Assembly (NCBI GenBank): GCA_963755715.1
Contig: CAVWLW010000059.1
Location: 32,001 to 96,000, forward strand
Reading direction: 5' to 3'
Origin: an uncultured delta proteobacterium
Lineage (GTDB): Bacteria > Desulfobacterota > Binatia > UBA9968
Length of the DNA stretch: 64,000 nt
The notes beneath the pieces are model-generated. The model ran no database searches. It had not been told where the DNA came from and saw only the letters and a list, made by a program, of their open reading frames with translations. Every line of letters begins with the position of its first letter. Position 1 is the first letter of the stretch. The position numbers and the translations under genes were made by a program. This document shows positions 1 to 64,000 of this stretch, in pieces.

Positions 1-132
1 TAGGCGGCGCGGACCTTAGGCAGGTTTTGCCCCTGCGCGGCGTCGGCGAGAGCTACAATCAAAGCGAAACCAATCACCAATCTCATTACTCTCGGCATGG
101 TTGTCTCCTGTGACCTGTCACGCAATCACTTA

Positions 133-1113
133 TCACTGGCGGTACAGCCCGTCGATATAGCCGGACTTGTCCAGCTCGTCAATGAACCGGGTATCCACAT
201 ATTCCTTCGCGTTGGCGGTTTTTGCCGCCGGCACTCGCTTCGCCAGATCTTCGAAGATCGTCTTGAAACCCTCGAGCGACGGATACGGTTTAACCTGGAT
301 AAAACTTTTCAGAAGTTGGTAGGTGTCTTCCAATTCCTTTTCGTCTTTGATTTGCATGCGCTTAGAAAGCGCTCGCTTGGCGAGGGCCGGATTTGTACGC
401 ATCAGATGAATTCCTTCGATCACGGACTTGACGGCTCGTCGCACGATGTCGGGATTTTTTGCAATAAACTTTTGCGTCGTGTTCAGACCCGTTTGCTGAA
501 CCGGCAGATCCATCTCTTGCATGTTGACCAAAACATGCATGCCGGAAGCTACGGCTTTGAGATAGTAAGGCGGCTGAATGATCGCGCCGTCGATGATTCT
601 GCCTGTGGATAAGGAAGCCAGGAGAACCGGCACGTCGCCGACCTGGACGTAGGAAACGTCTTTATCCGGATCGAGACCGAGTCTCCCGACCAGGAGCCGG
701 GACATCGAATCGGTGACCGTGCCGAAGCGCGTGATGCCGAGCCGTTTTCCTTTGAGATCGGCGACGGTGCGAATCTCGGGGCGGACCACCAGCCGATAGA
801 GCGGCTTGTTGAGAAAACTCGCGACCATCACCACGTCGACACCCTGCAATCGCGCCGACGAGAGCAGACTGCCGGAGTAGACGCACATGTCGATTTCTCC
901 GGCGATCATCGCCGTCTGCCCAAGCGTCGTCTGTAAATAGAGTATCTGCGGGTCGATGCCGTTTTTTTGGAACAGCTTCCCTTCGTCAGTCACCCAGAGC
1001 ATTGCGTTACTGACCGTCGCGCCTGAGTAGCCGATGCGGATCTTGTCGGCGGCGACACTGGGTTGGAATGAAAGGGAGAAAATTCCAAGGAGCAGAAGTG
1101 GTATGAATATCAT
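133..1113 (-). CDS. ABC transporter substrate-binding protein, NMT1/SsuA/TauA-like
   Basis: Signal peptide, 'KIRIGYS', 'DLKGKRLGITRFGT', C-terminal 'YVDTRFIDELDKSG', all typical of this family. Confidence 0.85.
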   Translation of the reverse strand: MIFIPLLLLGIFSLSFQPSVAADKIRIGYSGATVSNAMLWVTDEGKLFQKNGIDPQILYLQTTLGQTAMIAGEIDMCVYSGSLLSSARLQGVDVVMVASFLNKPLYRLVVRPEIRTVADLKGKRLGITRFGTVTDSMSRLLVGRLGLDPDKDVSYVQVGDVPVLLASLSTGRIIDGAIIQPPYYLKAVASGMHVLVNMQEMDLPVQQTGLNTTQKFIAKNPDIVRRAVKSVIEGIHLMRTNPALAKRALSKRMQIKDEKELEDTYQLLKSFIQVKPYPSLEGFKTIFEDLAKRVPAAKTANAKEYVDTRFIDELDKSGYIDGLYRQ

Positions 1114-1129
1114 ATGGGTACGTCACAAA

Positions 1130-1224
1130 CTGTGTCACCCTGAGCATCAGCGAAGGGTCTCGGCCGAGATTGTCGAACCAAAGTGAAGGATCTTTGCCTT
1201 CGGCTGCGCCTCAGGATGACACAG
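1130..1224. repeat. GTCA-type palindromic REP-like element
   Basis: ctgtgtcaccctgagc...ctcaggatgacacag inverted ends; related copies at 2506, 22471, 26074, 29753. Confidence 0.75.
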
Positions 1225-1297
1225 CTTGATCGTCAATTTGAAACGGATCAACCGTGAACGAATCTTCTCGGCAAAACGGCTTGAACGTTTTGAACTC

Positions 1298-2350
1298 TTA
1301 ATCCCGAATGACTTTCGTGACACTCCGCGTCGACCCGCCCTCGGGCGTGCTCTGGCCCCAGACGTGAATGTACTGCGACTGCGAGCCGTCGCCGCCGGCG
1401 ACGATGACGAGTATGTCCTCCGGCCTGTCGGTTACGGGAATGACGCTGTCGCGCGTCAGCTTGAGATCGGAGCGGCGCTTGACGCGCTGCTCGAAGGTCT
1501 CGTCGGGAAGATCTTTCATCCGATAGGCGGCGCGCTCCCAGATGAATTTCTGAACGTCCTTCTTGCTGAAACCATCGCCGGCGATGATCTTGGCATGCTC
1601 CGGGCAGATCACCATGATCGCTTCCGGCCCCGAGGGTCCGTCCATTTTTTGCGCGAAATTGATCAGTATGCCTTCAGCCTTCGAGCTGTCCAAATCCGAC
1701 GCGCGGATCGACGCGTCCGCGCTGATTGCGGTGACCGTGCTCTGCTCCGCTTTGAATCCGCGTTCGACGTGGAGCGGCTCCCACGGGCTCCCCTCCTCAT
1801 TTTCGCCGACGCAGATGGAATATTTCCCGGGCCAACCTAAAGTCGCTTTGCAGGTCGTGCCGGGATAGGAGCCGCCGATATTGCGTTTCACCAGTTGCAC
1901 GAAGCGACCGATGGTCGCATTGGCGCGCCATCCCTCGCCCAAGGCATTGGGGCCGCCGTTGATGTCTAGTTTTTTACGGATCGGGCCATTAATGATGATC
2001 ATCACCGCCGGCCCGCCGGTGGTCGCTTGCAGCGCATAAAGATTAAGCTTCGGATCCGTAATGGCTTCCACGGCCGCGATCAGCACCGGCATGTACTCCG
2101 GCTTGCACCCCGCCATGACGCCGTTGATGGCGATCTTCTCCACCGTCGCCTGTGCCCAGCGCGGCGGCACCGCGCCGATCACTTCGTCGGGCTTGCGCTT
2201 GGCCGCCGCGAGCATCTGCGCCACCCGTTCTTCCGTCGGTGGAATGATCGGCAACCCATCGCCCCAGCCTTTCTCTTCGAAAAAGGCCTGCGCTGCCCAG
2301 ATGTCATCGGGGATTTCGAATCGCTCCGCTTGAAGTGCTGTAGTTGCCAT
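1298..2350 (-). CDS. Conserved protein typically encoded next to UGSC-family selenoproteins
   Basis: Motifs 'GWGDGLPIIPPTEERV', 'TVEKIAINGVMAGCKPEY', 'RANATIGR', 'ENEEGSPWEPLHVERG'; ATG at 2350 with GGAGAAG RBS. Confidence 0.75.
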   Translation of the reverse strand: MATTALQAERFEIPDDIWAAQAFFEEKGWGDGLPIIPPTEERVAQMLAAAKRKPDEVIGAVPPRWAQATVEKIAINGVMAGCKPEYMPVLIAAVEAITDPKLNLYALQATTGGPAVMIIINGPIRKKLDINGGPNALGEGWRANATIGRFVQLVKRNIGGSYPGTTCKATLGWPGKYSICVGENEEGSPWEPLHVERGFKAEQSTVTAISADASIRASDLDSSKAEGILINFAQKMDGPSGPEAIMVICPEHAKIIAGDGFSKKDVQKFIWERAAYRMKDLPDETFEQRVKRRSDLKLTRDSVIPVTDRPEDILVIVAGGDGSQSQYIHVWGQSTPEGGSTRSVTKVIRD

Positions 2351-2505
2351 TGCTGTACTTCTCCAATCAGATGCGTTCAAAGGTGATTACACCCCGCTTA
2401 CTTGAACGCGCCACAAGAATTACTTCTTCGCCCTCCTTGGAGGGAGAGGAAAAAGGTGAGGGTAGTTAACGGATACCCTGACGTCGCCCGCAAGGGACGC
2501 GACTT

Positions 2506-2591
2506 GATGTCATTCTGAGCCGAAGGCGAAGAATCTCGTCTTCGCAACGAGCTGAAAATGCGAGATGCTTCGCGTCGCTCAGCATGACATC
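2506..2591. repeat. GTCA-type palindromic REP-like element
   Basis: gatgtcattctgagc...gctcagcatgacatc. Confidence 0.75.
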
Positions 2592-2668
2592 CATATAATC
2601 GTGCGCACTGCGACATTCGGCGGTGAAGAGTGTAACCGACGTGCCGCTAAATCGTTGCAAACTAATTT

Positions 2669-3220
2669 TCAAGCAACAGCGGACTTCTTTTGTCGCGGAT
2701 CGAGCAGAATCTCGATCAGCTTACTGAACGCCGCGTCGGCTTTTTTGTTCACTTCTTCGATCTTCACCGTTCCGATCGGATGCTGCACGACCAGTACGGG
2801 ATGATCGGGCGCACCGAATGCCTCTTTCTCAGATTTCGCCAACGCGTCGAAGGCATTGGTAATCAACGTGATCGCAAAGCGGCCGCGCTTTTGAATCTCG
2901 ATTGAGTCGTGGACACTCCACGACGTGCACGACCCTCAATCGCCAAGCCCGCTGATAACGAAATCAGTCTGCGCCGCCAGTTCGTCGAGATATTCTTTGG
3001 GCGCGCCCTGCTGGGCCGTGAGCTTCCGGCGGCTAATCACTTTGGCGACGCCGTATTTTTCCTTGAGCTGTTCAGCGAAGCGCTCGGCCAGCTTGTCCAT
3101 GTTGGGCTTGCTATTATCGAGCAGGCCCAACACCTTGCCGCGCAGGTCCGCGAACTGCGGCAAGCTCGCGACTTTCGCCGCCGAGGATTGCGCCTTTCCT
3201 TCCGGACTGAGAACAATCAT
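2669..3220 (-). CDS. UGSC-family selenoprotein (183 aa, Sec at UGA 2938-2936)
   Basis: ORFs 2936..3286 and 2669..2866 share a frame. Reading through TGA gives GLGD-U-GSCTSWSVHDSIEIQKRG. ATG 3220 has a GGAGG RBS. Confidence 0.88.
2906..2935 (-). promoter_or_regulatory. Putative bacterial SECIS element
   Basis: Minus strand after UGA: GGGTCGTGCAC then GTCGTGG-AGTGT-CCACGAC perfect stem-loop, starting 11 nt 3' of the UGA. Confidence 0.7.
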
Positions 3221-3240
3221 CTCATGACCTCCTGAAATTC

Positions 3241-3302
3241 GTAGGGGCAACCCCCTGTGGTTGCCCGTTCGACCCAGGGCAGGCACAGGGGCCTGCCCCT
3301 AC
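3241..3302. repeat. GTAG-type REP doublet
   Basis: gtaggggcaaccccctgtggttgccc...gggcaggcacaggggcctgcccctac: two inverted GTAG-footed hairpins. Confidence 0.75.
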
Positions 3303-3350
3303 GCTGATAGATTGAAAAATCCAAATTGAACTACGACCGAACAACATATT

Positions 3351-4445
3351 CTATAATCCGTAAAACGCCTTGGGGTTGTCGTAGAGAATTTTTTGCACGG
3401 CCGATTGTGGAATATCACCCTTGTCCGCCCGAGCTTGAAGTTCCTTGCGGAATTCGAGCTCCATCGAAGGATCGCGGTGCGTGTAGTCCGAGCCCACCAT
3501 CAAGTTGTTTTCGCCGACAGTTTTAATGATATACGGAAGATCTTCGTCGACCTGGCAAGTAATATAGATGCGATTCTCCTCGAACACATTGACTGGCACC
3601 TCGATGAGCGGGACTCCGAGCACGCTGGTGCTCTCGCGTCCCTGCTGGCGCAATTGCTGGCGACGCAGATCGTAGGCAACGAACGGCGCCCACATCGAAC
3701 CTGCCTCGATGCAGCCGAACCGAAGCTTTGGAAACTTTGCCGGAATTCTATGAAGAATAAGCCCGAGCACGCCGTTGATCGCCGCGCCCTTCGTGCGCAT
3801 GAATTGGCCGTGGGAGAATTCCCGCGCCGGTGAGAAATCCGGCACGCCGGAGCCGGTGTGAATGCAGATCGGCAGATCGAGCTTCTCCGCTTCCGCGTAC
3901 AGTGGCTCGAAGTAAGGATCGGCCGGATACTTACCCGCTTCGCGATCGCCTTTTTTCAAGATGCCACAGGCGCCATGGTCTTTTGACCAGCGGATCTCCG
4001 CCAGAGACTCGTCCATATTCTGCAGCGGCGGCATGCAAACCCAGCGCAGTCGTCCACCCGATTGGCCGCAACGGTCGCCCAACCAGCGGTTATAACTCCG
4101 GCGCATTGCCGCGTTGATCTCAGGCTTTTCCGTCGCCTCCATCAAGAAAAGCGTGGGATAAATCACCTGGGTGTCCGTGCCGAGCTCATCCATGTGCTTG
4201 AGCCGTTTTTTCACATCGAGCAGCTCGCGCGTCTCCACGGTCGTGCCCGAATCTTTATCGCTGCGAATGAAACGAATCTGGCGCTTGCCATCGATCACCC
4301 AGTAGCGCGCCGGCGGTAATTTAGGATCCGGATTGGACGGGTAAGCGGTCGTTGGCTTGTACGACGAATCGCCGCCAGCCATGTATTCCCACGTAGCATC
4401 CGTTTCATCTATGTGTGTATCGGCGTCAATAATTCCCACGATCAT
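3351..4445 (-). CDS. Amidohydrolase family 2 protein
   Basis: 'IIDADTH', 'QVIYPT', 'LPICIHTG', 'MVGSDYTHRD', 'NPKAFYGL'. Confidence 0.9.
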   Translation of the reverse strand: MIVGIIDADTHIDETDATWEYMAGGDSSYKPTTAYPSNPDPKLPPARYWVIDGKRQIRFIRSDKDSGTTVETRELLDVKKRLKHMDELGTDTQVIYPTLFLMEATEKPEINAAMRRSYNRWLGDRCGQSGGRLRWVCMPPLQNMDESLAEIRWSKDHGACGILKKGDREAGKYPADPYFEPLYAEAEKLDLPICIHTGSGVPDFSPAREFSHGQFMRTKGAAINGVLGLILHRIPAKFPKLRFGCIEAGSMWAPFVAYDLRRQQLRQQGRESTSVLGVPLIEVPVNVFEENRIYITCQVDEDLPYIIKTVGENNLMVGSDYTHRDPSMELEFRKELQARADKGDIPQSAVQKILYDNPKAFYGL

Positions 4446-4725
4446 GCTCTCCTTAATTTTTTCGAGGTCTTTTTGATTCTTAATACGCTTCGCCGGATTT
4501 TAAAAGAGCACGGTCAGGGCGCAGCATGCCGGCTCATGCATTTCACGTGTTTACGGTTAGGCGGCCATTAGCTTAGCTCGAATGGCTTTCGCCTTTTCAT
4601 TTTACTATGGAGACCCCTTATCACCCTCTTACATAGTATAAACGGCTCGGTCGGGTCAAAAACTCGTCAAAATTGCCGCCCGGTTTGGAAACGCTTGAAC
4701 CGGCTTGTCGAGCAATGGCGTAACG

Positions 4726-4754
4726 TTGACACAACTCTTAAGGCAGTGTTAAGC
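4726..4754 (+). promoter_or_regulatory. Sigma70-like promoter
   Basis: TTGACA-N15-TGTTAAGC upstream of 4810; same pattern at 12878 and a similar one at 14070. Confidence 0.55.
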
Positions 4755-4809
4755 CAAACCAAGCTCAGTATGCCAAGAGCGCCCGCTATTTTTATTTAGG
4801 AGGATTGAA

Positions 4810-5853
4810 ATGATGAACGGCGTATCGGTGATCGACGCCGACGGCCATGTTTTGGAAACCGATGCGGAGCTGGAACAATACTTCGAAGGCTCCTACAAAG
4901 GCCACAAACGCTCCGGTGTATTTTCCATCTTCCCCTCTCTCGACGGCTGGCCGCGCGGTTTCGTCCGCGGCTTGGAAAAAATTAACCGCACTGGGGCGGA
5001 TAACTGGATCCAATTCATCGAAGGATCGAAGATCGATGCCGCCGTGCTCTACCCCACCGCCGGCCTTTCTCTCGGCTTGATCCAGGATCCCGATTGGGCC
5101 TGCGTCGTCGCCCGGACGTATAATAATTGGCTGCATGACCGTTACTGCAAAGTCGATCCTCGTTTAAAAGGTGTGGCGCTCTTGCCCGTACACGATCCCC
5201 AGGAAGCGGCGATGGAACTGCGCCATGCCGTCAAAGAGCAAGGCATGGTCGCCGGCCTTTTGCCCGCCGTCACGATGCTCAACAAAGGCTACGGCCACCG
5301 GGACTTTCATCCGATCTACAAAGAAGCGCAGGAGCTAAACGTGCCGCTGACGGTGCATGGCGCCGTCAGTCGCGGCTTGGGCTTCGATTTTCTGCAGACC
5401 ATGTCGATGATCCACACCCTCGAGCATCCAATCGCGCAGATGATCCAACTCACCAGCATCGTCCTCGACGGTGTCTTCGATTTGTTCCCGAAATTGCGCA
5501 TCGGCTTCTTGGAAGCCGGCGCCGGCTGGATTCCCTACATGATGGATCGGCTGGACGAGAAGTTTCACATCGACCGCAAGCGCAAACATTTTCCGCTGAG
5601 CAAGCGGCCGAGCGAGTATTTCAAGAGCGGCAACATCTACGTCACCTGCGAGACCGACGAGAAAATTCTCGACGTCGTCGTCCGCGAAATGGGTGAAGAT
5701 TATCTCATGTACCCGACGGACTTTCCCCACGAACGCCAAGCCGGAGAGTTCGCCGTCGATATTCCGGAATTTTGGGAACGAAAAGATTTGGCCGAAAGGG
5801 TCAAGCGAAAAATTCTCAGTGAGAATGCGAAGCGATTTTATAACATGGCGTAG
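4810..5853 (+). CDS. Amidohydrolase family 2 protein
   Basis: 'VIDADGHV', 'AVLYPT', 'FLEAGAGW', 'PTDFPH', 'NAKRFY'; AGGAGG RBS. Confidence 0.9.
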   Translation: MMNGVSVIDADGHVLETDAELEQYFEGSYKGHKRSGVFSIFPSLDGWPRGFVRGLEKINRTGADNWIQFIEGSKIDAAVLYPTAGLSLGLIQDPDWACVVARTYNNWLHDRYCKVDPRLKGVALLPVHDPQEAAMELRHAVKEQGMVAGLLPAVTMLNKGYGHRDFHPIYKEAQELNVPLTVHGAVSRGLGFDFLQTMSMIHTLEHPIAQMIQLTSIVLDGVFDLFPKLRIGFLEAGAGWIPYMMDRLDEKFHIDRKRKHFPLSKRPSEYFKSGNIYVTCETDEKILDVVVREMGEDYLMYPTDFPHERQAGEFAVDIPEFWERKDLAERVKRKILSENAKRFYNMA

Positions 5854-5914
5854 TATGGCCGCTCCGAAGTTCGTTTAAAAAGTCCAAACGATGGCAACAG
5901 CTGAAGTCGAACTC

Positions 5915-6002
5915 AAATCCCCCTTTGTCCCCCTTTTTCAAAGGGGGAATTTTCTCCATTCGATTCTCACCCCTCTTTGCCAAAGAGGGGAAGGGGAGAT
6001 TT
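5915..6002. repeat. CCCT/AGGG-rich palindromic element
   Basis: aaatccccctttgtccccctttttcaaaggggg...ccctctttgccaaagaggggaaggggagattt; partial reverse copy at 8638-8700. Confidence 0.6.
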
Positions 6003-6157
6003 CGAACAGAATGACGCTGGAATTATATAGCGAACTTCTAGGACAAAACCCGCCGTTCACCCTTCGAGAGCCTCAGGGCCGATACGATCCGGAGTTTGAA
6101 AAGACTGAGGATCTTCCGGTCATGCTGACCCTGTCAAAGCATGCCGAACCTTTTTTA

Positions 6158-7150
6158 TCAGAATCTCTTGAGCACCCCGCTCTCCTCCAAACGCCGCGAC
6201 AGACTCACATCGATGAACTGCTCCGGCTTTGCCGCCGCCGCTTTAGGATTCGATGCCGCTAAGATATCCAGGATCGTTTTCACACCGCTAGCGGTCGGCC
6301 GCATATTGGGGCTGTGCACTTCTTTATTGTCCGCATAAGTATTCTCTAGAATCTTTCGATCGCTGACTTTTGTATACTTGGCCATAATCCGCATCGCGCG
6401 CTCTTTGTCCGTTCTGAAAATGTGCACGCCTTCGGCGACCGAGTTGAACACCCGTTGTGCCTTGTCCGTCGAATCGCGCACGAACGATCGACGGGTGGCC
6501 AAGACGAACGATGGATACTCCACGCCGGCGCCGTTCCAGATGCGTTTAAAGCCGAGAGCTTCGGCCCGATAAGTCGCCGGCGGCGCGAGCATGGCCGCTT
6601 GAACCCGCCCGGCTTGCATCGCCGCTACCGACTCGGGATAGCCGCCGGACTGTATCAATGGCACGTCCTTCACCGCCTCCATGTTGTACTGAGCAAAACA
6701 CACCTTCGCCATATACGCGGTGCTCGAAGCCAAGCGGGTCACGGCCACAGTCTTGCCTTTGAGATCTTCGACCCTGGCGATCCCTGGGACGACATAAAGA
6801 CTGATCGGCGTCGTATTGGAAATAAACCCAGCGAGGGTAAGATCCGCGCCGCCAAGAATACCGCTCACGATCGGATCGGCGCCGCCATAAATGAAATCGA
6901 TTTCTCCCGCGATCAGCGCGCTGACCGCCACCGAAGAGCCGCCGATGTAGACGAGATCGGCGTCGATCTGATTTTTCTGATACAGTCGCTCATCAGTGGC
7001 AATCCATACGGGCGTAAAGATACCGCTGATGGAACTATAAGCCGCGCGGATTTTGTTTTGCGCTGGAGCGGAACTGTGAAGACTCAGGATAGAAAGCGTG
7101 ACCAGCAGGAATCGGCCGGCCACCGCTATGAAATCAACGGAGAACCCCAT
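6158..7150 (-). CDS. ABC transporter substrate-binding protein, NMT1/SsuA-like
   Basis: Signal peptide, 'KIRAAYSSISG', 'DLKGKTVAVTRLAS', 'KPEQFIDVS'. Confidence 0.85.
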   Translation of the reverse strand: MGFSVDFIAVAGRFLLVTLSILSLHSSAPAQNKIRAAYSSISGIFTPVWIATDERLYQKNQIDADLVYIGGSSVAVSALIAGEIDFIYGGADPIVSGILGGADLTLAGFISNTTPISLYVVPGIARVEDLKGKTVAVTRLASSTAYMAKVCFAQYNMEAVKDVPLIQSGGYPESVAAMQAGRVQAAMLAPPATYRAEALGFKRIWNGAGVEYPSFVLATRRSFVRDSTDKAQRVFNSVAEGVHIFRTDKERAMRIMAKYTKVSDRKILENTYADNKEVHSPNMRPTASGVKTILDILAASNPKAAAAKPEQFIDVSLSRRLEESGVLKRF

Positions 7151-7306
7151 CAGGATGCAACCTCATACGAATATTTCTCGCGATCATAAGAGAGCCCTAG
7201 GACGCTGTCAATCAAGCCCCTCTTTTGACAAACGATCGATCGCAAGGCGCTTGACGTAACGCTTGATTGCTCGCTAAATTCCCAGAGCGGCATGAAGGAG
7301 ACTAAT

Positions 7307-8671
7307 ATGACCGGAATCATCGACGCGGACACTCACATTGCAGAATCGGAGGGCATGTGGCGACTATTCGACCAGGATATGTATCGTCGCCGGCCGGTCA
7401 TGGTCGCCGCGCCGGATGACACGCTGTACCGGGATTTCAATGTTCTGTGGCTCATCGACGGCAACATCTTTCCCAAAGCCGCAGGCAAAGGCGGATTTCG
7501 TATTATCACGCCGACAGCTTCGAAACGCGAAGCCGGAAGAACAGACATCAGCCTCGGTTGCCGTGAAATTACCGACGTCGATGCGCGCTTGGCCGACATG
7601 GACAAGGCTGGAGTCGCCGTCCAGGTGATTTATCCGACGTTGTTTTTAATTCACGTCACCGACGACGTTGAATTGCAGGTTGCGCTATGCGCCGCTTATA
7701 ACCAATACCTGGCGCAGGTGTTTGCCAAGTCACGCGCGCGGCTTCGTTGGGTTGCCGTCCTGCCGCTGCACAGCGTTGATGAATCCATCAAGCAGATGCA
7801 CGAGGCCAAACTGAACGGCGCCGTAGGAATATTTTTCAGCGGCATCGTCGGCGCTCTCACTCTGAACAATCCGCACTTTTTTCCGATCTACGCCGAAGCC
7901 GAAAAGCTCGGCCTGCCGGTCTGTGTCCACACCGGTCAGAGTTGCCGCCATTTACTGGATTTCTTCGATCTCGAATTGAACGGAACTTTCGCGGCGTCGC
8001 ATCTGCCGCCGCTCATCGGTTTTCGCGATCTCGTGGCCAGCGAGATTCCCGAAAAATTTCCCGGCTTGAAATTCGGCTTTCTCGAGGTCTCCGCCAGTTG
8101 GGTGCCGTTCTTGTATCATCACTTAAAGCGCTCGGCGCGCCCGCGCCCGTCCTTTCCCACCGCGCGCTGGAAACATGCGTCGTGCAAAGACCTGTTCCGC
8201 GATTATCGAATCTACATTGCCTGTGAAGCCGACGAAGACATCCCCTACCTGGCAGAATACGTCGGCGAGGACCACCTGATGATCGGCTCGGACTATGGCC
8301 ACAACGATCCCGCAGAAGAAAAGGCCCTGGTCGAGACGATGAAAGCGCGAGAGGATCTTTCAGCTGCTCTGTTAGAAAAAATTCTGGTGCAAAATCCTAA
8401 GCATTACTTGGGCGCGCCTATTCGATCTAGTGATCTGGATCCGAAGTTCGGTGAATATCTCATACGCCTCTTCTCCGTCATACCGGCGAAAGCCGGTATC
8501 CAGACGTATTTGAATTTCCTGGATTCCGGGTCGCGGCCCCGCTTGCCCGGAATGACGATCGACGTTCGACTTGTTAAAGAACATCAGTGTTCTGTCCCAG
8601 AAGCTGACTTTGTAATTCCCGGATCGTTCCGTCCGAAAAATCTCCCCTTCCCCTCTTGGAAAGAGGGGTAA
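7307..8671 (+). CDS. Amidohydrolase family 2 protein; real end probably near 8450, ORF runs on through repeats
   Basis: 'IIDADTH', 'QVIYPT', 'MIGSDYGHND'. The tail after 'NPKHY' translates REP elements ('SVIPAKAGIQ'). Confidence 0.8.
   Translation: MTGIIDADTHIAESEGMWRLFDQDMYRRRPVMVAAPDDTLYRDFNVLWLIDGNIFPKAAGKGGFRIITPTASKREAGRTDISLGCREITDVDARLADMDKAGVAVQVIYPTLFLIHVTDDVELQVALCAAYNQYLAQVFAKSRARLRWVAVLPLHSVDESIKQMHEAKLNGAVGIFFSGIVGALTLNNPHFFPIYAEAEKLGLPVCVHTGQSCRHLLDFFDLELNGTFAASHLPPLIGFRDLVASEIPEKFPGLKFGFLEVSASWVPFLYHHLKRSARPRPSFPTARWKHASCKDLFRDYRIYIACEADEDIPYLAEYVGEDHLMIGSDYGHNDPAEEKALVETMKAREDLSAALLEKILVQNPKHYLGAPIRSSDLDPKFGEYLIRLFSVIPAKAGIQTYLNFLDSGSRPRLPGMTIDVRLVKEHQCSVPEADFVIPGSFRPKNLPFPSWKEG
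8476..8557. repeat. GTCA-type palindromic element (GTCATNCCGGC family)
   Basis: cgtcataccggcgaaagccggtatccag...ccggaatgacg; sibling at 15222-15305. Confidence 0.75.
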
Positions 8672-8717
8672 GAATCGCACTGAGAAAAATCCCCCTTTCA
8701 AACTTCGAGACGCCACA

Positions 8718-10376
8718 CTAATCGCCGCCTTGCAGCGGCTTACCGGCGAGTTCCGTCAGTGTCGCCGTTGGCGTAACGTATTCAAGGTCGGTCGACACCT
8801 CGATCAAGGCCGATCGGTTCGCGCTCATTGCCTGTTTCAGAGCCGGCAAGAATTCGTCGTCGCGATTTACCTTCAAACCCAACGCGCCGTACGCCGAGCC
8901 GAGTGCGGCGAAATCGGGATTCATCAAGTCGTTGCCGGAGGGACGCCCGGGATATTGCGCTACTTGGTGCATGCGGATCGAGTTGTATCCTTCGTTGTTA
9001 TAGACAATCGTGATGATGTCGGCGCCGAACTGTTTTGCCGTCGCCATTTCTTGCCCGGTCATGAGAAATCCACCATCGCCGCAGTGAGACACGACCATTC
9101 TCCCTGGATGCGCCAGCTTTGCCGCCACCGCGGACGGGACGCCCGGTCCCATGCATCCCAGACTCGGTGAGATATAGGAGTCCGCGTAATCGAATTCTAA
9201 ATAGCGCTGGTGCCACTGGCCGAAGCTGCCGGCGTCCGTCGTCGTGATCGCGTCCCGCGGCAACGCCGCCTTGAGATCCGCCATCACCCGCTCCATCGAC
9301 ACGCGCCGGGTCGGACGCTCGGATGGAGTGGCGTAGCGTTTTTGCGCGGCATGATGTTCCGCGACCCAACCCGCACGGCTCTCGTTCGGTCTCGGACCTT
9401 GAAATTTGAGCGCGGCGGCCAGCGCCGTTTTGGCGTCGGCAACGATACCGACATCGGGGCGCAAGTTCTGGCCGATTGCTTCTTCGTCTGGATAAATTTG
9501 AATGAACGGCTGTCCGGGTTTGGGAAAAGCAAAACTAGCGGTGGTCTGTTGGTTGAGCCGGCTGCCGATCACCACCACCAAATCGGCTTCATCGGAAACC
9601 AAATTGCGCGTGTGTTTGTTGGCGTTCGCCAGGTTGCCGATATAGTTCGGATGGTTGTTGGGAAAAGCATCCTGGCGCTTGTAAGAAGTGAGTACGGGAA
9701 CCTGAAACTTTTCAGAGAAATCGATCAACTCCTGCCGCGCGTTGGAATATTGCGTTCCCGACCCGGCGATCAACACCGGCTTTTTCGCCGCGTTAATGCG
9801 TTCGACGATCTGCTCGATCGATTTAGGATCGGGATCGGATCGTACCATTGGATACGGATCGATCATCGCAATCTTCGCGTCTTCTTCGAGCATGTCGCGC
9901 GGCAACGACACGACGACCGGTCCCGGCCGGCCGCTGCGCGCGATGTGAAACGCCCGCGCCATGATGCGCGGAACTTGCCGCGCGTCGTTGATCTCGATGA
10001 CCCATTTGGCGATGGTGCCAAAAAAATGCGTGTAGTCGATTTCTTGGCCCGCTTCCCGGCCGCGCGCCGCCCGACCGACTTGTCCGACGAGCAGCACCAG
10101 CGGCACCGAATCGTATTTTGCGCTATGGACCGCGATACTCGCATTGGTGGCGCCGGGACCGCGGGTAACGAGACAGACGCCCGGCATGCGTGTCGCTTTG
10201 GCATAGCCCTCCGCCATAAAACAAGCGCCGCCTTCCTGGCGATTGGTAATCAGGCGAATTTCCGGCGTGTCGTAGAGTCCGTCCAGAACAGCGACATAGC
10301 TTTCACCCGGTACGCAGAATACATGCCGTACACCCTCGTTGCGAAGACATTGAGCCACTGCATGACCGGCAATCAT
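8718..10376 (-). CDS. Thiamine pyrophosphate-dependent enzyme, acetolactate synthase large subunit-like
   Basis: 'FCVPGESY', 'RQEGGACFMAE', 'TRGPGATN', TPP motif 'GDGGFLM...NN'. Confidence 0.9.
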   Translation of the reverse strand: MIAGHAVAQCLRNEGVRHVFCVPGESYVAVLDGLYDTPEIRLITNRQEGGACFMAEGYAKATRMPGVCLVTRGPGATNASIAVHSAKYDSVPLVLLVGQVGRAARGREAGQEIDYTHFFGTIAKWVIEINDARQVPRIMARAFHIARSGRPGPVVVSLPRDMLEEDAKIAMIDPYPMVRSDPDPKSIEQIVERINAAKKPVLIAGSGTQYSNARQELIDFSEKFQVPVLTSYKRQDAFPNNHPNYIGNLANANKHTRNLVSDEADLVVVIGSRLNQQTTASFAFPKPGQPFIQIYPDEEAIGQNLRPDVGIVADAKTALAAALKFQGPRPNESRAGWVAEHHAAQKRYATPSERPTRRVSMERVMADLKAALPRDAITTTDAGSFGQWHQRYLEFDYADSYISPSLGCMGPGVPSAVAAKLAHPGRMVVSHCGDGGFLMTGQEMATAKQFGADIITIVYNNEGYNSIRMHQVAQYPGRPSGNDLMNPDFAALGSAYGALGLKVNRDDEFLPALKQAMSANRSALIEVSTDLEYVTPTATLTELAGKPLQGGD

Positions 10377-10520
10377 AAATTATCCTCCGGATTTGTTGAG
10401 AAATATCTTCTGTCCTATAACGCCCGTTCCCTGTCGCTGTCAACGTTTGATAACGATCGGTGAGTTTTTACCAATTCTATAATCATGCAAGACTTCATCC
10501 GCCTGCAATCAAGGCTAACC

Positions 10521-10722
10521 GCCTGCGAAGCCGACGAAGATATTCCCTATCTAGCGGAATTCATCGGCGACGATCACCTGATGATCGGCTCCGACTACGG
10601 TTACAACGATCCGGCCGAGGAGAAAGCACTGGGTCCAGACAATGAAATCGCGCGAAGATCTTTCGGCAGAATTGGTTGAGAAAATTCTGATTCACAACCC
10701 CAAGCAGTTTTACTCGCTGTAA
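10521..10722 (+). pseudogene. 3' fragment of an amidohydrolase, paralogous to 8219-8410
   Basis: ACEADEDIPYLAEFIGDDHLMIGSDYGYNDPAEEKAL...EKILIHNPKQFYSL*, with no 5' part. Confidence 0.85.
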
Positions 10723-10939
10723 AAAATGAACGAACCACATTCAGCGTCTATTTGCAGTCTCAAACTTTTGCCAGACCCCACGGGGCGCTCCCAAAGATTT
10801 GCACAACTAAGCCGAGAACAGGTTGACATAATCGCTTAATATCGGATATTCAGGGGTAGTTGTCTTGCACACTCACACCGAACGAGACACTTCCTAGCAA
10901 GGCGAGTTACTGGCGCGAGCGCACGGAAAAGTTACCAGT

Positions 10940-12361
10940 ATGCGTCACCGGATCATCCATCTCATCAATCCAAAGACCGATTCACTGACCACGCGGCCAT
11001 TGTACCTGAATCGAGCGCTGTACTCGCCGCTCGCGGGCTTGCTCGCCGTCGCCGGCGCCATCCCGCGCGACCGTTACGAGGTCGTCTTGACCGATGAAAA
11101 CATCGAGTCGATCGACTACGATCTCGAGACAGATCTCGTTGGCATCTCCGCCATGACTTGCTACGTGAACCGCGGCTACGAGATCGCCGATGCATTTCGC
11201 GCTCGCGGGGTGCCGGTTGTCATGGGAGGCGTGCACCCGAGCTTCATGCCGCAGGAGGCGCTCAAGCACTGCGACGCCGTAGTAATCGGTGAGGTGGAGC
11301 TTGTGCTGGATAAGCTCCTCGACGATCTGGAGCGGGGCGAGATGCGCGGCACTTACAAATCGGACCGGCTGCATCCGATGAAAAACCTGCCGATGCCGCG
11401 GTACGACTTGATCAAGAAGAACCGCTACGTGAACCGCACGTTCGTGCAGACCTCGCGCGGCTGCCACCAAGGCTGCACGTTCTGCGCCGAGCCGCTGATG
11501 AACGGGCTCAAGTTTCGCTACCGTCCGGTCGAGGAGGTCCTCCGCGAAGTCGAGAGCTGCGGCTCGCGCATGATCTCGATCAACGATGCCGATTTTTTTG
11601 GCACGGCGGAGCGCCCGAAGGAAGTCATGCGCGCGCTCAAGGGTCGTGGAATTCATTGGCAGGCGGGCGTTACCTCAAAGCTCGCGCAAGACGACCGGAT
11701 GCTAGAGCTCGCCGCCGAGAGCGGCTGCACCTTGCTGAGCATCGGTTTCGAATCAATCACGCGTTCCACCTTGACGAGTGTACACAAGCACGTGAACCGC
11801 CCCGAGACCTTCGTCTCCCTCGTAGAGAAGGTGCACTCGTACGGGATCATGGTCTTCGGCCTTTTCATGTTCGGCTTCGACGGCGACGACGGCTCCGTCT
11901 TCGAGGAGACAGCTCGGTTCAACATCGGCGCGAACTACGATGCCTGCGCGTATTCGGTCCTCACCCCCTATCCGGGCACGCTAACATGGTACGAGATGAA
12001 GAAGGCCGATCGCATCGTCTCTTTTGATTGGTCAAAATACGACCAGGCAAACGTGGTCTATCGACCGGCGCAAATGTCAGGCGACGAACTCCGGCTGGGT
12101 CAGAGCTTCGCCTACGAGACATTCTATGCGCCATCGTCCATCGCCCGTCGCTTCCCGCTCCGCGGAGGGCGAAGTCGGCTCCAGTGGTCCATATACAATC
12201 TATTCATGAAGAAGGGTTCGGCGACCGAGCGCAAGGAGGCGGTGGCCGCGCCGACCGACGCGCCGGATGTGTCGCCGATGCCGCCTATCCTCCCCCTCAA
12301 GCGGGAGTGGCGCGAAGCGGTTCTCGAAGGGACAGGAACGCAGGGGCCTCATCCTGCATAA
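10940..12361 (+). CDS. B12-binding domain radical SAM protein
   Basis: N-terminal cobalamin-binding region 'DLVGISAMT...VVMGGVH', 'SRGCHQGCTFC' CxxxCxxC, 'TPYPGT'. Confidence 0.9.
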   Translation: MRHRIIHLINPKTDSLTTRPLYLNRALYSPLAGLLAVAGAIPRDRYEVVLTDENIESIDYDLETDLVGISAMTCYVNRGYEIADAFRARGVPVVMGGVHPSFMPQEALKHCDAVVIGEVELVLDKLLDDLERGEMRGTYKSDRLHPMKNLPMPRYDLIKKNRYVNRTFVQTSRGCHQGCTFCAEPLMNGLKFRYRPVEEVLREVESCGSRMISINDADFFGTAERPKEVMRALKGRGIHWQAGVTSKLAQDDRMLELAAESGCTLLSIGFESITRSTLTSVHKHVNRPETFVSLVEKVHSYGIMVFGLFMFGFDGDDGSVFEETARFNIGANYDACAYSVLTPYPGTLTWYEMKKADRIVSFDWSKYDQANVVYRPAQMSGDELRLGQSFAYETFYAPSSIARRFPLRGGRSRLQWSIYNLFMKKGSATERKEAVAAPTDAPDVSPMPPILPLKREWREAVLEGTGTQGPHPA

Positions 12362-12531
12362 TAGACAGGCCTTGTCCTGGGAGCTGTGAGAGAATTCGCA
12401 CGCACGGTGACCAGGACGCGTAGAACAAATCCAGGTAAATGTCTGATAACGACGAAACTACTCCTGACCGCGCGCCCGCTTGTTAGCCCCTGAATAGAGA
12501 CAACAGATACCTGATAGAAGCCAAAAAGCTA

Positions 12532-12694
12532 AGCACGCTCCGCGCGCCCGCGGCGGTTCTTTCCCAACGCGCTGAAAGCACGCCTCGCGCGAGAACCTTT
12601 CCGCGACTACCGCATCTACGTCTGCTGCGAAGCCGACGAAGACATTCCCTACTTAGCGGAATTCATCGGCGAGGATCATCTGATGATCGGCTCG
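12532..12694 (+). pseudogene. Second decayed 3' fragment of the same amidohydrolase
   Basis: FRDYRIYVCCEADEDIPYLAEFIGEDHLMIGS aligns with 8128-8290. Confidence 0.8.
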
Positions 12695-12877
12695 AATGCG
12701 GGATGGTAGCCATTGCAGGACGGACACGCTAATTCTTTAACCAACCGCGATTTTCTTGCCGTGACAGCCAACCTGTTAAGGTTTGCCCCTATCTGATTCA
12801 CACCAAAGGCTGATCAGGATGATATGAATATGGCTGACAATAGATGCGGCGCCAGCAAATCCAGGGAACACACCCGA

Positions 12878-12906
12878 TTGACACTCCGGGATCACCAGTG
12901 TTAAGC
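12878..12906 (+). promoter_or_regulatory. Sigma70-like promoter
   Basis: TTGACA-N15-TGTTAAGC upstream of 12995. Confidence 0.55.
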
Positions 12907-12994
12907 GAAATTCGATTGTTGCAAAAAAACCGAAAGCGATGTCACGCGGGAATCACCGACGCCTCTACGCTTTGAACTGAAAGACAAAGCATTT

Positions 12995-14020
12995 ATGAAA
13001 CCCCATCTGCTGATTTTGACACTAGTTCTCTGGACAGCCGAAGCCGAGGCGCAAAGTTCTTTCTATCAGGGCAAGACAATTACCGTGTTGGCCGCGGCCA
13101 GCGCTGGCAGCGCCTACGATCTCTACGCGCGGCTGATGGCGCAGTTCATGGGCAAGCATATCCCGGGTAACCCGAATTTCATCGTGCAAAATATGACCGG
13201 CGCGGGATCGATCATTGGCGCGAACTATGTCTACAACGTTTCCAAGCCCGACGGCCTGACCATCGGCGCGATTCAGCCGTCGATTTATTTCAACCAGCTC
13301 ATGAAGCAAAAAGAAGTGAGATACGACTGGGCAAAGTTCGGCTGGATCGGCAGCTCCGACAAGTCCGATTATCTTCTCTATATGCGCGCCGATCTGCCTT
13401 ACAAAACCTTGGCCGACGTGCGAAAAGCCAAGGAACCGCCCAAGTGCGGCTCGACGGGAGCGGGAACTTCAGGCAGTTACATGCCCAAGCTGCTCGAAGA
13501 GACGTTGGGAACGAAATTTACCATAGTCGCGGGATACCAGGGCGGCGGCGAGATCGATCTCGCCGTCGAGCGCGGCGAGCTTCATTGCCGCGCTTTTACG
13601 ATTCAGGCCTATCATTCGCGCGAACCGTACCACACGTGGCGCAAAAAAAACTTCGCGCGCATCCTGATGCAAACCGGCCAGACCCGAGATCCGCGTTTGG
13701 CTGACGTGCCGACCCTGCGCGAACTGATGGACGAGCACAAGACGGCTGAAGCAGATCGGCGCATGGTCCCGATGGTGCTTGCCGCAACTGATTTCGGCCG
13801 CCCTATTGTCGCGCCGCCGGGCATTCCCGCGGATCGCCTGAAAATTTTCCGCGAAGCGTTTCTCAAAACCATGAAAGACCCGGAGCTCCTGGCGGAAGCG
13901 AAACGAAAGAACTTCGATATCACGCCGTCCACGGGCGAAGAGCTGGAAGCGTTGGCAAAAGTCGTCATGGCCCAGCCGCCGGAGATCGTAGAGCGGGTCA
14001 AGATTTTAATGGAGCAGTAG
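12995..14020 (+). CDS. Tripartite tricarboxylate transporter substrate-binding protein (TctC/Bug), stand-alone
   Basis: 'FYQGKTI', 'IPGNPNFIVQNMTGAG', 'KPDGLTI', 'GYQGGGEIDLAVERGE'. Confidence 0.9.
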   Translation: MKPHLLILTLVLWTAEAEAQSSFYQGKTITVLAAASAGSAYDLYARLMAQFMGKHIPGNPNFIVQNMTGAGSIIGANYVYNVSKPDGLTIGAIQPSIYFNQLMKQKEVRYDWAKFGWIGSSDKSDYLLYMRADLPYKTLADVRKAKEPPKCGSTGAGTSGSYMPKLLEETLGTKFTIVAGYQGGGEIDLAVERGELHCRAFTIQAYHSREPYHTWRKKNFARILMQTGQTRDPRLADVPTLRELMDEHKTAEADRRMVPMVLAATDFGRPIVAPPGIPADRLKIFREAFLKTMKDPELLAEAKRKNFDITPSTGEELEALAKVVMAQPPEIVERVKILMEQ

Positions 14021-14142
14021 TCCCGGAATCCGAAAGCGATTTTAATCCGCCGGCGACATGCACCGTCAATTGACACACATCGGTGACGGTGTTAACGCGT
14101 CGAGGAGATAGCCAATCAGCTGAATTAGAAAGCGAGATATCC

Positions 14143-15152
14143 ATGAGCGAAAACTCCACAACTCAGTCCCGTTACATCAAGTCTTATGAAATCCGCCGCG
14201 CCTATCAAGGCGGCGTTCAATACCCGCCCGCGATTAGCGGCGTCCAGGGCGCCATCGACATCCATTGTCACGCCGACGCGGCGCATCAGGACGCGCTCTC
14301 AGTGGCGAAGCTCGCGTCGAAGAACGGCATGCGCGGCATACTTTATAAATCCATAGCCGGCAAGCAACGCGCCGAATCGGTGAAGAACGTGCGCGAAGCG
14401 CTGCACCGTTGGTGCGACGAAGAAAAAGTCGAGCCGATTCTGTGCTGGTCCGGCTGCAACGTCGCCAACCGCGCGGCTCCCCCGTCGGCAGCGAAAATCC
14501 GCGAGCAGCTCGATGGCGGCATCAACGCGGTCTGGATGCCGGTGGCGATGCACGCGAATACGCTGAGCCAGATCGGCGGCCGCAAATCTTGGTGGGACCC
14601 AACTGCCGGACGTGGTGAATTGACACCGGCATTAAGCTGGGACGAAGCGCTCAAGGTCGGCCAATATCTTTTGGATGAACACGGCAAACTCAAACAAGAA
14701 ATAAAAGAGATCATCCAAGTTTTGCACGATCGCGACGTCCCGTTGTTTTTCGGCCACGCGACCCACCCGGAAATCTATGCGTTGGCCGAAGAGTGCCAAA
14801 AATCGGCCACAAAAAGGCTGTGATCGATCACCCCTTTAGCCCATTTGTAAACTTGAGCATCCCGCAGATGACCGAGCTCGGCAAAGCCGGCATGTATCTC
14901 AACTTCACTTACGACGAGCTTTCGCCGCTGCTCGGCGTCGATCCCTTCGACATGTACAAGGCGATCCGCAGCATCGGCGTAGAACAGGTAACGCTCTCCA
15001 GCGATTGCGGCGAACCGCTCTTTCCCAACTCGGTGGAAGGCGTCAGGCAAATGCGCGCCTATATGGAAGCGTTCGGCTTGAGCAAAGAAGAGATCAAAAC
15101 CGTGAGCTGCGACAACCCGGCGAAGATTCTTGGCTTGAAAGCGGCGGCGTAA
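14143..15152 (+). CDS. DUF6282-like metal-dependent hydrolase, frameshifted near 14800
   Basis: 'GAIDIHCH', 'FFGHAT', 'VIDHP', 'LSSDCG', 'NPAKILGL'. The two ORFs join across an A-run (tgccaaaaatc). Confidence 0.7.
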
Positions 15153-15221
15153 TCATCGGCGGCGATCATACTTGCTCGGGAATCAGTCGAATCCCTCTGG
15201 CCTTCGGCGGAAATCAGAATC

Positions 15222-15305
15222 CGTCATGCCGGCGAACGCCGGCATCCAGTTCATTTCGGTGAAGTCCAAAACACCGCCTAGATTCCGGCATACGCCGGAA
15301 TGACG
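15222..15305. repeat. GTCA-type palindromic element
   Basis: cgtcatgccggcgaacgccggcatccag...ccggaatgacg between convergent genes. Confidence 0.75.
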
Positions 15306-15367
15306 AACGTGGAATCGACCTCAGTCAAAAAACTTGAACCTCTCTGATTCTAGCGGAGGTCTTAACA

Positions 15368-16342
15368 CTAACGCTTCGCCTTTTCCGCAAAGCTCCAATC
15401 GCGCACCGCCTGTTGGCTGAGCGCGGCTTTCGGTTTTTCCTTCAGCCTGAAAGTGCCGACGGCCAGCAGGTCGTCGATCACGGAATCGGGAAGAGTCAAT
15501 TCAGGATTATATTGATCGCGATAGAGCTTGAACAGTTTGTCCGCCAGCGCCGGCTCCACGCGCATGATTTTTTGAAACAGGGCGACACTGTATTCAGGAT
15601 TTTGCAGCAGATACAGCGTCGACAGCCTGAGTGCGCGCAAGAGCCGGACGATTTCGTCGGGGTCTTTTTCCATTTTTTTCTGCGTCGCGCCGATGCCGGT
15701 GATCGGAATGCGCACAAACTGACCCAGCTCCTGAGCCGACATGACTATGCGCAGCCCCTGCTTTTCCGCCGCGTACTCCGCCGGGCTGGTGATAACAGTA
15801 GCGTCCACGCTGCCGCTGACCACTGCCGCCAAGCGCTCGGGAGTACCGCCCCCGATCGCGAGGATCGTGAGATCTTTATTTGGATCCATGCCGCTCCGGC
15901 TTAGCGCGGCATAAGCCGCGTAGTCCGCCGAGCTGCCGAAGGAATTGATGCCGATTTTCTTGCCGCGCAATGCTTTGACGTTGTCGATTTCCGGCCGCGC
16001 AACCATGAAATAAGAGCTGTTCTTTGTAACCGCCGCCAATATCCTCACAGGCAACCCGCGCGCCGCCGCGCCGGTCAAGAACGGAAGAATCGTCGCGTAA
16101 TCCAGGTCGCCGGTCAGCAGCGCGGTGAGCATCAGATTCGTGCCGCGAAACGTGATCAGCTGAACCTTCAGGCCCTCCTTATCGAAAAATCCCTTTTCAT
16201 TGGCGACGACGTACGGCAGCGTGGTCCAGCTGCCGATGCCCGACCAGCCGAGATTGACGTCTTTGGCTTGGGCCACAGATGCTAAGGCGAAGCACAGCAA
16301 GATTGTTAGAGTCACCTTGGAGAACACACTGACTTTTCTCAT
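15368..16342 (-). CDS. ABC transporter substrate-binding protein, NMT1/SsuA-like
   Basis: Signal peptide, 'EKGFFDKEGL', 'LRGKKIGINSFGS'. Confidence 0.85.
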   Translation of the reverse strand: MRKVSVFSKVTLTILLCFALASVAQAKDVNLGWSGIGSWTTLPYVVANEKGFFDKEGLKVQLITFRGTNLMLTALLTGDLDYATILPFLTGAAARGLPVRILAAVTKNSSYFMVARPEIDNVKALRGKKIGINSFGSSADYAAYAALSRSGMDPNKDLTILAIGGGTPERLAAVVSGSVDATVITSPAEYAAEKQGLRIVMSAQELGQFVRIPITGIGATQKKMEKDPDEIVRLLRALRLSTLYLLQNPEYSVALFQKIMRVEPALADKLFKLYRDQYNPELTLPDSVIDDLLAVGTFRLKEKPKAALSQQAVRDWSFAEKAKR

Positions 16343-16670
16343 TAGGTTCGATCCTCTTTCAAAATCATTTCGTTGCGCAAATTTGACCCACAGAATCAGC
16401 GGCGATCAGGGATGTTCTGCCGTAATTTTCGGAGATTTGCCAGTAGCGCCCCTTTACAATACGAACGCGCGACGCCACGCGGCAGCGAGTGTTTTTGGAA
16501 TACCACGGCTGCCATTCCGAGCGCACCTACGCATTTGCTTTGTACTCAACAGCCGCCGTCAAGACTCGATTAACCACATGTAAGGAAACTGATATGGTGA
16601 TTTCTACCCGGTGACGTGCCCAACTAATAATAAACGTATGCGTCGCCGGCCCGGAAAGGAGAATCCTAAA

Positions 16671-17054
16671 GTGAGCGTACAGCTAAATCACACGATCGTT
16701 TGGTGCCGGGACAAGGAAAAGTCGGCGACTTTTTTCACGGAAGTCTTCGGCCTGCCAAGCGCCACTCCCTTCGGACCGATGCTCGTCGTCCCGCTCAACA
16801 ACGACGTGTCCATCGACTTCTACGAAAACGACGGCGAGATTTCCTCCCAGCACTACGCCTTCCTGATCAGCGAAGAAGAGTTCGACCAGATCTTCGCCCG
16901 CGTCCGTGATCGAGGGCTCAAGTACTGGGCCGATCCCTACCGAAAACGCCCCGGCGAGATCAGCCGGAACGACGGCGGCCGCGGCATATATTTCGAGGAC
17001 CCCGACGGCCATTTCCTCGAAATCCTCACACGACCGTACGGGAGCGGTGGGTAA
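16671..17054 (+). CDS. VOC/glyoxalase family protein
   Basis: GTG start after AAGGAG; 'LNHTIV', 'HYAFLISE', 'YFEDPDGHFLE'. Confidence 0.85.
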   Translation: MSVQLNHTIVWCRDKEKSATFFTEVFGLPSATPFGPMLVVPLNNDVSIDFYENDGEISSQHYAFLISEEEFDQIFARVRDRGLKYWADPYRKRPGEISRNDGGRGIYFEDPDGHFLEILTRPYGSGG

Positions 17055-17423
17055 ACGATGGCGACAAAAGAGTTAGTAGAATTAGGCAAGTCTGTCCCTA
17101 ACGGCACACTTGTGATCACCTGTCTCTCGTTAACCGATTGTTTATTAGGGACGCGGACTGCGGAGCTCGGCGGATACCTTAGGCTCGGTGCTGGACTGCG
17201 AATGCAGAGGATCCAAATATACGGAAACATCTTTCCGTCTTTATCGGCTTGTCTAATCCGAGAACACTTTACAAGTCCTCGTCCCCATTGTAAAAGCGGT
17301 CCAAGTGACAGCGGTGCGAACTGTAATATACAGAAGGAATGCAGTTCTATACGGAACCAGATAATCTTGGTTAGGCCGGACTATTAAACTGAAACGACGA
17401 TTCTACTGTCAATCCAGAGCCCT

Positions 17424-18551
17424 CTGAAGCTCGGATTCTTCATCCAGCCGGTCCACCCGCCATCCCGCCCCTATGCGGACGTTCTCCGCGAGGATCGCGA
17501 AGCGGTCGTGCTCGCCGATCGACTCGGCTATCGCGAGGCCTTCATCGGCGAGCATCTCGTCGACGCGGCCGAGACGATCACCTCGAGCCTCGCTTTCATC
17601 GCGAGCCTGGCCGATGCTTGCCCGTCGATCACCTTCGGTACCGGCGTGCTTCCGCTCGCCAACTACCACCCGGCGATGGCGGCGGCGCAGGTCGCGATGG
17701 TCGACCACCTGGTGCAAGGCCGGCTCGTGCTCGGCGTGGGGCCCGGCGTTCCCGGCGACGCGGAGGCATCGGAGACCTGGGCTCGGACCGCAACCGCAAG
17801 ACCCAGGAGGCGCTCGAGCACATGTGCCGGATCTGGAGCGAAGAGCCGCCGTACCGGATCGAAGGCGAGTTCTACCGGACCACCACGGAGCGCTCGCTCG
17901 ATCCGACGATCGGGGTGGGCGTCGCAGTCCGCCCGCTGCAAAGGCCGCATCCGCCCATCGCCATCACCTCGATCCGCCCGGACGGCCGGGGACCGCACGC
18001 GGCGGGAGCTCGCGGCTGGACCGGGATCTCGGCGACGCTACGTCGGCGCGTACGTCGTCCGCGCCCAGATCGAGAGCTACCTGGAAGGCCGGCGATCGGC
18101 GGGCCTGTCAGCCGACGCCTCCGGCTGGCGCGTGGCGCGCAGCGTCTTCGTGGCCGATGACGAGACCACGGCGCGTCGCTACGCGCATCGCGAGGACGGC
18201 GCGCACGGCTTCTACTTCCACGTGATGAGAACCAAGCTCGCGAAGGCCGGCGCGCTGGACGTGATGCGCGACTTTCCCGACCAGCCGGATTCCGAGCTCT
18301 CGACGAAGCGGTGCCTCGAGCGTCTCGTGATCGCGGGAACCCCGGAGAGCGTCGCGGACCAGATTCTCGCATTCCGCAACGAGGTCGGCGCGTTCGGCAC
18401 CCTGCTCTACACCGGCCACGACTGGGCCGATCCGGCGCTCGCCCGGCGCTCCATGGAGCTCATGGCGAACGAGGTCTGGCCCCGGATCGATCGGGCCGTG
18501 CATGGGACGACACCGAGAGAGCAAAGCGGCGGGAAGGTATATTCTGACTGA
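17424..18551 (+). pseudogene. Luciferase-like (LLM class) flavin monooxygenase with no ATG start and two compensating frameshifts; cassette 1
   Basis: 'LKLGFFIQPVHP...ADRLGYREAFIGEH'. The middle part (~17765-18035, 'PLQRPHPPIA') is in another frame; C-terminal 'IAGTPESVADQI...RRSMELMANEV'. Confidence 0.75.
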
Positions 18552-18557
18552 TAGATC

Positions 18558-18616
18558 GCGCAACAATTGCATGCAGCCGACGCAGCAAGAGGGCGCGGCT
18601 GATGCTGACGTTCATC
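18558..18616 (+). mobile_element. Degenerate integron attC site (59 bp)
   Basis: GCGCAAC-AATT-GCATGCAGCCG...CGGCTGATGC-TGAC-GTTCATC, with AAC/GTT cores and an extrahelical base, 6 nt after the LLM stop. Confidence 0.55.
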
Positions 18617-18656
18617 CGCGCAAGGCTTCACGACGCCATCAATCCCAAAGGAGCAC

Positions 18657-18990
18657 ATGGCCAAGTACCTGATCTCTTTTCCAAGCGCGGCGATGGTTGT
18701 GCCGATGGCGAATGGGGGACAATGGTGCGACGCACACGCTGTGATTGATGAGGCGAAAGCCGCCGGTGTTTACGTCTTCGGCGGCGAGATCGACGAAGAC
18801 GTACCGCCCATACTCGTCTCTGCTGACGGCGCAGTTAAATGGGCGGCTATCCTTGGGCGCCCACGCTCGATGGCGGCTGAACCGAGTTGGAACGACTTCG
18901 CGCGATGAGGCCACCGCTTGGGCGGCGCGCAGCCAAGGCCTGACGCTGCGACCAAGAACTGGCGTGTTCGGGTTCGACCCGAAGTCCTAA
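18657..18990 (+). pseudogene. YciI/YCII-related protein, frameshifted; cassette 2
   Basis: 'MAKYLISFPSAAMVVP...AVIDEAKAAGVYVFGG'; C-terminus 'FGFDPKS*' in another frame; AAGGAG RBS. Confidence 0.65.
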
Positions 18991-19025
18991 GGTCGAATGC
19001 CGGAAACGCCGCGGCTAAGATGAGG

Positions 19026-19084
19026 CCGTAACAATTCATTGAAGGCGAATTTGGCCTCGCGAGGGCTTAATCCAGACGTTAGGC
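19026..19084 (+). mobile_element. Integron attC site (59-base element)
   Basis: CCGTAAC-AATTC-ATTGAAG...CTTAAT-CCAGAC-GTTAGGC resembles the classical TAACAATTCATTCAAG...GCTTAATTCAGGCGTTAG consensus. Confidence 0.7.
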
Positions 19085-19118
19085 GACTTATGTTTGCGGT
19101 GGTGCTTTATGCGAATTT

Positions 19119-19586
19119 ATGAATCCCGACATCATTCATGCTCTTGAGATCGCCGCTATCGTGGTCGCGGGGACGTTGACCGGCAGCGAACTTGCCGTGG
19201 CGGTGTTTTTTCACCCTCGTATCAGCCGCCTTGAGGACGCGGTGCATATCCGAGCCGCTCAGACATTGGCGAAGGTCCTCGGCACGGTGATGCCATTCTG
19301 GTATCCGCTTACATTTCTGCTTGCCCTTGCAGTGACTTTCGTTGCGCACACGACCCGAAGCACGCCGTGGTGGCTGGCACTCGCCTCGACGGTGCTTTTT
19401 GCCCTCATAAGTGTTTACTCCGTGCTCTTGCCCGTTCCCATCAACAACCAGGTTGCCCGCTGGCAGCCAGATTCTGTGCCAGCAAATTGGCGGGATTTGC
19501 GCCGGCGCTGGGATTTGCTTCATGCCATCCGGGTCGTCTTTTTAGTTATCGCTTTGATTCTTCTCGTTGCATCATGTGTTTACTAA
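19119..19586 (+). CDS. DUF1772 (anthrone oxygenase-like) membrane protein; cassette 3
   Basis: Four hydrophobic segments, 'PVPINNQVARW', 'RRRWDLLHAIR'; bracketed by attC sites. Confidence 0.8.
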   Translation: MNPDIIHALEIAAIVVAGTLTGSELAVAVFFHPRISRLEDAVHIRAAQTLAKVLGTVMPFWYPLTFLLALAVTFVAHTTRSTPWWLALASTVLFALISVYSVLLPVPINNQVARWQPDSVPANWRDLRRRWDLLHAIRVVFLVIALILLVASCVY

Positions 19587-19593
19587 GCCAGTC

Positions 19594-19686
19594 GCCTAAC
19601 CATGCGCTGCAGCGAACCCGGCATGGCGTCGTGGTTTGCAATCGTTGCGTCCCGTGCGCCGGGTCGCTGAGCTTGGGTCGTTGGGC
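19594..19686 (+). mobile_element. Integron attC site (93 bp)
   Basis: R'' GCCTAAC, L'' GCTGCAGCGA, long central stem (ACCCGGC...GCCGGGT), L' TCGCTGAGC, R' GTTGGGC. Confidence 0.85.
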
Positions 19687-19805
19687 CGCACTACACGCCA
19701 TGCCAAACGGAAAACCAGGTGACCATCCGATGGTTTGACAACCTCTACACCCCGGCAATAATCTTAATCGACATTTAGAGACATTACTTTTTCAAGGAGG
19801 CTCCC

Positions 19806-20201
19806 ATGTTCGATATCAAAGGAATCAGAACTTTTGCCACCAGCGCCAAGGATCTCGACAAGGCGGTGGAGTTTTATACCAAAGTGATCGGCGGCCAGAT
19901 CGTCAAAAAGGTCGAACCGACCGAAGAACAGAAAAAAGCCGGACAAGTGAAGGAAGTCGACGTCAGGCTCGGCAATTTCGAAGTGCATCTGTTCGATGCG
20001 TCGATCAAACCGCGCGAAGTCGACCCGCATCACACGCTGAACATTCCCTGGCAGGAAAAAGACAGGGCGCTTTCGTCGCTGCAAGACATCGGCGCGAACA
20101 TCGAAAAAGTCCGGCCGCACCGAGACAGCGATAATTATTCGATCAACGTCTTCGATCCCGACGGCAACCGCTGGGAACTGTCGTTCGTGAAGGGAAACTA
20201 A
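19806..20201 (+). CDS. VOC/glyoxalase family protein
   Basis: 'DLDKAVEFYTKVIG', 'FDPDGNRWEL'; AGGAGG RBS. Confidence 0.8.
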   Translation: MFDIKGIRTFATSAKDLDKAVEFYTKVIGGQIVKKVEPTEEQKKAGQVKEVDVRLGNFEVHLFDASIKPREVDPHHTLNIPWQEKDRALSSLQDIGANIEKVRPHRDSDNYSINVFDPDGNRWELSFVKGN

Positions 20202-20216
20202 ACCGAAGTTAAACTC

Positions 20217-20288
20217 GTTCAAGTAGTTCAAAGCATCCGAACCGATCCGGACCTATTGAACTACTTGAACGGCTTGAACGATTTGAAT
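20217..20288. repeat. GTTCAA/TTGAAC 9-mer inverted-repeat element
   Basis: gttcaagtagttcaa...ttgaactacttgaacggcttgaacgatttgaa; other copies near 1277-1296, 29866-29904 and 38002-38163. Confidence 0.75.
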
Positions 20289-20296
20289 CTTCTACT

Positions 20297-21451
20297 TCAG
20301 TTGTACTTCTTCAGCACTTCTCGTGCGATCACCATGCGCATGACCTCGGAGGCGCCTTCGGTGATCATGCGGCTGCGCTGATCGACGAACCATTTCGCGA
20401 GTGGCAGATCCAAGGTCAAACCAATGCCACCGTGGATTTGCAGCACGCGATCGACGACGCGGAATGACATCTCGTCGGCGAACAGCTTGGCCATGTAAGC
20501 TTCGTTGCGAATGTCTTGTTTCTGGTCGTTCTTCCATGCCGCCTGATAGACCATCAAACGAGCGGCGTGCAGCTCGACGTACGAATCGGCCAGCTTGAAT
20601 GTAATGCCCTGCCGTTCCGACAGCGGCTTTCCGAAAGTGATTCGTTCTTTGGAATAGCGCGCGCCCATCTCGATGCAGCGCTCGGCAACACCTAAAGCGC
20701 GCGCGCCATGTTTCAGCCTGCCGATGCCGAGCCATTTTTGCGCTAGCTTGAATCCTTCGCCTTCTTTACCGACAAGATTTTCGACCGGGACTTTCATGTC
20801 GTCAAACGTAATATGCCAAGGTTCCTCGCCCATCATCGTCTTATATCGGGTCACGAGCGTCAGCCCCGGCGTTTTCATATCCACCATGAAGCAGGAAATA
20901 CCGCCGTGTGCACCTTTAGCTGGATCGGTCACGGCCATCAGTTGGCCGAAGCCGGCTTCACCGGCGCCGGTGATGAAGCGCTTGGTGCCATTGACAATAT
21001 AGTAGTCGCCTTGGCGTACGGCCCTGGTTTTCATCGAAGCCGGATCGGAGCCCGCGTCCGGCTCGGTCTGCATGAAGCAAAGCTTTTTCTCGCCGTTTCT
21101 AATCGGATCCAAAAAGCGTTTTTTCTGCTCGTCGTTCAAAGCGTAAAGGATCGGCCGGATTTCAGGCCCAAAGATGCCCTGACCGCGCGAGGGTAACGCC
21201 ACCGTGCGCGCCAATTCTTCCCACACCAACACCTGCGCCAAGCTCCCCAATCCGCCGCCGCCGTATTCTTCCGGCACATCGAACATCCACAAGCCCATCT
21301 CTTTGGTTTTCTTTTCCAGACGCTCGCGGATATCTGGTTTCAGTTCCATATTCTCGATCGTGTGCATCTCGACCGGAATGAGCTCCTTGTCGACAAACTT
21401 GCGCACCGTGTCTTTGAGCATCTGCAGTTCTTCAGGCAAATTGAAATCCAT
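20297..21451 (-). CDS. Acyl-CoA dehydrogenase
   Basis: 'TEPDAGSD', 'NGTKRFIT', 'R..FGKPL', 'LQIHGGIG', 'ITEGASEV'. Confidence 0.93.
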   Translation of the reverse strand: MDFNLPEELQMLKDTVRKFVDKELIPVEMHTIENMELKPDIRERLEKKTKEMGLWMFDVPEEYGGGGLGSLAQVLVWEELARTVALPSRGQGIFGPEIRPILYALNDEQKKRFLDPIRNGEKKLCFMQTEPDAGSDPASMKTRAVRQGDYYIVNGTKRFITGAGEAGFGQLMAVTDPAKGAHGGISCFMVDMKTPGLTLVTRYKTMMGEEPWHITFDDMKVPVENLVGKEGEGFKLAQKWLGIGRLKHGARALGVAERCIEMGARYSKERITFGKPLSERQGITFKLADSYVELHAARLMVYQAAWKNDQKQDIRNEAYMAKLFADEMSFRVVDRVLQIHGGIGLTLDLPLAKWFVDQRSRMITEGASEVMRMVIAREVLKKYN

Positions 21452-21466
21452 TCGTTTTCTCCGTGA

Positions 21467-21541
21467 AGTCCAGTAGCCAGAAGTCAGTATTCAGAATCCC
21501 CTTCGCTTTGCATTCTGACTTCTGAATTCTGATTTCTGACT
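21467..21541. repeat. Heptamer inverted-repeat hairpin (AGTCAGA/TCTGACT-like units)
   Basis: agtccagtagccagaagtcagtattcagaat...attctgacttctgaattctgatttctgact. Confidence 0.7.
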
Positions 21542-21548
21542 CATACTT

Positions 21549-22368
21549 CTACTTCTTTTCCTCAACCTTATACGAGCCGAGGCCCGGCCGGTATTCCTTA
21601 CGCGCGAACTGCTGCAGCCCCGGCCGCCCGCCGATCGCCGCTTTGGCCTTATCGGAAATCAAGCCGGAGATTTCGTAGGCGACGTCCGGATTGGAGTAGA
21701 AGGTGTAGTACCACGCTTCTTTGACGGCATTGAGCGCCGATGGCGCTTTCTCTTTCAGGTTGTTGGCGATGTCCATCACTTCCTTGTCTAAATCCGCGCG
21801 CGGCACCGCTTTGGTAATCAAGCCGATCCGCTCAGCCTCTTTCGCGTTCATGGTTTTTCCCGTGAGCGCATAATAGAGGCCGTGCTTGGGCTGTAAATGC
21901 TCGGTCAAGACGATCGTCACTTCGCCGCCGGGAAAATGACCGAAGTTGACTTCCGAGAGACCGAATTGCACGTCGTCCGCCGCGATCGCGATATCGCAAC
22001 CGGTGACCACCGTGAAGCCGCCGCCGAATACCCAGCCGTTGATCTTGGCAATCACCGGCTGCGGCATTTTGCGCAGGATCTCGTTGCGCCACTGGCGCGA
22101 TTTCTCCCGCACCTCGTCGCGCACGCGCTCCGGTTGCGAATCCATCTCGATAAAATACTGCTTCAAATCCTGCCCGGCGCAAAAGCTCTCCCCTGCTCCG
22201 GTGATGATGATCACGCGGGTCTCCTTGTCATATTGCAGATCGGTTCAAGCAATCGTACATCTCCCGGTGCAACTGCGGGCTCATCGCGTTGCGCTTCTCG
22301 GGACGATTCAACGTGACCGTCGTCACGCCGTCTTTGTTGTCGACCAATAAAGTCTGATAGTTTGCCAT
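21549..22368 (-). CDS. p-Hydroxycinnamoyl-CoA hydratase/lyase-like crotonase, frameshifted near 22246
   Basis: N-terminus 'TLNRPEKRNAMSPQLH' out of frame with 'TGAGESFCAGQDLKQYF', 'FGLSEVNFG' and 'GLQQF...YRPGLGSY'. Confidence 0.75.
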
Positions 22369-22470
22369 TGCCATTCCTCCTTCAAAATATTGTCGAATAA
22401 TTACTTCCTCGTCCTACTCCGTTCTAAGCAAAACTGTCAACGACTAGCGACGCGACAAGTTTGTTCTCGC

Positions 22471-22544
22471 TGTCATCCTGAGCAGAGCGAAGGATCTCGT
22501 CCCGATTCTAAGCCCAGATTCTTCGGCGTTGCCTCAGAATGACA
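22471..22544. repeat. GTCA-type palindromic element
   Basis: tgtcatcctgagcagagcgaaggatct...cctcagaatgaca. Confidence 0.75.
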
Positions 22545-22566
22545 TCCATCGGTCAAATAAGATGGC

Positions 22567-23601
22567 TTAGCGCCGGACCAAGTCCCTGAGCAATTTCTTC
22601 CAGTGGTCCTCGGCTTTCTCGTATTGTTCGAGCGTGTAGCCTTTCTCCGGGTACCAGCGCTTGAAGCCATAGTTCTTGGTCGAGGTCGCGAAGCGGAACT
22701 TTTCTTCAAATATCTTTTGCCCTTCGGGACTGAGTAGAAAGTCTATAAACATAAGCGCCGCGTATGGATTGTTGGCTGCCGTGGGCAGGGCAACGCCGCC
22801 GGCGTTGGTCGGATTAAGATCCATCGGCATCCATTCGGTCGGCGCGCCCTTCGGCTTGCCTGAAAGCACGTGATTGCGAAAGATGGAGATCGACATCGGC
22901 ATCTCACCGGCCGCCATCAACTCATGCATCGCGCCGCCGGAAATCATATGCATCTGAATATCCAGCCCGCGCAATTGTTTGATGTACTCTTCGCCTTTGG
23001 CCTTGATCATCGCGCCGATGAAGCGCACTCCCGTGGTGTCGCCGCTGACGGCGATCTTGCCTTTGTATTCCGGCTTGGCTAACTCGGTAAAATTCTTCGG
23101 CACGTCGGCGGCGCGAATTAGGTTGCGATTGTAACCCAAGCCGACAATCGACTCGCGGTCCGTCGTCCAGAACACTCTTCCTTTGTCGGCCTCTTCCTTC
23201 GCGTCGTCGGGGAACTGCGCTAAATGCGGCGAAAAGTACGGTGAGAGCATCTTGTTTTCGCGCATCATCATCAGCGTCGCCGGGGTGGTCTCGATCAAGT
23301 CGGCGATGCTGCGCTTGGACTGCGCTTCGGTGATCAGCCGGCGCGTCAGATCGTTGGGCCCGGCGCGATACGTTTCAACTTTGATGCCCGGATATTTCGC
23401 CTCGAAAACGTTGGCGATATCGCGATGCGCGGTGAGGCTCGTGTACCAGACGAGCTTGCCTTCCTTCTTTGCCCCGGCCTTGAGCATCTCTTCTCGATCC
23501 GCGCCGCGATAGTTAGCGAGATCGGCAACCGATTTCGTTTGCGCGCCAGCTGGCGAGGCTGCGCAAAACCAGTAAACGAGCATGAGAACTAGGAGTGGCA
23601 T
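22567..23601 (-). CDS. Extracellular solute-binding protein (AfuA/iron-thiamine-like ABC family)
   Basis: 'GAKKEGKLVWYTS', 'FEAKYPGIKVE', 'AALMFIDFLLSPEGQK'. Confidence 0.85.
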   Translation of the reverse strand: MPLLVLMLVYWFCAASPAGAQTKSVADLANYRGADREEMLKAGAKKEGKLVWYTSLTAHRDIANVFEAKYPGIKVETYRAGPNDLTRRLITEAQSKRSIADLIETTPATLMMMRENKMLSPYFSPHLAQFPDDAKEEADKGRVFWTTDRESIVGLGYNRNLIRAADVPKNFTELAKPEYKGKIAVSGDTTGVRFIGAMIKAKGEEYIKQLRGLDIQMHMISGGAMHELMAAGEMPMSISIFRNHVLSGKPKGAPTEWMPMDLNPTNAGGVALPTAANNPYAALMFIDFLLSPEGQKIFEEKFRFATSTKNYGFKRWYPEKGYTLEQYEKAEDHWKKLLRDLVRR

Positions 23602-23659
23602 CTTCTACTCCCTAAAATCTTTCCCACCCAATATTCTACCACTCCACGCCACTCCCATC

Positions 23660-26038
23660 TCACTCCAGCACCCCGTCGCGCTTGTGCGCGGCGATCGTCG
23701 CTTCGTCGTAGCCGACCACGTCGCGCAGCACGGCTTCGGTATCGCGGCCGAGCACCGGAAACTCCCAGCGCCGTGTCAGCTTCGCGTTGGCGAAGTGCAG
23801 AGGAAAATTCGGCAGGACGACGCGGCCGAGCCGCGGATTATCCACCGCGACTACGAAGCCGCGTTCTTTTAGTTGGGGATCGTTGGTCAGATCCTCGCCG
23901 GTTTGCACCGCCCCGCCTGGGATACCAGCTTTTTGTAATTGATCGCGCAGGGCAAAGGCATCTTGATCTTGGGTCCATTGCGCAATGATAGCATTGAGGG
24001 CTGCGCTGTTTTTCAGTCTCTCCGCGTTGGTTTTGAAACGTTGATCCTGCCCGATTCCCCCACCAATAAGCTGAGCCAACGCCGTCCACTGCGCTTCGTT
24101 TTCGGCGGCGATCACGCACCAGCGGTCTTCGCCTTTGCACGGGTAGCAATCATGCGGCGCGATGGCAATCGATGCATTGCCGACCGGCTCGGGATCTTTG
24201 CCCGTCGACGCCGCTTCCATCAAATTCGCGCCGATCATGAACGCCGTCGCTTCGGATTGCGCCAGGTCGATGAACGCGCCCTTCTTGTGCCGATCGCGAT
24301 GAAGCACGCCGGAAATAATAATAATCGCGCACAACGTCCCGGAAACGTAGTCCGGAAACACCGTCTGCGAGCCGATCGGCGGATGGGTATTGCCGGGATG
24401 ATTCCACATGTAAGTGAGCCCGGTAAATGACGTAATGTTCACGCCGACGGTCGAGAAATGGCGCTTGGGTCCGGTGGTGCCGAGGCCGGGCATGCGCAGG
24501 TTGACGATATCCGGCTTCACTCTGCACAGTTGGTCGTAAGACAAGCCGATGCGCTCGACTACGTCGACACTGTAGTTATCGAGCACGGCGTCTGCCTTCG
24601 CGACCAGGTCATGCAGCACACCCTGGCCCTTGGGATGTTTGAGATTGACCGTAAAAGAACGCTTGTTGCGGTTGAATTCGAGAAAGCGCGGCGAAAGATT
24701 CGGATCTTCGCCGGTGCCGAAAAAACGAAACGGATCCATGCCGCCCTTACTCGATTCGATCTTGAACACGTCAGCGCCCAATTCGGCGAGGATCGTCGTG
24801 CCGTAGGGCCCGGCGAGCACATGGTCGAAGCTGACGATGCGCATGCCGTCGAGGGGACCATTATCGCTATTCGGGGCGAAGGTCGTTTTGGTCGGTGCGA
24901 CTCGCTTCACGCTGCTATCGCGCCAGCTATCGAGCGGCGGCACGCTGCCCACTGCCGGCCGTGCGCCATCGATAACAAATGGCATCGCCGGCTGCCGCGT
25001 GCTGCCGAATCCGGCGTGCTCCACCGGCGCCATAAAACCGCGTCCGCGCACGTGCTCGTCGTTGGCAAACCCCATCGGCGTATTGACCGGCACGCAGGGA
25101 ATACCTTTCGCCTGCAACAGATCGGTGATCTCCGCCATGGTAAATTTGCCGATGAAAGCCTCGACCGCCGGATTGAGCTCATCGGCATGAGCTCTGCGAT
25201 AGACATTATTGAGCCAGTCCGGCGCATCGAACACCGCCGCATGATCTTTCCACACGCTGAGGAACAGTTTCCAATGCTGCCGCGTCACGTAAAGATAAAC
25301 GAAGCCGTCGCGACACTGGAAAATTTTCGCCGGCGCCACCGAGCCATGCTGGCTGCCGGCGCGCTTGAGAACCTGTTTTTCATTGGCCCACAGTCGGATG
25401 ATGTGCTCCTGCGTCGCTAGCGTCTCCTGCATCGACGCGTCGATGTGATCGCCTTGGCCCGTGCGCTCGCGCCGGTAAAGCGCGGCGAGCAAACCGGCCG
25501 TGGCAAACAAGCTCGCGAAATAGTAGGCCTGGGTTTCCGGCGGCTTGCATGGCGCCAGAGACGGGTCTCCCGAAATGTATAAGAACCCGCTTTCCGCCAG
25601 TGCGACGAGATCGTTGCACGCGTAGTTTTTCTTGGGTCCGGTTTGACCGAACGCGCTGATCGATGCCATCACGATGCCCGGATTGATCGCGGCGAGATCT
25701 TTGTAACCGAGCCCTTTGGCGTCCAACTCGCCCGGCTGAAAACTTTCGATCACCACGTCCGCAGTTTCAACCAATTGGCGCAACGCGGCGCGTCCCGCAT
25801 CGGTTTCCAAGTCGAGGACCTTGCTCGCTTTGCCCGCGTTCAGATGGGCGAACGTCGTGCTCAGTAATTTTCCGTCGGCAGATTTGACGAAGGGCGCCAG
25901 GTTGCGCACCGGGTCGCCGCCGGGCGGTTCGATCTTGATGACTTCCATGCCCAAATCGGCGAGCAGCCGCCCGCAGAGTTGGCCGCTCAAATCAGTCAAA
26001 TCCAATGCTCTAAAACCTTTGAGAAACTCTCCGCTCAT
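23660..26038 (-). CDS. Family III CoA transferase (CaiB/BaiF), two fused domains
   Basis: Two repeats of the family signature: 'LADLGMEVIKIEPPGGD...NAGK' and 'LAELGADVFKIES...NRNKRS'. Confidence 0.9.
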   Translation of the reverse strand: MSGEFLKGFRALDLTDLSGQLCGRLLADLGMEVIKIEPPGGDPVRNLAPFVKSADGKLLSTTFAHLNAGKASKVLDLETDAGRAALRQLVETADVVIESFQPGELDAKGLGYKDLAAINPGIVMASISAFGQTGPKKNYACNDLVALAESGFLYISGDPSLAPCKPPETQAYYFASLFATAGLLAALYRRERTGQGDHIDASMQETLATQEHIIRLWANEKQVLKRAGSQHGSVAPAKIFQCRDGFVYLYVTRQHWKLFLSVWKDHAAVFDAPDWLNNVYRRAHADELNPAVEAFIGKFTMAEITDLLQAKGIPCVPVNTPMGFANDEHVRGRGFMAPVEHAGFGSTRQPAMPFVIDGARPAVGSVPPLDSWRDSSVKRVAPTKTTFAPNSDNGPLDGMRIVSFDHVLAGPYGTTILAELGADVFKIESSKGGMDPFRFFGTGEDPNLSPRFLEFNRNKRSFTVNLKHPKGQGVLHDLVAKADAVLDNYSVDVVERIGLSYDQLCRVKPDIVNLRMPGLGTTGPKRHFSTVGVNITSFTGLTYMWNHPGNTHPPIGSQTVFPDYVSGTLCAIIIISGVLHRDRHKKGAFIDLAQSEATAFMIGANLMEAASTGKDPEPVGNASIAIAPHDCYPCKGEDRWCVIAAENEAQWTALAQLIGGGIGQDQRFKTNAERLKNSAALNAIIAQWTQDQDAFALRDQLQKAGIPGGAVQTGEDLTNDPQLKERGFVVAVDNPRLGRVVLPNFPLHFANAKLTRRWEFPVLGRDTEAVLRDVVGYDEATIAAHKRDGVLE

Positions 26039-26110
26039 AGCTCTTCTTTCGAATCTCCTTTTTGTAATAGTGCTGTCATTTCGAGCGGAAGCGAGAAATC
26101 TTTCTCGATT

Positions 26111-27238
26111 TTACGCTCCCACGTATCGGCTGCGCATGTCGTTCAGAATCTGCGCCGCTTCTGAAACCATGCGTTCGACGATCTCCCTGGCGGGGACGTT
26201 GTTGCGCTGCTCGCTCAACATTCCGGCAACCTGTCCGCCGGGAACATGCAAGAGATCGACGCGATTCGCCGCTTCGGCCGCGCGTCGCACTTCGTCCATC
26301 GCGTTGCCCTGGTAAGGCGTGGGCATCGCCTCAAGCCCCGAGCTCATCCAGGCCTTGATAACATCACTGCGATAGTGGCGCGCGAAGTGGCCACTGGTGT
26401 AGGCGGTACGGACAAAGTCTTCCGAAGTGCCATTAAGAATCTGCTTTTTGTAAATCGGATTGATACCGCCCTCTTGCGTCACCAAGAATGTCGTACCGCA
26501 CCAGACACCCACCGCGCCCAAGGCCAGTGCCGCCGCCACGCCGCGCCCATCGGAAATACCACCGGCGGCGACCACGGGTTTCGGTCTCACCGCGTCGACG
26601 ATCTGCGGAATCAAGGGAAAGTTGCCGATGGTTCCGGTGTGGCCACCCGCTTCATAGCCTTGGGCAATAATTACATCGGCGCCTTTGCGCGCATGGCTGA
26701 GCGCATGCTTGACCGCGCCGGCGAGCGCCATGACTTTGATGCCGCGCTCGTGCGCTAGGGGCACCACCTCGGCGGTATCGCCCAAGCCGATGATCAGAAT
26801 CGGCACCTTCTCTTCAAGAATCACCCTGAGCTGCTCGCGCGTAGCCGCGGGCGTTTTCACCCAGCTCTTTCGGTCCGGCGGCTGCGGCGTCAAGCCGAGT
26901 TTAGGAATCAACTCATCGTTGAACTTGGCGTGCTTGGGAAATTTTTCTTGGATCTCTTTGTGCACTTCGTCGGGGTCGGGAATTCTCACATCTTCCATTT
27001 TCGGCAGCGTGATATCGACGCCGAAGGGCTTGTCCGTCAGTTGCCGCACCGCGCGGATACGTTCGCGGATGACTTCGGGTCGGATCGAACTGCCGCCGAT
27101 GCAGCCCAAGCCACCGGCATTCGACACCGCGGCGACCAGCGCCGGCGGGGTCGTCAACCCTTCTTTGTCCCAGCCCATGCCGGCTTGGATGATGGGATAT
27201 TTGATATTCAGCAAATCACATAACGGCGTGTACAGCAT
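26111..27238 (-). CDS. Nitronate monooxygenase / FabK-like flavoprotein
   Basis: 'PIIQAGM', 'AAVSNAGGLG', 'QGYEAGGH', 'AAGGISDGRG'. Confidence 0.88.
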   Translation of the reverse strand: MLYTPLCDLLNIKYPIIQAGMGWDKEGLTTPPALVAAVSNAGGLGCIGGSSIRPEVIRERIRAVRQLTDKPFGVDITLPKMEDVRIPDPDEVHKEIQEKFPKHAKFNDELIPKLGLTPQPPDRKSWVKTPAATREQLRVILEEKVPILIIGLGDTAEVVPLAHERGIKVMALAGAVKHALSHARKGADVIIAQGYEAGGHTGTIGNFPLIPQIVDAVRPKPVVAAGGISDGRGVAAALALGAVGVWCGTTFLVTQEGGINPIYKKQILNGTSEDFVRTAYTSGHFARHYRSDVIKAWMSSGLEAMPTPYQGNAMDEVRRAAEAANRVDLLHVPGGQVAGMLSEQRNNVPAREIVERMVSEAAQILNDMRSRYVGA

Positions 27239-27258
27239 AGTCAAATCTCCCGAGAATT

Positions 27259-27364
27259 AGTGCTGAGTTCTGAGTCCTGAGTGCTGAGTTTCGGAAGATG
27301 GCAGCAGCCCGTCTCGCCTGTTCTGCCTTTCTTGCTCAGCACTCAGCACTCGTTACTCAGGACT
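27259..27364. repeat. Heptamer inverted-repeat hairpin (AGTGCTG/CAGCACT units)
   Basis: agtgctgagttctgagtcctgagtgctgag...ctcagcactcagcactcgttactcaggact, abutting a stop codon. Confidence 0.8.
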
Positions 27365-28183
27365 CTATTTCTTCCGATCCTCCGGCTTCACATAGCCGGT
27401 CGTGCCGCCGCCTTTCTGCGAGTGCAGATAGCCTTCCACGTCGTTGAGCGGGTTGGTGTAGTAGCGCATGCGGTGCGAAACCAAATCGTCTGTCTTGAGC
27501 GCGGTCAGAAAATCCATGTCTTTCTGCATGTACGCGGCGATCTTCGCGCTTTCCAAGGTCACGGCGTTACGGCTGCCCAATTCTTTGGCCAGCTGTTCGA
27601 CGTTCGCCACCAACTGATCGTCTGGCACGACCTCGGAGACGAGCCCGATCCGCTCGGCTTGGGCCGCGGTTAGATTCCGCCCTGTGAGCTGAATGTAAAA
27701 CGCCTTCTTGATCGGAATGCCGCTGTGAAACAACGTCGAGGTCGCCACCGCGCCGTAGCTGCCGCGGATCACTTCCGGCATGCCGAACTTCGCCGACTCC
27801 GCTGCGATGCAGAGATCGTGGCCGTTGATCAGCGCCAAACCGCCGCCGAGACACCAACCTCGCACCGCGGCGACCGTAACCTGGGGCATATTGCGCAGCA
27901 CTCGCACGATTTCGTAAGTCGTTCCAGCGTGATCCCAGGCCCGTTTGCGCTTCCACGAATCGCGCAGATCGTAAAGATCGAGTCCGGAAGAATAAGAGTC
28001 GCCCGAGCCGGTCGTCACGACGCATTTGATCTTGTCGTTCTCAGCCAACTCCTTCAGTGCCGCGATCAACTCCGCCATGAATTTTTGGCTCATGGCATTT
28101 TTCTTTTCCGGCCGGTTAAACGTCAGCCACGCAACACCAGCCTCCGCGTCAATCTTCTGTAGAACAGTCGTCAATTCCGCCAT
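27365..28183 (-). CDS. Enoyl-CoA hydratase/isomerase family protein
   Basis: 'LTFNRPEKKNAMS', 'GWCLGGG', 'KFGMPEV'. Confidence 0.88.
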   Translation of the reverse strand: MAELTTVLQKIDAEAGVAWLTFNRPEKKNAMSQKFMAELIAALKELAENDKIKCVVTTGSGDSYSSGLDLYDLRDSWKRKRAWDHAGTTYEIVRVLRNMPQVTVAAVRGWCLGGGLALINGHDLCIAAESAKFGMPEVIRGSYGAVATSTLFHSGIPIKKAFYIQLTGRNLTAAQAERIGLVSEVVPDDQLVANVEQLAKELGSRNAVTLESAKIAAYMQKDMDFLTALKTDDLVSHRMRYYTNPLNDVEGYLHSQKGGGTTGYVKPEDRKK

Positions 28184-28270
28184 AAACATCCTCCAAATAT
28201 CTATCGTGATCCCTATCAGAACTAAAGGTGAATCATCAAACGGCGCGCGCGGCTCGACGCAAAAATAACG

Positions 28271-29236
28271 TTAAAGCCACTTGGCCTTGCGAAAGCGGTA
28301 AAACAAATAGAGATCGATCACGGCCATGGAAATCAACGAAACCGGATAACCGTGCTCCCACTGTATCTCCGGCATGTGCTCGAAGTTCATGCCGTAAATC
28401 CCCGCGATGAGTGTCGGCACGGCGACAAGTGCGGCGTACGCCGCGAGGCGCTTGGTCACCTCATTTTCTTGCAGCGTAATCAATGACAAGCTGACCGAGA
28501 TCGCCGTCGTCACCATGTCGCGCAGACTATCGATCGATTGGTTCAGCCGCACCAGATGGTCCGACACGTCCCTGAAATAATCCTGCAAACTGGCGCAGAG
28601 CTGCGGTACTCGACCGCCATGCAACCTGTTCATGGCCTCCAGCAGCGGCTCCGTAGCATGTCTCAGGATCATCAATTTCTGCTTGATAGAGTAAAGCGCT
28701 TCGATGCTTGCCCGCTCGGTCTGTTTCGCAAAGATCCGCTCCTCGACTCCTTCCAATTCCGTGGATATGGCATCGAGCACGGGAAAATAGCGGTCCACCA
28801 CCGCGTCCATCAAAGCATAAAGCACGTAGGCCGAGCCGTGACGCAGCAATTCCGGCTCCTCCTCGCATCGCTTGCGTACCTCGACAAATCCTTGTTTCGC
28901 CCGTTGACGCACCGAAAGAACGTAATTGCTGCCGACGAAGATACACACCTCGCCGACGCTGAGCTCCTCGCTGCCGTTCTCGATCATATGCAGCACGACG
29001 AAGAGCGATTGGCCGTACTCGTCGATTTTCGGCCGTTGATGTCCCTGGTGCGCGTCCTCGACGGCAAGATCGTGCAAGCCGAATTCCGCCTGCATCGCTT
29101 CTAGCTCGGCGCCGTCAGGATCCTTGAGAGCCACCCAAACAAAACAGCCGGGCTCATTTATAAACAGATGAATCTGACCGACGGGTACGTCGGCCACCTT
29201 CTTGCCGTCTTGATAAGCAACGCAGTTGATGAGCAA
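28271..29236 (-). CDS. corA: Magnesium/cobalt transporter CorA
   Basis: 'HQRPKIDEY', 'GIYGMNFEHMPE' (GMN motif), two C-terminal TM helices. Confidence 0.92.
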   Translation of the reverse strand: MLINCVAYQDGKKVADVPVGQIHLFINEPGCFVWVALKDPDGAELEAMQAEFGLHDLAVEDAHQGHQRPKIDEYGQSLFVVLHMIENGSEELSVGEVCIFVGSNYVLSVRQRAKQGFVEVRKRCEEEPELLRHGSAYVLYALMDAVVDRYFPVLDAISTELEGVEERIFAKQTERASIEALYSIKQKLMILRHATEPLLEAMNRLHGGRVPQLCASLQDYFRDVSDHLVRLNQSIDSLRDMVTTAISVSLSLITLQENEVTKRLAAYAALVAVPTLIAGIYGMNFEHMPEIQWEHGYPVSLISMAVIDLYLFYRFRKAKWL

Positions 29237-29273
29237 GAGGTAACCCCTTAGATACTAGATAGCGCTGCCAAGA

Positions 29274-29726
29274 TTAACGCTTTTCAATATTGGCGATATC
29301 CATCATGTCCCGTTGGCCGCCGTTGCGATACAGTCGTTTGCCTTTGCGCGGATAATCGACCACATCCTGAGGCAACCGTTGACCGATCACGAGACAGACC
29401 AGCGGCTCGGTGCCGTCGTTGACGGTTTCATGAGCGGGCCCGCCCGCCGGGAGGCCGATGAAATCCCCGGGTCCGATCTTGTGCGATTCGTCTCCGATCA
29501 CTTCCGTGCCGTGACCCGACAAAACATAAATCGCCTCGTCCTCATATTTATGCGCATGAAACTCCGTCGACTTGTCGCCCGGCGCGATCGAGATCAGATG
29601 AATCCCTATGTTCTTTAGACCCGCCTCATCGCCGAGCGATTTGTCCACCCGAATCGCAGCCGGATTGAGGTTGTGAACGCGACGAACGCCTGCCATGGCG
29701 GCAATCTTTTCAGCGGATACGTACAT
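29274..29726 (-). CDS. Cupin domain protein
   Basis: 'HAHKYEDEAIYVLSG', 'GDFIG..AHETVN', 'DVVDYP'. Confidence 0.85.
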   Translation of the reverse strand: MYVSAEKIAAMAGVRRVHNLNPAAIRVDKSLGDEAGLKNIGIHLISIAPGDKSTEFHAHKYEDEAIYVLSGHGTEVIGDESHKIGPGDFIGLPAGGPAHETVNDGTEPLVCLVIGQRLPQDVVDYPRKGKRLYRNGGQRDMMDIANIEKR

Positions 29727-29752
29727 GAGCACCTCCTGTATTGAATATTTTC

Positions 29753-29837
29753 CTGTCATCTCGAGCACAGCGAGAGATCTTTCCGAGTCTGCTGCACCCT
29801 CGCCAAGAAAGATTTCTCACTTCGTTCGAAATGACAG
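29753..29837. repeat. GTCA-type palindromic element
   Basis: ctgtcatctcgagcacagcgagagatct...ttcgaaatgacag; half copy at 26074-26101. Confidence 0.75.
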
Positions 29838-29906
29838 CGTCGGCAATCAGTTCCAGCACAGCCAAACGGCTTGAACGATTTGAACGGCTGGAACGTTTTG
29901 AACGAC

Positions 29907-30776
29907 CTAGTCCCCATTCAACAAAAACGGCACGACGATCTCCGCCAACTCTTCCGGCTTCTCGTGCGGAATGTGATGGCCGGCGCCTTCGACCGGGACG
30001 ATCTTCGCGTTGGGAAAAAGCTGGGCGCGGTGACCGCGCACCGATTTCATGAAATCGCTCTCGGTGCCGTAGACAAACAGGATCGGACACTTGAGGCGCC
30101 GGATGAAAGCTTCGATTTGTCCCTCGGACATCGCCGTCGTCGTCCGGTAGCGCAGGATCGGATCATGCTTCCAGCGATATCTTCCGCCTTTATAGCTCGT
30201 ACCGTGGTGCGCCATGTGCAGCGCCGCTTGATCAGGAATCAGTGGAAAAGTTTTCTGCAGAGACTTGGCAGCGGATTCCAGCGAGTCGTGCGGAAAAGGA
30301 ATCTCGACATAATCCCTTCCTTTCAAGCGCTCGGCAATGATGTCCGGGACTTCATCGTCGGCACGGGCGAACGGGCCGAGCGATTCCAGCAAAACCAGGC
30401 TCTTCACTTTTTCCGGAAACGCCGCGGCGTAAAGCAAACACATGCTGCCGCCGAGCGAATGACCGACAATCGTCAACAGTTCTTTGTCTAGGTGCTTGAC
30501 TAAGCCGGCCAGGTCGGTGAGGAAATCTTCATGTTGATAGCCCCGACCCGAGGTTGGCCATTCACTATCGCCATGCCCGCGCAAATCGAGCGCCACCGCG
30601 TGTTGGATCGGCACACCGCGCTTGAGCAACGCCTCGAGAAAGTGATCCCAACTGCGCCCTTGATCGCGCACGCCGTGCACGAAAACGTAAGTCTCCTCCT
30701 TCGGATCGCCCCATTCCCAATAATGTAATCTCAAGCCATCATGATCAAAATATCGTCGTCTCGGTTCCAAATTCAT
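29907..30776 (-). CDS. Alpha/beta hydrolase
   Basis: 'FVHG', 'DLRGHGDS', nucleophile elbow 'GHSLGG', 'GAGHHIPHEKP'. Confidence 0.9.
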   Translation of the reverse strand: MNLEPRRRYFDHDGLRLHYWEWGDPKEETYVFVHGVRDQGRSWDHFLEALLKRGVPIQHAVALDLRGHGDSEWPTSGRGYQHEDFLTDLAGLVKHLDKELLTIVGHSLGGSMCLLYAAAFPEKVKSLVLLESLGPFARADDEVPDIIAERLKGRDYVEIPFPHDSLESAAKSLQKTFPLIPDQAALHMAHHGTSYKGGRYRWKHDPILRYRTTTAMSEGQIEAFIRRLKCPILFVYGTESDFMKSVRGHRAQLFPNAKIVPVEGAGHHIPHEKPEELAEIVVPFLLNGD

Positions 30777-30848
30777 GATTCTTTCGTCGCTGCCTTTCCT
30801 GTTGGATATCTGAGTTGAATCCGTCCACCGGATTTTTCTTGCTCATGC

Positions 30849-31832
30849 CTATTGCCTTCTTCCCAACTCTTTCAACGCTTCCTCCACATAGCTATGATCG
30901 ACATATTTTGCCGGCGCCGGCAGCGCGCCGCCTTTGAACAGACCTCGTTCAGCCGAGATTTGGATCACCGTGCGGATGCCCTCCACGTTGGACTCACCGT
31001 TGGGATTCCAGATTTTGTTTTCCGTGTAATATTCCCAGCCGCGCCGCGCCTGCTCGGGTTTGAGTTTCATCTCCTTCGAGAGAAACTCGATGGTCGGCTC
31101 TTTGTTGTCGTGCATCGAGCGCATGGCGAGCACCAGACCTTTCATGAAACGCACCAAGAGCGGTCGGTTCTTTTCCGCCCAGGAACGCTTCACTGTGACA
31201 TCGGTCAACTGATAGTTCGGAATGAAATCGACGACCTTGGCGATGACCGGATAGCCCATCTGCGCCGCTTCGTAGTTGAGCGGCACGGCGATGATCGCGG
31301 CGTCGATCCGGCCCGAAGTCAGAGATAAGAATGCCTGGGCCGAGCCGCCGACGTTGATCAGATTATAATCCTTTGGATACTCCATCCCCTTCGCCCGCAA
31401 CACGCGTCGCAACACGAACGCAGTGCCCGAAGTCAACCCCGATGAACCGATATTGGCGCCGCGTAGATCCTCGAAGCTTTTAAACTTTTTTCCGCCCATG
31501 ATGTAGTGCGTCAGTCCGTTGATCACGCCTCCGATAGTCGCGAGATCCGCCCCTTGTTCGACCGCGGCGATTACGGTGTCGACGCCCCCACTGGAGACGT
31601 ATACAGAGCCCCCCATCAAAGCCATCGTCGACTTGTCCGCGCCGTTCACGAGCACGAGTTCAACATCGAGCCCTTGCTTATCGAAGAAACCGAGCTTGCT
31701 CGCCACCCAGAGCGGACTGTAGCCGAGTGTCTTCGACGACGCGCTGATCGGCAGCTTCGGTTTGTCCTGCGCGAGCGCACTGGAGGAAACGATCAGCAAC
31801 AAGACCGCGATCGATTGGATCACAAGTCGCAT
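30849..31832 (-). CDS. ABC transporter substrate-binding protein, NMT1/SsuA-like
   Basis: Signal peptide, 'PLWVASKLGFFDKQGL', 'KYVDHSY'. Confidence 0.85.
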   Translation of the reverse strand: MRLVIQSIAVLLLIVSSSALAQDKPKLPISASSKTLGYSPLWVASKLGFFDKQGLDVELVLVNGADKSTMALMGGSVYVSSGGVDTVIAAVEQGADLATIGGVINGLTHYIMGGKKFKSFEDLRGANIGSSGLTSGTAFVLRRVLRAKGMEYPKDYNLINVGGSAQAFLSLTSGRIDAAIIAVPLNYEAAQMGYPVIAKVVDFIPNYQLTDVTVKRSWAEKNRPLLVRFMKGLVLAMRSMHDNKEPTIEFLSKEMKLKPEQARRGWEYYTENKIWNPNGESNVEGIRTVIQISAERGLFKGGALPAPAKYVDHSYVEEALKELGRRQ

Positions 31833-31854
31833 CGGTCTTATCGTCCTATGCTCA

Positions 31855-32937
31855 CTACTTTTGCGCCTCATCCACGTATTTGCGTACGAAGTCGATGACC
31901 TCGGCGGGAGCGCGCAACACTTTTTCACGAAGTCTTTCCCCATCCTCGCCTGTCTCAAAGCGTGGCTGGAACTTCATCACCTTTTTCGCTTCGCCGATAA
32001 AGTCTTCGTCTTTCGCAAGCGAAGCGAATGCCTGGCGCATCGCATCAATCGCCGCGGGCGGCGAGCTCGGCGGCAGCAACGCCACCCGATTCATGTTCTG
32101 GCTTGCCATATTCGCCGCTTTAAGCGCTTCGTATTTGATCCCAGACGGCGCTTTGCCGAAGATCTGCGTATAGACCTCGGTGAATGAGCTCAGCTCGGGA
32201 TAATCGGGGCTTTTCCTCATGGTTCCCTCCGGGCTGATCAGATCGTGATAGTAGAGCGGCGTGACAATGCCGGTCTTGACCAGTTGCGGCTCGACGACGC
32301 CGCGGTAACCGGGAATATTTTCGTCGTGATATTGAATTTCGTTGCGCTGCACGGCGAGGCGGGCATCATTGCTGCTGTTGTAACCGGTGACGTAGTCGTA
32401 CTTGACGCCGAGCACGTCGAACGCCAAGCGAAAGCGCAAGTCTTTGTTGCTGTCGTAGGACAAGCCGCCGGCTCGGAAACGTTCGGCTTTGGCGATATCG
32501 GTCGGCTTCTTAATGCCGGGAGGAACATCGGCGCGGATGTAACAGACCGTGACACCTTGCACCGACGCGATGAACGGGACTTTCATCAAATCGATGCGCA
32601 ACGACGGGCTCTTCATCATTTGATGATTATAAGGACCGGTAAAATAACCCAGCGTAAGCGCGTCGCGCTTCGCCGCTTCGCCCAGAAAATTGATGCCCGT
32701 CACGCCGCCGGCTCCCGCCATGTTCTGCACGATCACCGCCGGGTTGCCGGCAATATGTTTGGCCAAGTGCCGCGCCACGATCCGGCCTTCGATGTCGGTC
32801 GGGCCGCCCGCCGCGAAGTTAATCAGGAAGATCACGTTCTTGCCCTGATAAAACGGTCTCTCCGCGGCGACCGCGCAAGTCGCCGTGACAATCACATTCG
32901 AAAGGAACATTAGAAAAATCCGGCGCACCGATTTCAT
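31855..32937 (-). CDS. Divergent TctC/Bug-family substrate-binding protein
   Basis: 'FYQGKNV', 'AGGPTD', 'HIAGNPAVIVQNMAGAGG'. Confidence 0.8.
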   Translation of the reverse strand: MKSVRRIFLMFLSNVIVTATCAVAAERPFYQGKNVIFLINFAAGGPTDIEGRIVARHLAKHIAGNPAVIVQNMAGAGGVTGINFLGEAAKRDALTLGYFTGPYNHQMMKSPSLRIDLMKVPFIASVQGVTVCYIRADVPPGIKKPTDIAKAERFRAGGLSYDSNKDLRFRLAFDVLGVKYDYVTGYNSSNDARLAVQRNEIQYHDENIPGYRGVVEPQLVKTGIVTPLYYHDLISPEGTMRKSPDYPELSSFTEVYTQIFGKAPSGIKYEALKAANMASQNMNRVALLPPSSPPAAIDAMRQAFASLAKDEDFIGEAKKVMKFQPRFETGEDGERLREKVLRAPAEVIDFVRKYVDEAQK

Positions 32938-33008
32938 AATGAGTTCTCCTTTCCTCTGCGTTCCATACGACCGACAATGAGGGATATAACCCTCATTGAT
33001 TTTTTCTG

Positions 33009-34529
33009 TTACCCGATCTCGGCCAATATTAATTCCTTAAGCTTGACCTTATTCACTTTGCCCACTTCGGTATGCGGCAGAGAAGACCGAAACTCCACCG
33101 ACTTCGGCACCTTGTAAGCGGAAAGCCGTTCTTTACAAAATGCTAGCAACTCTTCGGCGCCGAGCGCAGCATCGGGCTTGAGAACCACGACCGCTTTCAC
33201 CGCTTCACCCCACTGCGGATCGGGAACGCCGATGACCGCCGCTTCGAGAATCGCCGGATGGCTATAGATGACGCTCTCGATCTCTAGCGGATAGATGCTG
33301 ATGCCGCCGCTTTTGACCATGTCCTTTTTGCGCCCGGCGACAAAAAGATATCCCTCCTCATCGAAGTAACCGAGATCGCCGGTGTAAAACCAGCCGTCGC
33401 GAAAAGACGCGTCGGTCGCCTCCGGGTTTTTATAATAGCCGTGCGTCGCCAGCGGGCTCTGACAGATGATCTCGCCGACCTCGCCGACTTTTACCGGCCG
33501 ATTGTCCTCATCGACGATGCGCAGATCGACGCACCAGACCGGCCGGCCGGCGGCGTTGGGCTTGCTCGCCATGTCGCCGGGTTTCGAAATCGCCATCTGG
33601 CCTGAATCCGTCGAAGCGTAGGTGCGGTAAATATTCGGCGTAATCTTCCGCTTTAAATCTTCCAGCACGCTCGGATGAACCTTGCCGCCCGTGATCGCGA
33701 GGCAGCGCAGCGAAGCGGTGTCGTAGTTTTTCGCTTCCAAAGCGTGCAGCATGCGCTCGCACATGGTCGGCACCGCGCCAATGTAGGTTACTTTCTCGCG
33801 TTCGATGGTCCGCAATACTTCCTCGGCGTCGAAACGCTCGTGCAAGATCATCGTGCCGCCAAAGTAAATGATTCCGAGCGTAAACGAGCGCCCGGCATTG
33901 AAATAGATCGGCGATGAAAGAATCGCGATATCGTGCGCGCCGAGCCCCTTCTCGATGGCGTTGTTGATGCAGTGGAAAACAAACGTCCGTTGCGTCGTCA
34001 GACAGCCTTTGGGAAATCCCGTGGTTCCCGACGTGAGCATGACCGCAAATGGATCGTCTTCGCTCACATCAACGTCGGGCTCATCCGAACTCTGGCCGGT
34101 GAGAAGCCCGCCATAAGTTCGGTCGGACGACAGCGACAGTGGTTTGAGAAAACCCAGATCCTTGAGTTCTTTGGCCTTGGCGAATTCGCCGGCACAGTCT
34201 TCCTGAAGAATGATGAATCGCGGCTCGAAGGCTGAAACCACCGACGCGAGTTCGAGCGCCTTCCATTTAACGTCGAGTGGAATCGCGAGTGCGCCGATCT
34301 TCGCGGTCGCGAAAATAATCTCCAGATGCTCGATCCGATTGCCCACCGACAACGCCACGCCGTCGCCCTTGCGCACGCCGAGCGCTAGGAGACCGTGCGC
34401 CAGCTGATTCACGCGCGCGTTTAGCTCGCCGTAAGTAATTTGCCCCGACCGATCTTTAGCCGCGATCTTGAGTGGAAATTTCCAAGCATTGCGCCGCAAG
34501 CCGTCGCCCATGAGCATCTGAGAATCCAT
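33009..34529 (-). CDS. AMP-dependent acyl-CoA synthetase/ligase
   Basis: 'TSGTTGFPKG', 'GWFYTGDLG', 'GRKKDMVKSGG', 'YKVPKSV'. Confidence 0.92.
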   Translation of the reverse strand: MDSQMLMGDGLRRNAWKFPLKIAAKDRSGQITYGELNARVNQLAHGLLALGVRKGDGVALSVGNRIEHLEIIFATAKIGALAIPLDVKWKALELASVVSAFEPRFIILQEDCAGEFAKAKELKDLGFLKPLSLSSDRTYGGLLTGQSSDEPDVDVSEDDPFAVMLTSGTTGFPKGCLTTQRTFVFHCINNAIEKGLGAHDIAILSSPIYFNAGRSFTLGIIYFGGTMILHERFDAEEVLRTIEREKVTYIGAVPTMCERMLHALEAKNYDTASLRCLAITGGKVHPSVLEDLKRKITPNIYRTYASTDSGQMAISKPGDMASKPNAAGRPVWCVDLRIVDEDNRPVKVGEVGEIICQSPLATHGYYKNPEATDASFRDGWFYTGDLGYFDEEGYLFVAGRKKDMVKSGGISIYPLEIESVIYSHPAILEAAVIGVPDPQWGEAVKAVVVLKPDAALGAEELLAFCKERLSAYKVPKSVEFRSSLPHTEVGKVNKVKLKELILAEIG

Positions 34530-34642
34530 TTTGGATTTTAGATTTTGGATTTTCGATTATAGGAGAACACCGGACACCGATTGGATTCTGACCTGCCATT
34601 CCTATGCCGACAATCCAAAATCCAAAATCGGCAATCCAAAAT
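34528..34642. repeat. Heptamer inverted-repeat hairpin (ATTTTGG/CCAAAAT units)
   Basis: attttggattttagattttggattttcgatt...aatccaaaatccaaaatcggcaatccaaaat; overlaps the ligase start codon. Confidence 0.8.
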
Positions 34643-34644
34643 TT

Positions 34645-35460
34645 CTATCTTCCTTTCCAATCCGCCGACCGTTTTTCGACAAAGGCGCGCGGTCCCTCTT
34701 TGGCGTCTTCGGTCTGCATCACCATGCTCTGGAGATCGGACTCATACCGCAGTCCCTGTTCGAGAGTCATCTCGCTGCCTTTATAGATCGCTTCTTTTAT
34801 GTAGCGCAGCGCGAGCGGCGCGCCCTTTAAAAACGATGCCGCCATTTTCTCGCCGGCGGGAATCAATTGATCGTAGGGCACGAGTTGGTTCACCAAGCCG
34901 ATGCGATGACACTCCGCAGCGTCGTAAAGTTCGCCGGAAAGGCAAATCTCCAATGCCTTTGGAATGCCGACCAGCCGCGGCAGGCGTTGCGTTCCACCCG
35001 AACCCGCCATGAAACCAAGCCGCACTTCACTGACCCCAAGTCGTGCGCCTTCTGCCGCGATGCGGATATCGCACGCCAAACTCATCAATAAACCGGTGCC
35101 GACCGTGTAGCCGTGCAGCAGCGCAATCGTGATCTTGTTCATCGCCGCAATCGCCGGCGCCGGAGTGCCGGGAATTCCCGAGTGCTTCGCCTGCCGCTGC
35201 ACCAACGGCGATTCCGCTTGCTCGACGGCCATAGCATTCTGCCGCGCCCGATCCTTGATATCGCCGCCAACGGAAAATGCCCGCTCGCCATTGGCCTTGA
35301 ATATCACGACCTGCACCGTTGGATCTTCTTCGGCCTCGCGGCAAAATCCAACAACCGCTTTCACCATGTCGCGGTTCACCGCGTTCAACGACTCGGGACG
35401 GTTGAGCGTGATCCATGCGATCTTATCTTTGACTTCGTAGAGAACTTTTTCGTCTGCCAT
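34645..35460 (-). CDS. Enoyl-CoA hydratase/isomerase family protein
   Basis: 'ITLNRPESLNA', 'LACDIRIAA', 'GGTQRLPRLVG', 'EGPRAFVEKR'. Confidence 0.9.
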   Translation of the reverse strand: MADEKVLYEVKDKIAWITLNRPESLNAVNRDMVKAVVGFCREAEEDPTVQVVIFKANGERAFSVGGDIKDRARQNAMAVEQAESPLVQRQAKHSGIPGTPAPAIAAMNKITIALLHGYTVGTGLLMSLACDIRIAAEGARLGVSEVRLGFMAGSGGTQRLPRLVGIPKALEICLSGELYDAAECHRIGLVNQLVPYDQLIPAGEKMAASFLKGAPLALRYIKEAIYKGSEMTLEQGLRYESDLQSMVMQTEDAKEGPRAFVEKRSADWKGR

Positions 35461-35562
35461 TCGCTTTTCCCTGCATCTGATTTTGTGAATTATTGGATAA
35501 GAATTAGGGTCGCAATCTTGCGCGCATGAGTCTTGATTCCGATTCCGACAATTAAGGTTTCT

Positions 35563-35808
35563 TTACCCTACCTTGCGTACCTTCCGAGCTTTGATCATTC
35601 CATCAATAGAAAGATCTTCATCTAACTCCGGCCAGTGAATTCCATATCCCGACGGGGACAGCTCGAAATTTTCCTTCGTGCGCTGGTCTGCTGCCGCGAG
35701 CTTTTTGGAATGTTGCCGTAGATCAATCTCGTATTCCCGGCCGTCAACGTTAACAGAAGGTACTGATTTTCAAAGCGCACATTGTTTTACGTGATGATAT
35801 TTTTTCAT
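35563..35808 (-). pseudogene. DUF2442 protein (putative antitoxin), frameshifted in the 5' part
   Basis: Minus strand 'FELSPSGYGIHWPELDEDLSIDGM'; ATG overlaps the DUF4160 stop. Confidence 0.75.
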
Positions 35809-36059
35809 CGTTTCTTCTCCGCAAATTTGTCCCACTCCCTTTCGATATATTCAAAATACTCAAAAATTATCCTTTTGACATCCCTTTTGTCCTTTCCGGT
35901 CATTCGATAACTAAAAGCCTCCTGCACATCAAAGTTTCCCCGGTCTAGCCAATATTTACATTCCTTCTCGGCTTTTCGACAATGGATATGAATCGGCTCG
36001 TTCGCCTCGTTAGCATAGAAAAAGAAGCGCCAGCCATGGATTAGAAGTATTGTTGGCAA
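35805..36059 (-). CDS. DUF4160 protein (putative toxin)
   Basis: 'MPTILLIHGWRFFFYANEANEPIHIHC'; low GC. Confidence 0.85.
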   Translation of the reverse strand: MPTILLIHGWRFFFYANEANEPIHIHCRKAEKECKYWLDRGNFDVQEAFSYRMTGKDKRDVKRIIFEYFEYIEREWDKFAEKKR

Positions 36060-36080
36060 AACCTTTTTCTCGCTTACAGG

Positions 36081-37077
36081 TTACTTGATCACTTTATCGG
36101 CCCGATACAGCATCGTCTGCGGAATCGTCAAGCCGATCTGCTTCGCCGTCTTGAGATTGATCACCAACTCGAATTTCGTCGGCTGCTCGACCGGAAGATC
36201 GGCCGGCTTGGCTCCCTTCAGGATTTTGTCCACGTAGATAGGCGACGCGCCGGTAGCTGTCCGCGAGGTCCGCCCCGTAGTACATGAGCCCGCCGGCATC
36301 CACAGCTTCTCTGTTGGCATACGTCGACGGTAACCGGCTCTTTAACGCAAAGCCCGCGATCCGTTTTCCGTTAGCACGCATTAGCGGGCCCCCGGCCACG
36401 TAGAGTCCATCCGGGCGCTGCTTGCTTAGCGCAGCAAATACCTTCTCGAAATCGTCCGCAGCTCGTACCTCCCAAGGCTGAATAGTCAACCCCAGCGCAC
36501 GCGCCGCGACAGGGAGAACCTCTTTCACCTCGAGTACACTGGCCGGAGTGGCCGGATCGTAGAGAACCGCGACACGGGCAAGTTTGGGAACGGCTTCTTT
36601 GAGCAGCTCCAGCCGCTTCCCGCCTAGTTCTCTGGAAAGGATTGTAAGGCCGGTGACGTTGCCGCCGGGACGGGCAAGGCTTTCAACCAGGCCTGCCTCG
36701 ACAGGATCGGCCCCACCGCCCGCCATAACGATGGGAATCGTCTTGGTCGCATTCTTGGCCGCCTGGATCTCCGATCCCCTCCTGCTACCACGATGATATC
36801 AACCTTGAGACGCACCAGCTCGGCCGCAAGCTCAGGGACCCGATCGAGCTTCCCCTCCGCATATCGGTACTCGGTGGCGATGTTCTGTCCTTCTATGTAG
36901 CCAAGCTCGCGCAGAGCCAGCCGAATTGCCTCGGAACGGGTGGACTCACCAGCTGGGTCGCGCGACGATAGATACCCTATCCGAGGGACCTTCTTCGGCT
37001 GCTGGGCCTCGGCGACGTTGAAAACACGCCAGGATACTAGAGCAGACGAGCACGACCATTTTGATTTTATTCTTCAT
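36081..37077 (-). pseudogene. COG2984/ABC_sub_bind substrate-binding protein, multiply frameshifted
   Basis: 'LRELGYIEGQN', 'DPVEAGLVESLARPGGNVTG', '[31 protein letters not shown]' spread over several frames. Confidence 0.85.
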
Positions 37078-37176
37078 GACCGGCCGATTTGTAATCTGTT
37101 GTCCTTGCCCCGAATCCGAAAGAAGGCCGCAGCGTGCTAGCGTCCCTACTAATGCCTATTGCCTGATGCCTGTTGC

Positions 37177-37972
37177 CTATTTTCCCTTCCACACCGGCGC
37201 GCGTTTCTCGGCGAACGCGCGGGGACCTTCCTTGGCATCTTCGGTGCTGCCGATCAATGACGAGAGATCGGCTTCCAGCCGCAATCCTTCTTCGAGCGGC
37301 AGCTCGACGCCTTTCTTGATCGCTTCTTTGATAAACATCACCGACGTCGGCGCGCCCTTTAGTATGCGACCGGCCAGTTCTTCAGCAGCTTTAATCACAT
37401 CGGCCGAAGCAACGGCATTGTTCACCAGGCCCAGCGATTTTGCTTCGAGGCCGCTCACGGTGTCGCCGGTAAGGCACATTTCCATCGCCTTGGTCACGCC
37501 CACCGCGCGCGTCAAGTCGCTGCGTGCCGCCGGCGCCGGGGATGATGCCGCGCCGCACTTCGGTCAGTCCCAGTTTGGCATCTTCCGCCGCCACGCGCAG
37601 ATCGCAGGCCAGCGCGAATTCCAATCCGCCGCCAACGCAATAGCCACGGATCGCGGCGATGGTAGGCTTGGTGATCGCCGCCACCGCGCGCGCCTGGGTA
37701 TATATCTTGTTGGTCAATTTCTGCTGACGCCGCTCGATGGGCGAGAACACCGTCGCGGCCCGCTCCTTTAAGTCCATCCCGGCCGAAAATGCCTTGTCAC
37801 CCGCGCCGGTGAAGATCGCGATGCGCACATCGGCGTCCTCTTCGATCTGCCGGCAGGCTTCGATGAGATCTTGCGTCATCTGCCGGTTCATCGCATTCAT
37901 GGCTTCCGGCCTATTAAAAGTCACGAACGCAATTTGTTTGCGGACGTCAAACAGAATTGTCTGGTAATCCAT
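37177..37972 (-). CDS. Enoyl-CoA hydratase/isomerase, frameshifted near 37515
   Basis: 'FSAGMDLKE', 'GGGLEFALACD', 'PGAGGTQRL' continuing into 'TRAVG...EGPRAFAEKR' in another frame. Confidence 0.85.
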
Positions 37973-38173
37973 TGTCTCCTACCTCTTTGTTGGTCCCTAA
38001 AGTTCCAGACGTTCAAGCTGTTCAATTGCTGAGCGGACCCTGCCCTGAGCGCAGCCGAACGGGTCAAGCCCCCTCTTTGATCCTCCCCCCGCTTCCGTGG
38101 GTGAGAAAACTATACTCCGAGCCGAATGGACCGAGGAGTTGAACGATTTGAACGGCTTGAACGAGTTAATCTA

Positions 38174-39167
38174 TTACCGTCCCTTAGCTTTCCTTTCCTG
38201 CGCCAGTTGCTCGAGAAAAGATAAATCTAGCAACTCGCTCGCGTTCAATTTCATCCCCGACAGGTTCTTGTCGTTTGCGATAACGTTTTCCAGCGCTTTG
38301 ACCGTAATCAGCGGCAAGCCCGGCGTCACCTGGCTGTAGGTCCGCCGGGTTTCTTCCAGCTCTTCGGCATTGTTGGATCGGTAATATTCGCCGAGAAATT
38401 TGATGACGCGGTCTTTATTTTTTTCGTCGCGGTAATAATCCATGCCGTCCGCCAGCCCGCGCATGAAGTTCATGACCGTCTCTCTCTCCGCCCGGATGAA
38501 GGACCGCATGGTGACCGGTCCGGCAACCGTGTATTCAAAATCTTCTTTGGAAAAATCGATAAACGTAGGGTAACCCGCTTTGCGCGCCTTTAAGGTGAAC
38601 GGAGATTGAAACACGCTGGCTTGAACCTGTCCGGTGGTGAGCGCGGTCCAACGGTCTCCCTGTCCGCCAATGCCGACGATCTGCACGTCTTTATCAGGAT
38701 TGAGCCCAAGCCGTCGCACCGCCACCCGCGCAATGAAATCCGTGCTCGATCCGATCTGGCTGACCCCGATTCTCTTCCCCTTGAGATCCTCCGGTCTCTT
38801 AATCGAAGGATGAGCCGCCAGAACATAATCCAGACGGTTGCCGACTGCGCCGATAAATTGAAACTCCTTGGCGCCTTGCGCCCAGGCGGCTACTACAGTG
38901 GAAGCGCCTTGCAGCTGTAAAGGCAGGTCACCGGAAAGCGCCGCTTGGATTCCCATCAGCCCGCCCCTGATGTAAATCGGTTCGAGCTTCAAGCCGTGCT
39001 TTTCAAACGAACCCGAGCGGTACGCAACCCAGAAGTAACTGGAAGAACCGCCCAGGGGGTAGCCAACTTTGATCTCGCGGAGGGGTTTGGATTGGGAAAC
39101 ACAAGCGCGGGGAGCAAACGAATTGAAAACATACAAACGTTATCAGTAGTCGGGCACTTGTTTTCAT
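38174..39167 (-). CDS. ABC transporter substrate-binding protein, NMT1/SsuA-like; probable frameshift in the signal peptide
   Basis: 'IKVGYP', 'DLKGKRIGVSQIGSSTD'; ATG 39167 with a GGAG RBS is out of frame with the body. Confidence 0.8.
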
Positions 39168-39220
39168 ACGCGAAATCTCCTTGTGACTAGAGTCCTTTGC
39201 TCGGAGTCATTCTTCTTTAA

Positions 39221-39659
39221 CCCTCGCCCTTTTAGGGAGAGGGAAGGGTGAGGGTTGCTCAATAGCCTGACTAATTTTGCTCTAGAACTCGCGTCCGCTA
39301 TGATGTCAGCACTTCGTGATCCCAAAAACGAACCACACGATACCCCTCTGCTTCAAGGAAACGCAGTTCTACGCTTGATCAGATTGCAGGTATGCTCCGC
39401 GTGCTGTCCGCCATCAAGCTCAATAACCAGATCCACGATCAGGACAACAGAAGTCGAGCTATGTACGGTCCAATGGGATGCTGGCGGCGAAATTTAACCC
39501 CACTAATTTGTCGACGCCCGTAAGCGCAACCAAAGTTTGGTTTCTGACGTCAGTTTGTTGCACGGCGTAATTGACGCGCTCTATCTCGCAGTTTCTGTCG
39601 TGCCAGTTCCATTGTAACTGACCCTCACCCTAACCCTCTCCCGCAAGCGGGCGAGGGAA
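39221..39659 (-). mobile_element. DUF559 endonuclease gene (frameshifted, ATG 39612) inside terminal inverted hairpin repeats
   Basis: 'RDRARQLR', 'ETKLW', 'IELDGGQHA', 'GYRVVRF'; ends ccctcgcccttttagggagagggaagggtgagggt and accctcaccctaaccctctcccgcaagcgggcgaggg. Confidence 0.7.
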
Positions 39660-39722
39660 CTCGACAAGCGAATTTTTCTGACTTCCGACCTTTGATCTCT
39701 AACCTCTGATCACTGACCTCTG

Positions 39723-40720
39723 TCATTTGATCAGCCGACTCGCCCGCGCGAGCACGTCCGGCGGAATCGTCACACCGATTTGCTTTGCCGTCTTGAGATT
39801 GATCACCAACTCAAACTTCGTCGGCTGCTCCACCGGCAGATCAGCAGGCTTGGCTCCCTTCAGGATTCTGTCCACGTAATATGCGACGCGCCGGTAGCTG
39901 TCCGATTCGTCCGCCCCGTAGTACAAGAAGCCCGCCGGCATCTAAAGTTTCCTCTGGTGTAGCACATCGACGGTAACCGGCTCTTTAACGCAAAGCTGCG
40001 ATCCGTTTTCTGGTTAGTATTCATTAGCGGGCTCCCCGAATACGAAGAGTCCATCCGGGCGCTGCTTATTTAGCGCAGCGAATACCTTGTCGAAATCGTC
40101 CGCAGCTCGTACCTCCCAAGACTGAATAGTCAACCCCAGCGCACGCGCCGCGACTGGGAGAACCTCTTTCACCTCGAGGACACTGCCCGGATTGGCCGGA
40201 TCGTAGAGAACCGCGACACGGGCAAGTTTGGGAACCGCTTCTTTGAGCAGCTCCAGCCGCTTCCCGGCTAGTTCTCTGGAAAGGTTTGTAAGGCCGGTGA
40301 CATTGCCGCCGGGACGGGCAAGGCTTTCAACCAGGCCTGCCTCGACAGGATCGGCCCCAACGCCCGCCATAACGATGGGAATCGTCTTGGTCGCATTCTT
40401 GGCCGCCCGGATCAGCCCGGTCCCCTCCTGCTGCCAGGATGATATCAACCTTGAGACGCACGAGCTCGGCGGCAAGCTCAGGGAGCCGATCGCGCTTCCC
40501 CTCCGCATATCGGTACTCGATGGCGATGTTCTGTCCTTCTATATAGCCAAGCTCGCGCAGAGCCAGCCGAATTCCCTCGGCACGGGCGGACTCACTAGCT
40601 GGCGTCGCCCGACGCTAGATACCCTATCCGCGGGACTTTCTTCGGCTGCTGCGCGGCGGCGGGAGAGCTATGAGCAAAGAGTAGAGCGCATAGAGCAAGA
40701 CCAGTGATTTTTTTGTGCAT
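39723..40720 (-). pseudogene. Second COG2984/ABC_sub_bind substrate-binding protein, multiply frameshifted
   Basis: Core nearly identical at DNA level to 36081-37077. Confidence 0.85.
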
Positions 40721-40797
40721 TGAGTTTCCGTCACTCTGACCGTCCCAGCGGGAGAGGGAATAAATCAAAAACCTGGAAGCGGTTCATTTCCCTGTCT

Positions 40798-41175
40798 TTA
40801 CCCTCGCCCTTTTAGGGAGAGGGAAGGGTGAGGGTCGACACAACACTTGCTAATCTCTTCCAACACATCGTCCAATTGCGTCATCACCTGATTATTCCAA
40901 AAGCGCAACACGCGATACCCGCGCGATTCCAGGAAATATGTTCGGATTTGATCAGCCGCGCCTTGTTCTGCGTGCTGTCCACCATCGAGTTCGACAATTA
41001 AGCGCAGAGTGGGGCAACAGAAATCGACAATATACGAACCGATCGGATGCTGACGCCGGAACTTAGCGCCAAACACTTGCCGGTCTCGTAAACGTCGCCA
41101 AAGTTTGGCTTCGACATCGGTTTGGTTACTTCGCAATTCCCGGGCGCGATTTTTCAATTCTTGCGAAACGGGCAT
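40798..41175 (-). CDS. DUF559 / Vsr-like PD-(D/E)XK endonuclease domain protein
   Basis: 'RARELRSNQTDVEAKLWRRLR', 'KFRRQHPIGSYIVDF', 'VELDGGQH', 'GYRVLRFWN'; bracketed by repeats 40801-40835 and 41176-41214. Confidence 0.88.
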   Translation of the reverse strand: MPVSQELKNRARELRSNQTDVEAKLWRRLRDRQVFGAKFRRQHPIGSYIVDFCCPTLRLIVELDGGQHAEQGAADQIRTYFLESRGYRVLRFWNNQVMTQLDDVLEEISKCCVDPHPSLSLKGRG

Positions 41176-41244
41176 ACCCTCACCCTTTCCCTCTCCCGCA
41201 AGCGGGCGAGGGAATAAGAACAAATTCAATCGCTCCCCTATACA

Positions 41245-41664
41245 TCACCCGGCCAACTCAAAGCACGGCAGTTTAATTTTTGGGTCATGCGTCTCTTGGA
41301 ACACTGCTTTGACGCGGTCGCCCATTTTTACTTTTTCTTTCGAGTCCCCGACCAACCTGCTTTCGATGATCACGCCTTCGTCTAAAATTACATTGATATA
41401 GTAAATCGGCGTCTCGTCTTTGAACGCCGGATTGCGCGGCACGCGGACCAAAGTGAAGGTGTGCACTTTGCCGGTGCCTTTGGACTCGATCCAGTCGAGC
41501 TCGCCGAAACAATCGACGCAGGCGACGCGCGGGAAAAATTGCACCTTGCCGCAGCTCTTGCACTTTTGCAGCAAAAGCTTGCCGCCGGCAGCGCCTTCCC
41601 AGAACGGTTGATCGACTTTATTGACTTTCGGAAGACTTTTCTGCGGCGTTCTTGCTTCAGCCAT
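41245..41664 (-). CDS. DUF35 Zn-ribbon/OB-fold protein
   Basis: 'PFWEGA', 'CKSCG...FPRVACVDC', 'GTGKVHTFT'. Confidence 0.9.
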   Translation of the reverse strand: MAEARTPQKSLPKVNKVDQPFWEGAAGGKLLLQKCKSCGKVQFFPRVACVDCFGELDWIESKGTGKVHTFTLVRVPRNPAFKDETPIYYINVILDEGVIIESRLVGDSKEKVKMGDRVKAVFQETHDPKIKLPCFELAG

Positions 41665-42815
41665 TATTTTCTCCTTTCCATGACCAGCGCCGCGGTCGTG
41701 CCGAGATTGCGGCCGTAGTTGAGCCAACCGATCCCGGTGACCAGGGCACGCTCGGCTTTGTTCACTTGATGCCCCTCCGCTTCGCCTCTCAACTGGCGCA
41801 GCGCCTCGACGATGTGGAGATAGCCGCCCGCCAAGCCCGCCTGGCCGACCGATAATTCGCCGCCGCCCGTGTTCACGGGAAAATCACCCTTATACGTCAA
41901 ATCGTGCGCGTCGACGAATTTTCCACCGTCGCCCTTTTTGCAGTAACCGAGATCTTCGATTTGGATCATCACCGCGATCGGATAGTCGTCGTAGATTTCA
42001 AACAAGTCGATGTCTTCGCGCTTGATCTCGGAAAAAATTCGCTCGCCGACAACCTTTTGGCCGAAGGTCGTTTTGTCGGGCAACATGTTGGCCACTTGAT
42101 AGTGCGAGATCTCGGCGTCGGTCACGAGGTAAACGAGCTTGTCGGTAATCTGTTTGGCTTTTTCTTCGGACGCCAGGAGAATGCACTCCGCGCCGGAGCA
42201 AGGCATCACGCAATCGAACAGGCGAATCGGGTCGGAAATCATCCGCGAGTTGAGATAATCCTGCATGCTCATGGGCTCGCGAAACAGCGCCTGTGGATTA
42301 TTGATCGCATTAAAGCGCTGCGCGATGGCGATCTTGCCGATCTGTTCGAGGGTGGTGCCGTAGTTGGCCATGTGCAATCGCTGAATCAGCGCCATTAAGG
42401 AATTCGGCCCGCCAAAGCCGAACACATCGACGAAGTTGCCGCGCTGGTATTCCAATTGCCGCTGCGTCGGCGTGCTCCGATCGAAGGAATTGCCGCCGAC
42501 CAAGACGGCCAGGTCGAGGTGGCCGCATTCGATGGCGTCCGCCGCCCGTCTGATGCTCATGACGCCGCCAGCGCCACCGTAGTCGCCATTCAATACCCAA
42601 TCGACTTCCAGGCCCAACTGTTCCGCTACATGCGGCGAGTAGTCAGGGCTCGCTTGGGTGGTAATCGAGAATCCGCGAATTTCTTTTTTGTCGAGCCCCG
42701 TCTGGCGCAGCGCGTCGCGGATCGCATCGGCGTAGTACGAAAGCGCCGACGCTTCGGACTTGCGCGAATACTCCGTCGAACCGTAGCCGACAAAACAAAC
42801 TTTCTTCCTGCGCAT
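41664..42815 (-). CDS. SCP2-type thiolase family protein
   Basis: 'NPQALFREP', 'SDPIRLFDC', 'EIYDDY', 'PVNTGGGELS', 'VEALRQLRG'; coupled to the DUF35 gene. Confidence 0.88.
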   Translation of the reverse strand: MRRKKVCFVGYGSTEYSRKSEASALSYYADAIRDALRQTGLDKKEIRGFSITTQASPDYSPHVAEQLGLEVDWVLNGDYGGAGGVMSIRRAADAIECGHLDLAVLVGGNSFDRSTPTQRQLEYQRGNFVDVFGFGGPNSLMALIQRLHMANYGTTLEQIGKIAIAQRFNAINNPQALFREPMSMQDYLNSRMISDPIRLFDCVMPCSGAECILLASEEKAKQITDKLVYLVTDAEISHYQVANMLPDKTTFGQKVVGERIFSEIKREDIDLFEIYDDYPIAVMIQIEDLGYCKKGDGGKFVDAHDLTYKGDFPVNTGGGELSVGQAGLAGGYLHIVEALRQLRGEAEGHQVNKAERALVTGIGWLNYGRNLGTTAALVMERRK

Positions 42816-42834
42816 GGTTGCTCCTTTCAGTCGC

Positions 42835-42913
42835 AGGCAGTAGGCAACAGGCATTAGGCAATAGTTAAGAGCAAACTGCCGAAACTCTTACTATTGCCTG
42901 TTGCCTATTGCCT
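42835..42913. repeat. Heptamer inverted-repeat hairpin (AGGCAAT/ATTGCCT units)
   Basis: aggcagtaggcaacaggcattaggcaatag...ctattgcctgttgcctattgcct contains the upstream stop codon; half copy at 37153-37179. Confidence 0.8.
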
Positions 42914-44028
42914 CAAGAATTTCTCCCCCACCGCCCGATCCAATTCTTCTTCCCGGCCGTACAAGAGACGCATCAGGCGCGCCTCGCGGTAAAACCCTTC
43001 AAAGGGAAATTCCTTGCACACGCCGTAGCCGCCGTGAATTTGAATCGCCGTATCGGCGGCGTTGAATGCCATTTTGGCCGCTCGCTTCTTCGCCAGCGCA
43101 GCTTCTTCGAAATAGGTCAGCTCTTGATCACACCGCCAAGCGGCTTCGACCGTCAGCCACGTGCAAGTCCTGATCTCCAACGACAGATCCGCCAGCATCC
43201 ACTGAATCGCTTGGCGCTCGGCCAAGCGGCGGCCGAAACGTCACGCGGTTGCGCGCATGCTCGATGCTGCTGGCCAGGCAACGCATAGCAATGCCTAACG
43301 ACCGCGCCGCGATGTTCAATTGTTCGGCGGCGATGATCTCGACCGCCTTCGTATTCGTAGCCGTGTAATTGTTCATTGGGGATTTTGCACTGCTGCAGCA
43401 TGAGCCGCGCCACCGTCGCATCGGTGGTGAGCTCGACTTCATCGGCGATGGTCACTCCCGGCGTATCGCGCTCGATGACAAAGAGCCCCAAACGCTGGGT
43501 GCCTTGCTCGCGCGCCGGGAACAAGAACAAATCAGCCCGAGGTTGTGAAACAAAAATGGAAGAGTCGCGCAATATACAGCCGTCGGGCTCCTGCCGATAG
43601 AGAGTCTTGAGTCGGCTGAACTCGCCGGTCTTGTGCGCTTCTTCGAACGCCAGCGCCAGCGACATCGTGCCAGCGGCCAGTCTTTCGCCGTAATGGGTTG
43701 CGAATATGAACGCCGGAATAGAAATCGGTCGAAAGGGCAGGATGGAACGGCCAAATTCACGATGAATCAATACACGAGCGACGGCGCTGGTTGGCGATCC
43801 ACCAAAATTCTGCGGCAACTCCAATGTCCACAAGCCAACCTGGCGCGCGCGCTGCGTCAACTCTTTTTGCACCTGGGGATCAAGATCGCGTTTGGCCGGA
43901 GCACCGGGCGGAAGAAACGGCGCCTGCTGCCTCAAGTAGTCGCCTTCGCGGGCGATTAATTCCTTGTCGACAAACTGCGCCGCCGTGTCCTTAATCAGCT
44001 TCTCTTCTTCAGTGAGCTTGAGATCCAT
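42905..44028 (-). CDS. Degenerate acyl-CoA dehydrogenase (probable non-catalytic subunit), frameshifted near 43345 and 43235
   Basis: 'MDLKLTEEE', 'RNRVTF', 'QAIQWMLAD', 'AIQIHGGYG' in three frames; lacks the EPxxGSD and IxEG motifs. Confidence 0.75.
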
Positions 44029-44039
44029 AGAGTTAACTC

Positions 44040-44119
44040 AGGCACGAGGCGAAAGGCGTGAGGCGTGAGAAATCCAAATTTCTTCTCCTCTCGCGCCTCA
44101 AGCCTCACGCCTCGTGCCT
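44040..44119. repeat. Heptamer inverted-repeat hairpin (AGGCGTG/CACGCCT units)
   Basis: aggcacgaggcgaaaggcgtgaggcgtgag...ctcgcgcctcaagcctcacgcctcgtgcct, abutting a stop codon. Confidence 0.8.
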
Positions 44120-45315
44120 CATTGCAGTTCCAATGACCCGACTCCTTCGCGAAAGAGCGCGCGCTGAATGATATGCCTTTGAATTTCCGAAGGCCCTTCG
44201 ACGATGCGGGTCGCCCGCGCATGACGAAAGGTTCGCGCCAGCGTGTGATTCTTGCGCAGTCCCGACGGTCCGGCGATTTCCAAAGCGAAATCCGTTATCC
44301 GGTGCAAAAGCTCCGTGGCAAATAATTTTACATTCGCCGCCTCGGCACGCACGTCCATTTTTTGATCGGCTTTCCAGGCGCCGAGATAAGTCAACGTGTG
44401 CAGCGCTTCGATTTCACCGAGAAAATGGCCGACCTTGCCGGCGATTTCCTCGGCGTCCTTGGCCTCGTGGCGCACCAACTCACGCACGACGCGAAGCACA
44501 CGCTGGCACTTGCCATGGGCGCGGATACCGACTTGAAAGCGCCGAGCGCCGAGCCATGCCTGATTGAGCGCCCAGCCGTTGCCGACTTCGCCGACCACTT
44601 GCGATTTATGCACCCGGCAATCTTCGAACACCAGTTCGCACGGCTCGGTGCCGCCGATCGTCGCAATGCTGCGCGCGATCCGGTAGCCCGGCGTTCCGGT
44701 GTCGATGAGAAAACAGGTTACGCCTTCGCGCCCCGCGGTTCCCGGCAATCGCGCAAAGAGTTGCACGAAGTCGGCGACATCGGCGAAGGTCGGAAACATC
44801 TTCGTGCCATTAATGATAAAATCATCGCCATCGGGTGTCGCCGTCGTTTGCATCATCGATGGATCCGCCCCCGAAGCCGGCTCGCTGAGGCCGAAGGCCG
44901 AGGTTTTCTCGCCGCGAATACAGGGCCAAAGATATTTATCGACCTGTTCGCTTTTGCAGTTATAAAGGATGTTCGAGACATGATTGCCGAGCTCGAAGGG
45001 AATGGCACTTTTTTCCAGCTCTTCGGTAACCGCGATCAGAGCAACGTTGCTGACTTCCAGACCGCCATATTCTTTTGGCACATCGAGGTGCCACAGCCCT
45101 TTGGCTGCAGCCTTTTTTTCAAGTTCTTCCATCATCGCGACATAACGCTGGATCTCCGCATCCTGGCTCGATTTCACCCGACTTCGCCAACGGCTGCCTT
45201 CAAAAATATCCGGCGCGTTGGCGAATTCGGACTCCAACGGAATGAGCTCCGTGACGACAAACTCATGCACGGCTTTACGGAGCCCTTCTTCTTCAGCGGA
45301 CAGACGAAAATCCAT
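44119..45315 (-). CDS. Acyl-CoA dehydrogenase
   Basis: 'FGLSEPASGAD', 'INGTKMF', 'RIVEGPSEIQR'. Confidence 0.9.
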   Translation of the reverse strand: MDFRLSAEEEGLRKAVHEFVVTELIPLESEFANAPDIFEGSRWRSRVKSSQDAEIQRYVAMMEELEKKAAAKGLWHLDVPKEYGGLEVSNVALIAVTEELEKSAIPFELGNHVSNILYNCKSEQVDKYLWPCIRGEKTSAFGLSEPASGADPSMMQTTATPDGDDFIINGTKMFPTFADVADFVQLFARLPGTAGREGVTCFLIDTGTPGYRIARSIATIGGTEPCELVFEDCRVHKSQVVGEVGNGWALNQAWLGARRFQVGIRAHGKCQRVLRVVRELVRHEAKDAEEIAGKVGHFLGEIEALHTLTYLGAWKADQKMDVRAEAANVKLFATELLHRITDFALEIAGPSGLRKNHTLARTFRHARATRIVEGPSEIQRHIIQRALFREGVGSLELQ

Positions 45316-45429
45316 AGTCAGCAGTTCTTTAATAGTGCTAGTGAAGCAAAGCGTCTATCGGGCTCCCCTATTTCAACGACAGACTACGCCCATTTATCAC
45401 ACCTCGCGCCGGCAACGAAAGAGCAAACA

Positions 45430-45458
45430 TTGACCGATCACGCGTCTCTGTGCTAAGC
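45430..45458 (+). promoter_or_regulatory. Putative sigma70 promoter of the tct locus
   Basis: TTGACC-N15-TGCTAAGC, same spacing as the promoters at 4726 and 12878. Confidence 0.45.
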
Positions 45459-45598
45459 GGGAAGCCAAGTTGGAACTAACAACCGCGCCGATCAGTGCGA
45501 AGCCGCCATAGACGAATGGAAAGAACTTTGCTAGATTCCGCTGCGCCCGGAACTGGGGCCTTCAATCAACGCCAGGAAAGGTTCGGGAGGATTATCCC

Positions 45599-46087
45599 TT
45601 GAAGATTAGACCTGCGGCAATTTTTAGTTTTTGTGCGCTGATATTTTTCTGCGTCTTCGTTTACCAGGCGCGAGAGTGGCGCATGCAGGCTCGACTCTAT
45701 CCGTTCGCCATCGGCATTCCGATGATTATCTTCGCCATCATTCAAGTCATCTTCGACCTGAGAGGCATCGAAAGTAAAGCTGATGACGGCGCTGCTCCGG
45801 TAGACTTCCAAATGAGTCGAACCGTCGCGCCCGATGTCGCCTTCAAGCGCACCGTAAACATTTTTTCATGGTTCTTCGCATTTTTCTTCGGCTGTTGGTT
45901 AGTCGGTTTTACGATTACGATCCCGGTCATAGTCTTCTCGTACATGTATTTCCACGGCAAAGAAAAACTCTGGTTCTCGGCCACTCTAACGGTGGTTGCT
46001 TTTATCTTTTTTTATTCCCTGTTCGTTAGACTGCTCAACCTGCCATTTCCTGACGGCGCGATTCAGACTTGGCTAGGTTGGGTATAA
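45599..46087 (+). CDS. tctB: Tripartite tricarboxylate transporter small subunit TctB
   Basis: 162 aa, about 4-5 TM helices, C-terminal 'LFVRLLNLPFPDG'; TctC/TctA context. Confidence 0.8.
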   Translation: MKIRPAAIFSFCALIFFCVFVYQAREWRMQARLYPFAIGIPMIIFAIIQVIFDLRGIESKADDGAAPVDFQMSRTVAPDVAFKRTVNIFSWFFAFFFGCWLVGFTITIPVIVFSYMYFHGKEKLWFSATLTVVAFIFFYSLFVRLLNLPFPDGAIQTWLGWV

Positions 46088-46226
46088 CTTGGATCGCAGA
46101 GGTGTAACCACTTTCTGAGACCGACAAACGGCGCTTCACCTACCATCAAACCCGGCGGGTCCGCGCGCTTCCAAGCTCGCACCGCCTTTTTTAACACTGC
46201 CTTCCTAACCTTGTTCCGCGGAGGTC

Positions 46227-47288
46227 GTGACGATGACCCTGAGCAGGCGTCGGACGTTTAAAGCTTTTCTGATTACCGCCCTGCTATTTTTCGCTAACTC
46301 GCTTTCCCTCCGCGCCCAAAACGATTCCTTCTACAATGGCAGAACAGTTCGCATCATCGTCGGCTCGACGCCCGGCGGCTTTTACGATCGCTGGGCTCGG
46401 CTGCTTTCCCGTTACATCCCCAAATATATTGCCGGCAATCCAAACTTCGTCGTGCAGAATATGCCGGGCGCCAGCTCGGTCGTGGCCGCCAACTACGTTT
46501 ACAACTTGCCTAAGCCGGACGGGCTCACGGTGGTCATGCCCATCAATAGCTTGCATCTCGACCAGATCGTCGGCCGCCAAGAAGTAAAGTACGACATGCG
46601 CAAGTTTGAATACATCGGGAGTCAAGAAAAGACGCCGACGATGATGTACTTTCGCGCCGACAGTCCGATCAAGTCGCTCGCCGATATCATTCAAGCCAAG
46701 GAGCCGCCGAAATGCGGCTCCACTGGCACGGCCAGCACCGCGTATATCGTATCGAAACTTTTGATCGAAGCATTCAAGGCGCGGACCATCAGCGTGACCG
46801 GCTATCAAGGCGGCAGTGAGATCGACCTCGCGGTTGAACGCGGCGAGCTGGTTTGCCGCGAGATGGACGTGCCGCCGCACTTCGGCCGCGAGCCTTTCGA
46901 CGGTTGGCATAGGAAAGGCTTTGACCGGCATATTTTTCAAGGCGGACCCAAGCGCGATCCGCGCCTGGCCGACGTCCCGACCCTTTTCGAACTGTTGGAC
47001 CAACACAAATCACCGGCGATCATGCGCAATCTAACGCGTATCGTTTTAGCCAGCGGCGAGTTTGGCCGCCCGATGATGGCCGGCCCGGGCGTGCCACGGG
47101 ATCGGATCAAAACCCTGCGCGACGCCTACGGGAAAGCGATGCGCGACCCAAGCTTGATCGACGAGGCGAAAAAGGGCCAGATGGATATGGAATATACGCC
47201 CGGCGAAGAACTCCAAGCGCAGATCAAAGAGCTTTTGAATCAGCCGCACGAGGTCGTCGATCTCGTCAAGAAAATTCTCTCCGACTAG
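46227..47288 (+). CDS. tctC: TctC/Bug substrate-binding protein, array copy 1
   Basis: 'FYNGRTV', 'PGGFYDRWARLL', 'QNMPGA', 'EIDLAVERGE'. Confidence 0.9.
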   Translation: MTMTLSRRRTFKAFLITALLFFANSLSLRAQNDSFYNGRTVRIIVGSTPGGFYDRWARLLSRYIPKYIAGNPNFVVQNMPGASSVVAANYVYNLPKPDGLTVVMPINSLHLDQIVGRQEVKYDMRKFEYIGSQEKTPTMMYFRADSPIKSLADIIQAKEPPKCGSTGTASTAYIVSKLLIEAFKARTISVTGYQGGSEIDLAVERGELVCREMDVPPHFGREPFDGWHRKGFDRHIFQGGPKRDPRLADVPTLFELLDQHKSPAIMRNLTRIVLASGEFGRPMMAGPGVPRDRIKTLRDAYGKAMRDPSLIDEAKKGQMDMEYTPGEELQAQIKELLNQPHEVVDLVKKILSD

Positions 47289-47321
47289 CTTGGCATCGGA
47301 CTTAGAATGGAGAAATCGAGG

Positions 47322-48377
47322 ATGGTTAATTGCAAGATACATAGAATTTTGCCCGCTCTCCTGGTCATCGCTTGGCTGCTTTGCGCAAACTCATTGACCC
47401 AAGCCCAAAGCGAACCTTTCTACAATGGCAAGACCGTTCGCATCATCGTCGGTTTTACTCCCGGCGGCTTTTACGACCGTTGGGCGCGCTTGCTGTCACG
47501 CTACATGCCTAAATACATTCCCGGCAATCCTAATTTCATTGTGCAGAACATGCCCGGCGCCAGCTCGGTGATTGCCGCCAACTATGTTTATAATCTTGCG
47601 AAGGCCGACGGCTTAACGATCCTGGTGCCAATCAACAGTTTGTATCTGGATCAAATAGTCGGCCGCAAAGAAGTCAAGTTCGACGTGCGCAAGTTTGAAT
47701 TCATCGGCACCCAAGAAAAAGCGCCGACCCTGCTTTACTTCCGTGCCGACAGTCCGTTCAAAACCCTTGATGATATCATCAAGGCCAAGGAGCCGCCGAA
47801 GTGCGGATCGACGGGCACCGCGAGCACCGGCTATTTGCTCGCCAAAATCATGGACGAGGCGTTCAAAGCGAAACTCAACACCGTCAGTGGCTATCAGGGC
47901 GGCGCCGAAATCGATGTTGCGGTCGAGCGCGGCGAGATCATCTGCCGCGGCATGGACATCCCGCCGCACTTCGGCCGTGAGCCCTTCGACAGCTGGCACA
48001 AGAAAGGTTTCGACCGCCATATCCTTCAAAGCGGGCCAAAACGCGATCCGCGCATGGGCGATGCGCCGACATTGTTCGAGCTGATGGATCAATTCAAAAC
48101 TCCCGCGGTGATGCGCGGCGTCGCACGGGTGATTATGGCAAGCGGCGATTTTGGCCGACCCATGTTGATTGGACCCGGCAATCCACCGGATCGGGTAAAA
48201 ATACTTCGCGAAGCCTACGCCAAGGCAATGCACGACCCCGGACTAATCGACGAAGCAAAAAAAAGTCAAATGGACATGGAGCACACACCGGGTGAAGACC
48301 TTCAAACGCTGATGAAAGAGTTAATGAATCAACCGCGCGACGTCATCGACCGGGTGAAAAACGTTCTCGCCGACTAG
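47322..48377 (+). CDS. tctC: TctC/Bug substrate-binding protein, array copy 2
   Basis: Close paralog of copy 1. Confidence 0.9.
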   Translation: MVNCKIHRILPALLVIAWLLCANSLTQAQSEPFYNGKTVRIIVGFTPGGFYDRWARLLSRYMPKYIPGNPNFIVQNMPGASSVIAANYVYNLAKADGLTILVPINSLYLDQIVGRKEVKFDVRKFEFIGTQEKAPTLLYFRADSPFKTLDDIIKAKEPPKCGSTGTASTGYLLAKIMDEAFKAKLNTVSGYQGGAEIDVAVERGEIICRGMDIPPHFGREPFDSWHKKGFDRHILQSGPKRDPRMGDAPTLFELMDQFKTPAVMRGVARVIMASGDFGRPMLIGPGNPPDRVKILREAYAKAMHDPGLIDEAKKSQMDMEHTPGEDLQTLMKELMNQPRDVIDRVKNVLAD

Positions 48378-48400
48378 TCTGACAGGATAAGGAGATCTCC

Positions 48401-49453
48401 ATGATTGCGGGAAAATACGCCAAACAGATTTTTCTCTGCTGCGCTTTGACTTGGAATCTTCTCGGCGCCGGCAACGTCAAAGCGCAAAACGAACCCTTCT
48501 ACCAAGGTAAGACCGTCCGCATCGTCGTCGGCCTGACGCCGGGCGGGTTCTACGATCGCTGGGCGCGGCTCCTCGCCCGTTTCATGCCGTTATACATTCC
48601 GGGAAATCCTAACTTCATAGTGCAGAACATGGCGGGCGCGGGATCGATGATCGCGATGAACCATATTTACGGCGTCGCCAAAGCCGACGGCCTTACCCTC
48701 GGGATGCCAAACTATGGCGTCTATCTCGACCAACTCGCGGGGCGCAAAGAAGTCCGCTTCGACGTCACCAAGATGCATTACATCGGCTCGCCGGAGAAGA
48801 GCGATATCGTGCTTTACGCGCGCGCCGACGCCCCCTTCAAGACCCTCCAGGACATGAGAAAACTCTCCGAGCCGCCCAAGTGCGGTGCCAGTGGCACAGC
48901 CAGCGCCGATTACCTGATCGCCAAAGTGCTCGAAGACACCCTCGGAGTGAAAATCAATTCGGTCGTAGGATACGCCGGCGGCAGCGAAATCGACATCGCC
49001 GTGGAGAAAGGCGAAGTGCTTTGCCGCGGCATGACCATCGCTCCCCACTTTGGCCGCGAGCCCTTCGACAGTTGGCACAAGAAAAACTTCGATCGTCACA
49101 TCGTCCAAACCGCGGAGAAGCGCGATCCGCGCATCGGCGACGTGCCGACCATTTACGAGATCTTCGAAAAAGAAAATACCCCCGATGAGAGCCGCCGGGT
49201 CGCCGATGTGATTTTGCGCGGCGGCGACTTTGGCCGCCCGATGCTCGTGGGCCCGGGCACGCCGGTCGACCGGGTGAATATTCTGCGCGAGGCTTACGTC
49301 AAATCGATAAATAATCCGGAGCTCATCGCCGAAGCCAAAAAAACCCGCATGGACATGGAGCCGGTCAGCGGTGAGCAGCTGCAAGCCTTGGCAAAACGAG
49401 TGATGAATCAACCCCCTGCCGTACTCAAGCGCGTCAAGAAAATTCTTGAATAA
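48401..49453 (+). CDS. tctC: TctC/Bug substrate-binding protein, array copy 3
   Basis: 'PGGFYDRWARLL', 'PHFGREPFDSW'. Confidence 0.9.
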   Translation: MIAGKYAKQIFLCCALTWNLLGAGNVKAQNEPFYQGKTVRIVVGLTPGGFYDRWARLLARFMPLYIPGNPNFIVQNMAGAGSMIAMNHIYGVAKADGLTLGMPNYGVYLDQLAGRKEVRFDVTKMHYIGSPEKSDIVLYARADAPFKTLQDMRKLSEPPKCGASGTASADYLIAKVLEDTLGVKINSVVGYAGGSEIDIAVEKGEVLCRGMTIAPHFGREPFDSWHKKNFDRHIVQTAEKRDPRIGDVPTIYEIFEKENTPDESRRVADVILRGGDFGRPMLVGPGTPVDRVNILREAYVKSINNPELIAEAKKTRMDMEPVSGEQLQALAKRVMNQPPAVLKRVKKILE

Positions 49454-49721
49454 GAAACTGAAATCTGCGGAACAACGGATCGTCGGCGTTCCCGGTCAAA
49501 AAGACGACAGCACATGAGGGCCGCATCCTTGCACTAAGCTATCTTGCGCATAGACCGCCCCCTCTACACGTAGACACCGAACCACGAAGGCCCAACTGAT
49601 TTTGCAGCAGCCGCTGGAAGTCTTAGCGCGAGTCCAAAAGATTCGGCAGCTAGTTGACTAAGACTTTAGTTGTGGCAGATTCATCGGGACGAATTATTAA
49701 TTTCAGGAGGTTTTTGTAGTA

Positions 49722-50753
49722 ATGACAAATCGCTGGCTTTTTCTCTTTGTTTTTCTGCTGACCGCAGCTTCGGCGCAAGCGCAGACGCCGTTCTACCAGG
49801 GCAAGACCATCACGATCATTGTCGGCACCAAAACGGGCGACGCCTACGATCTTTATCCGCGCATGCTTGCCGAGTTCATGCCAAAGTACATTCCCGGCAA
49901 TCCGAACATCATCATCCAGAACGTGCCCGGCGCCGCGTCGATGATCGCGGCCAATCAGGTTTACAGTGTGAACAAACCGGATGGATTGACGATCGGCGCC
50001 ATCTATCCGGCGCTCTACTTTGAGCAACTCACCAAAAAGCCGGAAGTGAGATTCGACTGGACAAAATTCGGCTGGGTCGGCAACCCGGTCACTTCGAACC
50101 ATTTGCTGTACATGCGTTCCGACGCTCCCTATAAATCGATGGACGACATCCGCAGCGCATCCACGGCGCCCAAGTGCGGCTCCAACGGCATTACTTCCAC
50201 CGGTTATTACTTACCCAAATTGATGGAAGAAACCCTCGGCACGAAGTTCGACATCGTCTTGGGCTATCAGTCCGGCCAAGACGTCGATCTCGCCGTCGAG
50301 CGGGGCGAAGTCGTTTGCCGCGCTTTTACCATCACGGCTTATTTCGCGCGCGAGCCCTTTATCTCTTGGCGCAAGCGAGGTTTCGTCAACGCCTTGATGC
50401 AGAGCGGCCTGAAGCGCGAGTCCAGACTGAAAGACGCGCCGACGATCTATGAGCTCATGGACAAGTACAAGACCAATGCCGCCGGCAGAAGCTTAGCGAA
50501 GGTTGTTTTAGCCGCCGGTGAGTTTGGCCGCCCGCTCGTCGTAGCTCCCGGCGTGCCCGCCGATCGCTTGAAGATCTTGCGCGACGCCTTCGACAAATCG
50601 GTGAGTGATCCAGCATTGCTGGCAACCGCCGAAAAGCGGCGCCTGGAGATGGACCCCGCTTCCGGCAGCGAACTCGAGTCGCTGGCAAAAGAGGTCATGG
50701 CCGCCACACCCGACGTAGTGCAGCGTATGGAGAAATTGCTGAGCGGCAAGTAA
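49722..50753 (+). CDS. tctC: TctC/Bug substrate-binding protein, array copy 4
   Basis: 'GTKTGDAYDLYPR', 'YFAREPFISW'; AGGAGG RBS. Confidence 0.9.
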   Translation: MTNRWLFLFVFLLTAASAQAQTPFYQGKTITIIVGTKTGDAYDLYPRMLAEFMPKYIPGNPNIIIQNVPGAASMIAANQVYSVNKPDGLTIGAIYPALYFEQLTKKPEVRFDWTKFGWVGNPVTSNHLLYMRSDAPYKSMDDIRSASTAPKCGSNGITSTGYYLPKLMEETLGTKFDIVLGYQSGQDVDLAVERGEVVCRAFTITAYFAREPFISWRKRGFVNALMQSGLKRESRLKDAPTIYELMDKYKTNAAGRSLAKVVLAAGEFGRPLVVAPGVPADRLKILRDAFDKSVSDPALLATAEKRRLEMDPASGSELESLAKEVMAATPDVVQRMEKLLSGK

Positions 50754-50844
50754 ACCGCAGCACCGGTATCCCTCGAGGTTGTTGCATCACGGCAACCTTG
50801 AGGGTTATGGTTCGGGCAAATTTTCGGCGGGAAGGGGAAACACT

Positions 50845-51870
50845 ATGATTCTAATTCTCGTCTTGTTGCTTGCTTTCGGGTGGAGCTCGCGTCTATTCGC
50901 CCAAGCAAATTTCTACCAGGGCAAAACCATCACCATCGTCGTCGGCACCAAAGCCGGCGATGTTTACGATCTCTACCCGCGCCTGCTGTCGGAGTTTTGG
51001 CCGAAGCACTTTCCCGGCAGCCCGAACATCATCGTTCAAAACGTCCCCGGCGCGGGTTCGTTGATCGCCGCCAACCAGGTTTACAACGTCGCCAAGCCGG
51101 ACGGATTGACGCTCGGCGCCATTTATCCCGCGCTCTATTTCAACCAATTAATCAAGAAATCGGAAGTCAAATACGATTGGGCGAAGTTCAACTGGATCGG
51201 CAGCACGGTGACGTCGAACCAGCTTTTGTACATGCGCGCCGATACGCCGTACAAATCCATCGAAGAGGTGCGCAAAGCGAGCACCGCGCCGAAATGCGGC
51301 GCCACCGACATCAGCTCCGCGGGTTACTACATTCCCAAGATCATCGATGAAACTCTCGGGACCAAATTCGAAATCGTCTCTGGTTATCCGTCAGGTCAGG
51401 ATATCGATCTCGCGGTGGAGCGCGGCGAGCTTCAGTGCCGGGCGTTTACGATCACCGCTTATTTCGCGCGCGAGCCGTTTATCTCATGGCGCAAGCGGAA
51501 CTTCACCAGCGTCTTGATCCAGACCGGCAACAAGCGCGACGGCCGAATCAAAGACTCGCCGACGATCTACGAGTTGATGGACAAGTACAAAACCAACGAC
51601 AACGGCAGGCGGCTCGCCAAAGTCATCCTGGCAGCGGGAGACTTCGGTCGTCCGATCGTCGCCGCACCCGGCGTGCCGGCGGAACGCATGAAGATCTTGC
51701 GCGACTCTTTCGACAAGACCATCGCCGATCCCGCGTTCCTTGCGGAAGCCGAAAAGCGCCGGCTGGAAATCGATCATACAAGATGGGACGAGATGGAATC
51801 CCTGGCGAAGGACGTCATGGCGACGCCGCCGGAGATCGTCGCGCGCATGCGCAAGCTATTGGGTGAATAA
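50845..51870 (+). CDS. tctC: TctC/Bug substrate-binding protein, array copy 5
   Basis: 'GTKAGDVYDLYPR', close paralog of copy 4. Confidence 0.9.
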   Translation: MILILVLLLAFGWSSRLFAQANFYQGKTITIVVGTKAGDVYDLYPRLLSEFWPKHFPGSPNIIVQNVPGAGSLIAANQVYNVAKPDGLTLGAIYPALYFNQLIKKSEVKYDWAKFNWIGSTVTSNQLLYMRADTPYKSIEEVRKASTAPKCGATDISSAGYYIPKIIDETLGTKFEIVSGYPSGQDIDLAVERGELQCRAFTITAYFAREPFISWRKRNFTSVLIQTGNKRDGRIKDSPTIYELMDKYKTNDNGRRLAKVILAAGDFGRPIVAAPGVPAERMKILRDSFDKTIADPAFLAEAEKRRLEIDHTRWDEMESLAKDVMATPPEIVARMRKLLGE

Positions 51871-51909
51871 CAAACGCAAGCTACAAATCGCTCTAAAGAA
51901 GGAGACACC

Positions 51910-52939
51910 ATGGTGACAAGATTTTTGTTCGGACTGTTGGTTCTGTTTTGGTCTTCTACGCTCCACGCTCAAGCGCCTTTTTACCAAGGCAAGACGATCC
52001 AGATCATCGTCGGCACCAAGGCCGGGCGATGTCTATGATCTTTATCCGCGGCTCGTCGCTGAGTTTATGCCAAAGTATATTCCGGGAAATCCAAATATTA
52101 TTATTCAGAATGTCGCCGGAGCCGCCGGACTGATCGCCACCAATCAAGTTTACAACATTGCCAAGCCCGATGGCCTGACCCTAGGCGCGATTTATCCGGC
52201 GCTTTATTTCGAACAGCTCGCCAAACGTCCGGAAGCCAAGTTCGAGTGGAACAAGTTCAATTGGATCGGCAGCACAGTGAGCTCGAACAGCTTGATGTAC
52301 ATGCGGTCCGACACGCCTTATAAAACCATCGAGGATATTCGCACCGCTTCGACGCCGCCAAAGTGCGGCGCCACCGGTGTCACATCGACCGCCTATTACA
52401 TGCCCAAACTCCTGGAAGACGCCGTCGGCGCCAAGTTCGATGTCGTGCCGGGTTATGTAGCGGGCCAGGACATCGACTTAGCCGTCGAGCGCGGCGAGGT
52501 CATGTGCCGGGCGTTCACCGTTAACGCCTTTTTCGCTCGCGAGCCATTTATCACGTGGCGCAAGAAAAACTTCGTTCGCGTCCTGTATCAGACCGGGTCG
52601 AAAAGGGATGCGAGGATCAAAGACGTTCCGTTATTTAACGAGTTGATGGACAAATACAAGACGACGGAAAATGTACGACGGTTGGTGAAAGTCGTCGTCG
52701 CCGCCGATGAGTTCGGCCGTCCCATCGTCATGCCGCCAGGGGTTCCGGCCGACCGCGTCAAGATCATCCGCGATGCGTTCAATAAGGCAATCAATGACCC
52801 AGCCCTGCTGGCGGAAGCCGAGAAGCGTCGCCTCGACATCGACCCAGCCACCGGTGAGGAACTCGACTCTTTGGCGAAAGAGGTCATGACCGCGACGCCC
52901 GACGTCGTTGAAAAAGTAAAAAAGCTCATCGGCATGTGA
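51910..52939 (+). CDS. tctC: TctC/Bug substrate-binding protein, array copy 6, frameshifted near 52025
   Basis: ATG 51910 after GGAG gives a signal peptide plus 'FYQGKTIQIIVGTKAG'; an extra G in gccgggcgat breaks the frame. Confidence 0.85.
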
Positions 52940-52968
52940 GCCGGATCATTGCGAACGGAAAATTTCCT

Positions 52969-54027
52969 ATGTTGAGGAAACTTGAAAGAGCGAAGTTCAC
53001 CGCTTCGCTCTTTTTTTTCATCGTGATCTACTTGAGCGCGACCGCCCACGTCGACGCGCAAAGCAACTTTTACCAAGGCAAGACGATCAGGATCGTGATC
53101 GGCTCTTCCACCGGTGGCGGCTACGATCTGTGGGCGCGGGTCTTGGCCCGGCACTACGGCAAGTACATTCCGGGCAACCCGACGATCCTGGTGCAAAACA
53201 TGCCGGGCGCTGCGTCGATCGTCGCGACCAACTATCTCTCCAACGTCGCCAAACCGGACGGGCTCACCCTCGGCGCCATCCTGCCGGCGATTTATTTCGA
53301 TCAACTGGTCGGCCGGCCGGAAGTCAAATTCGATTTCGCCAAGATCGCCTGGATCGGCTCGCCGGAACAGAACGACATCATTCACTACATGCGCGCCGAT
53401 TCGCCCTATCGAAGCATCGACGATATCCGCAAGGCCAAGGAGCCGCCCCGCTGCGGTAGTTCTGGCACGGGCACGACTGGATTTTACATCCCGCGTCTCC
53501 TCGATGAGGTGTTGGGCACCAAACACACCATTGTCAGCGGCTACCCCGGCGGCTCGGAGATCGATTTGGCGGTCGAGCGCGGCGAAGTTCATTGTTGGTC
53601 GCCCTTGGTGGCGACTTTTTTCGGCCGGGAGCCGTATATTTCCTGGCAAAAAAAAGGCTTTGTCCGCGTACTCCTCCAGACCAACCGCAAACGCGATTCG
53701 CGTTTAGCGGACGTGCCAACCATCTACGAGCTGATGGATCAATACAAAACACCGGAAGCGGGCAAGCGCCTTACGCGTGTAATCTTAGTCGCCGCGACCC
53801 TCGGCCGCCCCATCGCCGTCACCCCTGGAATACCGCCGGACCGGCTCAAGCTTCTTCGCGAAGCTTATCTCAAGACGCTGAAAGACCCGGAGCTGGTCGC
53901 TGAAACCAAAAGGCAGCGGTGGGATATCGATCCGCTGACCGGCGAGGAGATGGAACAACTTGCCAAGGAAGTCATCGCGCAACCGAAGGAAGTCATCGAA
54001 CGGATGAAATGGGTGCTCGGGAATTAA
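52969..54027 (+). CDS. tctC: TctC/Bug substrate-binding protein, array copy 7
   Basis: 'GGGYDLWAR', 'CWSPL', C-terminal 'ERMKWVLGN'. Confidence 0.9.
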   Translation: MLRKLERAKFTASLFFFIVIYLSATAHVDAQSNFYQGKTIRIVIGSSTGGGYDLWARVLARHYGKYIPGNPTILVQNMPGAASIVATNYLSNVAKPDGLTLGAILPAIYFDQLVGRPEVKFDFAKIAWIGSPEQNDIIHYMRADSPYRSIDDIRKAKEPPRCGSSGTGTTGFYIPRLLDEVLGTKHTIVSGYPGGSEIDLAVERGEVHCWSPLVATFFGREPYISWQKKGFVRVLLQTNRKRDSRLADVPTIYELMDQYKTPEAGKRLTRVILVAATLGRPIAVTPGIPPDRLKLLREAYLKTLKDPELVAETKRQRWDIDPLTGEEMEQLAKEVIAQPKEVIERMKWVLGN

Positions 54028-54029
54028 CT

Positions 54030-55112
54030 ATGAAAACTCAGTTGAGAAGTTCAAAAGTTCAAGGGTTCAATGTTCTCGGACTCATCTTGGCTCTAATCCT
54101 TGAACTTTTTAACCCATTGAACCTTGAGCGGGCGTCTGCCCAGACGCCCTTCTATCAGGGCAAAACCATCACCATGGTCGTCGCTTCCACCGTCGGGGGC
54201 GGCTACGATCTCTGGGCGCGGCTCACGGCGCGTCACATCGTCAAGTATATTCCAGGGCACCCATCGATCGTCGTGCAAAACATGCCGGGAGCCGGGAACA
54301 TCATCGGCGCCAACTATGTGTACGGCGTCGCCAAGCCCGATGGCTTGACCCTCGGCGCCGTCAATCCCGCGCTTTATTTCGATCAACTGGTGGGCCGATC
54401 CGAAGTGAAATTCGACTGGGGTAAATTCAACTGGATCGGCTCGCCGGAAAAAAACGACGTCGTCTACTACATGCGCGCCGACACCCCTTTCAAGACCATC
54501 GAAGATCTGCGCAACGCCAAGGAACCAGCCAAATGCGGCAGCACCGGCACCGGCTCCACCGGCCACTATATTCCGCGGCTGCTCGAAGAAACGCTCGGCA
54601 TCAAAACCCAGATCGTCAGCGGCTACCCCGGCGCCCCCGATATCGAATTGGCCATCGAGCGCGGCGAAGTCTTTTGCTGGTCGCCGCTGCTCGCGACCTA
54701 TTTTGGCCGCGAACCTTATCGGCGTTGGCACAAGTCCGGCTACGTGCGCGTCCTGATGCAAACCGGGGCGAAGCGCGACCCGCGCCTGAAGGACACGCCA
54801 ACGCTGAACGAGCTCATGCAACAATATAAAACTTCCGAGGCGGGTCACCGACTGGCAAAAGTAATTTTAACGGCCGCCACCCTCGGGCGGCCCATCGGCG
54901 CCGCGCCGGGCACGCCCGCCGACCGCGTGAAGATTTTGCGCGATGCCTATGCCAAAGCCATCGCCGATCCGGAATTGCTCGCTGACGCCGCTAAACAGGG
55001 ATGGGAAGTCGATCCAACCAAAGGCGAAGAGCTGCAAAAGTTATCAAAGGAAGTCATCACCCAGCCGCGCGAGATCATCGAGCGCATGAAGTGGGTGCTC
55101 GGGCGGGAATAA
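54030..55112 (+). CDS. tctC: TctC/Bug substrate-binding protein, array copy 8 (repeat-derived leader)
   Basis: MKTQLRSSKVQGFNVLGLILALILELFNPLNLERASAQ leader, then 'FYQGKTI'. Confidence 0.9.
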   Translation: MKTQLRSSKVQGFNVLGLILALILELFNPLNLERASAQTPFYQGKTITMVVASTVGGGYDLWARLTARHIVKYIPGHPSIVVQNMPGAGNIIGANYVYGVAKPDGLTLGAVNPALYFDQLVGRSEVKFDWGKFNWIGSPEKNDVVYYMRADTPFKTIEDLRNAKEPAKCGSTGTGSTGHYIPRLLEETLGIKTQIVSGYPGAPDIELAIERGEVFCWSPLLATYFGREPYRRWHKSGYVRVLMQTGAKRDPRLKDTPTLNELMQQYKTSEAGHRLAKVILTAATLGRPIGAAPGTPADRVKILRDAYAKAIADPELLADAAKQGWEVDPTKGEELQKLSKEVITQPREIIERMKWVLGRE

Positions 55113-55115
55113 AAA

Positions 55116-56194
55116 ATGCCAAGCCGTTCAAGAGTTCAAAAGTTCAAGGGTTCAAGGTTCTCGGACTCTTCTCCGTTCTGACCCTTGAACTCTTGAACCC
55201 TTTGAACCTTGAACCGGTATTCGCGCAAGCGAATTTCTATCAAGGTAAAACCGTTAAAGTCATTGTCGGTTCGGCGCCAGGCGGCGGCTACGATCAATGG
55301 GCGCGCCTGATGGCGCAGCACATCGGCAAACATCTTCCCGGCCACCCGACGGTGATCGTGCAAAATATGCCGGGTGCGGGCGGCGTAATCGCGGCGAATT
55401 TTGTCTACGGTCTCGCCCAGCCCGATGGCTTGACTATGGGCGCTTTCAATCCCGCGGCCTACTTCGAACAGCTCGTCGGCCGCCCGGAAATCAAATTCGA
55501 TTGGAGCAAATTTACCTGGATCGGCTCGCCGGAGAAAAATGACGTCGTCCATTTCATACGCGCCGACTCGCCGTTTAAATCGATCGACGATCTGCGCAAC
55601 GCCAAGGATCCGCCCAAATGCGGCAGCACCGGCCCCGGCACCACGGCTCATTATTTTCCCCGTCTGCTCGAGGACACGCTCGGCATCAAGACGACCGTTG
55701 TCACCGGTTATCAAGGCGGCTCCGAAATTGACCTCGCCATCGAGAGAAACGAAGTGATCTGCTGGTCGCCGCTGAGCGGAACCTACTTCGGACGCGAGCC
55801 CTACAAACGCTGGCACAAGTCCGGATTCATCCGCGCCGTCGTCCAAACCGGCGCAAAACGCGATGAGCGGTTGAAGGACACGCCGACGCTAACGGAATTG
55901 ATGCAGCAGTATAAGACGCCCGAAGCGGGCCGCCGTTTGGCAAAAGTAGTCCTAACAGCGACGACTCTCGGCCGGCCCGTCGCCGCCCCGCCGCGCTTGT
56001 CGGGCGAGCGCACGAAAATTCTGCGCGATGCCTACGCCAAGACCATGAACGACCCGGAACTTCTAGCTGAGGCGGCTAAACGCGGCTGGGATGTCGATCC
56101 GCTCACTGGCGCCGAACTAGAGTCCCTCGCGAAAGATGTCATCGCCCAACCGAAAGAAGTGATCGAGCGGATGAAGTGGGTGCTCGGGAATTGA
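55116..56194 (+). CDS. tctC: TctC/Bug substrate-binding protein, array copy 9 (repeat-derived leader; ATG out of frame by one base)
   Basis: 'FKSSKVQGFKVLGLFSVLTLELLNPLNLEPVFAQ' then 'NFYQGKTV'. Confidence 0.85.
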
Positions 56195-56259
56195 CCGCAT
56201 TCCGAACTTTCGCTCGAATGATCTTTGACCTCTAACCTGCCAACAAAGTGAGGTGCTCC

Positions 56260-57366
56260 GTGAAGCATGATTTTCATAATGCGCTCCTCTCCCGCTTCAC
56301 AAGTTCTAAGGTTTTAAAGTTCAAGGTCCTCTCGCTAATCACATTGCTAATTTTTGAACTTTTGAACGCCTGGAACCTTGAACCATTATTCGCGCAAGGG
56401 AATTACTACCAAGGCAAAACCATCCGCGTCATCGTCGGTTATCAAGCCGGCGACTCTCACGATCAGTGGGCGCGCACCTACACCCGCTACCTGGGCAAGT
56501 ATATTCCCGGTAATCCGAACTTTCTCGTGCAGAACATGCCCGGTGCCGGCGGCATGATTGCCGCCAACTACATTTACAACATCGCCAAGCAAGACGGACT
56601 GACCATGGGCACCATTGGCGGGGCGTTGTACTTCGCCCAACTGATCGGCCGCAGCGAGGTGAAATACGATTGGAATAAATTTACCTGGATCGGCACGCCG
56701 GAGCGCAGCGGTTTTCTGCTCTTCATGCGCACGGATGCGCCGTATAAAACTCTGGACGATATCCGCAATGCCAGTGAGCCGCCGCGTTGTTCGGCGACCG
56801 GCGTTGGCAGCAGCGGATACGATATTCCGCGCGTGCTCGAAGACACTCTCGGTTTGCGCTTCAAAGTGATCAGCGGTTACCCGGGCGGCGCCGATCAAGA
56901 CCTCGCCATGGAACGGGGCGAAGTGCACTGCCGCGCTTTTACCATCGACGCCTTTTTCGGACGCGAGCCGTTTCCGACCTGGGTGAAGAAGGGTTTTGTC
57001 CGGGTCGTGATGCAGATGGAACGCAAGCGCCATCCCAAACTCGCGGATGTGCCAACTATTTGGGAATTGATGGATCAATACAAAGTGCCGGAATCCAAAC
57101 GGCGGCTTGCCACCGTCTATCTCAACAGCGGGCTGTTTGGTTCGCGTCCGATCGTTTCAACGCCGGGTCTTTCAGCGGAACAGGCGAAGATCCTACGCGA
57201 CGCCTATGTAAAGACGCTCAAAGATCCGGAGTTCTTGGACGAGATCGCCAAGCGGGGTTGGACCGTGGACCCGGTGAGCGGCGAAGACTTACAAACGTTG
57301 GCCAAAGAAGTCACCAGCCAACCGCCGGAAGTTGTCGAATGGCTAAAGAAACTATTAGCGAAATGA
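56260..57366 (+). CDS. tctC: TctC/Bug substrate-binding protein, array copy 10 (repeat-derived leader)
   Basis: GTG start after GAGGTG; 'SSKVLKFKVLSLITLLIFELLNAWNLEPLFAQ', 'YYQGKTI'. Confidence 0.88.
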   Translation: MKHDFHNALLSRFTSSKVLKFKVLSLITLLIFELLNAWNLEPLFAQGNYYQGKTIRVIVGYQAGDSHDQWARTYTRYLGKYIPGNPNFLVQNMPGAGGMIAANYIYNIAKQDGLTMGTIGGALYFAQLIGRSEVKYDWNKFTWIGTPERSGFLLFMRTDAPYKTLDDIRNASEPPRCSATGVGSSGYDIPRVLEDTLGLRFKVISGYPGGADQDLAMERGEVHCRAFTIDAFFGREPFPTWVKKGFVRVVMQMERKRHPKLADVPTIWELMDQYKVPESKRRLATVYLNSGLFGSRPIVSTPGLSAEQAKILRDAYVKTLKDPEFLDEIAKRGWTVDPVSGEDLQTLAKEVTSQPPEVVEWLKKLLAK

Positions 57367-57388
57367 TCAGGCAAAAGTGAGAGCTGTC

Positions 57389-57729
57389 ATGGCACAACGA
57401 TCGCGATTGGCGTGGTTAGGCTCGTTCAAATGTTCAAGCGTTCAAGATGCTCGCGCTATCCGTCTTATTTCTTCTTGAACTTTTGAACCCGTCGAACCTT
57501 GAACGGTTATTCGCGCAGTACCACACCGGGCTTGCCGGCTGAGCGAATCAAACTGCTGCGCGAGGCGCATTGGCGGATGTTCACAGATCCGGAATGTCAG
57601 GAGGACATTTTTCTAAAAAGGCTGGAATGCGCGGCCAGTCAACAGCGAGGATTCGGCGGTACTGGAAAAGAAGTCGTCAATCAATCGCCGGAGATCGCTG
57701 CGGAACTGAAACGAAATTCGCGTCAATAA
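57389..57729 (+). pseudogene. Internally deleted tctC remnant, copy 11
   Basis: Leader 'FKMLALSVLFLLELLNPSNLERLFAQ' joined directly to the C-terminal 'TPGLPAERIKLLREA...KEVVNQSPE'. Confidence 0.75.
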
Positions 57730-57846
57730 AATACCTCAACAGGCTCAGCTGGAAATTCGAAATTCGCTGGGAATCCGTTTGACCGCAATTACAATCTGCG
57801 GTAATGAGCAGATTCCCAGATTTGAACGAGAGCAGAGGAGACACGA

Positions 57847-59364
57847 ATGTCGGAAGCGTCCTATATGCTCAATGCATTCATAAGCGGGTTTTGGCAAACC
57901 GTCGCGTGGCCCGCATTCGGCTACATGCTATTGGGCATCATCATCGGATTCTGGGTCGGCTTACTTCCGGGAATCGGCGGCCTTTCCACCCTGGCGCTCA
58001 TGTTGCCATTTTCCTACTCCATCAAAGAGCCTATCTCTGCGTTCGCGTTTCTCCTCGGCATGCTCGCCGTTACCGGAACCACAGGCGATCTCACATCCAT
58101 TCTTTTCGGAATTCCCGGCGAGGGATCTTCGGCCGCCCTCATTCTAGACGGGTATCCCATGTCTAAAAACGGTGAGGCCGGTCGGGCCCTCGGCGCTGCG
58201 ATTATGAGCTCTCTCGTCGGCTCGGTGATAGGGGCTCTTTCTCTCGCCGTGTCCATCCCGATCGTGCGCCCGCTCGTTTTACTCTTCGGCTCGCCGGAAT
58301 TATTCATCATAGCGATCATGGGCATCACGTTCATCGGTACTCTTGCCGGCCCGTCACTCATAAAGGGATTACTCGCGGGCGGTATTGGATTGATGCTCGC
58401 AGCGATCGGCGTCGATCCGCAAACCGGATCATTGCGCTACACATTCGGGAGCCTTTACCTGTGGGATCGTCTGGATCTCATACCGGTCGTCGTCGGCATG
58501 TTCGCGATACCGGAAATCGTCGATCTAGCCGTCAGAGGCACCAGCATCGCCAGCGGCAAACAGGAGAAACTCTCTGGCGTCCTAGAAGGCTGCAAGGATA
58601 CTTTTCGACACTGGTGGCTCGTCGTACGTTGCAGCCTGATCGGCGTCTACTTCGGTATTTTACCGGTGTTAGGCGCGAACGTTGCCCAGTGGATCTCTTA
58701 TGCGCACGCCGTACAGGGACTGAAGGACAAATCCCGCGCGGGTAAAGGCGCAGTGGAAGGCGTGTTAGGCCCCGGCTGCGCCAACAACGCAACACGCGGC
58801 GGAGATCTCATTCCAACTCTTGCCTTCGGTATCCCTGGCAGCGGCAGCATGGCATTACTCCTCGGCGCCATGTTGATCGTCGGACTGAACCCTGGTCCGG
58901 AAATGCTTAAATCGCGGCTCGACGTGACCTTCTCAATGGTGTGGGTGCTGATTCTATCAAACATCATCGTCGCTGGCCTTTGTTTTCTGATATTGAATCA
59001 TCTGGCCGCTCTGACTTTTGTCCGTGGCACCTTGTTGATTCCGTTTCTCCTTTTTCTCGTGTTCATCGGATCGTTTACAGCCAACAACGATCTCGCCGAC
59101 ATCGTTGTCACGCTGCTTTTCGGCTTTATCGGTTACTTCATGATCAAGTTCGGATGGCCCAGGCCGCCGCTAGTCCTCGGTCTCACTCTCGGGAAGATCG
59201 CCGAGAATTACTTGTGGATCTCGACCGCGGCCTATGGCGCGAAGTGGCTCCTCTTCCCGACGGTGTTAGGACTCATCGCAGTGACAATCTTCACCATCGC
59301 GTTTCCCACGATCAAAGAACGGATGGGCAAAGCGAAGTACGAACGTCCGGAAGACGCGATGTAA
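57847..59364 (+). CDS. tctA: Tripartite tricarboxylate transporter permease TctA
   Basis: 505 aa polytopic protein; 'VGLLPGIGG', 'SILFGIPG', 'LDGYPMSKNGEAGRALG', 'IPTLAFGIPGS'. Confidence 0.93.
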   Translation: MSEASYMLNAFISGFWQTVAWPAFGYMLLGIIIGFWVGLLPGIGGLSTLALMLPFSYSIKEPISAFAFLLGMLAVTGTTGDLTSILFGIPGEGSSAALILDGYPMSKNGEAGRALGAAIMSSLVGSVIGALSLAVSIPIVRPLVLLFGSPELFIIAIMGITFIGTLAGPSLIKGLLAGGIGLMLAAIGVDPQTGSLRYTFGSLYLWDRLDLIPVVVGMFAIPEIVDLAVRGTSIASGKQEKLSGVLEGCKDTFRHWWLVVRCSLIGVYFGILPVLGANVAQWISYAHAVQGLKDKSRAGKGAVEGVLGPGCANNATRGGDLIPTLAFGIPGSGSMALLLGAMLIVGLNPGPEMLKSRLDVTFSMVWVLILSNIIVAGLCFLILNHLAALTFVRGTLLIPFLLFLVFIGSFTANNDLADIVVTLLFGFIGYFMIKFGWPRPPLVLGLTLGKIAENYLWISTAAYGAKWLLFPTVLGLIAVTIFTIAFPTIKERMGKAKYERPEDAM

Positions 59365-59619
59365 TCGCCGCACGGTCTCGCTGCCGGGTTTCACCTCTCG
59401 CGTCTGGCGTATTAAGAACTCTAGGGTAAACTGCGCAGCGCTTCTAGAATTCTTGCCGAGTCAATTACTTGCTCATTGCTCACCGCTGACGGTTTGCCTC
59501 GGCGTTAATAACCAGACCTTCAAACGCAAAACCTGAAACTCAGTCGTCAAGAGTTGACAGCCCCTCACTTTCGGTGGGATAAGCAATTAAGTTTGAGGTC
59601 CAAGGGAGGAAATCCAATT

Positions 59620-61287
59620 ATGGCCCACGATCTAGTGATCAAGAACGGCACCGTGGTGGACGGCACGGGCAGCGCCGGGTTTGCCGCGGACGTAGCCGTC
59701 GATGGCGATAAGATTTCGGCGATCGGAAAAAATTTAGGCTCGGGAAAAAAAGAAATCGACGCCAAGGGACATGTGGTCGCGCCGGGATTTATCGACTCGC
59801 ACACGCACATGGACGCCTTCGTTGTGCAGTATCCGAACGGCAACCCCGTGGTCAACTATGGCGTGACGAGCATCGTCATCGGCGATTGTGGCGCTTCATG
59901 CGCACCGGTGCCGCCGAAACCCGAGCCGCGCCAGGTTCTCGTGCAATATCTGCGGCGCGTCTTGGATAAATACGTCGACGATAAAGATTGGCGATGGAAC
60001 ACCTTCGGCGAATATCTGAACTATCTCGAAGGCAAAGTCGCCATCAACTGTCTGCCGCTGATGCCTCACTCGCCGGTTCGGTTGACGGTCATGGGTGAAG
60101 CCGCCTACAGCCGCGAAGCGACACCCGAAGAGCTCGACACCATGAAAAAAATGGTGCGCGAGGGCATGGAGCTCGGCGCCATCGGATTTTCCACCAGCCC
60201 GCGCGGCGGACCGGCGATCCATGCCGGCACGCCGAGCACGTTCGCCACGCACCAGGAAATCGTCGAGCTTGCCAACGTCACCGACGAATACAACGGCTGT
60301 TTCCAGTTTAACGGCTTTCAGATGCTGCTGCAGCCGGAATCCGGCGTGCCGGAGATGCTGACGAAAATCCACGGTCTGCAGATCGGCAACGAGTTTCGTG
60401 TTCGCCCCGGCGCGAAGGCCGCGGGGATGAAGTCGATCCAATATATGGAAGAGGCGCAGCAACGCGGTCAGGATATTCACGGAGTCGTGATTCCCTATCA
60501 ACATATCCGCCGCTTCGATTTCGACGACTGCTTTCTCTTCAACGGCCTGCCGACTTGGGAAGCGATCAAGAACTCCAGCGACATCAAGACCAAGCTCAAA
60601 GACAAGGAGATCCGCCGAAAAATCGAACAAGAACGTATCGCCTGCGAAGGCAAACTGGAATTTCCCGAGTGGCATGGTTGGGACCGCGTCATGTTCGAGC
60701 ATCTGGAAAAACCGGATTTGAAAAAACTCGAACAGAAAAACGTCGAAGAGATCGCCCGCCTCACGGAAAAAGCCCCGGTGGATGCCTTCTTCGACACCTG
60801 GTTGGAAGACAATTTAAGCTCGCGCATCTGCTATCATGGCTTAGCCAACGCTCACCCGGAGTTGCTCGCCGAAATGATCAAATCCAACACGAGTCTGATC
60901 GGCACCGACGTGGGCGCGCACCTGGATCGTTTCTTCTGGCATGGCGCGCCGACCAAAATCCTCGGTTACTGGCGCCGCGAAAAGAATCTGTTCAACCTCG
61001 AGGAAGCGGTGCATAAGCTCACTGGCTTTCCAGCGAAAAGATTGCGCCTCAACCGCGGCGTTTTGAAAGAAGGAATGCCGGCCGATATCACCGTGTTCGA
61101 CGCCGATAAGATCGACGATCTCGTCAGCAAAAAATTACCCGACATGGTCGACGCCCAAGAAGTGCGCCGCCATCCGCCGGGCATGAAAGCCGTCGTCGTC
61201 AACGGCGCGACGGTCGTCGAAGGCGGTCAGTGCAATGACGTCTTCCCAGGCAAAGTGCGCCGCCAGCAATTGTGCCTGCCGAATTGA
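59620..61287 (+). CDS. N-acyl-D-amino-acid deacylase family amidohydrolase
   Basis: 'DLVIKNGTVVDGTG', 'APGFIDSHTHMD', 'LEEAVHKLTG', 'ADITVFD'; GGAGG RBS. Confidence 0.88.
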   Translation: MAHDLVIKNGTVVDGTGSAGFAADVAVDGDKISAIGKNLGSGKKEIDAKGHVVAPGFIDSHTHMDAFVVQYPNGNPVVNYGVTSIVIGDCGASCAPVPPKPEPRQVLVQYLRRVLDKYVDDKDWRWNTFGEYLNYLEGKVAINCLPLMPHSPVRLTVMGEAAYSREATPEELDTMKKMVREGMELGAIGFSTSPRGGPAIHAGTPSTFATHQEIVELANVTDEYNGCFQFNGFQMLLQPESGVPEMLTKIHGLQIGNEFRVRPGAKAAGMKSIQYMEEAQQRGQDIHGVVIPYQHIRRFDFDDCFLFNGLPTWEAIKNSSDIKTKLKDKEIRRKIEQERIACEGKLEFPEWHGWDRVMFEHLEKPDLKKLEQKNVEEIARLTEKAPVDAFFDTWLEDNLSSRICYHGLANAHPELLAEMIKSNTSLIGTDVGAHLDRFFWHGAPTKILGYWRREKNLFNLEEAVHKLTGFPAKRLRLNRGVLKEGMPADITVFDADKIDDLVSKKLPDMVDAQEVRRHPPGMKAVVVNGATVVEGGQCNDVFPGKVRRQQLCLPN

Positions 61288-61416
61288 CGCCCAGCATCGT
61301 TTTTTCGCAATCTCCTCTCTCGATCCTAGCCCTCTCCTCGCGGAGAGGGCTAGGATGAGGTGAAACTCCCACCGCATTAATAGAAAAATATTTGGAACAG
61401 AAGGAATGACACTGCC

Positions 61417-62415
61417 ATGAATACCTGTGCGATCGATATTCACCATCATTACGTGCCCAACAGTCTTTTGGAGGAAGCCAAAAAAAACGGTAAACACCTG
61501 GGCGTGGAGCTGGCCGAGAAAGACGGTCAAAAATCGCTTTCCTTCGCCGGCGGACCGCCCTTCGTGCTCCATCCCGAACTGCCCGCCATCGATGAGCGGC
61601 TCAAGATGATGGCTGACTCAAAGCTCGCCATGGCGGCGCTGGAAGCGCACACAGCGACACTCGGTTACCGGCTTACCGGCGAGCAGGGCGAAAACTGGTG
61701 CAACGTTTACAACGACGGCATCGCCGATTTGGTCAAGCGCTATCCGGACCGCTTTGTCGGCATGGCGTCCGTGCCGCTGCAAGACCCGGCGCGCGCGGCG
61801 AAAGTGTTGGAGCGCGCGGTGCGTGATTTGAACTTTCGCGGCGGCTACATCGGCACCAACGTCAACGGCAACTATTATGGCACCACCGATTTCGATCCCT
61901 TCTGGGCCAAGGCTCAGGAGCTCGACGTGATGGTGGTGATGCATCCCGAAGACGTCGCCGGCGCCGACAAGATGAACCCGTACGGACTCAAATTAATCTG
62001 CGGCAATCCCGCCGACAGCGCGCTCTGCTTCGGCTTCATGACCTACAGCGGCGTGTTCGATCGCTTTCCCAACCTGAAGCTGTGCATTCTTCACGGCGGC
62101 GGATTCTTCCCGTATCATCTCGGCCGCTTCGACCGCGGCTGGGAAGTCCGCGCCGGCGCGCGCGCGGCCAAGGCGAAAATGGCGCCGAGCGCGTATCTCA
62201 AAAACATTTACTACGACGACATGATTTATCGCCTCGACACGATCAAGTACCTGATCGGTCTCGGCGGCATCGACCACATCATGGTCGGCACCGATTACCC
62301 CTATGATCTGGGCGACTGGGAGGCGGCGAAAAAAGTCGAGCAACTGGATATTTCCGATGCCGACAAGCTTTTGCTGCTCGAAGGCAACGCCAAGCGCTTG
62401 CTGAGAATCAAGTAG
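61417..62415 (+). CDS. Amidohydrolase family 2 (ACMSD/decarboxylase-like)
   Basis: 'IDIHHH', 'VPLQDP', 'VMHP', 'HGGGFFPY', 'GTDYPY'. Confidence 0.88.
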   Translation: MNTCAIDIHHHYVPNSLLEEAKKNGKHLGVELAEKDGQKSLSFAGGPPFVLHPELPAIDERLKMMADSKLAMAALEAHTATLGYRLTGEQGENWCNVYNDGIADLVKRYPDRFVGMASVPLQDPARAAKVLERAVRDLNFRGGYIGTNVNGNYYGTTDFDPFWAKAQELDVMVVMHPEDVAGADKMNPYGLKLICGNPADSALCFGFMTYSGVFDRFPNLKLCILHGGGFFPYHLGRFDRGWEVRAGARAAKAKMAPSAYLKNIYYDDMIYRLDTIKYLIGLGGIDHIMVGTDYPYDLGDWEAAKKVEQLDISDADKLLLLEGNAKRLLRIK

Positions 62416-62472
62416 AAAGTTCTTTGCGCGAAAGATCGTAAAGGACAGGCGTGAGTCCCGCGCTTGTCCTTT

Positions 62473-63351
62473 TTATTTTGCCGGAGGTGCTTTCCAATCG
62501 CCGATCCGGGTCGCGTGCAATTTACTGTCCGTTCCCGCCGTCCTCGCGATGCCGTCGATCACTTGACCGTCAACTCGGCCGGTGAATTGGGTGTTCCTAC
62601 TATTGAAAAAGATTTCTGCGCCGCGGAGTTTCCCTGCAACCGGTGCCGACTCGCTGACGCTCTTTAGCGTCCCGGTAAATGTCTGATAAGTTTGTCGGAG
62701 CTTGAGCTCACCTTCGGCGAGCTTCCAAACGCCTTCGACTCTCGCCGGCACGAGCCACAACCGGCCCGTGCACCAGCGCTCGCAGTTATCCGGGGCCGTG
62801 AAAGTTTGATCGGCGTTCCAGTCGCCGATCGCAAAGGTATTGGCGACGATGCGTGCGCCCGGCTTAAGAGCAAGAAGCTTCGGCCGCAGACGAATGTTCA
62901 TCTCCGGCGTAAGAAACAGGACGATCACCGTCGCTTTCGAGAAGTCGCTCGCGAAAATGTCCGCCTTTTCGAAAGTCGCTTTGTCAGCGACGCCGGCTTT
63001 TGCCGCGGCGCGCTTGGAAAATTCGACTAGCTCGGCATCGTATTCGATACCGTGGGCGCGCGCGCCGCGTTTCGCCGCGGCAATGACGTTGCGCCCGTCG
63101 CCGGAACCAAGATCGATCACGTAATCGTCCCGTGTCACCCGCGCCATATCGAGCAGCTTTTCGACCATCACCGTGGGGCTGGGCACCCATACAATATCTT
63201 TGCCGGGTTGGCCTGACTTCGGCGTGTACTCGTTATGCGGCGTCTGCGCGCGGAGCGGCGCAAAGTTGACGACTGTAAACAGTACCGCGATGGCGAACGC
63301 TTGGCGTAACAAATGATTCAGTGGCGATCTACGCAAAATTTGGCGGCTCAC
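62473..63351 (-). CDS. Class I SAM-dependent methyltransferase with putative signal peptide (start uncertain)
   Basis: 'GKDIVWVPSP', 'DLGSGDGR', 'GARIVANTF'. Confidence 0.8.
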   Translation of the reverse strand: MSRQILRRSPLNHLLRQAFAIAVLFTVVNFAPLRAQTPHNEYTPKSGQPGKDIVWVPSPTVMVEKLLDMARVTRDDYVIDLGSGDGRNVIAAAKRGARAHGIEYDAELVEFSKRAAAKAGVADKATFEKADIFASDFSKATVIVLFLTPEMNIRLRPKLLALKPGARIVANTFAIGDWNADQTFTAPDNCERWCTGRLWLVPARVEGVWKLAEGELKLRQTYQTFTGTLKSVSESAPVAGKLRGAEIFFNSRNTQFTGRVDGQVIDGIARTAGTDSKLHATRIGDWKAPPAK

Positions 63352-63391
63352 ACGAGCACTGGATTCCAATTTGCAGTGAAGCGGCTTGCAC

Positions 63392-64000
63392 TCATGGGCG
63401 GGCACGCGTGGCCTTCCAGTTGGCGCCACTCTTAGAAACTCCCGTGATCGTATCGCCGCTGATCCGGCCCGTGTAATCGCTTTCGCCCGCGTTGAAACTG
63501 ATCTCATCGCCGTTGAGCTTACCGTTCTTGATCACGCTCACGTTGCTGCCGGTTTTTACGGTTCCGGTGACTTGTTGGAATGTTTGCGTCAACGTGAGCT
63601 CGCCATCGGCGAGCCGCCAATGCCCTGCCACTTTCGCCGGCACGATCCACAGGAGCGCCGTGCACCAAGTGGTGCAATCCTCGGTGATCGTGAAAGTCTC
63701 GTCCGGGTTCCAGTCGCCCATCGTAAAACTGTTCGAGACAATGCGGGTCCCCGGCTTGAGATCGAGAATCTTTGGGCGCAGCTTCAGATTGATGCCCGGC
63801 AAGAGAAACATCGTGATCACCGAGGCTTGGGAAAAATCGCTCTCGTACAAATCAGCTTTGGCGAAGGTCGCCTTATCGCCGACCCCCTCTTGGGCGGCAT
63901 TGCGCTTCGAGAGCTCGACCATGTCCGGATTGTACTCGATGCCATGGGCACGCACGCCGCGTTTGGCGGCGGTGATGACCGTGCGCCCGTCACCCGAGCC
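63392..64000 (-). CDS. Paralogous class I SAM methyltransferase, 5' end outside the window
   Basis: 'GSGDGRTVITAAKRG', 'TMFLLPGINLKLRP', 'GTRIVSNSF'. Confidence 0.8.
   Translation of the reverse strand, partial: GSGDGRTVITAAKRGVRAHGIEYNPDMVELSKRNAAQEGVGDKATFAKADLYESDFSQASVITMFLLPGINLKLRPKILDLKPGTRIVSNSFTMGDWNPDETFTITEDCTTWCTALLWIVPAKVAGHWRLADGELTLTQTFQQVTGTVKTGSNVSVIKNGKLNGDEISFNAGESDYTGRISGDTITGVSKSGANWKATRARP

Follow-up and report, generated by a model that had tools for sequence, protein, structure and literature searches.

GTTCAA/TTGAAC palindromes in tandem tctC genes: a genus-restricted repeat family probably recruited as a signal peptide

Tandem tctC genes at this locus begin in an inverted repeat of a kind that also lies between genes, which raises the question of whether the repeat is part of the encoded proteins and, if so, how it came to be there. 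The original prediction had placed inverted GTTCAA/TTGAAC arrays at the 5′ ends of tctC copies 8–11, and palindromic leaders are indeed present in all four, each where it had been placed. Throughout the 64-kb window (the whole stretch of DNA analyzed here), GTTCAANNGTTCAA with at most one mismatch has 11 matches, every one within these four leaders (0.29 expected from shuffled sequence, with 11 reached in 0/100 shuffles). The features of copies 8–11 are:

54030..54140, + strand: copy 8 leader; ATG 54030, 2 nt past the copy 7 stop; 37 codons
54049..54122, + strand: copy 8 palindrome; intact GTTCAA x3 and TTGAAC x2, degenerate TTTAAC and TTGAGC; partly decayed
54141..55112, + strand: copy 8 mature domain, TctC/Bug family; PF03401 E 5.4e-17
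55091..55225, + strand: copy 9 leader, read in the mature-protein frame; in-frame ATG absent in this assembly
55124..55217, + strand: copy 9 palindrome, CCG-(GTTCAA NN)x4, 29-nt loop, (TTGAAC)x4-CGG; intact
55226..56194, + strand: copy 9 mature domain, TctC/Bug family; PF03401 E 6.6e-18
56260..56394, + strand: copy 10 leader; GTG 56260, with GAGGTG just upstream
56303..56383, + strand: copy 10 palindrome; left arm decayed (GTTCTA, GTTTTA, GTTCAA), right arm TTGAAC x3 and TGGAAC x1
56395..57366, + strand: copy 10 mature domain, TctC/Bug family; PF03401 E 4.4e-11
57381..57730, + strand: copy 11, a pseudogene remnant with a palindromic leader; arrays x3/x3 at 57424–57504

The PF03401 domain scores above the gathering cut-off of 27 bits in all six copies tested (1, 4, 7, 8, 9, and 10; 43–66 bits). 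Translation recovered the predicted arm peptides, SSKVQGF(K/N)V on the left and (L)EL(L/F)NPLNLE on the right, which flank a run of hydrophobic residues. The copy 8 leader, whose start is the choice of a crude gene caller and is shared by close homologues, reads MKTQLRSSKVQGFN, VLGLILALIL, ELFNPLNLERASA, then QTPFYQGK; that of copy 10 reads MKHDFHNALLSRFTSSKVLKFK, VLSLITLLIF, ELLNAWNLEPLFA, then QGNYYQGK, and retains x1/x3 intact hexamers at 56319–56383, its left units being degenerate. The x4/x4 arrays of copy 9 (55126–55214) have hexamer phases 2,1,0,2/1,0,0,1. Its ATG 55116 is off frame by one base, and the sole in-frame common start past the preceding in-frame stop region is GTG 55091, which sits within the 3′ end of copy 8. 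In DNA contigs from two soil runs, an additional base follows 55119 and six substitutions fall at 55106–55120; the relatives P0121 and P0137 have the N-terminus M-x-x-P-(L/F)-K-S-S-K-V-Q. The upstream ATG 57390 of copy 11 sits in the third frame, and a stop past LFAQYHTGLAG is followed by the final ~60 TctC codons in the +1 frame, as aligned by eye with the copy 10 C-terminus.

Translation and nucleotide constraint of the leader

The frame through the palindrome is maintained among relatives. Across 22 leaders, loop lengths of 29 (16 leaders), 32 (four), 23 (one), and 33 nt (one) leave the same residue modulo 3 in 21/22, and the hexamer phases are identical in 19/22, the "standard" leader sets of the frame, phase, and codon-usage analyses having been chosen by the hexamers themselves, so that hexamer invariance within them is circular. 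The loop peptides of the 22 relatives have a mean Kyte-Doolittle hydropathy of 1.9–3.1, except for one frameshifted case, and of the 14 leaders that have an ATG upstream, nine have it 11 nt ahead of the first hexamer. Purifying selection on the mature domains is strong (dN/dS 0.03–0.125 at dS 0.55–1.29), with values of 0.054–0.081 for copy 8 against four orthologues and 0.10–0.125 for copy 9 against three.

These observations bear on the possibility that the palindrome is not translated, the true starts lying downstream or the genes being decaying pseudogenes with a fortuitously open frame. The missing in-frame ATG of copy 9 and the broken copy 11 would fit this, as would leader stops in some relatives (L009 at 1560, L003 at 518) and the placing of starts inside the loop by gene callers in some cases (P0065, P0067, P0118). 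However, the preserved frame and the low dN/dS argue against it, no start codon with a hydrophobic stretch is found downstream of the right arm, and in-loop starts would give no charged n-region; we consider it highly improbable.

The encoded peptide resembles a Sec-type leader in its positively charged n-region (K2, R6, and K9 in copy 8; three Lys in the consensus FKSSKVQxFK) and its uninterrupted hydrophobic core (VLGLILALIL, VLGLFSVLTL, VLSLITLLIF), which falls within the ~7–15 residues usual for such leaders. The junctions ASA/Q, VFA/Q, and LFA/Q lie at the same place as the AQA/Q of the ordinary copies, after a c-region of 13 residues with two Glu. Such a c-region is unusual among Sec leaders. 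A crude home-made signal-peptide heuristic flags 37/79 TctC genes; copies 8 and 9 pass it and copy 10 fails. RNA contigs from two metatranscriptomes match parts of these genes at 90–95%, never bridging the whole leader. Since these are conserved periplasmic-type proteins without any other leader, we infer that it acts as a Sec-type signal peptide.

When homologues are collected through their mature domain, which frees the comparison from the above circularity, they reveal what is conserved in the leader. Their spacer-encoded positions use only residues that fit the fixed hexamer bases (NNG 54/54 and 54/54, NGT 51/54, ANN 53/54, NTT 33/33, CNN 33/33 and 32/33), and the arm codons are rare in this genome (TCA 6%, AGT 8%, CTT 11%, GTT 16%; GC3 0.70). 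Judged from these homologues, the hexamers are conserved as nucleotides and the spacers are free; inspection of the spacers by eye turned up no changes on one side that compensated for changes on the other. One might instead regard FKSSKVQxFKV and LELLNPLNLE as a dedicated sorting or recognition signal with the DNA palindrome as its by-product, and both blocks do vary unusually little for parts of a signal peptide (among homologues of 70–94% identity). Nevertheless, the restriction of the variable positions to what the hexamer bases permit and the rarity of the conserved codons speak against such a signal, as do the identical hexamers in hundreds of non-coding copies and the orthologues without hexamers, which retain conserved mature domains behind unrelated leaders; we find it scarcely credible.

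The intergenic repeat family

Intergenic GTTCAA/TTGAAC elements had also been cited as close relatives of the leaders. These are present and belong to the same hexamer family, but they are of period 9 (GTTCAA plus 3 nt), a sister class to the leaders:

1281..1295, no strand assigned: two period-9 TTGAAC units, intergenic
20209..20279, no strand assigned: period-9 palindrome (inverted pair), intergenic, between convergent genes; fold z −5.6 and −6.6
29871..29903, no strand assigned: period-9 TTGAAC array of four units (one TGGAAC), intergenic
38006..38162, no strand assigned: composite, inverted pair, intergenic; GTTCCA/GTTCAA on the left, ~100-nt core with a C-rich stretch, TTGAAC x3 on the right

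The nearest intergenic relatives of the leaders (period 7–8) lie outside the window (e.g., C36:88057–88145 and C25:4536–4618 of this genome, G000). A scan of G000 for in-frame versus intergenic copies placed 65/74 arrays between genes, as called by a crude gene caller that assigns 80% of the genome to coding sequence. Coding and intergenic repeats are significantly similar: a profile built from the four leaders picks up, with a best E of 2.8e-5, further elements of this genome that all lie between ORFs. Across the genus, the build C-(GTTCAA-NN)x4/loop/(NN-TTGAAC)x4-G is often found separating unrelated genes, as in intergenic copies of G000 and G004.

The family is largely confined to the genus. 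The period-9 pattern occurs in G000 and in 24/24 other genomes of the genus, with up to about 190 matches per genome, and as single matches in 2/16 genomes from other genera; the period-8 pattern occurs in 21/24 (13 matches in G000) and 0/16, respectively, and a reversed-pattern control gave no matches, with one exception. An upstream stop codon lies at most 26 nt before the array start in 29 of 39 sense-strand GTTCAA arrays. The arms are matched, such that in five genomes GTTCAA pairs with TTGAAC in 47 matches and GTTCCA with TGGAAC in 61, mixed pairs numbering three. With a size of 80–170 bp, inverted-repeat arms, and stem-loops of fold z −5.6 to −8.1, the elements have the size, terminal repeats, and folding of MITEs.

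The original prediction had regarded the repeat as selfish. Turnover at orthologous sites suggests mobility: the site at 20209..20279 carries GTTCAA units in two relatives, GTTCCA/TGGAAC on both arms in two, and another element in one, and repeat types differ between species at other orthologous intergenic sites; relatives also hold a composite resembling 38006..38162, with a GC-rich core. At the orthologous sites compared, we saw neither a clean empty site nor a target-site duplication. Y1 transposase counts, in turn, show no link: PF01797 matches occur in all five genera without array counts tracking them (e.g., G017, with 51+23 array matches, has none, whereas G029 from another genus has 32 and no arrays). 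Rfam gave no matches at the gathering score across the whole window. The four leader palindromes are absent from a scan for intrinsic terminators and lack a T-run after the right arm. That scan did find intrinsic-terminator features in the leader of copy 7, whose terminator-like hairpin is translated as ERAKFTASLFFF, is conserved in G008, and is unrelated to the GTTCAA palindrome.

Could the tctC leader coding sequence instead have given rise to the dispersed family? The two share the same genus-level distribution, and several of the period-8 matches in array-rich relatives turn out to be leaders of tandem tctC genes (e.g., G004 C7:137806–144454, with seven sites ~1.1 kb apart). Yet most arrays are intergenic beside unrelated genes, with 25 of 26 distinct period-8 arrays in G004 (among the first 30 of 75 matches) having no TctC downstream, and neither the more abundant period-9 class nor the GTTCCA subfamily nor the GC-rich-core composites have a coding counterpart. 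Furthermore, the leader arrays have periods 8,8,8 and 8,9,7, totaling 24 on each arm, whereas the arms of intergenic elements mix periods of 7 and 8 in any order, as would be expected if a pre-existing element had been fitted to a frame. We therefore judge the reverse direction very unlikely.

Origin and turnover of the leader

The 5′ ends of tctC copies 8–10 and of the remnant copy 11 belong to a genus-restricted palindromic family, and, taken from the repeat to the leader, the evidence makes it likely that a member of this family was recruited as a signal peptide. The arms of the family are tandem GTTCAA arrays of period 7–9; their normal place is intergenic, and the GTTCAA arm usually begins a few to ~25 bases past the stop of the preceding gene. 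In the ancestor of one TctC (Bug-family) clade, an element lying between two tandem tctC genes probably became part of the reading frame of the downstream one. Its left arm, FKSSKVQxFK with three lysines, would then have supplied the n-region, the loop and its beginning (V(L/F)GL plus ~6 hydrophobic residues) the h-region, and the right arm the long c-region LELLNPLNLE; the older cleavage region, (A/F)-x-A/Q-(T/A)-(P/N)-FYQGK, would have stayed in place behind it.

The notion of a repeat turned export leader thus stands on the shared architecture of leader and intergenic elements and on the frame kept in the TctC clade, while its timing and specificity need correcting. Recruitment had been described for copies 8–11, but a whole-protein search of metagenomic sequences found both arm peptides in 61 of its best 120 homologues, the leader is also present in several orthologue groups across the genus, and a search with the leader only returned 62 proteins, all TctC (60 by precomputed Pfam assignments and two by reading). 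Likewise, copies 1–7 had been described as having ordinary leaders; copy 7 is without the palindrome here, but its orthologues in six other genomes have it, so that the copy 7 group is mixed and the present copy unlike most of its orthologues. Well-supported branches require at least nine changes of leader type among 58 genes. These comparisons point to an old recruitment, after which the leader was repeatedly lost or exchanged.

The hexamers could have been kept either by a factor that recognizes them or by the homogenizing or mobile dynamics of the family itself, with those of the leader decaying along with the intergenic copies where a genome has few arrays. On the second option, the palindrome would encode the leader but play no part, as RNA or as DNA, in the expression of tctC, uniformity being imposed through copy-and-paste, gene conversion between dispersed copies, or palindrome-templated repair, and selection purging out-of-frame outcomes. 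We put this not far short of an even prospect. It is favored by G007, G008, and G022, which are scarce in period-9 matches (4, 3, and 12) and in which 0/7 genes of the copy 7/8/9 clade have five or more hexamers, and by G000, which is poor in period-8 arrays and has decayed copy 8 and 10 leaders. It also accords with an orthologous intergenic site at which the units of both arms are all GTTCAA in one pair of species and all GTTCCA in another pair, and with the different repeat types at other such sites. Conversely, G024 is rich in period-9 arrays (167 matches) but has ordinary leaders in both genes examined, and G007, G008, and G022 group together in the gene tree and may thus represent a single loss.

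The hairpin and comparison with known systems

The original prediction further proposed that the repeat doubles as an mRNA hairpin. In relatives this is plausible, with 22 leaders having at least 3+3 hexamers being better folded than their synonymous recodings (median fold z −3.15), as against 27 leaders without hexamers (median +1.05). In the present genome, copy 9 alone among copies 8–11 forms a strong hairpin (−51.1 kcal/mol, z −8.13 versus shuffles), that of copies 8, 10, and 11 having decayed (z −1.24, −1.67, and −1.4). Sense and antisense strands fold about equally (sense better in 14/22, median difference −1 kcal/mol, p=0.055); hence, an RNA-level role is not indicated over a DNA-level one, and the missing asymmetry sits well with a palindrome that merely encodes the leader. 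On the other hand, the hairpin starts ~11 nt past the ATG and often ~14 nt past the upstream stop, and the regular geometry of stop, 2–4 nt, ATG, 11 nt, and hairpin (6/16 cases) has the look of a coupling device; moreover, a second, unrelated hairpin is also kept in a TctC leader, namely the copy 7 type conserved in G008. That the hairpin additionally affects expression is speculative, and we lean against it; if it does, it could tie initiation to a ribosome completing the upstream cistron or shield the 3′ end of the upstream mRNA. A role of the repeat as a recombination seed for array growth, which the original prediction also raised, is conjectural.

A more elaborate proposal, which we deem unlikely, takes the GTTCAA arrays to be cis-elements of a genus-specific system and the TctC leader to be a dual code that gates each tandem gene. 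A factor would recognize the hexamer in RNA or DNA, the same 48 nucleotides would be selected both as hexamers and as signal-peptide codons, and the hairpin would make initiation or transcript survival depend on translation of the preceding tandem gene, the terminator-like hairpin of copy 7 being a second, independent instance of that design.

Intercistronic hairpins of the REP/BIME class, such as the REP at malE-malF, stabilize or process co-transcribed mRNA. The same holds for ERIC and Correia-type hairpins as described in PMC2229807, and the GTTCAA family is like all of these in being dispersed, just past stop codons between co-directional genes, with stable stem-loops in the transcript. 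Unlike REP, its elements show no GTAG/CGTC-type head (none was seen), have arms made of hexamer arrays, and are not associated with Y1 (RAYT-like) transposase counts.

As to how a repeat could serve as a leader, Kaiser and colleagues reportedly found in 1987 that about a fifth of random peptides can substitute for the yeast invertase leader, which would explain how two arms encoding Lys and Leu, with a T-rich loop between them, could serve without much prior adaptation; that was a yeast experiment, whereas the TctC leader is natural and repeat-derived. Rickettsia palindromic elements (RPE; Ogata et al., 2000) are described in PMC2229807 as in-frame insertions of ~100–150 bp at the surface of mature proteins. 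Like the present family, they are found in intergenic positions as well as in frame within conserved protein-coding genes, with a host protein that stays functional. In contrast to RPE as described there, the TctC element forms a predicted cleaved leader, its arms are tandem arrays of one hexamer, and it holds the nucleotides of the hexamers where RPE conserves the peptide (PMC2229807). In YPO1552, YPAL/RU-2 provides residues 1–30 of a 41-residue signal peptide predicted by SignalP (Delihas, 2007, PMC2759123; PMC2229807). Like the TctC leader, this MITE-like enterobacterial repeat contributes a hydrophobic reading frame that is joined in frame to the start of an ORF, but the case described there is a single small hypothetical protein whose conservation is limited to two close species, with its signal peptide predicted. 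The TctC leader, by comparison, serves a well-defined periplasmic binding-protein family in several orthologue groups of a genus, with ~60 variants of its sequence and a cargo that is clearly under purifying selection.

For annotation of these genomes, the lesson is that a 5′ gene end resembling a repeat can be truly coding. The GTTCAA family itself is an undescribed, abundant repeat of an uncultured soil lineage, with a post-stop position rule and two arm-matched subfamilies; the source names attached to close homologues suggest Candidatus Binatia. If recruited as we propose, the TctC leader would be a clean and widely replicated natural example of a functional protein module made from a non-coding repeat, in its many variants across species. 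As the nucleotide constraint of the repeat is still active, with variation confined to spacer and loop positions within the limits of the fixed hexamer bases, the leader would show what a signal peptide tolerates.

Inverted hexamer arrays at the 5′ ends of tctC copies 8–11

Inverted arrays of the hexamers GTTCAA (left arm) and TTGAAC (right arm) occupy, as originally noted, the 5′ ends of copies 8–11 of the tandem tctC genes, i.e., four consecutive genes of the 7.4 Mb, 56% GC genome under study (G000), whose contig C59 supplies the window (32001–96000):

54049–54122: copy 8 array, 3+2 intact units
55126–55214: copy 9 array, 4+4 units
56319–56383: copy 10 array, 1+3 units
57424–57504: copy 11 array, 3+3 units
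ATG 54030: start of copy 8, 2 bases past the copy 7 stop
GTG 56260: most likely start of copy 10, with GAGGTG ahead of it

A search of the window with GTTCAANNGTTCAA, allowing at most one mismatch, recovered 11 matches, every one in the leaders of copies 8–11, against an expectation of 0.29 from shuffled sequences (0/100 shuffles reach 11). All six copies tested match PF03401 (TctC/Bug family), and in the frame of the mature protein the arms encode SSKVQGF(K/N)V and (L)EL(L/F)NPLNLE, with a hydrophobic stretch in between. The copy 8 leader comprises 37 codons and ends in ASA|QTPFYQGK. Copy 9 lacks an in-frame ATG: ATG 55116 misses the frame by one base, and the nearest in-frame start, GTG 55091, lies within copy 8. 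In two soil runs, each from a different study, DNA contigs show an extra base after 55119 along with six substitutions just upstream, and the N-termini of close homologues read M-x-x-P-(L/F)-KSSKVQ; therefore, the ancestral copy 9 start was an ATG four codons ahead of the left arm, and this assembly contains either a true frameshift or an error. Copy 11 is a remnant, with a leader, a stop and then the last ~60 codons in a different frame. In RNA folding, the copy 9 hairpin alone is outstanding (−51.1 kcal/mol, z −8.1), with copies 8, 10, and 11 at z −1.2 to −1.7. RNA contigs from two metatranscriptomes (X15, X20), which as contigs do not reveal ends, cover parts of copies 8–10, mostly at 90–95% likeness. 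A single 53-base piece overlies copy 9's right arm, but no leader is bridged in these two sets, and joints with sides of 21–32 bases in the conserved mature regions are read as paralogue chimeras.

A genus-restricted family of intergenic repeats

Genome-wide, G000 has 95 clusters of at least three hexamers and 74 strictly tandem arrays, 65 of the latter intergenic (genes were called with a crude codon-usage caller; 6765 genes, 80% coding). The arrays fall into two classes by period, i.e., unit length including spacer: a commoner period-9 class (GTTCAA plus 3 nt) and a period-7/8 class that includes the leaders. The intergenic elements of the window originally cited as close relatives of the leaders are present at their sites but belong to the period-9 class, whereas the leaders are of period 7–8. 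A profile of the four leaders detects period-7/8 palindromes elsewhere in G000 (best E-value 2.8e-5), all between ORFs and typically directly after a stop. By the same gene calls, copies 8–10 are the only genes of G000 to begin with a period-7/8 array. A side-by-side comparison of G000 with its array-rich relative G004 yielded a common build of C-(GTTCAA NN)x4, a 20–60-nt loop, and (NN TTGAAC)x4-G. In G000, 29 of 39 sense-strand GTTCAA arrays between co-directional genes begin 3–26 nt past the upstream stop; separately, 8 of 11 sense-strand TTGAAC arrays of period 9 end at most 27 nt before the next start. The elements at 20209 and 29871 are the sites in the window that relate to this placement.

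The family is restricted to the genus: period-9 arrays occur in 24/24 genomes of the genus plus G000, with single hits in 2/16 genomes of other genera, and period-8 arrays in 21/24 and 0/16, respectively (reversed-pattern controls gave zero, bar one hit; the tallies include the unpublished genome G005, on which the conclusions do not depend). G000 is itself poor in the period-8 class (13 matches), and its own leaders are decaying. Among 26 distinct period-8 arrays of G004, drawn from the first 30 of 75 matches, 25 have no TctC gene following, and the remaining one precedes a tctC whose leader is ordinary. TctC genes make up 7 of 122 array neighbors against 1.2% of genes, a weak excess, and by a crude signal-peptide heuristic exported proteins gave no clear signal beside intergenic arrays (13/59 downstream genes versus 16% genome-wide).

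A second subfamily is built of GTTCCA/TGGAAC; across five genomes (G018, G014, G019, G020, G004), the two arms matched in 47 + 61 pattern matches and were mixed in 3, nested matches raising these counts without affecting their contrast. The orthologous site of window 20217 is occupied by GTTCAA units on each arm in two species, by GTTCCA/TGGAAC on each arm in another two, and by some other element in one; repeat types also differ between species at other orthologous post-stop sites. The GTTCAA and GTTCCA elements orthologous to 20217 differ by that single base in every unit, and units of the second subfamily also occur at window 38006–38030 and 29888–29893. At several loci of relatives (L084, L086, L087, L088, L079), a GC-rich core that contains a palindrome of its own (…CCTCCCCCGCG-N-CGCGGGGGAGG…) is often enclosed by period-9 arms, forming a ~150–170 bp MITE-like composite that four species share at one post-stop site (compare window 38040–38130). 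A different ~33-nt repeat, at window 29806–29838, adjoins the hexamer array and has dozens of matches at 94–100% identity in five relatives.

Counts of the Y1 (RAYT) transposase domain PF01797 do not track array counts, no Rfam family matches the window at gathering score, and around the elements on contigs C41 and C36 synteny or intergenic sequence is too divergent for an empty-site comparison to define insertion boundaries. The literature covered, subscription journals excepted, yielded no description of the GTTCAA family or of the leader.

Translation and turnover of the palindrome in the TctC clade

When the full-length copy 8 protein was used as query, 61 of the 120 best homologues proved to have the two arm peptides together; 7 have just the left one, 13 just the right one, and 39 lack the pair altogether. 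With only the leader as query, 62 proteins were recovered, every one a TctC: 60 by precomputed Pfam assignment and the remaining two as N-terminal TctC fragments fused to something else. In the DNA of relatives we found 22 leaders with at least 3+3 hexamers, having loop lengths of 29 (16 leaders), 32 (4), 23 (1), and 33 (1), so that 21 of the 22 differ by multiples of three; the hexamer phases are the same in 19/22, and the peptides read from the loops are hydrophobic. In 9/14 cases an ATG precedes the first hexamer by 11 nt, and in six cases the upstream stop is 2–4 nt ahead of that ATG. Purifying selection on the mature domains is strong (dN/dS 0.03–0.125 at dS 0.55–1.29). Palindrome-leader TctC proteins have no other hydrophobic N-terminal segment, and when they are aligned with ordinary copies their (A/F)xA|Q(T/A)(P/N)FYQGK motif falls on the cleavage region (e.g., AQA|QTPFYQGK in copy 4). 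From these sequence features we infer that the element-encoded peptide probably acts as a Sec-type signal peptide, with an unusual c-region of 13 residues including two glutamates.

In a quick maximum-likelihood tree built from 58 mature domains (SH-aLRT support), the palindromic leader appears in the orthologue groups of copies 7, 8, 9, and 10 and once in the copy 4/5 group, and the leader type must have switched at least nine times if the well-supported branches are right. Copy 7 orthologues in G018, G017, G003, G002, G014, and G023 have the palindrome, and copy 7 of G000 and its G008 orthologue have a different leader without it. Recruitment therefore predates G000, and leaders have often been lost or exchanged. 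Neither blastn nor peptide-motif searches found a donor of the different copy 7 leader within G000. Period-9 arrays are scarcest in the genomes G007, G008, and G022 (4, 3, and 12 matches), and 0/7 of their genes of the copy 7/8/9 clade have at least five hexamers; these three may share one ancestor, and G024, with 167 period-9 matches and ordinary leaders, is a counter-example.

The copy 7 leader (ATG 52970; MLRKLERAKFTASLFFF..., LERAKFTASLFFF) is encoded by a terminator-like hairpin at 52984–53022, whose 13-bp stem is perfect and whose 5-nt loop and T8 run complete it (RNA fold z −4.5). The G008 orthologue (locus L011) retains both hairpin and T-run, and RAK-x-x-ASLF(F/L)F was read in at least 5 of the 120 homologues; thus, TctC leaders are read from a second kind of hairpin as well, one unrelated to the palindrome. 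In copy 6 (51871–52067), the ordinary leader shares its frame with the first ~20 mature codons, after which the gene continues in the +1 frame (…TKAGRCL-stop / …PGDVYDLYPRLV…), either by frameshift or sequencing error. A perfect 15-bp hairpin outside the hexamer family (50770–50804; fold z −2.9) separates the copy 4 stop (50753) from the probable copy 5 start. Upstream of tctC in G022, G008, and G014 (L010, L011, L008) lies a short ATTTTGG/ATTTTCG tandem repeat, rare in G000, which takes the place of the left arm in some genes and is called as an N-terminal …NFGFWIFDFGLS… by gene callers in six metagenomic proteins (P0046, P0066, P0069, P0074, P0086, P0090).

Nucleotide-level constraint and a fusion model

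Homologues for a constraint test were retrieved by the mature domain, and the test is therefore non-circular. At positions encoded partly by the spacer, nearly all residues are among those that the fixed hexamer bases permit:

Homologues obeying the codon pattern imposed by the hexamers
NNG (two positions): 54/54 and 54/54, with ten different residues at one
NGT: 51/54
ANN: 53/54
NTT: 33/33
CNN (two positions): 33/33 and 32/33

The hexamer-fixed codons are rare in G000 (TCA 6%, AGT 8%, CTT 11%, GTT 16%; GC3 0.70). Given these residue limits and rare codons, peptide-level selection does not explain the arms, and the sequence pattern argues that the conserved entity in them is DNA. Relative to synonymous recodings of the same peptide, hexamer leaders fold better (median z −3.15, n=22), an advantage that ordinary leaders lack (median +1.05, n=27); the sense strand is more stable than the antisense in 14/22 leaders (p=0.055), which is not decisive between the RNA and DNA levels.

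A repeat element of the intergenic family is read in frame, kept in frame, and its hexamers kept. In its three phases GTTCAA encodes F-K, S-S-K, and V-Q, hence the lysines, and TTGAAC encodes L-E, L-N, and L-N, hence the leucines; the T-rich loop would supply the hydrophobic core. The likeliest origin would be a fusion, in which an element in its usual place, ~14 nt past the stop of an upstream tctC, became fused in frame to the next gene at its cleavage region. At G004 locus L056 (C2:~324056), four GTTCCA and then three GTTCAA units take up the stretch from a stop to the RBS of an unrelated gene for a binding protein whose leader is ordinary, an arrangement from which a TctC-like fusion could arise. 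More speculatively, the hairpin might tie initiation to the ribosome completing the upstream gene or shield the upstream message. A model in which the hexamers are passengers maintained by family-wide homogenization fits the data nearly as well.

In-frame use of a repeat element has precedents: in-frame palindromic repeats (RPE) are known in Rickettsia (PMC2229807), and the Yersinia MITE RU-2/YPAL is the predicted source of signal-peptide residues 1–30 of the small hypothetical protein YPO1552 (PMC2229807, PMC2759123). The TctC leader is an event of the same kind, but one that differs in concerning a defined transporter-receptor family, in being replicated across a genus, and in having hexamer-array arms whose nucleotide constraint is still visible.
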